Shown one piece after another: positions 1 to 64,000 of a stretch of DNA of 64,000 nt. This DNA comes from Chiloscyllium plagiosum (lineage: Eukaryota), in assembly GCF_004010195.1 (NCBI RefSeq), contig NC_057718.1:96147049-96211048 (forward strand). The letters are read 5' to 3'. Below the pieces are notes generated by a model. That model searched no databases and was not told the origin of the DNA. It saw only the letters and a list, made by a program, of their open reading frames with translations. The translations under genes and the position numbers were made by a program. Position 1 is the first letter of the stretch, and each line of letters starts with the position of its first letter.

Positions 1-639
1 TCGCAAGCCCACAGGTACCAAGGTTTTGATAGTTTAATATTCTCCCCCCCCCCCCCCCCCCCACACCCATACACACGATGGAGAATTAATCCTCTTGTCG
101 TTTCACACAGATCTGTGAATTATTGATATTGCAGAGTTTAGCATTGGCTTTAGTGCAAGAGGACAGGCTCGGGCGGGGTTGGCGTGTGTGAGAGTTTATT
201 CGGGGGCTGGTGTTATCTGCAAAAGCTTTCCGCGCAGAGGGAGATGAGATCCCAAGCCAAGTGGATTAACTTGATCCCCAAGTGCTTTCATCGGGGCACA
301 CTGGGACCCAGAGCTCACTTATTACTAACCCAGATTGCTAACTTATCATCTCGACGCGAACCTCCCTCAAGTTGGGTTACAGGTGTCTTAAACGTTTGCA
401 GGGCTGTGGTACATACTCTAGGATTCACGTGCGTGACTTTGTACACAAGGAAATGGACTCAGCATCTCTTCGCTGAACCCCCTCCCTCCTACATCCCGCG
501 GGAAAAGAACGACAGTCAGTCTAAATAAAAGCGCCGTGTTCAGAGAGGGAATTCAATTTCTGCATCTGATGCCAATCTTCTATCAGGCTGCTGAGGTGTC
601 TAGGAGGTCCTAAGGCCCGCAGAGTTCTGTGAACGCAGA

Positions 640-925
640 GGTACACACTGCAGAGACACAGACACACATACAGCACACACTGCAGACACACACACACTGC
701 AGGCACACACACGCAGAGACACATACAACACGCACACGCACTATAGACACACACAGGCACACATGCAGCACACACACACTGCAGACACACACACAGCACA
801 CACACATGCAGACACACACACATGCAGACACACACATGCAGACACAGATGCAGACACACAGCAGACCACATGCACATACACATTGCACTAACTGCAGATA
901 CACACTGCAGACACACAAACTGCAG
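640..925. repeat. CA-rich compound microsatellite/minisatellite (CAGACACACA-type) in the BMP2 intron
   Basis: Degenerate (CA)n interrupted by TGCAG units; it explains the Cys/Val- and Thr/His-rich spurious ORFs at 521-1018. Confidence 0.9.
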
Positions 926-1475
926 GCATGCATTAGCAGTTCAATTTTATTTAGATTCATTTACAAATGCAGTTCATTTCTCTCTCCAATGCAGCTGAAA
1001 ATGAATGTGAAAAAATGACCCCGTAAATTAACCATGGGGTGGATAATCTTCGAACAAGGGCAAGTTCTGAAATAGTTAGATCTGTGTGTTCCCAGCTGTG
1101 TTAATACCATGCAGCACACTTGAACAAATGCACAGATGGGCATATTGGCAGTGAGTTAAATAATGCAGTGTGTTTAGAATGTGAATGGATCTATTTAAAA
1201 AAAAACTGCTGCAGGGGCGAAACCATTGAAAAGTAATCGCAGAATATGGTGCAATCTCTTGTATGAGGCAGAGAGTTTAAAAGTGGCACACACATGGCGA
1301 TCAAGGGGCACCATATTTTGGTCCAGATCAGTATTGCGCTGGCATTAAGGGACACTTCAGTTGCATGTGATTTAATCAGAATGCATTACCGATTCATCCA
1401 CCTATACCCCCTCCACTTCCCCCTCCTGACCCCTTATATTTCTTTGGACCTTGAGTCTGCATGTGGCAAGTCACT

Positions 1476-1605
1476 AGAATTATCGTAGAATCACTACAGT
1501 GTGGAAACATGCTCTTCGGCCCAACAAGTCCACACTGACCCTCTGAAGGGTAACCCACCCAGGCTCATTCTCTGACACTGTTACTCTACATGTACCCCTG
1601 ACTAC
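1476..1605 (-). mobile_element. HE1-type SINE 3' fragment
   Basis: tagaatcactacagtgtggaaac...ggcccaacaagtccacactgaccctctgaag is the reverse complement of the tail seen in the full copies at 42819 and 44183. Confidence 0.75.
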
Positions 1606-2305
1606 TTGGTTGCAATGTATTCAATACACCCTCCATAAATGAATAAGCACTGTTCATTTTTTGCAGTTTTTTTTAATAATGGAATTCTTGGCTATTCACA
1701 CATCTCAGCACTGGATTCCCTGCACAGACCCATCTCTTAGAATGTGGTCAAGTTCTGTTCATGGCGAATGACCCTGACGCAAAAGTAAGAATGCCAGTTG
1801 GTTTACCAAACACGAGTCATGTGGGAGCTCACTGGTTATTATTGCTCTTCCTAACTGCTGAGGGTTAAAAGTAAAAATAAACAGATCATCTTAAATATCT
1901 TTTGTCTCCAATACAAGCGTGCTCTCAAACATTGTGATGCAAATATCATTTCAAACTCTACAGTGCAATGAAGTAAGAAAGTAGTTTGTGTTGAATTTTG
2001 AACATAATCAAATTAGGTTATTTACTTATAATAATTTCTCATATTTAAGGGTTAAGATATACAGAGGGTTAAGATATTGTCAGTGACAATAGATTGCTAA
2101 GGGGAGAAAATAATTTTATTCAAAGTCTCGAATGATGACATTCATATTTATCATTTATATTGATACTGTAGTTAATACAAATTGCAATCATTAACTCAAA
2201 CATTGGGTGGTTGTGATTTCTGTGTTTCCATATGGTTACAGATTGGCCTCACCAGTGAGCCTTGCAATGTGGCTAATGGTGGTTCTGATCTCTTTCTCAT
2301 CTTAG

Positions 2306-3150
2306 AACTCATGGAGGAGTTGCCTGGAGCCAGGGGAGAGGTAGTCCGTCGTTTTTTCTTCAACTTAAACTCTATACCGAGGGAGGAGCTCATCACCTCG
2401 GCAGAACTGAGGATCTACCGCCAGCAGGAGCAAAAAGCCTGTGCTAATGCCAGCAGTGGTTATCATCGCATCAATGTGTATGAGATTCTCAAAGCAACGG
2501 GGTCCTCATCCAGTGATCCCATTACCCGGTTGCTGGACACAAAGGTCGTGCATCACAATGTGAGCAAATGGGAGAGCTTTGACGTCAGCCCTTCTGTTAT
2601 GAGATGGACTGCGCAGGGCCAGCCCAACCATGGGTTTATGGTGGAAGTCGTTAACTTGGACAAGGAGTGCAGACATTCAAAGCGACATGTCAGGATCAGT
2701 CGGTCTTTGCATCAAGATGAAGAAAGCTGGCCTCAAATGAGGCCTTTATTGGTGACGTTTAGTCACAATGGCAAAGGGCACACTCTTGAGAAAAGAGTGA
2801 GGCGTCAGGTCAAACACAAGCCGAAGAAGAGGTCCAAGTCCAGCTGCAAACGACATCCTTTATATGTGGATTTCAGTGACGTGGGGTGGAATGACTGGAT
2901 AGTGGCACCTCCGGGATATCATGCCTTTTACTGCCAAGGAGAGTGCCCTTTTCCATTGGCAGATCACTTAAACTCAACAAACCATGCCATTGTGCAGACA
3001 TTGGTGAACTCAGTCAATGCAAACATTCCCAGGGCATGTTGCGTCCCCACAGACCTCAGTCCCATTTCGATGCTTTATCTTGATGAATACGACAAAGTTG
3101 TATTAAAGAACTACCAAGATATGGTTGTGGAGGGTTGTGGATGTCGTTAA
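2306..3150 (+). CDS. BMP2: Bone morphogenetic protein 2, final coding exon (C-terminal prodomain plus mature TGF-beta domain)
   Basis: Polypyrimidine tract and AG acceptor (tctttctcatcttAG, 2291-2305) give a phase-1 exon reading (E)LMEELP. The exon has an S2 furin site RISR (2692-2703), an S1 site RVRR (2794-2805), a 114-aa mature domain [38 protein letters not shown]...CGCR with 7 cysteines, and TAA at 3148-3150. The N-terminus and [14 protein letters not shown] are BMP2-like rather than BMP4-like. The ORF-track start at 2182 is intronic read-through. Confidence 0.95.
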
Positions 3151-3500
3151 AGCAGAAATTTATCAAAAAAAACTTGACACTTTACTATTTCCCAATGAAG
3201 ACACTATTTATATTAAAAAAAAATTAACAAAATAGAAGCATCTATTTTGAAAATATATTTATGGTTACTTAAAAAGAAATTGGGAAAATAAATATTTTAA
3301 TCAGAGAATTGTTCCTTTTAAATGATGTTTAATTGTATTTCAGATGTACATGTTTATATGGGTTTAACCCCCAACACATGAAGTATAATGGTCGAATTCC
3401 TATTTTGTATTTATTGCAATTGTAACCACTTTTTAGAAAATAGCTAATTTGTATTTATATGTAATCAAAGATAAATATAGGGTTTGTACATAAATTGCCA
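3151..3500 (+). promoter_or_regulatory. BMP2 3'UTR conserved AU-rich regulatory element
   Basis: Very AT-rich, with ATTTA at 3206, 3257, 3408 and 3453 and a Pumilio-type TGTACATA at 3485-3492. Blocks such as TTTCCCAATGAAGAC, AAATATTTTAATCAGAGAATT, CACATGAAGTATAATGGTC and GGGTTTGTACATAA match my recollection of the mammalian BMP2 3'UTR. Confidence 0.8.
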
Positions 3501-6500
3501 ATCCACATCTGTCTGAAGTCTATATGCTTGAAACAAAACTTGCAATCAGACCTTTTTTCTCAGTTGGGGGCAGGCAAACTAAGAACCTAAAATGTTTCAG
3601 AACGTGTACTGACGTGAGTCCCACATTTCAAAGCGCTTTCTGACATGTGGCACATTAAAATTTTTGGCATAGCAATCTTGAAAAGCTTACCGATAATAAG
3701 ATGAAGGGTTTAGGGACTGGAATGCATACAAAAGTAATTGTAGTGAGGTCTAAATAGCAAACAGTGTAAAATAACACTGGGCTGCTCCTTGTAGTTTACA
3801 GGTGGTTAAATTAGATAGAGGCCAGAGGCAAAATGGACCCGTTATTCAACTTCTGGTGAGGTGAAGCGTGAATGCTGGGAAAAGTCCTAAATCCCATCTT
3901 TAAATGGAAGAAAGTGTGCCAGCTAGGAGTTTCATAAGGCGCAAGGGTTGCTTGGCTTCAGTGAAATTACTCCAGTTTCTTACTCAGTAGGGTGTGATTT
4001 CAAGATGGTTCAAGATTTAACCACATAATCTAGTTTGACCAAACTGACACTGTACTTTTTCAGCTTAGATCTTAAACTGAGAGTCTCAATTAGTTAATGT
4101 AAATGACCCCATTACACTCTTTAAAGCAAACCAAAGAGGATTTCTGCTCGAGTCCTTACCAACAGTTCTTCCTCAATACAAACAGACTATCTGGTTGTCT
4201 GTCTCATAGCTGTGTGTAAATTACATTTGCCCACTCAACAACAGTACTTAGGATTCAAATGTGATTAATTGAACAGGAAGCACTTTGAGATGACCTGACT
4301 ACATATAAAGTGCTATTACACCAGGTTTTTTATTTCCTTCATGAAGATGCTTTATTTAGCCACTCAAATGAAATTGATTTATATCTACAAGCTGATTCGG
4401 GTTTATTTACAAATACGCTAAACACAATTAATTATGACACCACAATAATTAAAGGAGGCATCCACTTCAAAAAATGCAAAATTCATTTAGCTTCTCATCT
4501 GCATCGAAAATACTGGAAATTGGTCACCTTATCACCAGCATGATACAAAGCATCAATATATAACTTATTAAAATTTTCCAAACTATTACATCAGATTTTC
4601 ACAAGCAGGAGTTGTGACACTATTTAGAGCTACAGAAAGTCATCAAAAGCAAATGGAAGCTTTGTGGAGAACTCCTAGCTACAGATACCGAAAATGCCCT
4701 TCCAAAGAATTAATTAATATTTACTGACAAGACAAAAAGCATTGAAAGCGATACAGTGTAAATTCCTATACTTTATTTCCACCTCCCACTCTCCTCTATC
4801 AAGTTCCTCAGGGATCCTTTAGGGTAATAATTACTTACTACTTACAGCAGAAATGTCCATTAAATAAAATAGCTGTTTAATGTCACAAGACATTGTGTTT
4901 TTCTTAAATTGAGGTTTAGATAGAATCTATGTAAGTCACCAAGAAGGTTAACATCACCTTTTGACCCTGTCACAACAGTGACTGCTTAACCACAGAAAAT
5001 AGCTGCACTTATCAGTTATCTTGTTTACCATGAACTCTAGTGCTTCCACAATTTACCCTCAGCTCCAAACATCTTTAAACACAGATTAAACAATTAAGAG
5101 CAACTCAGTGTCATTTCAGATGCTTCCTCTTTACAAAGATTTACTCAAGAACATGTGTATCTTTTCCCATGCCAGTAATTGACTATTGTGGATTTTACCA
5201 TTTGAATGTAGACAGGGTCACTAGTTCTTTATTTACCACCTATTGAATTATTTTATCAAATTAGATCCAACAACAGTTTTGAAGAAAGCTCAACGAGTGG
5301 CCACTCCCTTAATGTCAACTTCTCCCATTACATTAAGCAACATTTCAATCTGAATGCTTATTTAGAAGATTGCAATGCCTACTTCCTCCAAAAGTTCAGT
5401 CATGACTCAGACACACATTCCCTTGAGTGAGGGAACAAACCTTTCCAGCCTTGCTCCATGGACTGTGTGGAATTTGCTGATCTCTATTGTGCAGGCAGTA
5501 TGAGAGCTGCAGTTTGTCATAATATTCCTGGAAAGTAATCTAAGTTCCTACTCCTCCTAATCATTTTTTTTTCAGTGGCCTCTGATGGAAAGTGTGGAAG
5601 CCAGACTTGGAAGACAAGCTCAGGGCACAGTTTCAAAGGTCCCAGATCCTGAATATCCTGAAAACAGTTTCATTTTCAGCTCCGATGTAAAGAATGGACA
5701 TAAAATCAATGACATTCTGGACTCCGTCAAATTGAACCCTGGGACCAGCCAGCAGCTGTGTACCAAGGGGAGAAAAAGCTAATCAATTATCAATAATAGT
5801 GTGTATGTGCATGCGCATAGGAGTCAAAAACAAAAATTTATTAATAGTGTGTCAAATAAACCCCCTGACAGGGCAGCAGGTAAATAATTCTTTTGGTGAT
5901 GCACTGATCTGGAAAAACTCTCAAGTCTTATGCCTGGGCTGTTTCAATAGATCTGACTGCAGAAACACTGCAACAAATGGTCAAAGTTGTTTGATACAGT
6001 GGGTTACCATTGGTGATACACACAAGTCACAGCTTTTAAAAGAGGGGTGAAGACCATTGGCAACTCTGTTATGTGCAAGACACACACATATATATATATA
6101 TATATACAAAAAAGGTCATATTTTGCATCATTCTCAAGTTCCTTTTATGCTAACATTTTCCACTTTTTTTTCTTACACTATACTCATAGCCAGAATTAAA
6201 TTCTAATCACTCCCTTACTCATAGTTGGGACTATGGTAAACCCCTCAGCATACGGCAAAACAAAAACCACTGATGAACTAGGGCCCAAGTCTCAGCGATT
6301 CTGCGCAGGCTAACTAGCTGATCTTCACCTTTATTTGCATGTCAGGGATATGTAATTAGCGAGTTGGTTTCCAGACATTCCAGACAGTAAAGTGTAGGAC
6401 TTGATGGTAGTAACTGGGGGAGCAGTGGATACGGCAATGCAAGTTGTTAACACCACTCTGCTTTCAAAGTTGGACCTTAAAAATATAGTTAGAATTACAA

Positions 6501-7434
6501 TTAAGAGGTACGTCTGTCAAGATGCACCGAGGATTGTCCTATCCCTTAGTTATTTAACAATATATATGACTTACTGTGTCCAGTTACATATACTGTTGTA
6601 ATACGTTGTAAACCATTTGCTGGATTGTACAGTGCTTTCTTGATTCTTGTAACTCAAGGGAAAACAACTTGCATTTTATTTTCTTTCTGTTGTCTGTCGG
6701 TGCGGCTTTCCCAATGCAAATAGCTTAATAATTCATTTAACCAGGACTGCACAAATTAGGCACCAAATTTTGTCCTGAAGGCTTTCTGATTTCTTTTTTG
6801 TAAAAAAAAAGGTTTCACTCACTTCTTCTTCCGTCAAATATCACGTTCTGTCAGATTATTGATACTGTTAGCCTGAGGTATTCTTTGGTAATATTTGCAC
6901 ATTCTTGGGAAAGCAAAGCTATTTTGCTGCAATTTTAAGTGAGCAGTTTTTGTGTGTGTTATCCCGTTGCAAGACACAAACAAAACAAAAATACACGAGT
7001 GTGGGGGCTCCAACCAGAAACGCCGTGTTCATTGCATTTATTTTTAATTTGCAAACATCAAACTTCTGTGTCAACCCTTCCAGTGCTCGCTGACTCTCCG
7101 TTTGACCTATAGATGGCGGCTTTTGTTGTGATGAATTCTCAAATGTGAAAAGACAGCTTAGTGCTTAAAGGTTTTGTGTTCGTAGACAGACAGGCAGAGC
7201 AGAAAGATTTCATGTTGTTTTCCTGTGCCCTGGTGAATTTTCTGATTTCGCCTGATAACTCCGAACGTCTTCAAAGCTCGAGGGCTGGAGCAACATAACA
7301 TTCTCTTGTGATATTTTTTGATTATATTAGAGGGGGATTGCTCTCGGCTCCAATCCACGGTGAAATAGATTGTCATTGTTTATGTTTGCAACATAAATAA
7401 AGATTTTTCTGAGAGCAGTCAGTTATGATTTGAG

Positions 7435-7592
7435 GAAGACGGGAGAACTGCGGGTGCTGTGAAACAGAAACAAAAGCAGAAGTTGCTGCAGAAGCTCAGC
7501 AGGTCTGACAGCATCCGTGCAGAGAAGTCAGAGTTAACATTTCGGGTCCGGTGACGTTTCCTCAGAACTCTGAGGAAAGCCCCTTGACCCTT
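7435..7592 (-). mobile_element. Penelope-like element terminus with hammerhead motif
   Basis: Minus strand reads gagttCTGAGGA...gacccGAAAtGTTaactc followed by gatgctgtcagacctgctgagcttc, a PLE-type terminal motif. Confidence 0.65.
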
Positions 7593-7663
7593 TTTTGGTG
7601 TCAGCTATCTGCCAGCAGTCTCGTTGTTTTTTAAATGACACTGACGAATTTCCTATTTGGACA

Positions 7664-7815
7664 TTAGATTAGATTAGATTCCCTACAGTGTGGAAACAGG
7701 CCCGTCGGCCCAACCAGTCCACACTGACCCTCCGAAGAGTAACCCGCCCAGACCCAATCCCCTCTGACTAATGCACCTAACACTATGGGCAATTTAGCCT
7801 GGCCAATTCACCTGA
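7664..7815 (-). mobile_element. HE1-type SINE 3' fragment
   Basis: (TTAGA)n tail, then ccctacagtgtggaaacaggccc...gggcaatttagcctggccaattcacct. Confidence 0.8.
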
Positions 7816-7909
7816 AATTAGACTGGACAACCCTTCATGGATTGAATGATGGGAGAAATGGCTTCAGCAGGACTATCTCTGTGTCTTACATTTTGTACGT
7901 TTTCACAGT

Positions 7910-8603
7910 GCGAGTCAGAGAGTTGTACAGCACAGAAACACACCCTTTGGTCTGACTCGTTCATGCCGATCAGATATCCTAAATTAATCTAGTCCCATTT
8001 GGCCCACATCTCTCTAAACCCTTCCTATTCATATACCCATCCAAATGCCTCTTAAATGTTGTAATTGTACCAACCTCCACCACTTCCACTGGCAGCTCAT
8101 TCCATACACGTACCACCCTCTGCATGAAAAAGTTGCCCCTTTGCTCCCTTTTAAATCTTTCCCCTCTCACACTAACCTGCACCCTCTAGTTCTGGAGTCC
8201 CTCAACCCTGTTAATAGACTTTGTCTGTTTACCCTATCCATGCCTGTCATGATTTTATAAATCTCTATAAGGTTGCCCCTCAGCCTCCAATGCTCCAGGG
8301 AAAACAGCTCCAGCCTATTCAGCCTCTCCATATAGCTCAAACCCTCCAACCCTGGCAACATCCTTGTAATTTTTTGTGAACCCTTTCAAGTTTCACAACA
8401 TTCTTCCTATAACAGGGAGACCAGAATTCCATACATATTCCAAAAATGGCCTAACCAATGTCCTGTACAACTGCAACATGACCTCCGACCTCCTATATTC
8501 AATGCTCTGACCAATAAAGGAAAGCATATCAAACATCTCCTTCACTATCCTATCAACCCTGGCAAACATCCTTGTAAATCTTTTCCAAACCCTTTCAAGT
8601 TTA
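7910..8603 (-). mobile_element. CR1/HER1-type LINE 3' fragment
   Basis: Minus-strand peptides YRTLVRPFLEY, LPGLEGLSYMERLNRLELFSLE and FFMQRVVRVWNELP are typical of the CR1 ORF2 C-terminus; frameshifted. Confidence 0.9.
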
Positions 8604-8967
8604 TTTGAAATAATAACACACAGCACAATTGTCTAACAACTGGGCAGTCTTCTATGTCTCTGGAGGCTCACCCACCAATTATTTTGTTTCAGAGGTATAA
8701 AGTTTAATGATCTCCTGTGAAGTTCTTGAAAGCCTAGACATTTTGCACAGGGGGCTGAAATATGTGGCTCTTTGTATTTGAGTGCCTCCCTAATTTCTGG
8801 TTACCAGATTTGGATGCAATATTAAAGGTTTGGCTGACATTATAAACTTTGACCATTATACCACAATGACTAATTTTCTACTGGTTTGGCCATATCACCC
8901 AACATCCCATTGACTTTGGTGCTCTGCAGTTATTAAACCTCCAAGTGTTGAACCTATTGAGACAACA

Positions 8968-9163
8968 GGAGGTCAGTTGGCTGGACAGTTGGTTTGCAAT
9001 GCCATGTGACGCCAACAGTGTAGATTCACTTCTTACACCAGCATGTGTTAGCATGAAGGACTCTCCTTCTCAGTCTTTTCCCTTACTTTAGGCATGGTGA
9101 CCCTCAGGTTAAATTGCAACCAGTCTAATGAGAGAATAGGATGATGGTGACTGCCTTTTACCT
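8968..9163 (+). mobile_element. tRNA-derived SINE, family A (core GTGACCCTCAGGTTAAACCACCACCAGTC, tail TTTACCT)
   Basis: The same ~190 bp sequence recurs at 15965, 32438, 47105 (-) and 60190. Confidence 0.7.
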
Positions 9164-9257
9164 GAGACAAGTCCATATTAACTTCTCCCAGTGTGTCTGC
9201 TGTTATTTAGTTTGTTGCTGTCTCATCTTAAAGTGTATTCTTATGACTTTAGGCCCG

Positions 9258-9612
9258 AATTCAGATCTTCAGTGCTGAAATGAAGGCTGACTTTCCAAAG
9301 CAATACTGAGAGAATACGACAGTGTCTGAGGCACTATCTTTTGGATGAGATGTAAAACCAAGTTTCCATCTGGCCTCTTGGTTGTATGTAAAAAGATTGC
9401 ATGGCACTTTTATGAAGTGGAGCAGGGGAATTATTGCTCATGTCCAACACAAAAAAAGTGATCTGGTCATTGTTGCACTGCTGCCTGTGGGATCTTGCTG
9501 TGCATAAGGTGACTGTTGTGCATTACAACTGTAGCCGCATTTCAGAAGTTCGTCATTATCTGTACATCCCTGTGATCATGAAAGGATCAAATAAGTGCAA
9601 GTCTTTCACTTC
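9258..9612 (+). mobile_element. DeuSINE (SacSINE1/AmnSINE1-like) relic
   Basis: Deu-domain-like TCTTTTGGATGAGATGTAAAACC...AAAGATTGCATGGCACT...GAGCAGGGGA...TCTGGTCATT...TGTGGGATCTTGCTGTGC. Weaker relics occur at ~4100-4330, ~34800-34940 and ~43520-43800. Confidence 0.65.
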
Positions 9613-11764
9613 TTAACAATGTCAACACTGTTCACGGAACTGGTGTGTTATCTTTTGGCCCTCTATGTACCGCCCTAAAATAAAGCTGCAGGCATTTGTG
9701 AAACTCTACCCCACTGGGTTCCACATCTTCAGAAGAGGGAAGAAAATTAAAGGAAATCATGAATTCAAATGGAGCTGTGTTTGTCCAAAAAAAGAGTTCT
9801 CAAATAGACCCTCAAGTTTATGACGTGATGCTTGAGCTACAATCCATATCGCTAGATCCTACCCTGTAATGCTGGGCAAAAAAAAAAGCACCATTTATGT
9901 AGTAATGTATCACAGGGGTTTATTTGAAGCTTTTCATTTTGTTCATTTCTGTGATTTTTAAAAACAAAATGCTCATATGGTCTAAATTTAAACTGAAACA
10001 ACTTGACCACACTGGCAGAAGTAAATTACTGTGGAATTACCCTCTTGCTGAATCGTTGCCTTCATTCATCTCAGGAGCAGCAAGTCGTTGTGTGCCCCGT
10101 CCAATGTAAAGTTCAGTGAAAGTCTGACAAATATTTTAAAGGAAAGCTGACTGCGGAACAAATGCTAAATTTCAAAGGGTAATTTCACTTCCTGATAGAG
10201 TGAGGCTGTTGCAGGCATAATGGTTTGTTTTCATTACTAAACTGTAAAACCTTACACTAATCCCAGTGTGGAAATTATATTCTCATCCATTCCAAAGATC
10301 TCCTGCACTAAGCATTACTCACACATAACTTTCCTATCTGCTGAGTATAATCACAGCACTTCTATTCCAACAGTGTGCACTTACAAAATGCACACTGTAC
10401 TCTCACTGTACTGGAATTTTTTGTTCCACTTGAATGCAGAAGATGGGGCCAGTGCCTGAGCCATTTGGCTTTGTACAGGAAATAAAAGAGCCACCTTTTA
10501 TCTCATTTGCATTGCAATTTGTAATCACCTTGATACATGGCAAGCACACCTGCAAAATCAGATCTGCTGGAGTTGTAAAGAATATTCTGGGAAAGAGAAA
10601 AACTGAGTCCTTGAAATGTACATCCTCAACACATTCACAGTCCTTTGTAACTTTCTGTTCAAAATGCACACACTGAGAGGAATCACTTGGAATGTAGTAT
10701 TACTGAAACAACTGCCCCACTTTTGTCTACAAGCTGATTATTACATCGAAACTTGATAAGCGAAGTTCATCCCCGCTGCAACAGAACATAATGCTTTGCA
10801 AATAGAATTCAGTTTCATAATTTAGGGCCGAGAAACATTTTGAGTTCCATTGTAGCCAAACATTTTCTTCGCATATGGCATTTTCAAAACAAAATTGTAA
10901 CCACTTGTACATTTTTCTGCGGTGTTGGTTTTTTTTATAAAAACCAAAACATTATTGCATCATATTATTAAAGACATTGCAAACATTTTCCCATATGTCC
11001 TGTAATAATTTGGTTTACACTTAGATTAAGCATATCTTTACATTTGATCATTTCAGTAGAATATTGCGATTGTTTATGGAATTCCGGGAGAATTGACACA
11101 CTTGGCAAGTAGTCCAGTTGTTTAATAGTGAATTGTTGGGAAGGTAAACAAATTCAGGCCATCATGCCTTCTCTGAATTGTGGCATGCCATGCTTTAGAT
11201 AGTCTCAACTATTTTTCTAAAACCACCTGAGCCCCCAATCACCACATATAATATTTGACAATCATTTACACCGACAATCTCTGTCTGGTATTAAAAGCAT
11301 TTGCTCAAGTGTAGCCACTATGAGTATGAGTAACCTAGATTATCTAAGATTAAAGCATTGTTTATAATTAAACGAGTGCTTGCAAGTTAGAGTATCAACC
11401 ACTGAGTATTTGCTAAATGTGAATCTGCTCCAGTATTGGACCTGCCACCACACGTGTCTTTATTTATATAACAAGTTAGTGTTGTTCATTACAAAAGAAG
11501 TTAACACTCACTCCCTCGTGAGCAGTGTACAATGGCACAGCAGATTAACTACAGGATGCACTGCAGCAACCTACTAAGGCTTCTTCGACAAGACGTATCA
11601 AGGCAAGGGCAACTGATGGGCAGGAACACGATCCTAGTTCTCCCCCCCCCCCCCCCCCAAGCAACTGCAAGGTTTGAACTGCTCCTTCACAGACACTAAC
11701 CAAAATCCTGAAACCTCTATCTGACTACACCTCATTGCATGGACCGCAAGAGTTCAAGAAGGCT

Positions 11765-12428
11765 AGTGTTGCAGAACAGAGAGACCTGGGGTTTCAGATA
11801 CATAAATCTTTAAATTTTGCTTCATAGTTAGAAGGCATTGAGCATGCTTGTCTTCATTGCTTTGAGTAAAGGAATTGGGATGTCATGTTGAGGTTGTACA
11901 GGACTTTGGTGAGGCTGCTTCTGGAGTACTGCATGGACTTCTGCTTGCCCTGTTATAGGAAGGATATCATTAAACTGGAGAGTGCTCAGTAATGTTGCCA
12001 GGAATGAGGTGGGGTTTGAGATATAAATATAGACTGGAAAGACTGGACTTTTTTTTCACTGGAGCAGAGGTTGAGGGGTGATCTTATAGAAGTTTATAAA
12101 GTCACAAGGGACATGGACCAGGTGAATGACAAGAGTCTTTTCCCCTAGGGTGGGGAGTTCAAAACCAGGGATGAGAGGAGAATGAGACATTATGAGGGGT
12201 GGCTTTTCAACACCGAGGTGGTTCGTGTGTGGAATGAACTGCCAGAGGAAGTGATTGATGCAGGTACAATTACAACATTTAAAAGACATTTGGATAAGTT
12301 CAGGAATAGAAAATGTTTGGAGGGATATGGGCCAGGAGCAGGCAGGTGGGACTAGTTCAGTTTGGGAACATGGTCAGCATGGACTGGTTGGACCGAAGGG
12401 TCTGTTTCCGTGCTGTATGACTGTGTGA
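11765..12428 (+). mobile_element. CR1/HER1-type LINE 3' fragment
   Basis: Contains gtgtggaatgaactgccagaggaagtg and ends in gaccgaagggtctgtttccgtgctgtatgactgtgtgact. Confidence 0.88.
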
Positions 12429-12902
12429 CTCAAAGATTACNNNNNNNNNNNNNNNNNNNNNNNNNNNNNNNNNNNNNNNNNNNNNNNNNNNNNNNNNNNN
12501 NNNNNNNNNNNNNNNNNNNNNNNNNNNNNNNNNNNNNNNNNNNNNNNNNNNNNNNNNNNNNNNNNNNNNNNNNNNNNNNNNNNNNNNNNNNNNNNNNNNN
12601 NNNNNNNNNNNNNNNNNNNNNNNNNNNNNNNNNNNNNNNNNNNNNNNNNNNNNNNNNNNNNNNNNNNNNNNNNNNNNNNNNNNNNNNNNNNNNNNNNNNN
12701 NNNNNNNNNNNNNNNNNNNNNNNNNNNNNNNNNNNNNNNNNNNNNNNNNNNNNNNNNNNNNNNNNNNNNNNNNNNNNNNNNNNNNNNNNNNNNNNNNNNN
12801 NNNNNNNNNNNNNNNNNNNNNNNNNNNNNNNNNNNNNNNNNNNNNNNNNNNNNNNNNNNNNNNNNNNNNNNNNNNNNNNNNNNNNNNNNNNNNNNNNNNN
12901 NN

Positions 12903-13055
12903 CTGTGGGAGGAAACCGGAGCACCCGGAGGAAACCCACGCAGACACGGGGAGAATGTGCAAACTCCACACAGTCAGTCGCCTGAGGCGGGAATTGAACC
13001 CAGGTCTCTGGCGCTGTGAGGCAGCAGTGCTACCCACTGTGCCACCGTGCCGCCC
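12903..13055 (-). mobile_element. HE1-type V-SINE 5' half (rest lies in the gap)
   Basis: Reverse complement begins GGGCGGCACGGTGGCACAGTGGGTAGCACTGCTGCCTCACAGCGCC with a B box GGTTCAATTCC and V-domain GTGTGGAGTTTGCACATTCTCCCCGTGTCTGCGTGGGTTTCC. Confidence 0.9.
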
Positions 13056-13436
13056 TGTAACCTTTCGTCAGAACAGTCCCTAATTGTATCCTCAGATAGG
13101 ATGCCACACATCACTGCATCAGCTGCCGGCTTTATTTTGTTTGGAATTATTACAGCGAGCAGGACAATGGGATTTTTACATCATTCACAGCACGTGGGTG
13201 CCACTGACTAGGCCATTGGTCATGCCTGATTAACTTTGAGAAGCCGCCCTGTAACCTTTCGTCAGAACAGTCCCTAATTGTATCCTCAGATAGGATGCCA
13301 CACATCACTGCATCAGCTGCCGGCTTTATTTTGTTTGGAATTATTACAGCGAGCAGGACAATGGGATTTTTACATCATTCACAGCACGTGGGTGCCACTG
13401 ACTAGGCCATTGGTCATGCCTGATTAACTTTGAGAA
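13049..13436. repeat. Tandem duplication, 2 x 194 bp
   Basis: 13049-13242 and 13243-13436 appear identical by eye. Confidence 0.9.
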
Positions 13437-15407
13437 GGTGGTGGTGAGCTATCAAATTTTTAAGCTGGAGGTGGCTAGATTATCATGAAACAATGGAATG
13501 GTGTAGGGTGGGATTACAGATTTCATGCTATAATCACATTAGCCATGATCCTATTGAATGGCTGGAGAGCTGGACTGGCCTAATCCTGCTCCTTGATTAT
13601 ATGTGTATGCACCTTCTTGAACCATGGCAGTCCATGGCATGGGTAGGGGTTAGAGGGTACACCCTTAGTGTCGTTGAGAAGGGACTTTCCGGATTTTGAC
13701 CCAGCAACCAGGAAGGAGTGACAACATAGTTCAACAGTAAATCAAGACACTGTGGGCTTGGAAGAGAACTTGTAGGTGATGATGCTCCCAAGGCTCTACT
13801 TGCTGCTACTGTTTTTTTTACTGTATGCTTTTAAACTTATTCCGAGTACCTCTAATAGCCATGAAATTATGAGTCTCTTAGTTACTGAGTACACATTGGG
13901 AGTTTTTAATGTAGCAATCTGAACCTAGTTTAGCTTCATGTCATTGCACTGTTGGTGTTTGCAACGGACAGGTAACTAACTGATCGGGAGTTTGGAATTC
14001 CCTTAATCCGATTGGCCAACAATGATGAGATGAGCAATCGTCATTCCATTTTGCAACCAGAAGATTAGACTCTCAACAACGTCTTAAGTGATTTTTAGTC
14101 AACACCTTCCACTTTTGCAAACTAAGTTTCGCTGAGTTGCTAAACTCACATTGTAAGCAATTACCTTAATTCTATTGAAGCGTTAACTGGATTCAGTTAT
14201 TTGCTTGATCATTATACTCTATTACCTTACATCCAGCAGACTGCCCTGTGCAATTATTTTTAGCGTAGTTTTAAAATACACTGACTTTTCTCCCCCCCAC
14301 CCCCCTTTTTTTCCCCGCTATGAGCGCTACGCTTTGCTGACAGTGTGAAACAATTCGGTCTGCAGATATCTCCAGAGATAACGTCAGTGATGTTTTGTAG
14401 TCAGCCTGCCACAGGCAGGAAAGGACTCTTCCCTGGCTGGTTATCTTACCGTTCTCAAGCCACCCACTTCTTATTGTTCAATTTCCCCCCCCTCCTCCTC
14501 TCTTTAAATCACATCCCCNNNNNNNNNNNNNNNNNNNNNNNNNNNNNNNNNNNNNNNNNNNNNNNNNNNNNNNNNNNNNNCCCCAAAGAGAAAAGCAGTT
14601 GAGACTGAAATTGAAATTTGACTTTCCCATCTGAAAATGTTATCTTGAGACATTTGAACTACTGTATAGTTCCCCAAGGCTACAAAATTTATGAAGATGA
14701 ATGTTGCAATTAAATGTCCTTTTTAACATATTATACTCCTAATGTTTCTGGTCTATTTTTGTGCATGTCAATTTTTTTTTGCAAGGAATTATAGGGCAGA
14801 GAATATTTTCACGTTGAGTCTTCTTCCAAACTTTTCTTGTGTTGCAATTCTGATGCCTCCGGCTACGATTCTAATTTACTGAGCTTGCAAAGAATGTGAT
14901 GAAGATTAAGGGTATAAATAAATACACAGAAAAAGGGAAATATGCATTAAATGGGTAGAGTCGTGCAACATGCTGATTAGGAAAGAGTCTGTAGGCGGGT
15001 TATTGCTGATCAATATGAGATTGTCAATTACAGTACTTAGTAAAGGAGATTTCGGAGAGCTCAATCCATTAATACTAATATGAGGTGGATAATGTGAGCG
15101 GTTGTGCAATGTCAATAGAAAATAGCATTGAGCTATTTGTGGTACCTTGATGATTTAAAAATAGTGGAAACAGAACTGCCCAGAGTTTCGATGGTTAAAC
15201 CTTCCTTAGCAAAGTCATTAATAAAAAAAAACGCACACACTCAGCGGCACAATCAAATTATTGCGTGAGTGTTTTGTTCTAGGTCAGACATGAAGATGGC
15301 ATTTACAAAGAGAGAGAATTTCAAGTATCAAACACAGCAATGACTGGAGTGAATTAGTCCTGAAGCCTTTCTTTGGGTGGACTTTTTAATTCAGGCGCAA
15401 ATGATGA

Positions 15408-15587
15408 CCGCAGATCAGAGTCGAGAGTGCGGTGCTGGAAAAGCACAGCAGGTCAGGCAGCATTCCGAGGAGCAGGAGAGTCGAAGTTTCGGGCATAAAC
15501 TCTTCATCAGGAATGTGGGAAGGACTTTTGCCCGAAACGTCGACTCGCCTGCTCCTGGGATGCTGTCTGACCTGCTGTGCTTTTCAA
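15408..15587. mobile_element. Penelope-like palindromic terminus pair
   Basis: Inverted arms ctggaaaagcacagcaggtcaggcagcat / atgctgtctgacctgctgtgcttttc with hammerhead remnants in the centre. Confidence 0.8.
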
Positions 15588-15964
15588 GGAAAGACGACAA
15601 TCGGGTTCTGGATTTAGGCTGATTTGATTTTTTGCGAGTCAAAACGGGTCTGCCTTGACCAGCCCACGTTGGTTGTAAGTTTTGTATTAAGGGATATGAG
15701 AGTCTATATGATCCGTGTCCCTCGCCAGTGTAGCAAGAGATGTTTCTTCCTGGCCTTCTCAGTGAGTACTTTTACCTTGAACGCCACGTCCTGCACATCA
15801 GTTGTGTTTGCTAAGGGACATCACAATGCAGAGAGGGTGACCTGGTGGAGCTGGTAAGAGCTTTAGGATTCAAGCCCAGACGCTACTGTCTCCTTGGGCT
15901 CATCTGTCAATCATCCCAGCTCCTTGTCTTCTCAGTCTACAGACTGGGTGTATCAGTATAGTGT

Positions 15965-16162
15965 AGTCAGTTAGCTCAGTTGGCTGAACAGCCAACAGCA
16001 GATTCAGTTGCTGCCTCGCTGAGGTTACTGCAAAGGACTCTGTTTCTTAATTGTTCCCCACACCTGAGGCATAGTGACCTTCAGGTTAAACCAGCACCAG
16101 TTGTCTGTCTTGAATGAGACAGCAGCGCTATGGTCTTGTAAGACTGCGGCAAACTTACGTTT
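15965..16162 (+). mobile_element. tRNA-derived SINE, family A
   Basis: A-box-like TAGCTCAGTTGG plus the CAGGTTAAACCAGCACCAGT core. Confidence 0.7.
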
Positions 16163-16604
16163 AGTGATACTATACCATTGCCTTAATCCCATGGGCATTG
16201 TTTAAAGATTGCCCAAAAGAGGAAAAGCTGAAATGGGAACGAATCGAACGAACTGTCAGGTATTTATATGGAAAATCCAAGACTGTCCCAGGACACTAGG
16301 ACATCTGATCATCCTAAGTTGCATTAATGCATGATTGGAGAATAAATGAAAAAGACTGTGTCGTTGCTTTATAAAATAATCCCCACTGTGATTGCTTTGT
16401 GCAGTTGGGGCCACTTAAAGACAGGAAGGATATTTTTGCCTTTGTAAATGACACAGGCAATTAGCCAAGATGGCTCCATAAATCAGGAATTCATGAGTTC
16501 ATTTGCACACCATGTTATACTAAAAGTAAATTGATTCTGTTTGGATTTCATTATGGTTCTTTCTAAACTCAACTTTTTTTTTCTATTGTTTCATTTCAGT
16601 TGAA

Positions 16605-17190
16605 GACTAGAGCTCAAAAACAAGGAAGTTATGATAAATCTTTACAGAGCTTTGATTCAGCCTCAGTTGGGTAACTGTGTCCATTTCTGGGCCCCATGCT
16701 TTAGAAAGGGTATGAAGACATTGAAGAGGATGTACAGAACATTGATGAGAATGATTCCATGCAATTATTTGGATAGATTCACAAAACTACAACTGTTTGC
16801 CCCAGCAAACAGAAAGTTGAGAAGAGATTTGACGGTGTTGTCTGGAATTATGATGGGTCAGGGCTGATAGATGAGGAGAGACTGTCCCGGGTGCTGGAAG
16901 GATGAAAAGCCACAGGGCAGATTTATATAGGAGGTAAAATAATCAGAAACAACAGGAAGAATTTTTTTAATACAGTGATTGCTTGGGACCTGGAATGCAC
17001 TGACTGACACTGAGGTGGAAGGCGGTGCAGTCATGGTTTTCAAAAGGGAATTGGATAATTACCTTAAGGGTAAAGATTTGCAGGGCTACGGAGGAAAAGT
17101 GAGGGAGTGGATCTAACTGAGCTGCTTTTTGGAAACTGACAGGGATTCAATGGGCCAAAGGGCCTCCTTTAATCTGTTACCATTCTATGG
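16605..17190 (+). mobile_element. Old CR1 LINE 3' fragment
   Basis: Peptide LYRALIQPQLGNCVHFWAPCFRK followed by a CR1-like 3' UTR. Confidence 0.8.
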
Positions 17191-17973
17191 TGGATTTTGT
17201 GCTATTGCATATGTATGATGGCACCAGGTGCAAATTAAAACAACATAAGTATGTGACCATTACTGAATCTCCCTAATTTTCCATTGTGTTGGTAACTGAC
17301 AGAGAATCCATTCTGCTGGTGTACTTTCCAGGCAGTAAAGACAAAAATCTATCTTTCTGACTTTGTATCCAAGCATTTCAGGTATTATCTGAAGATTAGG
17401 GAAAGTGAAAGAGCACGTCTCAGGCTGTTTTAAGAAGTATATCTGTCATTGTTTATGCACCAATTTAAGGGTTGAGGCCAGTAGAATTTTGTAATAGCAA
17501 GGCTAGTGTTTAAGAAAACATTAAGGAAGACTGGCATGGTCTCTTTGAAACAGATAATGATTTGAAGTGATATGATTGAAATTTTCCCAGTTATGAAAAC
17601 AGAGTTATATTCCTTTCAAGGTAAACTGTTCACTGCAACGTAAGGTACAAACAGCAAAGAATACAAATGATTGTAAATGTTTGTGTATAAATTGACCATT
17701 CAAGCCTCAAAAAATGCCTCCAACTAAAGTGTGTTTAATTACACACAGAAATATAAAGTTGTACCACCAAATGGGTGGTTGCCATTTTGAAATGTCGTCA
17801 GCAATCGATGAAAAGAGTGAATGTGTTCCCACTACCCCATGTGCGTCTTTACAACAATACCCACATTGCCTGTTATCTACATTCAGTTACAGGATGCTCG
17901 CAAGTTAAACATGCGAGCAGATGCGGGTGGAAAATTGAGGCTGACTACCTGTGCAAGCAGAGTGTGCCATGTC

Positions 17974-18224
17974 TGAAAGAGAGACGTCACCAAGTCACCC
18001 TTTGTTTACCCATGTATAGTACATGACACTGACCCAGCCAGCTTACCTGGGTGTGTGGATACCTGGGTGGGATGGATACCTGGCTCTGAGAGTCAACAGA
18101 AACCCATGACACTCCTGTTTATATGTGTCAGCCAGGGTTCCCTTTTTGGAACAGGTTAACAGCCCAAATCAAGGAGCTTATGTTCTATGAGGTCCACTTG
18201 GCTGACCTCGATATAATCACGACC
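17974..18224 (-). mobile_element. Solo LTR-like element, copy 1
   Basis: Homologous to 19503-19723 and 61794-61913; contains GACACTCCTGTTTATAT and CAGCCAGGG. Confidence 0.65.
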
Positions 18225-19502
18225 CCAAGTATACACACAAACACGATTTTTGGAGCTAGAAAAGTGGGGTTGTCTTATACATTGGTCCAATTTATGTAGC
18301 AAAATTTACCATGAACACGTATAAGTTTTAGAAGAATGAAGGACCATTGTTACATTTGAGAAGTGACCAGGAAAGCACATTGATGTAAACGATATAAGTG
18401 GGTTAAGGAACTGAGTAAATATGATCTTGGGAAAGGTTTGAGCTTGTGAAGCATGAAGGGAGACTGGGATTCAGACGCATGAATGCACGTAACTGAGTTT
18501 TGCCTCATGGCCTTCCGCGTTGTAAAGAGATTTTCTATTAAAGAGAAAATAACTGAGTTAGAAATGAGTAAAGCAAGTACTGGTAACATCTGGATAGCTG
18601 CACTGGAGAGCACTGGTGTACATTGGCTGGTTACACTTGGCAGGTGCAAAGACTAGAACTGCATCATCTTATTCCTGTCCGAAAGTGATCTCAGCCTGGT
18701 GTGTAGAAAAATTACGATTTTAACAAGGTGTTAAGTCAACAGTTGCAAGAATTACCACAACAAATTGTAGCTAAGGCATTACAGCATTGACTCTACTCTG
18801 TAGCTGTTGCTGGAATTGAATGTACAATAATAGGTGTCTTAGAGTGTTGGCAAGACATTTGTGTACTGTCAAGGAGGTTCAGTGACATCATAAGGCATGA
18901 CAGCATAACATAAGCAGCTTACAACAGCCTTAGACTTAGGGTTCTGTGTAACAACTCTGAGCTCATTAGTTGCCCATTTTTTTTGCACAGTGCTGTGATT
19001 TTACAAAGAAAGCACATCTGTTAAATCATTATTCACTCACTTGATGAATACATTTCTCCGAGCACTGATTAACACTCACTGTGATGCAAGCAAGTTCCTT
19101 ACTCATTTGCTGAAGCCCATTGATTTGAGCAATTGTAAAAAAATTACTGATTATGTAAACAATATGAAGGCAGCAAAATGGGAAAGAGGTGGAGGCATTG
19201 ATGGGTGTTTCGTTCTCTGTTCTGGTTCAGTGCTCCTTGTTATAGTCCTCAAAGTGAGCATGAAGTCATTTATTCATTATGATATTTTGGGGCTGATTAC
19301 CTCTTTCAGTGGTAAGACATAGAACTTGTATGAAAGAAAACCCCGAAGACTTGCCTGTAAGCAACAAAGCATATCTTTAAAAGTTTTCCATTGTAACAAA
19401 AAAAGCTAAGTGGCATGGCTTCAAGTTCAGAGGTCAGAAGTAGAATCAGAGAATCCCAGAATGGGTAAATGACAACAGGAGGCCATTTGGCTCTATTGGT
19501 TC

Positions 19503-19723
19503 TGAAATGACTCCACAGAGGCCAGTATCCCATCACCAAGTCACTCTCTATGTGCCATACGTGCATAGTGGTCCGCCTTCCTCAGAGCCAGCTCTCAGAA
19601 TGAACTGGCACTCCTGTTTATATCTGTTAGCCAGGGCTCCCTGATTGAACTAAGTTCACAGACCCAGTCAAGGAACTCATAGTCTGTAAGGCCTAACTGG
19701 CTGACCTCTTTACAGTCACTGTA
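19503..19723 (-). mobile_element. Solo LTR-like element, copy 2, inside a decayed CR1 3' end
   Basis: About 220 bp. The minus strand has a TATA-like GATATAAA and ends ...TTTCA; it is flanked by GGTTC/GATTC (5-bp TSD with 1 mismatch). Confidence 0.7.
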
Positions 19724-20347
19724 GATTCACCTTGGAACTCTGCAAGAGAAACTCAGCAATCCTTAAAATGGTATCTTTTTATTTTCTCTTTGGTAATTAT
19801 CCAATACTTTTTTGCAAACCATGAATGAATCTTCCCTCACCACACCCGGGTAGTGCATTCTAAATTCCAACACATTGCTTAAAATAACTTTTCTTCATGT
19901 TGTCTTTGGCCCTTTTACCATTCAAGACACATTGATGTACTCTGGTCCTTGAACCAGTTGGAAGAGATCCACACTACCTAGTTTATCCACAGTCCTGTCA
20001 CACCCATCCTCACCCCCATGATTTTGACGCGCTTTATCAAAGCTCCTGTCAATATTCTTCAGAAGTGGATTCAACACTTCAGTTGACATTGAGCCAGCGC
20101 TGTGATGAAGTTTACTACGAACTCCCTCACTTTTCCACAGAAACTATTCATTATTGAGGATTGTTCTCACTATTTCCACAATGACAGATTCCTCACAACC
20201 GTGGTAAGGTCCTGGGGAGTGTGTTGTCGAACAAAGAGGCTTTGGAGGTGTAGGTCTATAGTTCCTGGAAAATGGAGTCACAGGTAGACAGGGTAGTGAA
20301 GAAGGCATTTGGTATGCTTGCCCTTATTGGTCAGTGTATTGACTGAG

Positions 20348-20482
20348 GAGAAAGTGAGGTCTGCAGATGCTGGAGATCAGAGCTGGAAATGTGTTGCTGG
20401 AAAAGCGCAGCAGGTCAGGCAGCATCCAAGGAGCAGGAGAATCGATGTTTCGGGCATAAGCCCTTCTTCAGGTATCATAGAC
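20348..20482 (-). mobile_element. Short Penelope-like insertion with hammerhead motif
   Basis: Flanked by the 13-bp direct repeat TGTATTGACTGAG (20335-20347 and 20483-20495). Confidence 0.85.
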
Positions 20483-21012
20483 TGTATTGACTGAGTTGGG
20501 AGGTCACATTGCAGCTGTACAGCACATTGGTTCAGCCACTTTTGGAATACTGCATTCAATTCTGGTCTCCTTACTGTAAGGAGGAGGTTGTGAAACTTGA
20601 AAGGGTTCAGAAAAGACTTACAAGGATGTTGCCCAGGTTGGAGAATTTGAGCTATAGGGACAGGCTGTGGCTATTTTCTCTGGAGCATTGGAGGCTGAAG
20701 GGTGACCTTAAAGGGGCTTATAAAGTCATGAGGGGCCTGGATAGGGTGAATAGTCAAGGTCTTTTCCCCCTGGGTAGAGGGGTCCAACACTAGAGGGCAT
20801 ATTTTTAAGGTGAGAGGGGAAAGACTTAAAAGGGATCTAAGGTGCTACTTTTTCATGCAGAGGATGGTGCATGTATGGAATCAGCTGCCAGGAAAGCGGT
20901 GGAGGCTGATATAATTACAATATATAAAAGGCATCTAGATGGTTATATGAATAGGAAGGGTTTAGAGGGTTATGTACCAAATGGGACTAGATTTATTTAG
21001 GATTTTGGGTAG

Positions 21013-21425
21013 GCATGGACGAGTTGGACCACAGAGTCTGTTTCTGTGCTGTACATCTCTATGACTCTATGGTCAGTATGGAGGGGTTGGGCCGAAGGGT
21101 CTGTTTCTGTGCTGTACATCTCTATGACTCTTTGGTCAGTATGGAGGGGTTGGGCCGAAGGGTCTGTTTCTGTGCTGTACATCCCTATGACTCTTTGGTC
21201 AGTATGGAGGAGTTGGGCCGAAGGGTCTGTTTCTGTGCTGTATGGAGGAGTTGGGCCGAAGGGTCTGTTTCTGTGCTGTCCATCTCTATGACTCTTTGGT
21301 CAGTCTGGAGGAGTTGGGCCGAAGGGTCTGTTTCTGTGCTGTACATCTCTATGACTCTTTGGTCAGTATGGAGGAGTTGGGCCGAAGGGTCTGTTTCTGT
21401 GCTGTACATCTCTATGACTCTATGA
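21013..21425 (+). repeat. Tandem array of the ~61-bp CR1 3' terminal unit (about 7 copies, one truncated)
   Basis: Repeats of GGTCAGTATGGAGGAGTTGGGCCGAAGGGTCTGTTTCTGTGCTGTACATCTCTATGACTCTTT. Confidence 0.9.
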
Positions 21426-23963
21426 CCAGGCAAGATGCTTTTCAGCCAATACCTTTTTTCATATTCCATTAGAATTTGCCAGCAAGATTGTTTGCTAATG
21501 GTCATCCCTAATTGGCCTCAAGAAGCTGGTGCTGAGCTATCTTCTTTGTCTTAAAATGTGGACGTATTTTAATTTACACTTTTGAACCTGTGTGGCCTTA
21601 CAGTGGGCTTGAAATTTAACATCTTGAACACCTTTTGCATTCTGATGTGTGATATGACCAGTTCTGTAATAAGATCCCACTCAGTTAATAATTGTCCAAA
21701 ATGGAAAGCACATTCTTATACTCAAATCTTTTGTCGCAGCTCGAATTCTTGACCATAAGGGTTAACTGTGTGACTCTTCTCTGCAATATATCCTACACTT
21801 GCATATTGCCTCTGTTTCTCAGTTCATCAGAGTTCATCATGCCAGGCCTGACCAAAGTTTGGTCACGAAAAGATGGATAAGTGTGATTGGATACTTCTCT
21901 GAGCAAGCATGACCAGTTTCCAAGTTTTCCGATATCTTAACTGTACCATCAGATCTGTCGTCCTGGTTCCCTGTGGGAATGTCTGAATGAACTAACTAAC
22001 ACTCTGGTTATGGTTGCTGTTGTCAGTTGAGTACCACACTCCTGTGGGAAAACACAGCAACAGATATTACTGAATGTAACTATGTCAGGAAGATGGTAAG
22101 AGAAGACACCATATCTGGAGCCCTGGTCCATGTGATCTTAGATCACTGTGAACCTCCTTATTTTGTACCTTGAGCAAAAGTACTATTCCCTTTAATCTGC
22201 AGCATCAGAGTATTGGGAAGGATGCCTGATGGGTGAGGAGTGCATAGCATCCCCGGTATAGTCAATTCTGCTTTGCACCTCGTCGCTGCTTTCCGTCATC
22301 TTCCTCTTTTTCTTCCATGAAGATCAGAAAGGGACATTCCTGTTGACAAATCCAATGGTGACTCTAATGATTATGCTTGGAGAGAAATCTTCCAATTATT
22401 GTCCAAAAATTCCTGAATGAAATTAGTAAGAAAAGAAGAGAAACAAGTACAAAAAAGGAAAAAGAGGGGCAGTGTACCACAAGAGTTTTAAATCTATTGA
22501 ATGAACATTTTTACTCAGCCCTTTATACATGCTTCTTTATAAATCACTGCCCCTAGCAACTCCTGGACAGCTACCCAAACAAGATATGATGAGGAAAATA
22601 TCTACATTTCCCAAGTCCGCTAAGAATCACATTAACAGTCAGGGCTCACAACTTCCTATAGTTACACTTGTGAGAAGTTACATGTATTCATACACAGTCC
22701 CCTGGAGCCAAAAGGAACATGTCCAGGAATTGTCCTTTCCTTTGAATTAAATAAAATTGTCAGGGGAAATAGTTCCAAAGCAACTCGGAATCTGCGTCAA
22801 CTTAGAATCGATCAGCATCAATTTTCTCATGTAGTACAAATGGCATGTGGTGCAAATTGTTGCCAGCTTTTAGTATTTGGTATTCTTGTGTCTGTCCTGG
22901 TGAGTGCAGAAACCAAAACTTCAACCGTATGTCTCTTTTCTCAGTCACATTCAAGTCAACTTCCTGTATAAAGGCTGTTACTACTGAAATGATTTCCCTT
23001 CCTCCCAATATAAGCATTGTTGTTCTTATTGAGATCATTGACTACCAGAAAAGTGTGTGCCTCTAGAAACTGTGAAGGAGACGCAAAAAATGCTGGAATC
23101 TGCATTTCTGATTTCTGAATATTTTGGCATCCCAGTACTACTTAAATGTACTATTATGTCTGTCTTTTCTCTTGTCCTTGTTTACCAAGAGATGAGTCAT
23201 GGACTTCCATTGGATTAGTCTACCACATTGGGTTCTCATTGCTTTGTACAGGATGATTGACTGAAACTCTTACTGTGTGCCATCAGGTGCATTAAAATGA
23301 TGTAAAGGCAGACAATCAGACTGCTTGTGTGTATCAGGAATTTTCATCAGAGGTAAGAATTGATGTGGAGCCTGAACTTTAAAGTTCTAGTCCAAACTTA
23401 GGAATGTTACTCCGACACCCCACAAGACTGACTGATACTGTACAACAGTCTAAGTAACTTATGTGAACCTGGTTAATATTTATTCTCTGGGTGCGTGTGT
23501 TGTTTTGCAAGATTGGTATGTCTTACTCATCCCTATGTGTCCTTCAGAAGAAAGGTTTGATACACGTCATTTCAGAGGGTGGTTAAGAGTTAATCATGGA
23601 AAGGCCAGAATGGATGAGGACAAATTTCCTTCCCTGAAAGATATTAGTGAATCAGTTTGGTTTTATGACAATCACAGCCACTTTTACTTTAAAACTAAAT
23701 GTGATTGCGAATTCTCAAACTGCTGTTTAAACTCATATGCATTGAATTACTGGTCCAGGGACATAACCACTACACTACAGTACACATCAAAGTCAAACCT
23801 CAACCACTAACTACATATGATCAATTTCTAACAAAGTTCCCTAGATGATGACCATAACGACAAAGAGTACAAGAACTTTGGCCTGTTGTGCTTGTTCCAG
23901 CTCGTTCAAAGAGCTGTGTAATTAATGCTTCTTTGCTTTCCACATAAGCCTTTATATGTTGCC

Positions 23964-24998
23964 CTGAAAATGTGTTGCTGGAAAAGCGCAGCAGGTCAGG
24001 CAGCATCCAAGGAGCAGGAGAATCGAGCAGGAATCATGCCCGAAACGTCGATTCTCCTGCTCCTTGGATGCTGCCTGANNNNNNNNNNNNNNNNNNNNNN
24101 NNNNNNNNNNNNNNNNNNNNNNNNNNNNNNNNNNNNNNNNNNNNNNNNNNNNNNNNNNNNNNNNNNNNNNNNNNNNNNNNNNNNNNNNNNNNNNNNNNNN
24201 NNNNNNNNNNNNNNNNNNNNNNNNNNNNNNNNNNNNNNNNNNNNNNNNNNNNNNNNNNNNNNNNNNNNNNNNNNNNNNNNNNNNNNNNNNNNNNNNNNNN
24301 NNNNNNNNNNNNNNNNNNNNNNNNNNNNNNNNNNNNNNNNNNNNNNNNNNNNNNNNNNNNNNNNNNNNNNNNNNNNNNNNNNNNNNNNNNNNNNNNNNNN
24401 NNNNNNNNNNNNNNNNNNNNNNNNNNNNNNNNNNNNNNNNNNNNNNNNNNNNNNNNNNNNNNNNNNNNNNNNNNNNNNNNNNNNNNNNNNNNNNNNNNNN
24501 NNNNNNNNNNNNNNNNNNNNNNNNNNNNNNNNNNNNNNNNNNNNNNNNNNNNNNNNNNNNNNNNNNNNNNNNNNNNNNNNNNNNNNNNNNNNNNNNNNNN
24601 NNNNNNNNNNNNNNNNNNNNNNNNNNNNNNNNNNNNNNNNNNNNNNNNNNNNNNNNNNNNNNNNNNNNNNNNNNNNNNNNNNNNNNNNNNNNNNNNNNNN
24701 NNNNNNNNNNNNNNNNNNNNNNNNNNNNNNNNNNNNNNNNNNNNNNNNNNNNNNNNNNNNNNNNNNNNNNNNNNNNNNNNNNNNNNNNNNNNNNNNNNNN
24801 NNNNNNNNNNNNNNNNNNNNNNNNNNNNNNNNNNNNNNNNNNNNNNNNNNNNNNNNNNNNNNNNNNNNNNNNNNNNNNNNNNNNNNNNNNNNNNNNNNNN
24901 NNNNNNNNNNNNNNNNNNNNNNNNNNNNNNNNNNNNNNNNNNNNNNNNNNNNNNNGGGGGAGGGGAAATGAGGAAACTGGTGAAGTCCACATTGATGC
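23964..24998. mobile_element. Penelope-like inverted termini spanning an assembly gap
   Basis: Palindromic arms at 23964-24078. After the gap, ggggaggggaaatgaggaaactggtgaagtccacattgatgcc is the minus-strand ORF end GINVDFTSFLISPP, also seen at 29613-29670. Confidence 0.7.
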
Positions 24999-26029
24999 CA
25001 TTGTTCAAAGTTGTCCAGACCAGGAAGACCAGGTTTGATTTGCCTTCCTCAATCCTCCATTGCGGATTCCAACTGAACTTTCAGTAGAGCCACAGAGATA
25101 GCTTGCAAATGATTTTCCCACAAATGCTGGCACCTTGTTCAAGAACGATTTAACTTTTGTGGCAGGCCTTGACTTTTGAGTCCAACTGTCCCTGAACGAA
25201 CAAGAATGCACCCTCGATCTGTGCCCTTGTCATTTCTGACATGTCTCTGAAAAGTAATTGTTCTGATCACTTACGCTCCAGTCTAGCATGCCCATACAAC
25301 AGAGCTCTCATTGTTGAATTATCTCCTGAGTGGGTTAGATTTTAGCAGACAACTTTATTTTAATGTTCACTGAGTTTGATCTTTCAATATTTAGAATTCC
25401 TCAAGATTGATCAAGATTACATCCTGACAGAATTAACTGTGTAGAGCAAGCAAATAAAATCACAAATTTGTTGCAATGATTCTTTGCACACATATCCGAT
25501 GGTGCACTGACGGTTCTGTTGAACTGCCTTTGCTTGGATTGAAAAACCTTTGTGAAAGTGCAATCTGTGTGCGTTGAGTTTTACAGGATAATAGAAAATA
25601 ACAAATACCAGTGAGCAGCTATGAAGCTGTAATCTTATCTAATGTCAGGGGTTCAGATGAAAGAGCCGGGCTTTGCTCTGGTGGGTTATGACATCATCTG
25701 AACCCTTCAATTACATTACTGCCTTGTAATCACTCCCAGGTGTCCATTATTTGATGAATGCTCCAAAACATTTCTTTCTCCCTGTTTAATCTTTCTGCGC
25801 TCCTTGAGTTATTACGGAGATATAATAGTCACCCTGTGGTATCTTAATCAAGTGGCGATTCTTCCGCAGCTGATCTGTTCCTGAAATCTTCATCTATCCT
25901 CTACAATATTCCAGTCTATTTAGGTTGGTGTCCTAGCTTCCACCTTCAAACAATTCCCCACCTTCTGTATTCGAAAGCACACCAAGTCCCACTGCCCCCG
26001 TCAGCTCCCTGCTAACATTGGTGTATGAG

Positions 26030-26245
26030 ATAAAATAGACAGGCAGGAGGCTGGGAGGACACGGCATCAGGAGATGGAGAAGTCAACGTTTCGGGTGTAA
26101 TCCTTCTTCAGGACTGGGGGTGGGTGTGGGGAGAGTTGCAGATAAAGGGGGGTGGCAGGGGGCAGGGTGGTGAACTGGGGATAGGTGAAGGCAGGCAGAC
26201 GATATGACCTGGTTGGTCAATGGGAGGAATGAATCCGGCTGGTGG
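26030..26245 (-). mobile_element. Penelope-like terminus, second subfamily, with hammerhead motif
   Basis: Minus strand agtcCTGAAGAaggattacacccGAAAcGTTgact at 26081-26115, next to a pyrimidine-rich PLE-type 3' region. Confidence 0.7.
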
Positions 26246-26874
26246 CAGGCAGCAGTGGCCTATGGCCAAGCAACACCTTGATTTTAACATTCTCATTCCT
26301 GTGTACTAATCATTCCTTGGCGTTCTATCCCTGTAATCTCCTTCAGCCCTTGCAACACTCTGATACATCAGGATTCCCCGAACTCAGACTTCTTGCGCAC
26401 CTCCAGTCCAGTTGCTCCACCAACAGCAATTTCCCCTTCAGTTGTTGATGACCAATGTGCTGCAATTCCCTTATCCTCTCTGCCTCTATATCATTCCTTC
26501 TTATTCTCAATCTCTCTCCCAAATCTACTTTTCCAATTGGCTTTTTGATCCTCTAACATCTTCTTAAATAATTGGTGTCAAAATCTATTTGATAATGCTC
26601 CTGTGAAATGCATTGAATACCTTTTATTACGTTAAAGGGATATATAAATGCACATTAGTGTTGTTCTTATTATTTATATGTGAAAGTAGATGGTGAATAG
26701 TGGGACACTGTTTACCAAACTTCATGCCAGACTAATCCTATTCCCAACTGACTGTGAGTCACAGACTTGTTGGCGCTGGGCGCTAGAGGGTGATCAGAAA
26801 TAGAAGACAATAATCTTCAATCTTCAATAATCCAGGCAATTTGGGAGGCTAATATGAGAGATTCCTCCTACCAG

Positions 26875-27061
26875 AGCCGAGAGTGTGGTGCTGGAAAAGC
26901 ACAGCTGGTCAGGCCGCATCCAAAGAGCAGGAATTCCTGATGAAGGGCTTATGCCCGAAATGTCGATTCGCCTGCTCCTCGGATGCTGCCTGACCGGCTG
27001 TGCTTTTCCAGCACCACACTCTCAACTCTGATCTCCAGCATCTGCGCCCTCGCTTTCTCCT
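26875..27061. mobile_element. Penelope-like palindromic insertion with hammerhead
   Basis: Inverted arms; CTGATGA-a-GGGCttatGCCC-GAAA-tGTC at 26937-26964; TSD AGATTCCTCC(T/C)ACCAG at 26859-26874 and 27062-27077. Confidence 0.85.
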
Positions 27062-27984
27062 AGATTCCTCCCACCAGCCGAAGCACAAGATCAGCTGGGC
27101 ATTATGTGACTCCCCTGACTTGGTTGTTTCATTTCCACCTTTGCCAATATTACAAGGTGGCAGCAGGGTAGGCAAGTTCAAATTTGACAATTATTAATTG
27201 ATAGTGATAATTTGCCAGCAGTTCTTGGCAAGGCTGACCAAGCTCCATTAGAGCAGGAGTTTCGGCCTTTCACACACATTATTGAATCCCTGTTGTCCTT
27301 TCTCATTACCCGACTGCAAAACGTTACAAAGCCCTTATAGTTTTGTCTACATTTGTCTTACACTTGGCAGCTTCTTCCCTTAAACTTCTCATTTGAAGGA
27401 AAGAAAATAACAGATCATCTTGTTTCGCCAATTTCAGCATTTGGGGCACAGATGATGTCAGTCACAGGTGTACTGGCACACAGTGCGCTTGCTGGGCTCT
27501 GAAATGACTGTGTAATTACTTCTGGAGCTCATTAGGAGATTTTCAAAAGCAGGGAAAGAGTGAATGTGGTGGCACATTAAATTGTAATGAGGTTATTGGG
27601 TGGGGAATGGTCAGGTGTGCAGGGACTGGGCCAACACTTTGACATTTCTTCAATTGCAAAAGTCTTTCCAACAATTAAATTTTCATAAAAGGATAACATT
27701 TTCTCGGGTACAACAATTGTTCATTGTGCAAAAAATGTTTTGCAGAGTATCCCTGAGTTTTAACCTTTTTTGTCCAAACCGGACTTTTTTTCCTCTTCCA
27801 AATTATATTTCCTTCACACACTCTCTTTCCCCTCTGTTCTCTGCCAACATTTCTACTTTGGATGGGATTGAGTTATTCTGCTAATGTTCCATTGACAGAG
27901 TAAGAATTCCTTTCTTTCCTGAAACGGGACTCCTTTATGGACCAATTCAATTTGACTGTGATGATCCTTTCATTTCTTTGCTGG

Positions 27985-28600
27985 AAGATGGACACTGCAG
28001 ACCTCCATTATTTACTGCCCACTGCTGGTTGACTTGGAGAAACTGCCTTCCAGAACTGCCACAATTCTTGGGAGGGGGGTTCTAGATTCATCCAATGGGC
28101 CGTTAGGGAAGGAGTTCAGAATTTTGAAGGAATGGCGATATATTCCCAAGTTATGATGGAAAGTGGCTTGGAGGGAAGCTTGCAAAGGGTCAAGTTGCCA
28201 TACATCTACTGCTCAAATCTCCTTTTGCAGGTTTGGAAGATTCTGTCAAAGGAACTTTGAAGGATTGCTGAAGTGCCACTATGTAGCTGGTACACAATGC
28301 TACCAATGAATGCCAATGGTGTAGGGAGCGAAGGTAGTGTTTTATGCGCCTGCTTTGTCCTGGATGGTTTCAAGCTTCTTGAGTGTTGTTGGGGCTGCAC
28401 TCATCCAGCCAAGTGGGGAGTTTTCTATCACACTCGTGACTCCTGCCTTGTGGACCGACACTGGGGTGACCAGAAGTGAGTTCATCATCACTGCTCTTGC
28501 AGCTGGAGCATTTATATGCGGAACCAGTCCCGTTATCTGGTCATTGGTAATCTCCGGGCAGTGGGAAATTCAGTGCTCCCAGATATTTCCTGCAGTTCAG
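27985..28600 (-). mobile_element. Decayed LINE 3' end of a second non-LTR family
   Basis: gaaggaatggcgatatattcccaagttatgatggaaagtggcttggagggaagcttgca is homologous to ~13600-13800 (-) and ~11550-11765 (+); the terminal motif is shared with SINE family B. Confidence 0.6.
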
Positions 28601-29288
28601 CTTCTAAGGCAGGTTGCAACATTTCAATCCAAGATGTGAGAATGGACTTGCTACTTGAGAGCCAGGCTTGTTGTTAATTCTGCTGCGTCCATGCTGACTC
28701 TGCTCTGTTCATCCTCCTTTTCCCACCTTTCCTCACAACTGTACAAATTTGACTCCCTGCTGTCACGCGCTAATCCGATTCTGTTTTGAAAGCTGCAATC
28801 GAGTCTGTCTGTACTGCCCTTTCAAGAAGTACTTTCCAAATCCTAGCCATTAGCTTTACAAAACAAGCCTTCCCCGTGTCACTTTGGACTTTTTGGACAT
28901 CACCTGAAATCAATAATCCATGAACCTTCAATGACCCTTTGTGCACAAATGCACATCATCGGACAAAGGGAGGTGCAGACAAAAGACACAAACTCTTGCA
29001 TTTGTCTAGCACCAGACACCACAAGATGCTTTATATTGGAGTATCTATGACACATTGTCACATGTATCAACGTGTGCACAGCAAGTCTCTATAAACCGCA
29101 ACCTGACAAGGGATAGACTCCTCTTTGATTGAGGGCAAATCTTGGATGCAACAAGGCCAAAGTTCCCTTGTGTCTGCTTCAAAACAGGACTATGAGATCT
29201 CATATATCCAACCGATAATGCACATGAGGCCTCAGAGTGATGAGTTCTCACATCAGTATCCTGTACACAGCTGAGTGCTCTTGATTAG

Positions 29289-29835
29289 GGGAGAAAGTGA
29301 GGACTGCAGATGCTGGAGATCAGAGCTGGAAATGTGTTGCTGGAAAAGCGCAGCAGGTCAGGCAGCATCCAGGGAACAGGAGAATCGACGTTTCGGGCAT
29401 AAGCCCTTCTTCAGGAATGAGGAAAGTTTGTCTAGCAGGCTAAGATAAAAGGTAGGGAGGAGGGACTTGGGGGAGTGGCGTCGGAAATGTGATAGGTGGA
29501 AAGAGGTCAAGGTGAGGGTGATAGGTCAGACTGGGGTGGGGGCGGAGAGGTCAGGAAGAAGATTGCAGGTTAGGAAGGCGGTGCTGAATTCGATGGATTT
29601 GACTGAGACAAGGTGGGGGGAGGGGAAATGAGGAAATTGGTGAAATCCGAGTTCATCCCTTGTGGTTGGAGGGTTACACCACCCATGCCCTCCACCTGCT
29701 CCATGATTTTCGCTTCCCCGGTCCCCAACGCCTTATTTTCACCATGGACATCCAGTCCCTGTACACCTCCATCCCCCATCACGAAGGACTCAAAGCCCTC
29801 CGCTTCTTTCTTTCCCGCCGTACCGATTCCTGCTG
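29289..29835. mobile_element. Penelope-like element: inverted 3' end fused to a reverse transcriptase fragment
   Basis: 29289-29675 is the minus-strand terminus with an intact hammerhead core. 29676-29830 (+) encodes HALHLLHDFRFPGPQRLIFTMDIQSLYTSIPHHEGLKAL, a PLE RT motif. TSD CTTGATTAG at 29280-29288 and 29836-29844. Confidence 0.85.
29381..29420 (-). ncRNA. Minimal type I hammerhead ribozyme (Penelope-associated)
   Basis: Minus strand: attc-CTGAAGA-a-GGGC-ttat-GCCC-GAAA-C-GTC-gattc. It has the CUGANGA and GAAA boxes, a 4-bp helix II, a palindromic ACGT helix III and a GUC triplet; helix I is weak. Confidence 0.65.
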
Positions 29836-30759
29836 CTTGATTAGTCAAGAATATCAATGATGCAGANNNNNNNNNNNNNNNNNNNNNNNNNNNNNNNNNN
29901 NNNNNNNNNNNNNNNNNNNNNNNNNNNNNNNNNNNNNNNNNNNNNNNNNNNNNNNNNNNNNNNNNNNNNNNNNNNNNNNNNNNNNNNNNNNNNNNNNNNN
30001 NNNNNNNNNNNNNNNNNNNNNNNNNNNNNNNNNNNNNNNNNNNNNNNNNNNNNNNNNNNNNNNNNNNNNNNNNNNNNNNNNNNNNNNNNNNNNNNNNNNN
30101 NNNNNNNNNNNNNNNNNNNNNNNNNNNNNNNNNNNNNNNNNNNNNNNNNNNNNNNNNNNNNNNNNNNNNNNNNNNNNNNNNNNNNNNNNNNNNNNNNNNN
30201 NNNNNNNNNNNNNNNNNNNNNNNNNNNNNNNNNNNNNNNNNNNNNNNNNNNNNNNNNNNNNNNNNNNNNNNNNNNNNNNNNNNNNNNNNNNNNNNNNNNN
30301 NNNNNNNNNNNNNNNNNNNNNNNNNNNNNNNNNNNNNNNNNNNNNNNNNNNNNNNNNNNNNNNNNNTTTTAGAAACCCCCACCCTGGGGTTAAAGATCTT
30401 GTCGCTTCACACTATCCGTGTCCCTCAAGATTTTATAAACCTCTACAATGTCACCCTTCAGCCTCTGACACTACAGGGAAAACAGCTGACTGGTGATATA
30501 GAAACGACGTGTATGGCTGTGGGGAAAAGGCAGGAGTTTGGCACTGAGTTAAAATGTCCAGACTGCTGAATCATACATGATGGGCTGAATGGTCTCCGTC
30601 TGCACTGTGACACTTCTGTGACGCTGGGGATCTGATTTCCTTCTGCCCATTCGGTTTAGTGGGAAAGAAAATCTTAAGTGGAAGGCTGTGAAGAACCTCC
30701 AATGAGATCTTCCTTAGATAACCATGATTCGGAAGGGCCGGTGTTGGACTGGGGTGGAC

Positions 30760-30856
30760 AGTGTTAAAAATCACATAACACCAGGTTATAGTCCAGGTTT
30801 AGTGCTTCCAGATAAGCCTGCTGGACTGTAACCTGGTTCTGTGTGATTGTAAACTC
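30760..30856. repeat. Inverted repeat, probably a Penelope-type terminus of another family
   Basis: aatcacataacaccaggttatagtccag pairs with ctggactgtaacctggttctgtgtgatt. Confidence 0.55.
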
Positions 30857-31204
30857 CCTTAGATAATGTTCCGCTCATTACTTTCTGTGTGATGTAAGGA
30901 ATGACTGTAGAGAACTGCGTTTCATGGTTGGCTGTGTGCAGTGTGCTGAGCCTCAGAAACAGTGTATGAACAGCATACACTGGCTGGGACATGAAAGCAT
31001 CAAGACAAACAGTCACAGCATCTTACGCCCATTAGCACCCCGATACGCTTTCAGATTTGCATGCGGTATTTCTAATAATACACAGTGACCACATTTTAAA
31101 AGTTCTTCACTGGCTGTAGAAGTACTCAGGACCACGCTGCAGTCATTCAAGGTGCAACAAAATACTGTTCTGAAGAAGGGTCACTGCGCTCAACATGTTA
31201 ACTT

Positions 31205-31708
31205 AGAGTCATAGAGATGTACAGCTCGGAAACAGGCCCTTCAGTCCAACCCGTCCGTGCCGACCAGATAGCCCAACCCAATCTAGCCCCACCTGCCAGC
31301 ACCCGGCCCATATCCCTCCAAACCCTTCCTATTCATATACCCATCCAGATGCCTTTTAAATGTTGCAATTGCACCAGCCTCCACCACTTCCTCTGGCAGC
31401 TCATTCCACACACGCACCACCCTCTGTGTGAAAAGGTTGCCTCTTAGGTCTCTTTTATATCTTTCCCCTCTCACCCTAAATCAATGCCCTCTAGTTCTGC
31501 ACTCCCCCACCCCAGGGTAAAGACAGTGTCTATTTACCCTGTCCATGCCCCTCATGATTTTATATACCCCTACAAGGTTGCCCCTCAGCCTCAGACGCTC
31601 CAGGGAAAACAACCCCAGCCTGTTCAGCCTCTCCGTTTGTCTCAAATCTTCCAATCTTGGCAACATCCTTGTAAATCTTTTCTGAACCCTTTCAAGTTTC
31701 ACAACACC
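31205..31708 (-). mobile_element. Young CR1/HER1 3' fragment inserted into a Penelope-like terminus (31166-31800)
   Basis: Peptides KLERVQKRFTRMLP and FTQRVVRVWNELPEEVV. The flanks read ttctgaagaagggtcac...gttaact | ttctgtttgtctttccacagatgctgctagacctgctg. Confidence 0.88.
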
Positions 31709-31971
31709 CTTCTGTTTGTCTTTCCACAGATGCTGCTAGACCTGCTGTGTTTCTCCAGCGGTTTTGTTTCAGATCTTCAGCACCTGCAGCCCTTTGTTTT
31801 ATTATAGGACATAAATACTAGGGGGTTCAGTGCGTGTGGCATCAGTATACCAAAGGAGTGTTTTCATCGTTTAATATTTAACTATGTTGACTCATCCATG
31901 TTTTCGAATCCCTTGTGTCCTCACCCCTTGCCTATCTCTGTGTCATCTTCTTCAGCTCTGCAACCCTCCAA

Positions 31972-32064
31972 GATTAGAGTGGTGCTGGAAAAGCACAGCA
32001 GGTCAGGCAGCATCCGAGGAACAGGAAAATCACCATTTCGGGCAAAAGCCCTTCATCAGGAATG
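31972..32064 (-). mobile_element. Penelope-like terminus with hammerhead remnant
   Basis: ctggaaaagcacagcaggtcaggcagcatcc...tttcgggcaaaagcccttcatcagg. Confidence 0.8.
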
Positions 32065-32437
32065 ATATTTTACTCCTCAATTTAGCTTCTTGTATATTGT
32101 TAATCACAATTGCCCTACCATCGATTGCTGTGCCCTCAGATGTCTAGGCTCCAAGCTCAGCCATTCCCTCAGATATACCTCTCTCGCTCACTATTCTCTT
32201 TCAGAGTAGGCTGTCCACGGTTTGAACAATCAGGACACTTACATCAACGATTATTAATGCCAACCACATGACAATGAAACAGTAGCAGAATCAGAATGTT
32301 CCAATTTGCTTTATTCCTTCAGCTTGAGCCTTTCCAAAACTAACATTTGCAATTTCATTTGCCAAAACCTTTTTCTGGTGCAATTGTACGTAATCCTGAG
32401 ATGTCAGTGTTTTCAGTAGCTGCTATAATATACAGTG

Positions 32438-32628
32438 AGGGGACAGTTAGCTTGGACGTCTGACTTGTGATGCGAGCAGTGTGGGTTCAATTCCAGCCCT
32501 GGCTCTCCTTCTCAAATTCTCCCCTCACTTGAGGCATGGTAACTCTCAGGTTAAACCACCACCAGTCATCTCTCTCTCTCTCATTAAAGAGCAGCCCTCT
32601 GGTAGGATTATAGCAACTTCACCTTTAT
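32438..32628 (+). mobile_element. tRNA-derived SINE, family A
   Basis: B box GGGTTCAATTCC and core CAGGTTAAACCACCACCAGTC. Confidence 0.7.
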
Positions 32629-33549
32629 CATATAGAGTGTAACTAGAAGGACCCTTAAATTCATTTTGGCCATAATTGCAATCAACGTAGACCTGTGATC
32701 GGGAAAGTTGAATAGGTAATAGAGTGCATATCTGCAGCAGTTTCATGAGGTCAGTCACTCGTTGAGAGGTTATTACATAAAAGTCTCTGGAAGACTGCAG
32801 TTGCTCCCCATACATGTAGGAGCTGTTCTAAATACCATAAATACAGACAAAATGTGGAGTTCAATCTCAAACCCGAGACAGACCATTTCCACCAGTGGAT
32901 GGCAGCACTGAAACCTCAAAAATATTACATTTTTGGTGTACATTTGCAATGGAATCTACTTGTAATTAAAGTCAAGATATAATTAAAATGAAACATGCTA
33001 AGACACACATTGCTGCCTTATTAGCACTTTGTAGTCACAATTAATGGTTTTAGAAGATCAAACTGTTGGATAACAAAAGTTACCCCATTCACAAGTATAA
33101 GCATATCACGGAGGGTGTTCCTGATCTATCAATTGGGTTTGGCATTTTACAATATTCGTTTATGTAATCCTGATACTGTCATTAAAGTAATACTGACATG
33201 CATGGCAGAATGATTCTTCTATAAAGTTGTATCCATTAATAAAATGAAATGTAGATTCTACTTCAACACGATCTGTGGCTATAATGTTTATAAATAAATA
33301 AATTAGGACTTCCTTTATTGAAATTTAAAGTATACATGGTACCTTGACACTGACTTAAGATTTAGCACAAAGCACAATAACCCTTACAATCAGGTTCAAA
33401 ATCTTCCATAGTATTGAGAGAATGCTAGCCAAACCCCTGAAAGGCTTGACTCTGATATCACTGTGGCTCATCCATTTTAACCTCTCTGCATTCCTGACAC
33501 AGTCGATGTCCCCATTGTTCTCTCACAACGTCCAGTTTAACAATAAACG

Positions 33550-33912
33550 TTAAAGGATTGGACACTCTGGAGGCGGGAAACATGTTTCCGCTGATGGGTG
33601 AGTCCCGAACCAGAGGACACAGCTTAAAAATAGGGGGTAGGCCATTTAGGACAGAGAAGAGGAGAAACTTCTTCACCCAGAGAGTGGTGGGTTTGTGGAA
33701 TGCTCTGCCCCAGAAGGCAGTGGAGGCCCAGTCCCTGGATTCGTTTAAGAAAGAGTTGGATAGAGCTCTCAAGGATAGTGGAATCAAGGGTTATGGAGAT
33801 AAGGCAGGAACAGGATACTGAGTGAGGATGATCAGCCATGATCATAATGAATGGTGGTGCAAGCTCGAAGGGCAGAATGGCCTATTCCTGCACCTATTGT
33901 CTATTGTCTATT
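33550..33912 (+). mobile_element. Young CR1 LINE 3' end
   Basis: Open peptide SRTRGHSLKIGGRPFRTEKRRNFFTQRVVGLWNALP and a (CTATTGT)n tail. Confidence 0.9.
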
Positions 33913-34404
33913 GATACTGCTCTTACCTTATGTAAGACCCTCACAATCTCATCAATGGAGCTTCCCTTCATAAGCCTGCACTGTCTCCTCTGGAATCCAC
34001 TAAGGAGCTTTCCTGAGTCTTTCCCGTTTTTGACATTTGCCACACTGGCCACCACATTAGTGTTCACTGACACAGAGACAACATCCACCTGTCAAGTGAG
34101 GATACCCAGCTTTATCCATCTTCACTACATCTCTCAGCTCCTCCTGCCTCTGTGCTGATTCTCTGGCATCTCAGTCTATCGGACTTCCAATTCCCTTCAG
34201 CTAACCAATGGGAAAACAAAAACGAATGCTTTTCTCATCTGCTACAAGCTTGGTATCCTGTGCTGTCACACGCATAGTGGTCTCTATTCCACAACTGAAA
34301 GCTGATCCTGTGAAGCACCTTGGGGGCAAGATTCCCAAATGAATGCAAGCTGTTGTTGTTGCAAATGCCAAGAGACTTTAGCTTTCCTGTCATGGGTCCA
34401 AATG

Positions 34405-34797
34405 CAATGCTGGCATCTATTTAGTGAGGACTAGAATACAAAAGCAAGATGTACATCTGAGGCACTGTAACACTCTGGTCACACCACATTTAGAATATTG
34501 TGAGCAGTTTTGGGCCCCGTATCTCAGGAAGGATGTACTGGTCCTGGAGCAAGTCCAGAGGAAATTCACAAGAATGGTCTCAGGAATTAAATGCTTAACG
34601 ATGTGGAGAATGTTTGAGGACTCTGTTTCTGTACTTGATGGAGTTTAGAAGGATTTGGTTGGGGTGGTGGGGAGCACATCTAATTGAAACTTACAGAATA
34701 CAAAAAGGCCTGGGTAGAGTGGATGTTGAAAAGATATTTCCATTTGCAGGAAAGTTTAGTGCCTGAGGGCACAGCCTTAGTGTTAAAGGAAAACCAC
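34405..34797 (+). mobile_element. CR1 LINE fragment
   Basis: Peptide LVTPHLEYCEQFWAPYLRKDVLVLEQVQRKFTRM. Confidence 0.85.
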
Positions 34798-35589
34798 TGG
34801 TTCACAAAGTTGTGGGTTCATGTCCTGCTCTAGGAATATGGACAATTGGTCTTGGTTGGCACTCTGGTGGAATACTGAGGGACTGCGGCTACATGAGAGA
34901 TGCCAGCTTTTGGATGAGGTGTTGACAGACGTCCAGTCCATGAACAAAATCAGCAATTGAGATTGGGACAAGTGACACACAGTGGCAAGTCGGACGAGAA
35001 GGGAGGGTTAAGGGAAGGGTTGTACCTTTTGTGGGTCTGGCACGGAAGGACTAACAGGGCAACCTTCAGCCAATTGTCCACCCTCAATCACCACCCCAAT
35101 CTTCTCTTCTGTGTCAATGATGGTCCTGATGCCTTGGCCTGCAATTCTAATCGCATCCTGAAATTTTCAGCCCTTTCTGGTTGGTTTGCTCCATGCCAGG
35201 CCATCAATTTGACTATCTGCTGAGTAGGAGAAAGCAGCAACTTATTCAAGTGAGGGCCTCAATATTCCCAATCTCTGCTGGGCTTTCCTCTGGCTTCCTG
35301 GATTCTTTCTGTCTCCTCACGAACAAGAAGGTCAGTGCCTTTCAGGATAAATGTGCTGTTAATGTCTCTGTACCATGGGCTCTAACTTGTTGAGCTTTGT
35401 TCAACCGCCTTGCTTAGTGTCGCCAAACACAAGCCCTGAATGTGCCAATGCTGAGCTCAATCTTATAAAGGGTCAACACGCAAATATTTAATAGTCAGTA
35501 GTGATGTAGGAGATCACATGACTGTAGACACTGGAGAGAAATGATCCTGCCTTAAGCTTAAGAGTCTTAAATTGTGACCAAGATCTTCT

Positions 35590-38500
35590 TAGACCATAAG
35601 ATGTCAGAACAAAAGTAATCCACTGAGTCCACTCCACCACTCATTGAGACCATAACTGATCTGATAACCTTCAACCCAACTTTCCAGCCTTTTTTTCGTA
35701 ATCTTTGATTTCCTTACTGATTAAAAATCTCCCTGTCTCAGCTTAGAATTTCAACTCTCTGTCTAATAATTAGGAAAGTCTCCTTCCATGTTAATATATT
35801 ACTCCCAGCATCATGGGCTTTTATTTTATTCATTAGCCTATTGTGTGGTACCTTTTCCAATACCTCCTGTAAAGACCATAAGACATTGGAGAAGAAATTA
35901 AACTATTCGGCCCATCGGGTCTGCTCCACATTCAATCATGGCTGATACGTCTCTCAACTCCACTCTCCTACTTTCCCCTGTAACCGTTGACCCCGTTAAC
36001 AACCAAGAACCTATCCATCTCAGTCTAAAATATACTCAATGACCTGCCCTCCACAGCCTTCTGTGGCAATGAATTCCATAGATTCACCACTCTCTGGCTA
36101 AAAGAGTTTCTCCTTATCTCCATTCTAAAAGGTTTTCCTTTAACACTACGGCTGTGCCCTCAGGCACTAAACTTTCATAGAACATAGAACATAGAACATA
36201 GAAGAATACAGCACAGTACAGGCCCTTGGGCCCTCGATGTTGCGCCGTGGAAATATCTTTTCAACATCCACTCTACCCAGGCCTTTATTGTACTCTGTAA
36301 GTTTCAATTAGATATGCTCCCCCCCACCCCAACCAAATCCTTCTAAACTCCATCAAGTACAGAAACAGAGTCCTCAAACATTCTCCACATCGTTAAGCAT
36401 TTAATTCCTGAGACCATTCTTGTGAATTTCCTCTGGACTTGCTCCAGGACCAGTACATCCTTCCTGAGATACGGGGCCCAAAACTGCTCACAATATTCTA
36501 AATGTGGAGTGACCAGAGCGTTATAGTGCCTCAGAAGTACATCTTGCTTTTGTATTCTAGTCCTCTCTAAATAGATGCCAACATTGCATTTGCCTTCCCA
36601 ACTAGTGACTCAACCTACAAGTTAACCTTAAGAGAGTCTGTACTCGGATTCCCAAATCCCTTTGCACTTCAGATTTCTGATTTTTCTCCACAAATACAAA
36701 TTGCTTCTCCTTTATCTATTCTGCCTGTTATCTCTTCAAACAACACTAATACGTTTATCAGGTAGGTTTTCCCCTTCATGAGCCATGCCTACTCTACGTG
36801 TTGAGATTAATCATTTGGAAATGCTCCACAATGACATTCTTTAAAACAGACGGGTATGTTTTCTCAGTGAGAGATGTGAAGCTAACTGTCCTACAGTTAT
36901 CTCTCTTTTTGTCTTACTTCCTTTTTGAAGAACAGTGATTCATTGGCTCTGGGAAATTTTGGGACTCGTCCAGAATCTGAGGATTCTTAGAAGATTACTA
37001 CCAGTGTATCCATTATCCTTATCGCTTCATCCTTTAAAATCATAGAATGTAACTCACCAGATCCAGGGTTTGATCAGCCTTTAGCCTCATTTGTTTTGTC
37101 AGCACTTTTTCTCTAGTGATAATTTTGATAGTGATGGTTACGTTGCTTATTTCACCTCACCCTTCCCAGTCACCCTTTAGTCCCTTGATTATTTAGTATT
37201 GTTTGGAATACTGACAGTGTCTTCTACTGTGAAGACTGATGCTAAACATTTATTCAACTCCTCTGCCTCTTTATGGCTCTTGCTATTATTGCCACAGTCT
37301 CATCCTCTAAGGGGCTTGGTTCACTTTGGCCTCTCCCTTTCTTCCATATATTTGAAGACTGTTTTACTATTCATTTTCATATTAGCTGCAATTTTACTCT
37401 CATAGTTTATTTTCTGCCTCTTTTGTTTTGGTCAGCTTCTATCAGCTTTTAAATCTTCTCCAAACTTTTGGTTTACCACTAATCTTTGCCACATTGTACA
37501 TTTTTCTTCCTTTCAGTTTGACACCATCCTTCAGTTCCTTGGTTAACCATGGCCAGTTTATCCCCTTCCTCACTATGATATATTTAAGCTATGAGTCATG
37601 AACAATTCTCTTAAACATCTGTCATTGTTCCTCAACTGTTTTTTTCTGTTAAACTTTTTCTCTAGTCCACTCTAGCCAACCCTGCCTCCTCCTTATGTAA
37701 TTATCCTTATTTAAATTTAGCACATTTGTTTCTGACCCAAGTTTCTCACCCTCATGCTAAATTCTACCACGTTACGATCACTCTTCCTAAGGCAATATTT
37801 TTCTCTGAGGTCATTCATTAAACAGGCCTCATTACATGTTACCAGGTCTAAAATAGCCTGATCCCTTGTTAGATCCACAACATTTTTTGAATGATAACAC
37901 AATTACAACGTTTCAAAGGCATTTGGATAAGCACATAAATAGGCAATGTTTTGAGGTCTATGGGCCAAGTGCAGGCAGATGGGATTATCTTATTTGGGAT
38001 TATGCTCAGCATGAACTGGTAGGACCAAATGTCCATGCTGTATGACTCCATGACTCTACGCTGTTCTAGAAAGCTATCCTGAATGCACTCTGAATTTCTC
38101 CTACCAACTTGATTTTCCAAATCTACATGTAAATTAAAGTCAGCTATGCCTTTGCCATTTTTACACACCCTGTTATCTCTGGAATTATTCTTTATCCTAT
38201 AGGACAGCTACTATTAAGGAGCCTACAGACTACTTCCTTAAATGCCTTTTTCTTCCTATTATTTCTTTCATCTACACATATGGATTCTATTGAATCCGAT
38301 CCATCTCACACTAATAATGGTAACCCATCTTCCTTCCATTCTGCCAGTCCTCTCAGAAAGTCACATGTCTCTGAATATTTAGTTTCCATAAGACCATAAG
38401 ACATAGGAGCAGAAATTAGACCATTTGGCCCATCAAGTCTGCTCTGTCATTCAATCATGGTGGATACATTTTTTCAACCCCATTCTCCTACCTTTTTCCC

Positions 38501-41500
38501 ACAACCTTTGATTCCCTTGACAACCAAAAACCCATCTATCTCCTTTTAAAATATATTCAATGACCTGGCCCCTACAGTCTTCTGTGGCTATGAATTCAAC
38601 AGATTCACCACTCTCTGGCTGAAGAAGTTTCGCCTTGTCTCCATTCTAAAGGGTCTTCCCTTTACTGTAATGCTGTGCCCTCGGATCCTGGTCTCTCCTG
38701 CCAATGGAAAGATCTGTGAACGTCCACTCTGTCCAGGCCATACAGTATTCTGTAAATTTCGATCAGATCCCCCCCACTTCCTTCTCAACTCCAAAGAGTA
38801 TAGCCCATGAGTCCTCAAACATTCCTCCTACGTTAAGCCTTTCATTCCTGGGATCATTCTAGTGAACCTCCTCTGGACCTGCTCCAGGACCAATACATCC
38901 TTCCTGAGGTATGGTTCCCAAAATTGCTCACAATGCTCTAAATGTGGTCTGACCAGAGCCTTATAAAACCTCAGAAGTACATCCCTGCTTTCATATTCTA
39001 GTCCTCTGGACGTTAATGACGACATTGTATTTACCTTCCTAACCACTGGCTCAACCTGCAAGTTAATCTTAAAAAAATCCTGGACTAGGACTCCCAAGTC
39101 TCTTTGCAATTCAAATTTCTGAATTCTCCCCCCATTTAGAAAATAATCCATTCCTCCATTTTCCCTCCCAAATGGCATGCCGTTACACATTTCTCCACAT
39201 TCCATTCCATCTGCCACTTCTTTGCCCATTCTCCTAACCTGTTCAAATCCTTCTGCAGCCTCCCTGTCTCCTCAGTGTTACCTGTCCCTCCTCCTATCTT
39301 TGTATCATTTGCAAACTTAGCCAGAATGCCCTCAGTGTTTTCCTCTAGATTGTTAATGCTTAAAGTGAAAAGTTGTGGTCCCAACACTGAGACATGCAGA
39401 ATACCACTTGTCACCCATCCTGAGAAGGACCCTTTTATCCCCATTCTCTGCTTTTCACCAGACAGCCAATCCTATATCCACCTTTGACCTCCTTGTAACT
39501 ATGTCTCTGTAGTGGCCATAAGTTCTTACACTTATTTACCCTTGTGCTGTTAATTCATTTATGTTATTTTTAATACAATGTATATAGGGTCGTAGAGCCA
39601 TAGAGATGAACAGCAGGGAAACAGACCCTTTGGTCCAACTCGTCCACGCCGACCAGATATCCTAACCTAATTGAGTTCTATTTGCCAGGACTTGGCCCAT
39701 ATCCCTCTAAACCCTTCCTATTCATATACCCATCCAGATGTCTTTTAAATGTTGTAATTGTACCAGCTTCCACCACTTCCTTTGGCAGCTCATTCCATAC
39801 ACATACCACCTCTGTGTGAAAAAGTTGCACTTTAGGTCCCTTTTGTATCTTTCCCCTCTCAACCTAAACCTATCCCCTCTAGTTCTGGATTCCCCCACCC
39901 CAGGGAAAAGACTTTGTCTATTTATCCTATCCATGTCCCTCATGAATTTATAAACCTCTATAAAGTCACCCAACAGCCTCCAACACTTCAGGGAAAACAG
40001 CCTCAGCTTATTCAGCCTCTCCCTGTAGCTCAAAGCCTTCAACCCTGGCAACATTCTTGTAAATCTTTCCTGAACCCTTTCAAGTTTCATGATGGCCTTT
40101 CGATAGGAAGGAAATCAGGATTGTTTGCAATATTCCAAAAGTGGCTTGACCAATGTCCTGAACAGTCACAATAAGACCTCCCAACTCCTATACTCTGACC
40201 AACAAAGGAAAGCATACTAAATTCACTATCCTATCTACCTACGACTCTACATTCAAGGAACTATGAACCTGCACTCCCTTGGACATTAACATTAAGTGTA
40301 TAAGTCCTGCTCTGATTTGCTTTTCCAAAATGCAGCACCTCACATTTATTTAAGTTAAACTCCATCTGCCACTCCTCAGCCCATTGGCTCATTGTAATAA
40401 AAGAAAATAGCCATTCATTTCACCATTTTAACATGATTTCCCCTGTTGACGCTATTTGCTCCTTTTTAAACATTTATGCACCATCGCTTTATGTTTCATC
40501 TTGGGTATCTTTGCCTAAATAGCTGCCCCATACTGCTGTGTATCCTTTTTGTTTTATGAGTCTACTTATCCCCAATCCTCAATTTTCCCCTTGACTAATT
40601 AGTTTGAAGCCCTCTTTAAAGTTCTAGATTATTCATTTCGCCAGGGCATTAATCCCCAGCACTTTTCAAGTGAAGTCCTTTATACCAGAAACAGTTCCCT
40701 TCTACCCTAGTATTGGTGCCAGCACCCCACGAACTGAAACTCGTTCCTTCCTAACCAATCTTTGAGTCATGCAGGTAACTCCTTGCGTTTATTTACACCG
40801 TGTCAGCTTGCCTATGGCTTAGATAGTCATCCAGAAACTATTTCCTGGAAAAGATGCTATTAAACGGAAAAGGGTGCAAAAAAGATTTACAAGGATGTTA
40901 CGAGACTGGGAGGTTTGAGTTATGAGGAGAGGTTGGATAGGTTGGGACTTTTTTCACAAGAATGTAGGAGGCTGAGGGGTGACCTTATTGAGGTTTATAA
41001 AATTCTTAGGACCATAGATAAGGTGAATGACCTAGGCCTTTTCCTCAGGGGAGGGGAGTCCAAAACTAGAGGGCAAAGTTTTAAAGTGAGAGGGAAAAGA
41101 TTTAAAACGGACCTGTGGAGCAACGTTTTCACGCAGAGGGTAGTGTGTAAATGAGGTGAGCTGCCAGAGGAAGTGGTAGCGGTAGATACAGTTACAACAT
41201 TTCAAAGATGTTTGGACAGGTACATGGATTGGAAAGATTCAGGGGGATATGGGCCAAACGCAGGTAAATGACACTAGTTCAGTTTAGAAAACCTGGTCAG
41301 CAGGGACAAGTCAGGCCAAAGGGCCTGTTTCTGTCCTTTATGACTCTATGACTCTAACTATTCAAAATCTTTCAGCAGTATCTCCTTTCCAGGTCTATTA
41401 ACCTTGTTCATACCAATACGGTTGATGACAACTGGATCCCTCCTCTCCCACTCCCAGGCTCTCTCCCACTCCCAGGCCCTCTCCAGCCCGAAGGAGATGT

Positions 41501-42050
41501 CATGAATCTTGACACTAGCCATGCAATGCAGACATTAGAACTCACACTTACATCATTGTGGTGGTGGGATGGTATCTATCCTCTTAATGGATGTGGTCCC
41601 ACCACTACAATATTCCTATACCCTTCCCTATTTGAATGGTGCTCCCCATCATGCTGTCATGATCAGTTTGCTCATCCATCTTGCAGTCCCCACTCTCTCA
41701 CAGTTTGCAAGAACCTCATATCTTTTGGACAGCTGCAAAGACAGAGGCTCATGAAGAGTTAGCTCTTGGGTCTCTATACCTGCCTCATCCACAAGCACAC
41801 CATCCTGCCCTTTACAACAGACAAAGTTTGAACGATCTAAACTAAGGGGTTTGACTGCCTTATGGAGCAAAGTATCCTGCTCTCCCCTCTCTGATGTGGC
41901 TCAATCTCTGTAGCAAGGACCTCAGCTCCTTAATTTGCACCCAAAGTTGTTCGAGTTACAAACACAAAAGTGCTCATTGTGGATCACCTTGGTGTCCAGC
42001 AGCTCCCATATGCTGCAGCTGTTACACATCTGACATGTCCAATATATTTT
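35590..42050 (-). mobile_element. Nested CR1 cluster: an old long CR1 with younger CR1 copies at ~35875-36690, ~38385-39480, ~39590-40395 (all -) and 40845-41355 (+)
   Basis: RT peptides VTSGILHVSVLGPQLFTL...KFANDTKIGG and YKALVRPHLEHCEQFW, endonuclease-like TRDQAILDLV, and several independent CR1 3' tails. Confidence 0.8.
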
Positions 42051-42108
42051 ACTTCAAGCATTAATAAAATCACTCCAGTATCCCTGACCTTTACACTTGA
42101 AGAATCCT

Positions 42109-42317
42109 AGGAGAAAGTGAGGACTGCAGATGCTGGAGACCAGAGTTGAAAAGTGTGGTGCTGGAAAAGCGCAGCCGGCCAGGCAGCATCCGAGGAGCAG
42201 GAGAATCGATGTTTCGGGCATAAGCCCTTCTTCAGGAAGGAGGGCTTATGTCCGAAACGTCGATTCTCCTGCTCCTCGGATGCTGCCTGGCCCACTGCGC
42301 TTTTCCAGCACCACATT
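42109..42317. mobile_element. Penelope-like palindromic insertion
   Basis: Near-perfect inverted arms centred on ~42235; TSD-like TTGAAGAAT(C/T)CT on both sides. Confidence 0.85.
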
Positions 42318-42699
42318 TGAAGAATTCTGACACTTAACACTTTTGCTTTCTTTTTCTTTTTTGACCAGAAACTGATATCAATCTTATAACTAACAAGCTA
42401 TTTTTAATGCAAAGGTAAAAAAAAAAAACACGCTGGAGCCCTAAACATAAAATAAAGACCTTATTTTTACTTTAAAGACAAGGTGTACTCATCAATCCTA
42501 CTGACCAATCAGCTGATTTGTTTAAGTAAAAGCAGCTCCAATTTGTTTTTCCTTGCTTCCCTCCTTAAGATGCTCAACACTAATATTCTATTGTAATTTG
42601 TATTCATGTATTAAATCACACTAAGTTGTCCACTTCTACCTGCTCAGAATATAAAGGTTCTAAATGTGTTAGTTAATAAAGAACCAGTTTCAACAAGGG

Positions 42700-42807
42700 G
42701 TCAGGATGGCCGAGTGGTCTAAGGCACCAGACTCAAGGAATTAAATCCTTCCGCATAAAGGCTGGGTGTTCTGGTCTCCAACTGGAGTTTGAATCCCACT
42801 TCTGACA
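42700..42807 (+). pseudogene. tRNA-Leu(CAA) pseudogene with a 31-nt intron
   Basis: GTCAGGATGGCCGAGTGGTCTAAGGCACCAGACTCAAG [intron 42738-42768] TTCTGGTCTCCAACTGGAG...TTTGAATCCCACTTCTGACA. The anticodon CAA is at 42734-42736. The 5' T-stem (GCGTGGG in the canonical gene) is deleted and TTCG has become TTTG. Confidence 0.85.
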
Positions 42808-42818
42808 AGTACCTTTGT

Positions 42819-43125
42819 GGGCGGCACGGTGGCACAGTGGTTAGTACTGCTGCCTCACTGTGCCAGGGACCCGGGTTCAATTCCCACCTCAGGCGACTGA
42901 CTGTGTGGAGTTTGCACATTCTCCCCGTGTCTGTGTGGGTTTCCACCGAGTGCTCTGGTTCCCTCCCACAGTCCAAAAACATGCAGGTTAGGTGAATTGG
43001 CCATGCTAAATTGCCTGTAGTGTTAGATGAAGGGGTAAATGTAGGGGAATGGGTCTGGCTGGGTTATGTGTCAATGTAGACTTGTTGGGCTGAAGGGTCT
43101 CTTTCCACACTGTAAGTAATCTAAT
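42819..43125 (+). mobile_element. Full-length HE1-type V-SINE
   Basis: tRNA-like head with A and B boxes, V-domain and HER1-like tail ending tgtaagtaatctaat. Confidence 0.9.
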
Positions 43126-44182
43126 ATTAAAAAGAAACTCTTTCTTAATTAGGCTGCTCTTTCAATGCATCTCTTGCAAGTAGACCTGTTCAATGCTCAC
43201 AGCTACTGAATGTTAAACTTTAATGCCAACTACACATTACAATGTAAATTAGGTTGCATACATTAAATACTTGGACACTTCCTTACCCAACAAATGCATG
43301 CACACAGTCCCAAGTTTATCCCAGCATTCTCTCTAAGTCTCTACCCAAGCCGACTTCTTCAAAGATCCACCAGCGAAAAACCTGAAATCTGACCCAGAGC
43401 TTTCTCACTGCGTCAGTGATGCTGAAAACAGCATCAGCTTGAATCAGGAGGTTGTGAAAACAAGTTCCATTTCAGAACCGGGGCACATCATTCATGGTGC
43501 CAATTTCTGGAGATGTTGACTCAAGTCACTGTCTGCCTATTCAGATGAAGACAAAGACCATGGCATTTTTAGTTTAGTTCCAGTGCCCCAGCAGTACATC
43601 CCCCTCACTCCCATATCAAATAACACTACCTCCAACAGATTAAATGGCCATTCATCTCATTTTCTGCTTTATGGAGAACTGCTGTACCCAAGTACCTTTA
43701 TTTGCCTACATAACAAGAGTAATTGCACTTCATCAGGTAATTAACTGCATGTGAAAGGTTTTGATCTGTCCTGAGATATGATGGTGCTATATAAAAGCAG
43801 CTTCTTTGCCACACTTTTTAATTGACTTCAGTACCATTACAACAAAGATTTTTTTTGTGACTGGACTTTTTGTGAGGTTCCCACAATCTCCTAACATTGC
43901 TTTAGCAGAGGGTGAGTGGAAACTGGAGATATTATTGTTTTCTGCCATTTTCACCACGTTTTCGAGAAAGATGCCAACTTTACCATCAAAAGGAGGAACG
44001 TAAAGGACTTCTCACGACTCCATTCATTTTGTTAATGATCTGTCACAATCTGCCTGAAGATCTGATCAATTTTACTCTGAAGGGCAGGACAACATCAAGC
44101 AATTCCATAACTTTGCATACGTAAGTACAGAGAATCTACTAAGTGTGAACAGATCAAGGTCTTTCTGATTGATCCTCTCTTA

Positions 44183-44496
44183 GGGCAGCACGGTGGCTCA
44201 GTGGTTAACACTGCTGCCTCACAGCACCAGGGACCCAGGTTTGATTCCAACCTCGGGCGACTGTCTGTGCGGAGTTGTCTTCGTGTCTGCGTGGGTTTCC
44301 CCCGGGTACTCCGGTTTCCTCCCACAGTCCAAAGATGTGCAGGCTAGGTGAATTGGCCATACTAAATTGCCCACAGTTTCCAGGGGTGTGTCAGTTAGGT
44401 GCATTAGTCATGGGAAATGTAGAGTGGGTGGGATACTCTTCAGAGGGTTGGTGGGCCAAATGACCTATTTCCACTGTGTAGGGATTCTATTCTATC
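44183..44496 (+). mobile_element. HE1-type V-SINE
   Basis: Same architecture as 42819-43125 with a small internal deletion. Confidence 0.88.
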
Positions 44497-44507
44497 ATAC
44501 TCCTGCT

Positions 44508-44917
44508 AGAATAGAACATAGAACATAGAACATAGTAGAACATAGAACATAGAACAATACAGCACAGAACAGGCCCTTCGGCCCACAATGTTGTGCTGAA
44601 CATTTGTCCTAGCTTAAGCACCCATCCATGTACCTATCCAATTGCCACTTAAAGTTCGCCAATGATTCTGACTCTGCCACTCCCACAGGCAGCGCATTCC
44701 ATGCCCCCACCACTCCATTGCAAGGGCAATGGAGTTTTAAATGAGCTGTAGTCATAGAGTCATAGAGATGTACAGCATGGAAACAGACCCTTCAGTCCAA
44801 CCCATCCATGCCGACCAGATATCCCAACCCAATCTAGTCCCACCTGCCAGCACCCGGCCCATATCCCTCCAAACCCTTCCTATTCATATACCCATCCAAA
44901 TGCCTCTTAAATGTTGC
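44508..44917 (-). mobile_element. Two adjacent CR1 3' ends ((AGAACAT)n-tailed family and HER1-like family)
   Basis: (TAGAACA)n at 44508-44555, then gagtcatagagatgtacagc...ccatatccctccaaacccttcc. Confidence 0.8.
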
Positions 44918-44927
44918 ATGATCTAAA

Positions 44928-45090
44928 TCTCAATGTTTTGGGCAGAAGCTCTTCATCAGGAACTCCTGATGAAGGGCTCCTGCCCGAAACATCTATTTTC
45001 CTGCTCCTTGGATGCTGCCTGACCTGCTGTGCTTTTCCAGCACCCTCTAATCTAGACTCTAACCTCCAACATCTGCAGTCCTCACTTTCA
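44928..45090. mobile_element. Penelope-like terminus with back-to-back hammerhead motifs
   Basis: gctcttcatcagg-aact-cCTGATGAaGGGCtcctGCCCGAAAc. Confidence 0.8.
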
Positions 45091-45094
45091 CCAT

Positions 45095-45885
45095 TGAGCA
45101 AAATGCAGTTACTCCAATCTTTGTGTTGTTCGCAAACTTAATAATTTGGCTACCTACATTCACTTTCAATCATTTATATACAAACAACTGATCCCTGCAG
45201 AATATCACTGCTCACAGACCTTCAGACAGAAAAACACTCTCCCACTATTACTCTCTGTCTTCTATGACTAAGCCACTTCTGTATCTGTCTTACCAGCTCA
45301 ATGTGGATCCCATGTCATTTCACCTTTAGTATCAGCCTGCCATGTGGAGCCTTGTCAAAGGCCTTGCTAAAGCCTATGTACACAATTTCTATCACCTTGC
45401 CCTCAATTTTGTCACTTTGTCAAAAAACTCAAACACGTTTGTGAAACATGATCTACCCCGCGCAACTTCATGTTGCCTATTGCTAATAAATTCATACTGT
45501 GAGTGAATCTTAACTCCTAGAATCTTCTCCAATAATTTCCCTACCACCGACGTAAGGCTCACTGCCCTGTAATTTCCTGGATTATCCCTGTTGCCCTTCT
45601 TAAACAAAGGGACAACGTTGGCTATCCTCCAGTCCTCTGAGACCTCTCCTGTGACGAAAGCAGGTATTTTGCAGTGATTCGCTCAGCATTCTGGGATAGA
45701 TCCCATTAGACTCCAGGGACTGGTCTCCCTAAATGGTTTTCAAAACACCCAACACCACCTTCATTTTGATATAGTCTTGTCCTGGAATATCAACATATCC
45801 CTCTCTGGACTCACCATCCATGTCCTTCTCCTTTGTCAATACCGATGCAAAGTATTTGTTTAAGGACCTCATCCACTTTCTCCAG
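45095..45885 (-). mobile_element. CR1 reverse transcriptase fragment
   Basis: Peptide FKKGNRDNPGNYRAVSLTSVVGKLLEKIL...GRSCFTN. Confidence 0.88.
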
Positions 45886-46068
45886 ATAAATTTCCTACTT
45901 AATTCTACATTTTCTTGTGGTCCTCTGGGTTTTGCCTACCTATCTACCAATCCTCGACTGTGGCCAGACATCCCAACTCAACCCAGCTGGCTCCAGGATA
46001 GGAACTGTAAAATTGAGATTTTTGTTGATCAGAAGACAATGCATGTCAGCAAGCATGGGGGGGGGGGG

Positions 46069-46147
46069 TTGGCTTGGTGGTGGTGGTGAACCCGGGTCTC
46101 AGGCGCTGTGAGGCAGCAGTGCTAACCACTGTGCCACCGTGCCGCCC
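46069..46147 (-). mobile_element. HE1-type SINE head fragment
   Basis: Reverse complement of GGGCGGCACGGTGGCACAGTGGTTAGCACTGCTGCCTCACAGCGCC. Confidence 0.8.
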
Positions 46148-46489
46148 ACCGCTTGGTGGTGGTGGTGGTGATGGTGGTGGGGGAAATGGGGTTGGGTAGG
46201 GGGCGCGGGATTTGCTGCATGTTACAATACAGGGCAGCAGAGTCACGGAGTTGTACACCATGGAAGAGGCTCTTTGGCCAAACAAGTCTGCACTGACCTA
46301 TCTAAGCTAGCCCTACTTTCCAGCATTGGGCCCGTAGCCTTTAACAGTCTAACATCACAGATGCTCATTCACTTATGTTTCAGCGCTTCAGACAGGAGTA
46401 CATTTGTAAGGGGCAGAACGTGATTAGCCAGGAGGGTGCTGGAATCCTCAGATTTAGAACTACCAAAGAGGAGGTGACCCTAAATCTCT

Positions 46490-47085
46490 GAGGAAACATG
46501 CAAGTTAAGAGCAGGCACGGGCCATTTGGCCCCTCTAGCCTGCTCCACTCGGCTTGAGTCCACGGTATCAATTGGCACCCTTGTTGGTCAAGAATCTATC
46601 TAAATATGCCTGAAAAGTTTTTAAAATATGTTGCTCCTTCTACCTTCTGGGTGGAAATGTCAAACAACTCTTGAGCGTCTGAAAGAAAAATGTCCTTCTT
46701 CTCGCTGTCGTAAATGGGATATCTTTTGCGTTAAAACTGTGGTCCCTTGTTCTAGTTGGTCACTCAAGGGGAAACATCTTCTCACCATCCATCCTACTAC
46801 TTCCTGTCAGAATCTTGTATGTTGTAATAACATCACCTCTCGTTCGTCAAAAATCAAATAGGTACAGACATAGTCTACCCAGCCTTTCCTCATAAGATAG
46901 CCTCTCATGCCAGGCGCCAGTCAAGTGAACCTTCTCCGAACTGCACTTAACACTTCTAACATCCTTTCTTAGATAAAGAGGACAACACTTTACACAATAT
47001 TCCATAGGTGGCCTCACCAAACTTTCATACAATTGTGGTAAAACCTTCCTACATTTATGTTCTATTTCCCTTCCACGAAACTACA
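46490..47085 (-). mobile_element. Old CR1 3' fragment
   Basis: Peptide YESLVRPPMEYCVKCCPLYLRKD...LSYEERLGRL. Confidence 0.75.
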
Positions 47086-47104
47086 GCAAGGTCAGGCGAT
47101 ATTA

Positions 47105-47252
47105 AAAGTAGTCACCATAGTCCCACTCTTTCATTAGAGAGAGACGACTGATGGTGGTTTGACCTGAGGGTCACCATGTCTCAGATGAGGGAAGATATTC
47201 AGATGCAGAGTCCTTCATGGTAACCTCAGCTGGAATTGAACCCGAGCTATTA
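47105..47252 (-). mobile_element. tRNA-derived SINE, family A
   Basis: Reverse complement of the family A core (gactgatggtggtttgacctgagggtcacc). Confidence 0.65.
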
Positions 47253-47259
47253 GTCAGAG

Positions 47260-48316
47260 GAAGAGTAGAGGTGTAGACTATTTTCTAAAAGGCTTTGGAA
47301 AGCTAAAGCACCAAGGGACTTGGGAGTGCGAGTTCAGGATTCTCTAAAAGTTAACTGGCAAGCTCTGCTTACGGGGACATGATAGCCTAGTGTTATTATG
47401 ACTGGACTATTAATCCAAGAGTCCCAGGTAATACTCTGGGGACCTGAGTTCAAATCCTAACATGGCCGCTGGTGGAATTTAAATTCAATAGATAGAATTA
47501 AGAGTCTAATGATGACCATTGCGAGGAAAATCTGGTTAAGTAATGTCCTTTAGGGATGGTAATTGTTGTCCTTATCTGGTCTACGTGTGACACCAGACCC
47601 ACAGCATGGCTGACACTTAATGCAATGCATAATAAATAGCCAGTGACAGCCACGTCTCATGAAAAAGCTGGCAGTTAGGAAGGCAAATACAATGTTAACA
47701 TTTCAGAGGGCTACAAAAGCAGAGGTGTACTGCTGAGAGCGTTTAAGACTCTGATCAGACCATACTTGGAATATTTCGAGCTGTTTCGGGCCCTGCATTT
47801 AAGGAATACATTGGAGGGGGCCCAAAAGGTCTTTACAAGAATAATCCCAGGGTTGAAGGTCTTGTCATATGAGGAGCATTTGAGGACTCCGCGTCTGCAC
47901 TCAGTGAACTTGGAAGCTTGAAGGGGAATCTCACTGAACCTTGCAGAATACTGAGTGGGATGGATAGAGTGCATGTGCAGAAGATGTTTTCATTTGCAGG
48001 AGAGACTAACACCTGAGGGCACAGCCTCAGAGTGAAGGGACATGCCTTTATAACTGAGATGAGGAGGATTTTTTCAGCTAGAGAGTGGTTAATCTGTGGA
48101 ACTTATTGCCACAGAAGGCTGTGGATGCCAAGTCATTGAGAGTATTTAAGACAGAAATAGATTGGTTTTTGAAATCGTAAAGATTCAAGGGTTATGGGGA
48201 GAAGGCAGGAGAATGGGATTGAGAAACATATCAGCCATGATCGAATGGTGAAGCAGACTTGACGGGCCGAATGACCTAATTCTGCTCCTATATGTTAAGG
48301 TCTTATGGCCTTATGA
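47260..48316 (+). mobile_element. CR1 LINE 3' fragment interrupted by SINE family B (47372-47668)
   Basis: CR1 sequence resumes after the SINE (ggcagttaggaaggcaaatacaatgtt) and ends in a (tcttatgg) tail. Confidence 0.8.
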
Positions 48317-49279
48317 TTACTTTGCATCAGCAACCAGCCATCCAGCCAAGTGAGCTTACCAACTCATATTTGGTGTGGAAATAGGTGGCAACATTCGAAG
48401 AAAAGGTCAGGTATAACAGCGCCAAGAAAACACATTAGATACCTAACCACAAGACCGTTAGGATAACGTGGTCTATGTCCAATCAGTACAGGAAATGATT
48501 TGGTCACCGCTACCATTATATGAAAGAGATATTTATAATTCATCTTTGGACTGTTATGAAAGCCAATGTCTATCACAACAATAATACACACCCATTTAGA
48601 CTTGAGAAAAGAGGGATTGGTTAACTCATTGGATTGTCAGTGTGAAGAGTTGGTGCCCTGTAAATTTCCTTCATTTATAGTGAAGCCTCTGTGCTTTAAA
48701 GCACTTATTTCTTTTAAAGTGTTCATTTGCTTAAGAATTTGCAGATGAGCTGAGGAAGTGAGCAAAGTTTTACCTGTTTGATGACAAGTTCAGCTTGTGA
48801 CAAATATAGAGGGAATAAATTAAGGAATGTGAGTTGTGGAATATTTAGTGATTACATCAGCAACTTGCAATGTATTGCTCAAGCCTTGCTAAATTGGTTT
48901 GATTTGAGAGCAGTCCCTTTGGTGTTGCTAACTGAATAATGTCATAACTTGTCTCCCCATTTAGGTAGACTGCTCTTCTTGACACAGCTCCTACTCATTT
49001 TAATTCCTGTGGTAATTCAGTGAATTTAAGTATCAAGAGCCATTCAAGCCTATAATATCATTTCAGAAGCTTTGTATTGTCTGCTATTAATATTAGAATT
49101 GCCTGCCGTTTGAACTGGAATTTTTAGACATAGTTTCTCGCAATTTGTGGCACCTTTTATGTATGCTGGTAATTAGCTGAAATTTTCTGATATGTAATGC
49201 CGATTGCTTTTGGATATAATGATTGCTTGTGATTTAACATGGAGTTTCATCATGCTGTGTCTCTGCCCAAGCTCCCAGG

Positions 49280-49995
49280 GACACAGTGGTGTAGAGGTAA
49301 TTACTGGACTAGTAATCCAGAAATCCAGACTGATCTTCTGGGGATTTGAGCTTGAATTGCACCATCACTGAATGTGAAATTTGAACACTATCAAGTGTTT
49401 TTAAAAGAGAACACTGGAATAAGAAACTAGCCTAATGGCAACCACTTTCGATTGTCATAAAACCCCACCTGGGTCACTGATGTCTTTTAGGGAGGGAAAT
49501 CTGCCATTCTTATTTGGTCTGGTCATGACTCCAGCAATATGATTCTTAACTGGCCTCTGGTAATTGGGGGAAGGCAATAAAGATCCACATCCCAGGAATG
49601 AATTTTTGATATAGCTACATCGTCCATGTGGAACAGGGGGTTTTGAGAAGCATCCCCTGAAGAAAGCAGAAAACTGTTTAATTTTTTCTTATTATCCATT
49701 GAATGTGGGTAGTGCTGACTAGGCCAGCGTTTATTGCCCATCCCTAAGAATCAACCACATTGTTGAGGTTTTGGAATCACATTCCAAAGGCCAAATCAGA
49801 TAAAGATGGCACTTTCTTTCTCTAAAGGGAATTAATGAACAATTACTTCATGGTCATCATTAGGTTCTTAGCTCCAGATTTTTATTGAACTCCAATCCCA
49901 CCATCTCCTGGAATGGGATTTGAACTGGGTCTCCACACTTTTGCTGGAGTCTCCATTAAGTAGCCTAGCGATGGTGCCACTAACCCATTGCCCCC
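49280..49995. mobile_element. Two SINE family B copies in opposite orientation (49280-49605 +, 49690-49995 -)
   Basis: Core ggactagtaatccaga...tgtcttttagggagggaaatctgcc and tail ggcaataaa...cacatcccaggaatgaat. Confidence 0.7.
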
Positions 49996-52639
49996 CTTCG
50001 TGCTGATGCTGAATTATAATGATAGAAAATAGGCACATGAAGAGGAGATTTTTGATCTTTCAAATGGTTGTGAGAGTGTGGAGGCTGTGTCCTTAAATTT
50101 ATTCAAGCCTGAGTTAGATATATTTTTGATGAACAAGGGAGTCATGGGTGAAGGGGTTTAGGGACAGATGGGAATAGGGGAGATAAGTACACAATTGTAG
50201 TAACTTTCCAAATGACTACTGCAGGTACCTTGTGGATTTTGTCTGCTTATCATGGTGTGGTCTTGAACAAGGATTATTTGAGGTAGTAAACTATTACCCA
50301 TTCTCTTTTGTCTTAGTCCTATCTATAGAATATGTTTACCGCTTGATAGCAGTATGTGTAACAACATTTGATTAGCCATAATTACAAGGATGGCAGCTGG
50401 GTAATGGTCCATCTGCTCCTCTGAAAGCGAGAGTGTGAATGACATCAGTAGACTGAGGGGAGACAATGTCACTTCAATATTGACCCTTTAAAAACTGTTA
50501 CCTTAAATAGCATCTCCCCCTCAAACACTTTTCCTCACTGTTTACCCTTTGTGCAATCATGTGGATTACTATATTAATTTACCATTACCCTCTCTCTCCC
50601 CAAGTTTCTGATGTAGGCAGTCTGGCAATTTCACATTATTCTTAGAACACGCTCTCTATAAATTTGTAGGAGTGATAGCTTTTGTTTGTTTCAGGACTGT
50701 AACACATGTTTCTCATCTTTGGGTAATTTATTTGCTGGAGAGTGTGTATCTTTCAAATGTTCTTCATTGAAGACATTGTTCTTCACAGGTCTTGTTGTTG
50801 ATCCATTTTCTAAACTGGAAGACCCTTAATCTTCCTAAATTTCCATGGCAAAGGAACTCCTGTCTGCTAAATAAGGTGGTTACTCCCATAACATCATCTG
50901 TGGCACCTTTAATCTCATGCACAATCCTCCTGGAAGACAGCTGCTCTGTTGATATCAGTGCTTTCTACCTTGGTGTAGCCTGGATTTGTGGGCCAAGCAA
51001 ACTCTTTCTAATTGGATGAATTTTCTCTTTGTGGCAGTTTCCTCTATGCTTGGACCAAACAATTTCTGGTTTGCATGGAGTTATACGCAGCACCTCATTT
51101 AAGCTGTCCATCAGGTTGGACATCTTAAGACACCTTCTTGTTTGATGAGTGAAGTAATGTTTTTCCAGACTCTCAGTTGTGTCACTGATAGACTGTTGCT
51201 CATTCAGCAGTATCTTTGTGACTGACACCTGTTTTAAGAAACAGAGAACTGAACGTTTTCACTAGTCTTGTGACATCTGTAACTGCCTCTGTGTTGACAA
51301 TGTTAATCAGTCACCTAATACCAACACAAGAAATCCTACTGGATTCTTTCTTCTAATTGGGTTCCAGCATGAGATCCACCAATGAAGCCTTTGACCGGTT
51401 GCATCTTGTCTTTCTGTTCAGCAATTGATTTTTCCGATAGTTATTTACTTTCCTAACAAACACTTTTGCTCCAGTACTTTGTACCAGCTTCCAGGTTAAT
51501 TTTTCTTTTCCCTTTGGAGTGCTGAACTTGCCTTTTTGTTGCTTTGAAGGTTGCTGCCATCTCTCGCAATTGATAATTGTGTTTCAGCTCCTCAGTGGTT
51601 ATATTTTGTTAAAGCCGTAATGCTCTGAAAGTAGTAAGCACACTTATTTGAATTCAGTTTCTGTTTCTTCGGGGTCTTGTGGATTTCTTCCCCTTGTGGT
51701 GAGAGTCACATTCCCACCGTTGCAGCCATGTTGTATTTTCCCAGAAGACCACTGCTGGCATCTTGTGGTAATTTGCTAACTCTACCAGTCTATGGTACGA
51801 GGTAAGGGTTATTTGAGGTAATTTATTGTTACCAATCCTCTCCTTGCCTTTGTTTTTTCTTGAGTCTACCTAGTCATTGTCCCATAGTGTCAAGGATGTG
51901 CCATGGGAAATGCAGGGCTACAGCAACAGGGTAAGTAGTTGGTCTGGGTGGGCCACACTTCAGAGTGTTGGTGTGGACCTGATGGGTCAAATGACCTGCT
52001 TCCTTCCTGGGGGAATTCTGAGTATATACAGAAGAGGAACTGTGCTTAGATAACATGAAGGTTTACTCTATGTTAGCAATGAGCACAACTACATTTGGTC
52101 AAGTAGAATTACAGGAACATTAGAGAACTGGTACAGATACTTCTGTTCCCTCCAAAAGCTTCAGCAGAACTCTGTCTCCACTCATGGTTGTGAGTGACAC
52201 CAATAGAATAAGTGGAGCTGATGAATCTTACACATTAACTACTTTGTAATATACAACAATCATCGATCAGCTATGGTCTTGTTGATGGTAGACTAAACTT
52301 GAAGGGCCAAATGGCCTGTCCCTGAGTAGCCTTCTCTCTAATTTTCTTCCTGGTTGCATGGGCCTGTGAAGTCAATGCCATAATCAGTCTGTTTGACTCC
52401 TTGGAGTGTGCATGCACAGTCACATGGCTTAGCAGGAAGGTTTCTCCTGCGTCTTGTATTCCTATATCTGTCAACTTCTTAGACTACCCCTCTTTTCCTT
52501 CTTAGGCCTTCTGCATACTGACAGTGAAGAGAATATGACTGATGCATCAGCCAGATTGTTTCCAAGCTAGACAGCTTTCCCTGTATATAACCAGTTGCTA
52601 ATACCATTAGATGGATATACACGGTTACGACAGCATACA

Positions 52640-52940
52640 TCCCCACAAAATGAAGACAGGCCATTCAGCCCAAAAGTGAACACCGACTCTCCAAAAAGCA
52701 TCCCACCCAGACCCATCCCCCTGTCTAATGCAGTTAACTTACACATCTCTCAACACTACAAGCTATTTCCCCTAGCCAATCCACCTAACCTGCTCATCTT
52801 TGGACTGTGGGAGGAAACTATCAGAAACCCACACAGACACAGGGAGAATGTGCAAATTCTATACAGACAGTCACTCAAGATTGGAATTGAGCCCAGGTCT
52901 CTGGTACCAAGAGGCAACAGTGCTAACCACTGTACCACCC
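52640..52940 (-). mobile_element. HE1-type V-SINE
   Basis: tggactgtgggaggaaac...gggagaatgtgcaaa...agtgctaaccactgtaccacc. Confidence 0.8.
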
Positions 52941-53257
52941 TAAACTATAGCTACCAATGCTAGAATCATACTCCTAGACCAGTGTTGCAACTTTTCCAAT
53001 TTGTCCTTTCTGAGTTTCCTATACAAACTCCCTTCATTGGTGCTGGGAGTGAATTAACTCCCATATGGAATGTGCTGCAGATGTCAACATTCACAATGTT
53101 TAATCCTCTTCCTTGTCAATTTTCACTTGCTTTACTTCCTGCTAAACATTGAGGGGAAAATCCCTTCCTTGGTGTAATCAGCTGCATTTGTGTCCAGTTA
53201 CAAGTAAAATTAAATGTTTAATTGTCTTGAGTCTGTTGCATAAATAGACGAATAAAT

Positions 53258-53346
53258 GGATAGAAGATTGGATAGATAGATAGACAGATAGACAGGTAGA
53301 TAAATAGATAGATAGACAGATAGATAGAATGATAGATAGATAGATA
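53258..53346. repeat. (GATA/GACA)n microsatellite
   Basis: Direct observation. Confidence 0.95.
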
Positions 53347-55017
53347 AAAAGCAAATTAAGGTAATTTTCATATATTCTTGCAACCTATCAAATTATACAA
53401 CAATTCCATTTTGAGAAAATTGTGGATGCTAAGACTTCTTGACGTAATTTCTGTCCTTTTAGCCTGGGTTCACACTGTGCATTCTGCCTGCTGACCAGGA
53501 ATGAAAACTGGGATCTAGATTTGTAATGCTGCGTCAGGCCCCCAGTGTTTCAACATTTCTACCATTTTGCCTTAGCTGCAGCAATGGTTCTCAAAGCAAG
53601 GGCCACTTAAATTGGCAGAGGTCCCCACAGAATGTCTAGTCGTCATACTCCAACCCACTCTTGCTTGCTGCAACTGAGTGACTGGAGGAATAGTGCTGTT
53701 TTCAAGGTGAAGTCCAGCTCCAAGCTGGGGAACGTCAGCCTCACGTCAGGAGCCTTGCCATTTTGTTTTCGGGGTCATAAATGTCACCGATTGGATGTTG
53801 CAGTTGTCATGGTAACGTAAAGTTTCCTGACAAACCTGTGTGGTTGTTTCTCATGATGACTCATTCAAAGGACGTGCAAAAAACCCACTCTGGCTGTGTG
53901 TCGTCACGCAAGTGACAGGGATGAGGGTTCTGGAAGTTTCTCTCACATTTCCTTAACTGTGACATTGCGTGGAAGAGACTTGCATTTCTTCACAGCCTGC
54001 GAACCAACTGACGAAACCTCGCAGACCACACTGTACAACCATTGTCCAGTCGTGTACACTATCAGTGACAGTGAGCTTGGTTCCTGATCTAGAGCAGGGG
54101 TAACTTTTGATTAGAAACACCATGCTGTAGTCTGGATCCTTTCAACGAAGGGTTTTCGCTGCAGTTCAACTTTTCCAAAATGAGTTTGGAAAAGTTGTGC
54201 AAGTATCTGTTGCTGCACTTATGGTGTTCAGGTTCATAAAATCACACTGTCTGGCTGAAAGTTTTCACTGAACAGCAATTTACAGTTCAACAAGAATCCT
54301 CAACTCCCAATATTTGAAGCTAGTCTTGTGGTTGAAGATAGAAAATGGCTTGTGGTTTTCTTTATTGTTTTAGTTTGTCGTTACTTGACTGTCATGACAC
54401 TAAACCACTAGGAATTCATGTCTGTTTATTTTTTTGTAAAGTTTTTTCCCTTGTGGGGAATTCCCCACTGGTAGACAGTACTCCAGGGGAAAGAGGATGT
54501 GACAGGTACAGAAAGTTTCAGGGAGGGTTTGTACTGGTTTCATCCTAGCTACCTTCGAGACTTCCCCGGTCATGGCTGGATCTGACTTAGATATTGGGAA
54601 AGTGCAATCTTTTTAAATGTTTTGTGGGTTCCTTTGAAACTGAATTGTCTATGTATCCCTGCAGGGTATCCTGCAATCAAGTAACTTTCTGGGTGTTGTC
54701 AGTGTTGGCTTCTTACATCCCATTGCAGTTAATGTTAAATGTTTAGTTGTGTTAATTCTGTCGCACAGACCAGGGCTCCCTTACCCCAGCGTGCACACCC
54801 GTTATATCCCCAGCCATCCAGCCTCCCAATCCATTTCCAATGAGCTGGGAAAACAGAGCCCATGATATGAGTAAAGCCCAGGCACTATTCTGCATGAGCG
54901 AGGTGTGTTTGTAGTTGTTGGAACCAGGTCATCAGCCTGCAGAGGCTGACCCTCATCTCCTGGTGGTCAGCTTGAGACATGCTGTCCACACTGGATGGAG
55001 ACAGACCAGGCAATAGG

Positions 55018-55342
55018 TGTGTGGTGATGGCCTAATAGTATTATCACTGGGCTATCAGTCCAGGCACTTATATAATGTCTGGGGTCACAGGTTCAACTCC
55101 CATCATGGCAGGTGATTCAATTTTTAAAAATCTGGAATTGTGATGATCATGAAGCCATTGTCAACTGTTGGGAAAAACCCATCTGGATCACTAATATCCT
55201 TTAGGGAAGGAAACTATCATCTTTATCTGGTCTGGTCTACATATAACTGTAGATCCACATCAATTTGGTTGCCTCTTAACTGCCCTCTGGGCAATAAATG
55301 TGGCTTGGTCAGCAATGCACTCATCCTGTGAATGAATAAAGA
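55018..55342 (+). mobile_element. SINE family B
   Basis: B box GGTTCAACTCC, core aaacccatctggatcactaatatcctttagggaagg, tail tgaatgaataaa. Confidence 0.75.
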
Positions 55343-55669
55343 AAATATGGTCTTATATTGATCTGACTGCCTCTTTAATTATCACCAGAACTGTTCGCTT
55401 CTTACCTGTGCTTCACAGAAGTACTGAGCAGCTCCAACAACAAGCTTTTGTCACTCTCCTTGGATGGAAGTACCATTAGGGTCAGACTAACATCATAGAA
55501 TTCTGATTTGTACATTTTTAACAAAGTCCCCTGTCTGTTTCAGGCATCTGTCTGGCCATCTATGTCTGGGCCCTGTTGAAAATGGCAGAGCAGATGGGAA
55601 CAGACAGAGCACGCTTTGAGATGTGCTTTCTGGAGTAGGGGGAGTAGTGGAATAGTGGTACCATCAGAG

Positions 55670-57830
55670 AGCATAAGGTGCAGAAGTAGGCCATTCAGCC
55701 CACTGAGTCTGCTCCACCATTCAGCGATAACCCTCAAGTCCACATTCCTGCCTTTTTCCCATAACCCTTGATTCCCTTCCTTATTAAAAATCTGTGGAGC
55801 TCAGCCTTGAATATACATAGTGACCCAGCCTCAACATTCCTCTGCGGTAAAGAATTCCACAGATTCACTCCCTCTTGGGGGAAGAAATTCCTCCTCATCT
55901 CTGTTTTAAGTGTATGACCTCTTATTCTGTAATATTGTCCTATGTTCCTAGACTTTTCCACAAAGTGAAATAACCTTTCCACATCCATCTTGTCATTGGA
56001 CTGGTTATTGAATGACCACACTCCCTTCAGTGGGTAGGTGTTCAAATCCGAGCATAATGAATTTTTTTTTTCTTAAGTGTTACAATTTATGTTTTGAATG
56101 TTAAGGAAAAGTGTACAGTCAATGGCAGGACCCCTGAACAGCACTGAAGTCCATAGCTCCCTGAAAGTGGCTACACAGATAGAGAGGGTGGTAAAGAATG
56201 CTTAAGGCATGCTTGTCTTTACTGGTCAGGGAATTGAGTATAAGAGTCAGGATGTCATGCTTCTGCTTTATAAGACGTTGGTTAGGTCACACTTAGAGTA
56301 TTGCATTCAGTTCTGATCACCACATTACAGGAAGGATGTGGAGGCTTGGGAGAGGGTGCAGAAGAGGTTTACCAGAATGCTGCCTGGATGAGAGGGTATG
56401 AGCTTTAAGGAGAGGCTAGAAAAACTTGGGTTGTTTCATCTGAGCGGTGGAGGCTGAGTGGACTCTTGATGGAAGTCTATAAAGTTATGAGATGCACAAA
56501 GAGGGTTGATGGTCAGAATCTTTTTCCCAGAGTTGAAATGTCTACAACTAGGGGGCATGCATTTAAGATGAGGGGGGAGAATTCAAAGGAGGGGCATGTT
56601 TTTTACACAGAGAGTAGTAGGAGTTTGGAACACACTGCAGGGTGGTGGTGTATATAGACACGATAGGGGTACTTAAGGAACTTTTACTTAAGTACGTGAA
56701 TATGTAAAGAAAGGAGGGATATGGTCCAATGGGAGGCAGAAGGGATTAGTTTGATTTGGCATCATGTTCAGCACAACATGAAGGGCCCATTCCTGTGCTG
56801 CAATGTTTCATGTTCTATTTGAATTAAGTCAATAAATCTGAAATTGAATGGTCATCTCAGAAAGGTAGCCATGACAACTATCAATGGGTATTGTAAAAAC
56901 CCATCTGGCTCACTGATGCCCTTCTGAGAAGGTGAACTGCTCTCCCTGCTTTCACCTTCCCAGAAGGTAAAAGGGATCTAAGGGGCAGCTTTGTCACACA
57001 GAGGGTGGTATGTATATGGAAGGAGCTGTCACGCCCTAATGAACTCCAGACCTATAATCGTGCAGCTCAGAAGCAAAATTCAGGATGAACACCAAATGTT
57101 GACCCTCCCATTGTTGGCCACATTGTTGGCTGACCCTCCCACAGTCCATGAAAGAATAAAGGGACAAAAAAAGCACCCCGTACCCCATTCTGACCCAAGA
57201 GCAGTTGTGAAAAGTGGACCTTTGGTGTGCAAAGACACAGATGCATTGTTGCCTGTTTCCAATATATTGTAGAGTGATAGAGTTAGACAGTGCGGAAACA
57301 GACTCTTTGGTCCAAACAGTCCATGCCGACCATAATCCCAAATTGAACTAGTCCCACCTGCCTGCACTTGGCCCATGTCCCTTCAAACCTTTCCTAATCA
57401 TACTTATCTAATTATGTTTTAAACATTGTAACTGTACCCAAATCCACCACTCCCTCTGGAAGTTCATCCCATTCACAAACTATTCTCTGTGCAAAAAAGT
57501 TGCTCCTCATGTCCTTTTTAAATCTTTCTCCTTTCACCTTAAAAATATGCCCCTCATCTTGAATTCCCCCATTCTTGGGAAAGAACCCTTCCCATTCACC
57601 CCATCTATCGCCCTCATGATTTAAAAAACTTCTGTAAGCTCATCCCTCAACCTCCTACACTCCAGTAAAAAAAATCCCAGTCTATCCAACCTGTGTTTAT
57701 AACTCAAACCTTCCATTCCCAGCAACATCCTGGTCAATCTTTTTGGAACCTTTCCAGCTTGATGATATCCTTTCTATAACTGGACACAGTATTCCAGAAG
57801 AGGCTTCATCAATGTCCTGTACAACCTCAA
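55670..57830. mobile_element. Three CR1 3' fragments (55670-56000 -, 56105-56820 +, 57270-57830 -)
   Basis: Peptides EMRRNFF...NLWNSLP and EVYKVMR...TTRGHAFK, each with a CR1-type tail. Confidence 0.82.
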
Positions 57831-57974
57831 TGAGTCGATTCCTTTGTATTAAACAGTGTTTCAAAGCTGCTTTGTTTTATCAGCACCAGATCGAGTAAGG
57901 AATATTCATGTAGAAGTAAAAGTAACAAAAAATTGTCTTTAAAGATGCCACAAAGCAAACGATAATTGAAGCAT

Positions 57975-58941
57975 GGAGACAGTGAGGTCTGCAGATGCTG
58001 GAGATCAGAGTTGAGAGTGTTGCTGGAAAAACATAGCAGGTCGGGCAGCATCCAAGGAGCAGGGAAAATCGACGCTTCGGGCCAGAGCCCTTCATCAGGA
58101 ATGAGGCTGGGAGCCTGCCGGGGGAGGGGTGGGGTGGGGTGGAGAGATAAATGGAAGGGAGGGAGGGCTGAGGAGAAGGTCATTGAGAGTGCACTAGGTG
58201 GATGGAGGTGGGGGTAAAGGTGATAGGTCAGAGGAGGGTGGAGCAGATAGGTGGCAACTTCACACATTGCCCCAATTGACAGTTTAGATTAGATTAGGTT
58301 ACTTACAGTGTGGAAACAGGCCCTTCGGCCCAACAAGTCCACACCGACCCTCTGAAGAGCAACCCACTCAGACCTATTCCCCTACATTTACCGCTTCACC
58401 TAACACTATGGGCAATTTAGCATGGCCAATTCACCTAACCTGCACATTTTTGGACTGTGGGAGGAAACCGGAGCACCCGGTGGGAAGGAAGATTGACAAG
58501 TGGGACAGCTCATGAGGGTGGTTGGTGATGGAGGAGGCCCAGGACCTGGGCCTGGAGGAAGAATGTCTCATCTTCCACCCTGGGACCCTCCAACCCCATG
58601 ACATCAATGTGGACTTCACCTGTTTCCACATTTTCCCTCCCCCACCTTACCCCAGTTCCAACCTTCCAGCTCAGCACTGCCCTCATGACCTGTCTCACCT
58701 GTTAATTTTACTTCCCACCTATCCGCTCCACCCTCTTCTGACCTATAACCTTTACCCCCATCTCCATCCACCTAGTGCACTCTCAGCTTCCGTCTCCTCA
58801 GCCCCACCCCTCTCCCATTTATCTCTCCACCCCTGAGGCTCCCAGCCTCATTCCTGATAAAAGGCTCTGGCCCGAAAAGTTGATTTTCCTGCTCCCCGGA
58901 TGCTGCCTGACCTGCTGTGCTTTTCCAGCAACACACTCTCA
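57975..58941. mobile_element. Large Penelope-like inverted-repeat insertion with an internal HE1 3' fragment (58285-58480, -)
   Basis: The arm at 57975-58255 is inverted at ~58500-58941. ORF end TLQPHDINVDFTCF; hammerhead remnants at 58066-58102 and 58853-58885; TSD ATAATTGAAG at 57962-57971 and 58942-58951. Confidence 0.82.
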
Positions 58942-58954
58942 ATAATTGAAGATT

Positions 58955-59440
58955 TACAAGTATTTAATCAAACAGGAAAAGTATCAAGGATGAAGGGTTT
59001 TGAAAATGGCCTTTTACAATCCGAATGTTTATTATGGCTCGGGGAGTGCCAAGGCATGTCACTGCAAGGTAGAGATTCCCATGCCAGTTGGCAAGACTTG
59101 TTAAGATTAATGATGGGTGATGTTTGTAAATCAGAGAAATGGAATATTTCAGGGTTGATATAGCACATGATGAAAGATGTCCAAGGGTTGTTACCCATGT
59201 TCGATGGCTTCTGGCAGCCATCACACGAATCCAGGAGCCCTACCCAGAAAATGACCAAGGGGAAATGGAGTTTTTTTGAAAACACATTTGGAGCTGAGCC
59301 AGTCCTGCACCAAATCTATCACATCGATTTGGCACAGCCAGTGGTTGCAAATATCGTCAATCATTTTCACACTGGTTGGCATAGGTACCACATCCAGAAT
59401 CAGCCAATTTTCAGCCCACACACACAAGAAATGGATGGTT
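58955..59440 (-). mobile_element. Very decayed RTE-like LINE reverse transcriptase remnant
   Basis: Minus-strand peptides IWCRTGSAPNVFSKKL and YINPEIF...CQLAW loosely resemble RTE motifs (EI..RI..AS.AF.KL; N.EVL...QLRW). Confidence 0.35.
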
Positions 59441-60189
59441 GATCATGGAATTGTATAGTGAAGAAATGACCTTTTGGCCCATCAAGTCTGTACTATCCCA
59501 CACGTTTCATTTTCCTGCACTCAGCCCATAGCCTTGAATGTTCTGGCGGCGTGGACACCTCTTTCCCCAGTGAATAGTCACAGTAGCCCGTTCCACCAGA
59601 CCATTGTGATTCATTCCCTAGTGGGTCGGTAACAACTGCCGGGATAAACTGGGCAGCAGATTGGCATTGCTCCTCAGTCATGGTGGCACGGTGCTCCTCA
59701 CACGTGCACCCAATGTACACTTTGGGCAGAAACCCTTTTGTTAGTGGAACCGGCTTACTGTTCTCCAGATCTATGACAGGAAAGGAAGCAAGGCATAATG
59801 CTGGCTCTGTGATATATCAAATAAAGTTCACTTTTTAAGGTACTATGTGTGAGTTTTGTGAGGTTACTTTTAGTCTGGATGAATAGACAAGATGATACCA
59901 TTTTGAAGGTAGGTGGATGTAGTTAAGCTTTGGTCTCATTGAATGGCAGAACAACCTCAAGAAGCAAAATTGTCTCCTTTAGTTCTTATATTGCCTTGTT
60001 CCTATTCCCTAAGCTTAGGGAAAGTCCATTGGTTTTACCCCCCAATATTCTCATAAGCCTTAATGTTTCAGGTGACCTCTTCAAATGGGATTGACATTTC
60101 ATTTTTCTGCTTCATCTTCCAAAAGGTCTTGTTATCCCTTGTATTATGTGCCTGTTATGAAGCCATGCTATTAGTCTCACTCTGCATCA

Positions 60190-60378
60190 AGCTGAGATGG
60201 CTGGACGCTGGTTTGGGATGACACAATGAGCTTGAATCTTGCACTGGCTGAGATTACCATGAAGGACTCTCCTTTTGAATCTTGCCCCTCTCCTGAGGCA
60301 CGGTGACCCTCAGGTTAAACACCTCCATTCGTCTCTCTCCACTGAGAGAGCTGCCGTCCTGCCACTTTACCTTTACCT
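60190..60378 (+). mobile_element. tRNA-derived SINE, family A
   Basis: Core GGTGACCCTCAGGTTAAACACC and tail TTTACCTTTACCT. Confidence 0.7.
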
Positions 60379-60647
60379 ATTACATCACAAACTACAATAG
60401 ATGCTACATTGATCTTCTTTTGTTAAACATTCATTGTGAATACGTTCAGTGACTGACACCATGGTAATCTAATTGCTGCAATAAAACTTCTGCTCTGTCC
60501 TGCCACATTTCACTCTGGGGATCTCGAAGATACCTGAGTTGCGGTAAGTTATACATGTTCAGAGATATTGCATGTTCTCTATCTGCAGCCTCGAAAGGTC
60601 TGTAGCTGACAATGCATCACAAAGCTTTCTGTTAGAATGATAATTTT

Positions 60648-61082
60648 TTATTCATTTGAGGGGTGAGGGTATCACAGGCTAGGTTTGTATTTATTTCCAA
60701 TGCCCAATTGTTCAGAGTCAGCCACATTATTGTGAAGAAGGTAATGCTGGAGATCAGAGTTGAGAGTATGGTGCTGGAAAAGCACAGCAGGTAAGGCAGC
60801 ATCCAAGGAGCAGTGAATCGATGTTTCGGGTATAAGCCCTTCATCAGGAAGGTCTGGAGTCTCATGTAGGCCAGACCAAGTATAAATGGCATTTTCCTTC
60901 CCTAAAGGACATTAGTGAATCAGACGTGTTATCCCTGACAATGGATTCATAGACATTATTTGACTCTTAATTCCAGATTTTTAATTGAATTCAAATTCCA
61001 TCATCTGCTGTGGTGGGATTTGAACCCAGGTTCCCAGAACCTTACCTGGGTGGCTGGATTAACAACCCAGCCCTCGGCCATC
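60648..61082 (-). mobile_element. SINE family B interrupted by a Penelope-like terminus (60744-60850)
   Basis: SINE sequence lies on both sides of ctggagatcagagttgagag...tttcgggtataagcccttcatcagg; GAAGGT occurs at both junctions. Confidence 0.75.
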
Positions 61083-61793
61083 ATTTCTCTTTTTTTATAT
61101 CTGCTCCATGAAATCTTCAGAAGACGTCTGACGGACGAAGATTTCTGTCATAAGTTGGACCATGAAGTGTGTTCCTGCTAGAGTCAGGGCAACATGATAA
61201 GCAACAGTAAGGTACAATTTTGTTAGGGTTTGATGTCGACTAGCAATAAGTGGGGAGCAGGCTGAAAGATGACATTTGGTAGCATGTTGGGAGCTCTTGT
61301 AGTACAATGGGAGTTGCCCTGTCCTCTAAACCGGAAGCACCAATTTAAAGTCAAACTGCTTTGACTTGTACTTCTTGAAAGAAGAATTCATAATGCAGTC
61401 TAACTGGTTGAGTGTATGCCTCCAAATCCACACCACCCACCATCCCCCACCCCTATCCCAACACCGTACTCATCCATGGCAGGAGGTAAGAGCGAGAGAG
61501 CTAACAATCATGTGATGGAACCAAAATTGGAATCTCTACCATCATGATCCACAAGCTCTGGACTACAAGGTGCATGCAGCCAAAGCAACTTGTATCCCTT
61601 TGGAGGGGGGGAGGGGGTCTGTTTACCTCAGTTGTCTTGAAGGGTCAGATTGGTGCCAACAAGGTGGGGTTCAATCCTCATTCCATGCTGTTGGATTCAG
61701 GACCCATCTCCTGTAATAGAGATTGTGGTGTCATGGTTCAGTCCTACTTTCTGGGCAGAGAATCCAAGGAGAAGTATTTCAATTTCAGGGAAC

Positions 61794-61913
61794 TGAAATA
61801 ACTCCGCAGAAGCCAGGTTCCTGCCACCCTTTATTATACACTGACAACCCTTGGCACTGACCCAGCTCCCTCCGAGCCAGCTCTCAGAGCGAATGGGAGG
61901 TCTGACACTCCTG
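61794..61913 (-). mobile_element. Solo LTR-like element, copy 3, truncated at the TATA-proximal site by non-LTR insertions
   Basis: TGAAATAACTCC terminus, minus-strand AATAAA, and GAGCCAGCTCTCAGAG...TCTGACACTCCTG homologous to 19503-19616; homology stops where the intact copies read TTTATAT. Confidence 0.7.
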
Positions 61914-62508
61914 CTCCTTTCATTTATTAACCAGTACAAATTACGCACAGTTAACAATGAACAGCAGTTTACAAGAAACAGCAATTTACAGGGAAAGGGG
62001 GAGTAAAGCCAGACCCCCAGGCCCCTCTGTACAAGCAGGTCACAGGGAAGAAGGATGAACCTCAAATCCCAGCTTTATTATATCAAAAAGGGAAACAGTA
62101 AATGCAATCACATACAGACAGTCCAATAAACCAAACAATAAAACAGTGCGTATATCTTAGGCACCCAGCAAACTACCGTCGCTCCCACCTTTCAGCCACT
62201 CACAGGCAGCCCGCCCCCATGCTCCTTCTGGTTCTTGGTCTGTCCTGACACACCTACCTTCTGGTCACCTCTATGACAGCCCGTCCTGTTTCCCCAACCC
62301 CCTCTCAGAATGACAGTGATCAGGACGGCCTACCCACCTACTGGCTTCCTTAACCGCTCTTCGCAGTTTCTGGCCACCTCTTGGACAGCCCGCCCCGGTA
62401 CCTGCCTGAGGTGACAGCGCTGAGCACGGCCTACACACCTTCCGGCTCTCTGTCTGCCCCTATATACCATCTGGATCTCACCCACCCCAACACACCATCC
62501 CACTCCTG

Positions 62509-62756
62509 CTCTTGTTTGTAATTTTAAAAAAAATTTCCCCCACACTACCACCGAACAGCCGTAGTACTTATTTTTCCCCAGCACCCATGTCACATGTGCG
62601 CAGGTGTGTAAATCTTTATTTGTATTCCAACACTATAAACAATGTCATTCAGTAGCCTGTGGGACAGTTCCTCAGTTTCAATTCCAGTTCCAACATGTTT
62701 CGAACAGGGAATTTCTGTGTGGGAGGTCAACGTGATAACCACTTCACTGCAGAAGC
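62509..62756 (-). mobile_element. Candidate SINE: tRNA-Val-derived head plus Tx1-like 3' tail
   Basis: Head 62756-62686 GCTTCTGCAGTGAAGTGGTTATCACGTTGACCTCCCACACAGAAATTCCCTGTTCGAAAC aligns with vertebrate tRNA-Val. Tail 62536-62635 aligns with the Tx1 3'UTR copies at 62915 and 63468. Confidence 0.65.
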
Positions 62757-62898
62757 TCTCACCCCTGTTCTTTTCTTCCCCTTTTTTTAACAGTGATTAG
62801 AACCTCTATACTCGTGTTTGTTTACTTTTTTTCTTTTCAGGATGTCTGACACTCCTGTTCTTTTTTTAATAGAGTGAACAAGACGTCAGCGATTCCTG

Positions 62899-63818
62899 TA
62901 TTTATTTATTTATTTCCCCACACTACCACCTAAGTGCGGTTGTGTTTAATTTTCCCCAGCACCCGTGTCGTGTGTGTGTGCAGGTGGAGGACACTGTGAA
63001 AACTAACGGGTGTACAAATCTTTATTAATATTGTACCACCAGGAAGAAAGGAGAGAGCAGAGTAGCCAGTGACAAGTGGTGCCTTTCACATCAAAGGGCA
63101 ATGCTGTTTGATAAACCCATTTTTCTTTCTTTTAGACACAAGGTGCATGAATCTTTATTCAGTTTCCACCACCAGGAAGCAAGGAAAACACCCGAGTGGC
63201 CAGTGACAAGCCGTGCCCTTCACATCAAAGGGCAATGCTGTGTGATCAAACAGTGAAGGGGAGGGAAGGGATTAAATCAAAATAGAGTTGGAGGGGGAAA
63301 TAATGCACTCCACTCCCTGCGGCGCCCACCTCTCCCTGAACAACTCCAGGGAGTTGGTGGACACCGCGTGCTCCTTCTCCAGAGATACCCCGGATGTGTG
63401 GCCTCTATTTTTTTTTTATCTTTATTCAAATTCCACCACCAGGAACATTCACCTTTTTTTTCTTTTAACCCCCACACTACCGGTAGTGCTTATTTTTTCC
63501 CCCGCACCCATGGTGTGTGTGTATATGTGTGAGACACAGTGAAGGACACAAAGTGCACGAATCTTTATTCAAATTCCACCACCAGGAAGATAGGAAAACA
63601 CCCGGGTGGCCAGTGACAAACACTGCCCTTCACATCAAAGGGCAGTGCTGTGTGATCAAAACAGTGAAGGGGAGGGTAGGGACTAAATCAAAACAGAGTT
63701 GGAGGGAGAAATGATGCGCTCCACTCCCTGCAGCGCCCACCTCTCCCTGAACAACTCCAGGGTGTTGGTGGACACTGCGTGCTCCTTCTCCAGAGACACC
63801 CGGGATGTGTGGCCTCTA
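62899..63818 (-). mobile_element. Tandem 5'-truncated Tx1-clade (L1 group) retrotransposon 3' ends
   Basis: Two copies of the ORF end VSLEKEHAVSTN(S/T)LELFRERWA(P/L)QGVE(C/R)IISPSNS(I/V)LI* (stops at 63272-63274 and 63683-63685), a 3'UTR with AATAAA and A-rich tails; at least four units. The Tx1 assignment rests on recalling the F..RW C-terminal motif. Confidence 0.7.
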
Positions 63819-64000
63819 TTGATATGTAAGCAATCAGGGCAACCAATTGATAAATAGAAGGACAGCCAATGAGCAATGATTAGTGCCCTAGGTGGGATTG
63901 GTTGAGGAATACCGATTGGTAGGACACTGGGAAAACTTCCTTCTTTGCATTGATCGATATGATCAGTTATTTCCACATGACAGCACAGATTGGGCCTTCG

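Follow-up and report, generated by a model that had tools for sequence, protein, structure and literature searches.

In Chiloscyllium plagiosum, a window of 64,000 nucleotides (the whole stretch of DNA analysed here; NC_057718.1, positions 96,147,049 to 96,211,048) contains an LTR copy at 61794-61913 that ends directly after ...CACTCCTG. Beyond this point come some 1.9 kb of retroposon pieces, minus-strand and A-tailed, which are separated from each other by copies of LTR sequence. What brought so many retroposon ends together at one point of an LTR? The initial annotation had proposed that a Tx1-like LINE family targets this LTR and regenerates its target on insertion, so that successive insertions accumulate at one site. 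Comparison of the window with other loci of the genome makes it very probable that a Tx1 family repeatedly inserts at a single point next to the LTR's TATA motif and in the orientation of the LTR, building head-to-tail stacks. The region 61794-63830 of the window is one old stack of this type.

The stack in the window

The components of the stack and the two intact LTR copies of the window are listed in Table 1. On reading, the unbroken site of both intact copies, the break of the third copy at 61913 and all seven copies of the LTR motif were found at the positions first reported for them. BLAST with natural LTR halves taken from other loci recovers both halves in copies 1 and 2, and the downstream half only in copy 3.

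Table 1. Features of the retroposon stack and of the LTR copies in the window (positions in the window; "reference" denotes the Tx1 reference).
Feature	Position	Strand	Description
Intact LTR copy 1	17978-18223	-	Unbroken site 18110-18124, reads ...CACTCCTG followed by TTTATAT; BLAST: upstream half 18118-18223 (76%), downstream half 17987-18038
Intact LTR copy 2	19507-19720	-	Unbroken site 19610-19624, reads ...CACTCCTG followed by TTTATAT; BLAST: upstream half 19617-19720 (79%), downstream half 19525-19605
Downstream (R-U5-like) half, third LTR copy	61794-61913	-	In element sense starts CAGGAGTGTCAGAC, ends ...TTATTTCA; BLAST with natural downstream half (L062) covers 61825-61913, 76% identity, E 1e-10
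Short junction, E2 to LTR	61914-61922
E2, second retroposon family	61923-62500	-	578 nt, internal ~100-nt repeats, AATAAA-type end
Leader ahead of E2	62501-62510	-	CAGGAGTGGG, copy of LTR sequence just after TATAAA
Unit D, SINE-like	62537-62757	-	tRNA-Val-like head ~62695-62757, unique body, Tx1-type 3' tail 62537-62608; flanked by A/T-rich tail 62511-62536 and leader CAGGGGTGAGA 62757-62767
Three tail-only units	62768-62915	-	LTR-start fragments of 27, 20 and 29 nt (62790-62816, 62838-62857, 62871-62898), each then A-rich tract (element sense)
Unit C, older Tx1 3' end	62916-63115	-	Reference 854-1054; tail 62899-62915; 80% identity to natural Tx1 copy, E 3e-44
Unit B, Tx1 3' end	63134-63393	-	Reference 709-969, stops ~20 nt past own AATAAA; tail 63120-63133; leader TAGAGGCCACACATC 63394-63409; 92% identity to natural Tx1; leader and 5' truncation identical to unit A
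Mini-unit around Tx1 AATAAA	63418-63448	-	31 nt, 97% identity to reference 922-952; then poly(A) run 63410-63417
Unit A, youngest Tx1 3' end	63468-63820	-	63468-63804 = reference 709-1056; last 34 codons of ORF2, 3' UTR with AATAAA, terminal ...GGTAGTGTGGGGG; leader 63805-63820; 93% identity to natural Tx1
Far flank of stack	63821-63990	-	Unique sequence, several CCAAT motifs, weak likeness to LTR upstream half
Seven LTR motif copies	62501-62508, 62757-62767, 62790-62816, 62838-62857, 62871-62898, 63391-63407, 63801-63818		T-rich run on the plus strand after each

The stack had initially been taken to consist of Tx1 retroposon 3' ends. This is true of units A, B and C and of the mini-unit, whereas one insert belongs to the second family, E2, and another is the SINE-like unit D. 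E2 is the oldest and 3'-most insert of the window stack. Self-comparison gives 91.7% identity over 276 bases between unit A (63468-63804) and unit B (63134-63393) and reveals older partial copies close by. In all 39 other places scored in the genome, matching to unit A ends at 63804.

The 14-mer CAGGAGTGTCAGAC has two exact copies in the window, both on the minus strand, one in the third LTR copy (61900-61913) and the other within the tail-only units (62844-62857). When up to 3 mismatches are allowed, the window holds 11 matches against 6.6 expected, a number reached by 8 of 100 shuffles, so that the weaker motif copies alone do not go beyond chance; they acquire meaning only through the genome-wide pattern.

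On the far side of the stack, 63821-63990 found itself as sole match in the genome search, and BLAST gave no match to the LTR upstream half within this segment. Its candidacy as an upstream half is not supported: the local alignment scores 38, shuffled sequence averages 27.6 (sd 3.7), and the same score is reached by 21 of 292 pieces taken at random from the window.

The LINE and its LTR target

The LINE is supported as a Tx1-like member of the Tx1 clade by its similarity, in the reverse transcriptase and the C-terminus, to the nearer of two named comparators. A readable copy (L018:3811-5322, minus strand) has a predicted product that is 49% identical over 506 aa to residues 632-1133 of Xenopus Tx1 ORF2 (427 bits), as compared with 26% identity (71 bits) to a Polypterus L1-type ORF2, and it matches RVT_1 above the curated cut-off (E 3e-13). 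The last 138 aa of the LINE are 48% identical to Tx1 ORF2 1155-1291 (E 3e-26) and gave no similarity to the L1-type protein. At the C-terminus the zf-RVT profile reaches 26.9 bits, just below its cut-off of 27.5, and a C-x2-C-x7-H-x5-C pattern that aligns with the Tx1 C-terminus is readable in the translation. The assignment to Tx1 made in the initial annotation is thus borne out at the level of protein similarity.

A-rich tails and target site duplications (TSDs), features of target-primed retroposons, were read at LTR and non-LTR sites alike, and the 5' ends of Tx1 copies vary between reference positions 1 and 1018. A walk towards a full-length Tx1 through five 10-kb stretches upstream of long copies met truncations or runs of N, and in the 6.5 kb upstream of L018 the copy (L018/L085) proved to be truncated at about ORF2 residue 558.

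The target is a short (~240 bp) TG...CA LTR-like repeat family. Its members have a common 5' boundary, TGTAG... (alignment of 19 copies), and the third LTR copy of the window has its AATAAA and ...TTTCA end in common with 12 other copies (fuzzy-motif match and reading). CCAAT, TATAAA and AATAAA, as read in the sequence, follow each other in the order of a putative promoter and poly(A) signal. The flanks past the ...TTTCA end vary from copy to copy, which fits solo LTR copies but is not proof of them.

Preference for one point beside the TATA motif

The site preference was approached from both partners. The LINE sample consists of 39 loci besides the window, chosen solely by their likeness to the window unit; the LTR sample consists of 39 copies chosen by the upstream half alone, regardless of occupancy. 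Both are drawn from the best-scoring 40 of more than 2400 candidates, and the proportions given here are therefore no census.

Seen from the LINE, an LTR half adjoins the Tx1 units on the same strand in 20 of 39 loci by a fixed rule, and on the opposite strand in none; L020 and L037 were added by reading, which brings the number to 22. The flanks of Tx1 elsewhere in the genome are thus not random. Every one of the 17 LTR upstream halves in those loci breaks off no further than about 15 nt past TATAAA: 15 breaks lead into Tx1, one into E2, and one into an A-rich stretch and then Tx1. Leaders of the CAGGAGTGGG kind were read at 5' junctions genome-wide. Past the end of the unit, ACAGGAG occurs within 70 nt in 38 of 128 units, as compared with 0.7% of background windows, an enrichment that had been suggested as a check. 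In Kojima (2015, PMC4494074), a family counts as target-specific when a single sequence type makes up more than 20% of its flanks; our 20 of 39 loci lie above this value. The remaining 19 Tx1 loci fail the adjacency rule, and several of them are clearly outside any LTR, with ordinary TSDs of 13-16 nt that start in an A-run. The preference for the LTR is therefore not absolute.

Seen from the LTR, 25 of the 39 copies run on into the downstream half according to BLAST and three more by eye; six continue with Tx1 and three with E2, one is a special case (L077) and one continues with unrelated sequence (L080). In the nine copies with a retroposon, the insert starts 8-11 nt after TATAAA, and in the 110 nt read for each of the 39 copies no Tx1 was found directly at another point of the LTR. 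Other LTR copies are thus interrupted at the very position seen in the window. DNA contigs of a public run agree with this, since 11 of the 15 joints listed link positions 2093-2101 of L026, just after TATAAA, to varied Tx1 positions.

Two other accounts of the association have to be weighed here. The CAGGAG... motif might belong to the retroposon rather than to the target, either forming its genuine 3' terminus or having been carried along from a source locus by 3' transduction. The motif does come after most tails, and some window leaders, on reading, resemble typical LTR copies more closely than they resemble the local LTR. Yet LTR upstream halves abut the 5' junctions, the DNA further upstream being unrelated from locus to locus, 25 to 28 of the 39 LTR copies possess the motif without Tx1, and the non-LTR insertions L007, L009, L016, L034, L036 and L039 carry other duplicated flanks devoid of CAGGAG. 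This account is largely refuted and we consider it highly improbable; the motif is part of the target, not of the element.

The second account grants the endonuclease merely an L1-like taste for A-rich sites and attributes the prominence of the LTR to another cause such as an open or factor-bound promoter, tethering to an LTR-bound protein or pairing of read-through RNA with the target. That off-target TSDs, as read, all start in A-runs (e.g., ATAAA, TTAAAA) and that insertion occurs at a TATAAA preceded at about 30 nt by a CCAAT motif would be in keeping with this account. It sits badly, however, with about half of the sampled insertions occupying a single position, always in the same orientation, of a single repeat family, and with two LTR subfamilies, unlike each other downstream of CAGGAG, being struck at an identical point. 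We regard it as quite improbable. Repeated insertion by a Tx1 family with a preferred site beside the TATA motif remains the reading that we favour.

The second retroposon family E2 and the SINE-like unit D

A genome search with E2 yielded 1814 candidates; among the 40 that were scored, the 39 besides the window are 72-85% identical, and many matches span query positions 21-598, that is 62500-61923 in the window. In L046, L049 and L067, the LTR is interrupted at its usual point by 5'-truncated copies of E2. Comparable units composed of a TSD plus an A-tract, like the tail-only units of the window, were read in L028, L011, L006 and L027.

Unit D is SINE-like in appearance. Its tail matches Tx1 reference 982-1055 with 82% identity, and its head can be aligned with the two genes that ARAGORN called as tRNA-Val in L088 and L089; it is through this alignment that the head may be described as tRNA-Val-like. 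Neither ARAGORN nor Rfam found a tRNA in unit D itself or in the head of the L085 copy, and ARAGORN called no tRNA gene in L086, L087 or L090. That unit D is a high-copy SINE is not borne out in the places scored, its head being covered in only 1 of the 39 besides the window.

Growth of the stacks

Most loci contain several units, and the piling-up of successive insertions at one site, as originally proposed, is common. With age taken as identity to one single natural copy, 11 of 15 arrays show identity dropping in the 5' to 3' direction; in 10 of 15 the strongest divergence is that of the 3'-most unit, where 3.5 would be expected. The observed trend is reached by 4 of 2000 permutations. Units are older toward the 3' end, and stacks therefore lengthen through successive insertions beside the TATA motif. 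To the initial reading we can thus add a direction: stacks grow at their TATA-proximal end.

Alternatively, stacks might arise mainly at the DNA level, by tandem duplication of one insert and its TSD through unequal crossing-over or slippage between A-tract and TSD repeats, with repeated insertion playing a minor part. Such a process would account for the leader and 5' truncation that units of one stack have in common, for units 2 and 3 of L004, which have identical tails and a 410-nt period, and for the 10 of 55 units whose nearest relative lies in their own locus, compared with 1.6 in shuffles. From the last two observations it follows that some local duplication has occurred. As the main process it is nevertheless unlikely. 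Equal 5' junctions go together with unequal 3' ends and tails: in the window, unit A extends to reference position 1056 but unit B to 969, and L004 contains units that end at 839, 1021 and 1056. Stacks also mix differently truncated Tx1 copies with tail-only units, E2 and a SINE-like unit; median divergence is the same within and between loci (0.0495); and an ordered age gradient is not what unequal exchange would lead one to expect.

Units of one stack resemble each other in leader and 5' truncation to an extent that independent 5' truncation would not predict. Microhomology alone was considered as a source of the identical 5' junctions and rejected, since the 0-4 nt read are too short to fix one truncation point.

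Relation to known systems

The closest named protein is ORF2 of Xenopus Tx1L (YTX2_XENLA), with 48-49% identity over the C-terminal half of the RT and the C-terminus. The TSDs of Tx1L are about 23 bp long. Tx1L in Tx1D is, like the present family, a LINE that uses a single site within another transposon (Christensen et al. 2000, cited after PMC4494074); its target, according to the same source, is a non-autonomous DNA transposon of the piggyBac type, whereas the present target is an LTR.

Tx1 families that target LTR retrotransposons, as well as tandem insertions that sandwich a TSD, are already published in PMC4494074. There, the crocodilian families Tx1-8_Crp and Tx1-4_AMi have LTR targets like the present family but belong to a different host lineage; in the present family the insertion point is right at TATAAA, the orientation sense and the stacks large. 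The same paper describes SINEU-3/Tx1-Mar in Mariner-N4_AMi, whose tandem insertions "sandwiching a TSD" resemble the present stacks and are explained as sequential insertion into one target. In both systems non-autonomous riders use the target of the LINE. In SINEU-3/Tx1-Mar, Tx1-mobilised elements carry heads derived from small RNAs, and the same may hold for unit D, whose head is tRNA-Val-like by alignment. The two differ in that SINEU-3/Tx1-Mar has a DNA transposon as target and U1/U2 snRNA heads, compared with an LTR and a tRNA-Val-like head here.

Site-specific insertion into a multicopy target is also the habit of R1, R2 and other LINEs of rDNA and snRNA genes. These belong to other clades than the present LINE, the R2 endonuclease is of a different type, and they insert into host RNA genes, which provide transcription, whereas the present target is an LTR. 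Target-derived sequence in the template or junction has been proposed to aid precise 5' joining in R1/R2-type LINEs, as cited in PMC4494074. A limited keyword search of the literature returned no paper on a Tx1 family aimed at the TATA motif of an LTR, and none that deals with the targets of Tx1 in cartilaginous fishes. The present Tx1/LTR system is a clear new example of a known Tx1 habit.

It offers a clean natural case of a LINE whose landing site, within another retroelement, is narrow and can be used again: roughly half of the insertions sampled fall at one position, roughly a quarter of the target copies sampled are occupied, and the age order within stacks is a record of growth direction. 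This is of interest for target choice by endonuclease-type LINEs, for the origin of SINE-like riders via small-RNA heads and for leads toward site-directed insertion tools. For annotation, it explains a common, gap-prone repeat structure of the assembly.

Proposed mechanism and transcription

How could one site be used over and over again? The first nick would fall in or just before TATAAA and the second about 13-19 nt downstream, at times up to ~29 nt, the endonuclease presumably reading the target sequence. Each insert would then lie between duplicated stretches containing (AT)AAA and CAGGAG..., and an intact site would be kept upstream of every insert, so that later insertions could land there again. 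Later arrivals, mostly at the TATA-proximal end, would comprise 5'-truncated Tx1 copies, abortive tail-only copies, the second retroposon family and the SINE-like rider. The duplicated stretch may reach into the resident unit, whose end could prime synthesis of the second strand at the homologous position in the new cDNA; leader and 5' truncation would be shared within a stack because of this priming.

A more tentative suggestion is that Tx1 may live off the LTR promoter. By landing in sense between the TATA motif and the transcription start of the LTR, an insert would gain an upstream CCAAT/TATA promoter; the long duplication would allow the resident end to prime the next insert, so that the 5' junction is copied and the stack grows promoter-ward. 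We hold this to be possible, if rather doubtful. If true, the site would act as a landing pad that renews itself, and it would launch riders as well: the second retroposon family and tRNA-Val-headed elements.

Tx1 units are represented among RNA reads. In one poly(A) RNA run with the same species label, 1567 reads fall on Tx1 units; they were accepted at 92% identity, and their source may be any copy or read-through transcripts. In this run no preferred start or end of many RNA molecules was found. First mates lie nearly all on one strand (depth up to 421 vs 16), and the poly(A)-bearing ends of 27 reads lie about 20 nt past AATAAA, those of 52 reads at an A-rich site further inside.

Preferred insertion site behind the TATA motif of a short, putative LTR

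The target has the layout of a short, putative LTR of ~240 bp. Its upstream halves (alignment, n = 19) have a common 5' boundary starting with TG, a CCAAT motif and TATAAA ~105 nt in, and the DNA 5' of them is unrelated between copies. The downstream halves have CAGGAG... in common, AATAAA ~75 nt further and a shared end ...TTTCA. Two LTR subfamilies, differing after CAGGAG, both serve as targets.

On the LINE side, the 39 other places in the genome best matching the window's unit were taken with their flanks from more than 2400 candidates. By a fixed rule, an LTR half adjoins the Tx1 unit on the same strand at 20 of these loci and on the opposite strand at none (0/39). Reading added two further LTR-adjacent loci (L020 and L037), and at L044 the motif alone is present; the remaining loci are unclear or lie plainly elsewhere, with ordinary 13–16 nt TSDs starting in an A-run. 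In all 17 LTR upstream halves of these Tx1 loci the breakpoint falls within ~15 nt after TATAAA.

On the LTR side, 39 copies (again the best-scoring of more than 2400 candidates) were selected on the upstream half only, and the 110 nt past TATAAA were read. By BLAST, twenty-five run on into the downstream half, as do three more by eye; six enter Tx1, three enter E2 (a second retroposon family), and one is interrupted by an unrelated repeat. Each of the nine Tx1- or E2-bearing copies has its insert starting 8–11 nt after TATAAA. In L077 (131 nt), 53 nt of LTR past TATAAA are followed by poly(A), a short leader and the Tx1 3' end, a structure that may have come from an unusually long duplication or from retro-copying of part of the LTR transcript. 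In DNA contigs from a public run, 11 of the 15 listed joints likewise leave the LTR directly behind TATAAA; their entry points in Tx1 vary.

The initial annotation had proposed that Tx1-like elements pile up at the TATA box of this LTR, and had named three observations that would speak against it: random flanks of Tx1 copies elsewhere, LTR copies uninterrupted at this position, and a target motif integral to the Tx1 3' end. Since the LINE-side, LTR-side and contig results agree, none of the three holds; the proposed reading is supported and the finding is real.

Organization of the stack in the window

Read in the minus-strand sense from 63820 to 61794, the window contains a chain of A-tailed retroposon pieces (table). 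The coordinates annotated initially all proved correct on re-reading, and natural LTR halves taken from other loci confirmed the two intact LTR copies at ~17978–18223 and 19507–19720. The 14-mer of 61900–61913 has an exact second copy at 62844–62857, and the weaker motif copies, taken alone, are within chance expectation. Beyond unit A, an LTR upstream half was not detected, with no BLAST match and a weak alignment only; this flank is unique in the genome by own-genome search.

Components of the stack, in order along the minus strand
Feature	Position in the window	Strand	Remark
Unit A, with leader TAGAGGCCACACATC ahead	63804-63468	-	First in chain
Mini-unit, 31 nt	Between unit A and the leader of unit B	-	
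Unit B, preceded by a second copy of leader TAGAGGCCACACATC	63393-63134	-	
Unit C	63115-62916	-	Older
Three fragments (29, 20 and 27 nt) resembling the start of the LTR downstream half, one A-tract each	Between units C and D	-	
Unit D	62757-62537	-	
E2, 578 nt	62500-61923	-	Other family
LTR copy, downstream half	61913-61794	-	Last in chain

Growth of the stacks

Stacks are the rule in the sampled Tx1 loci, some of them at non-LTR sites (L007, L034, L037), and contain E2, SINE-like and tail-only units as well as units of differing truncation. Relative to a single natural Tx1 copy, used as the reference, identity declines along 11 of 15 arrays in the 5'-to-3' direction, a trend reached in 4 of 2000 permutations, and the most diverged unit is the 3'-most in 10 of 15 arrays (3.5 expected). 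Divergence within loci equals that between loci. Together, these properties speak for insertions made at different times, most of them at the TATA-proximal end. The window fits this age pattern, with identities of 93 % (A), 92 % (B), 80 % (C) and 82 % (D), and its 3'-most element, E2, comes from an older family (72–85 %). Local duplication also happened to some extent: for 10 of 55 units the nearest neighbour lies within the same locus (1.6 expected), and two units of L004 share identical tails.

Units of one stack are often the same in leader (the LTR-like stretch just after TATAAA) and 5' truncation and different in 3' end and tail, as in units A and B of the window, L004, L026 and L044, a combination that requires an extra step. 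The duplicated stretch measures 13–19 nt by reading and up to 27–29 nt in tail-only units. We infer that it would extend past a short leader into the resident unit, whose end could then pair with the homologous stretch of the new cDNA, a pairing that would reproduce the 5' junction.

At L002, L018, L029, L032, L037, L039 and L044, stretches of N (300 to 6700 nt) occur within or beside Tx1 stacks, and the stacks seem to be places of assembly breakage, or else the sequence there is withheld.

Identity of the LINE

Genome searches covered the 3.56-Gb assembly containing the window. Units A–C are LINE 3' ends: the last ORF2 codons and an AATAAA-bearing 3' UTR lead up to a fixed end, which is followed by an A-rich tail. 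Compared with the C-terminus of Xenopus Tx1 ORF2, the final 138 aa show 48 % identity (E 3e-26); against an L1-type ORF2 they gave no match. A longer, degenerate copy with three stops (L018) shares 49 % identity with Tx1 ORF2 residues 632–1133 (506 aa aligned) vs 26 % with the L1-type protein; its RVT_1 match exceeds the Pfam cut-off, and the zf-RVT match of the LINE is slightly below the cut-off of that family. By similarity, the LINE of units A–C is classed as Tx1-like. Neither an endonuclease domain nor a full-length copy was seen among the long copies read: the L018 copy is truncated, and long copies end in N stretches, which may be assembly gaps.

A segment of 105 aa matches, at 81 %, a reverse-transcriptase segment within a predicted stingray protein, the sole hint in these data of a shark host. 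Elsewhere in the window, the translation of 45419–45661 (minus strand) is 35 % identical to Xenopus Tx1 ORF2 residues 495–576 (E 1e-4), probably a remnant of another LINE.

Expression

In a single poly(A) RNA run labelled as the same species, 1567 reads fall on two Tx1 units at ≥92 % identity. First mates are nearly all on one strand, and poly(A)-bearing read ends lie at an A-rich internal site and ~20 nt past AATAAA. The poly(A) RNA thus includes some copies of this family. No preferred transcript start on Tx1 units was seen in this run. Genomic 3' ends of Tx1 units recur at reference positions ~924, ~964–969 and ~1020, followed by A-tracts (for example in L044, L045, L004, L005 and window unit B), and poly(A)-bearing RNA reads occur at ~964 and ~1020.

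Accompanying elements

E2 has at least 1814 candidates (72–85 % identity); the family carries repeats of ~100 nt inside, has an AATAAA-type end and is 5'-truncated to varying extents. Besides the window it occurs at L008, L013, L017, L043, L044, L046, L049 and L067. It shares the LTR insertion point with Tx1, without likeness to the Tx1 tail. In unit D, a head that aligns with tRNA-Val genes called by ARAGORN precedes a unique body, and the tail is of Tx1 type; a tRNA-derived SINE riding on Tx1 would have this layout. L085 (221–292, minus strand) joined to L018 gives a 2.7-kb Tx1 copy in which ORF2, from about residue 558, directly follows the first ~65 nt of a tRNA-Val sequence; two ARAGORN-called tRNA-Val genes (AAC and CAC) match this head at 94 % and 91 % identity. 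The fusion may stem from a template switch onto tRNA or from insertion into a tRNA-derived repeat.

Comparison with known Tx1 systems

According to the main text of Kojima 2015 (PMC4494074), target specificity is shown by many elements of the Tx1 clade, the Tx1 of Xenopus resides in a transposon of the piggyBac type, two families from crocodilians have a preference for LTR retrotransposons, sequential insertion yields tandem SINEU-3 copies sandwiching the TSD, and Tx1-mobilised SINEs acquire small-RNA heads. The C. plagiosum case agrees with all five themes. Sense-orientation insertion at an exact point by a TATAAA motif, the size of the stacks and their directional growth, and the tRNA-Val-like heads appear to go beyond that main text and the literature searched by keyword.

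Other repeats in the window

A family of ~130–160-nt repeats occupies 15435–15588, 26872–27030, 42151–42318 and about 15 more places; several are self-complementary (palindromic matches in self-comparison), and the family looks like a MITE. A 195-nt head-to-tail repeat of 100 % identity (13049–13243 and 13243–13437) may be an artefact of assembly; an N run ends at 12902, 147 nt before it.
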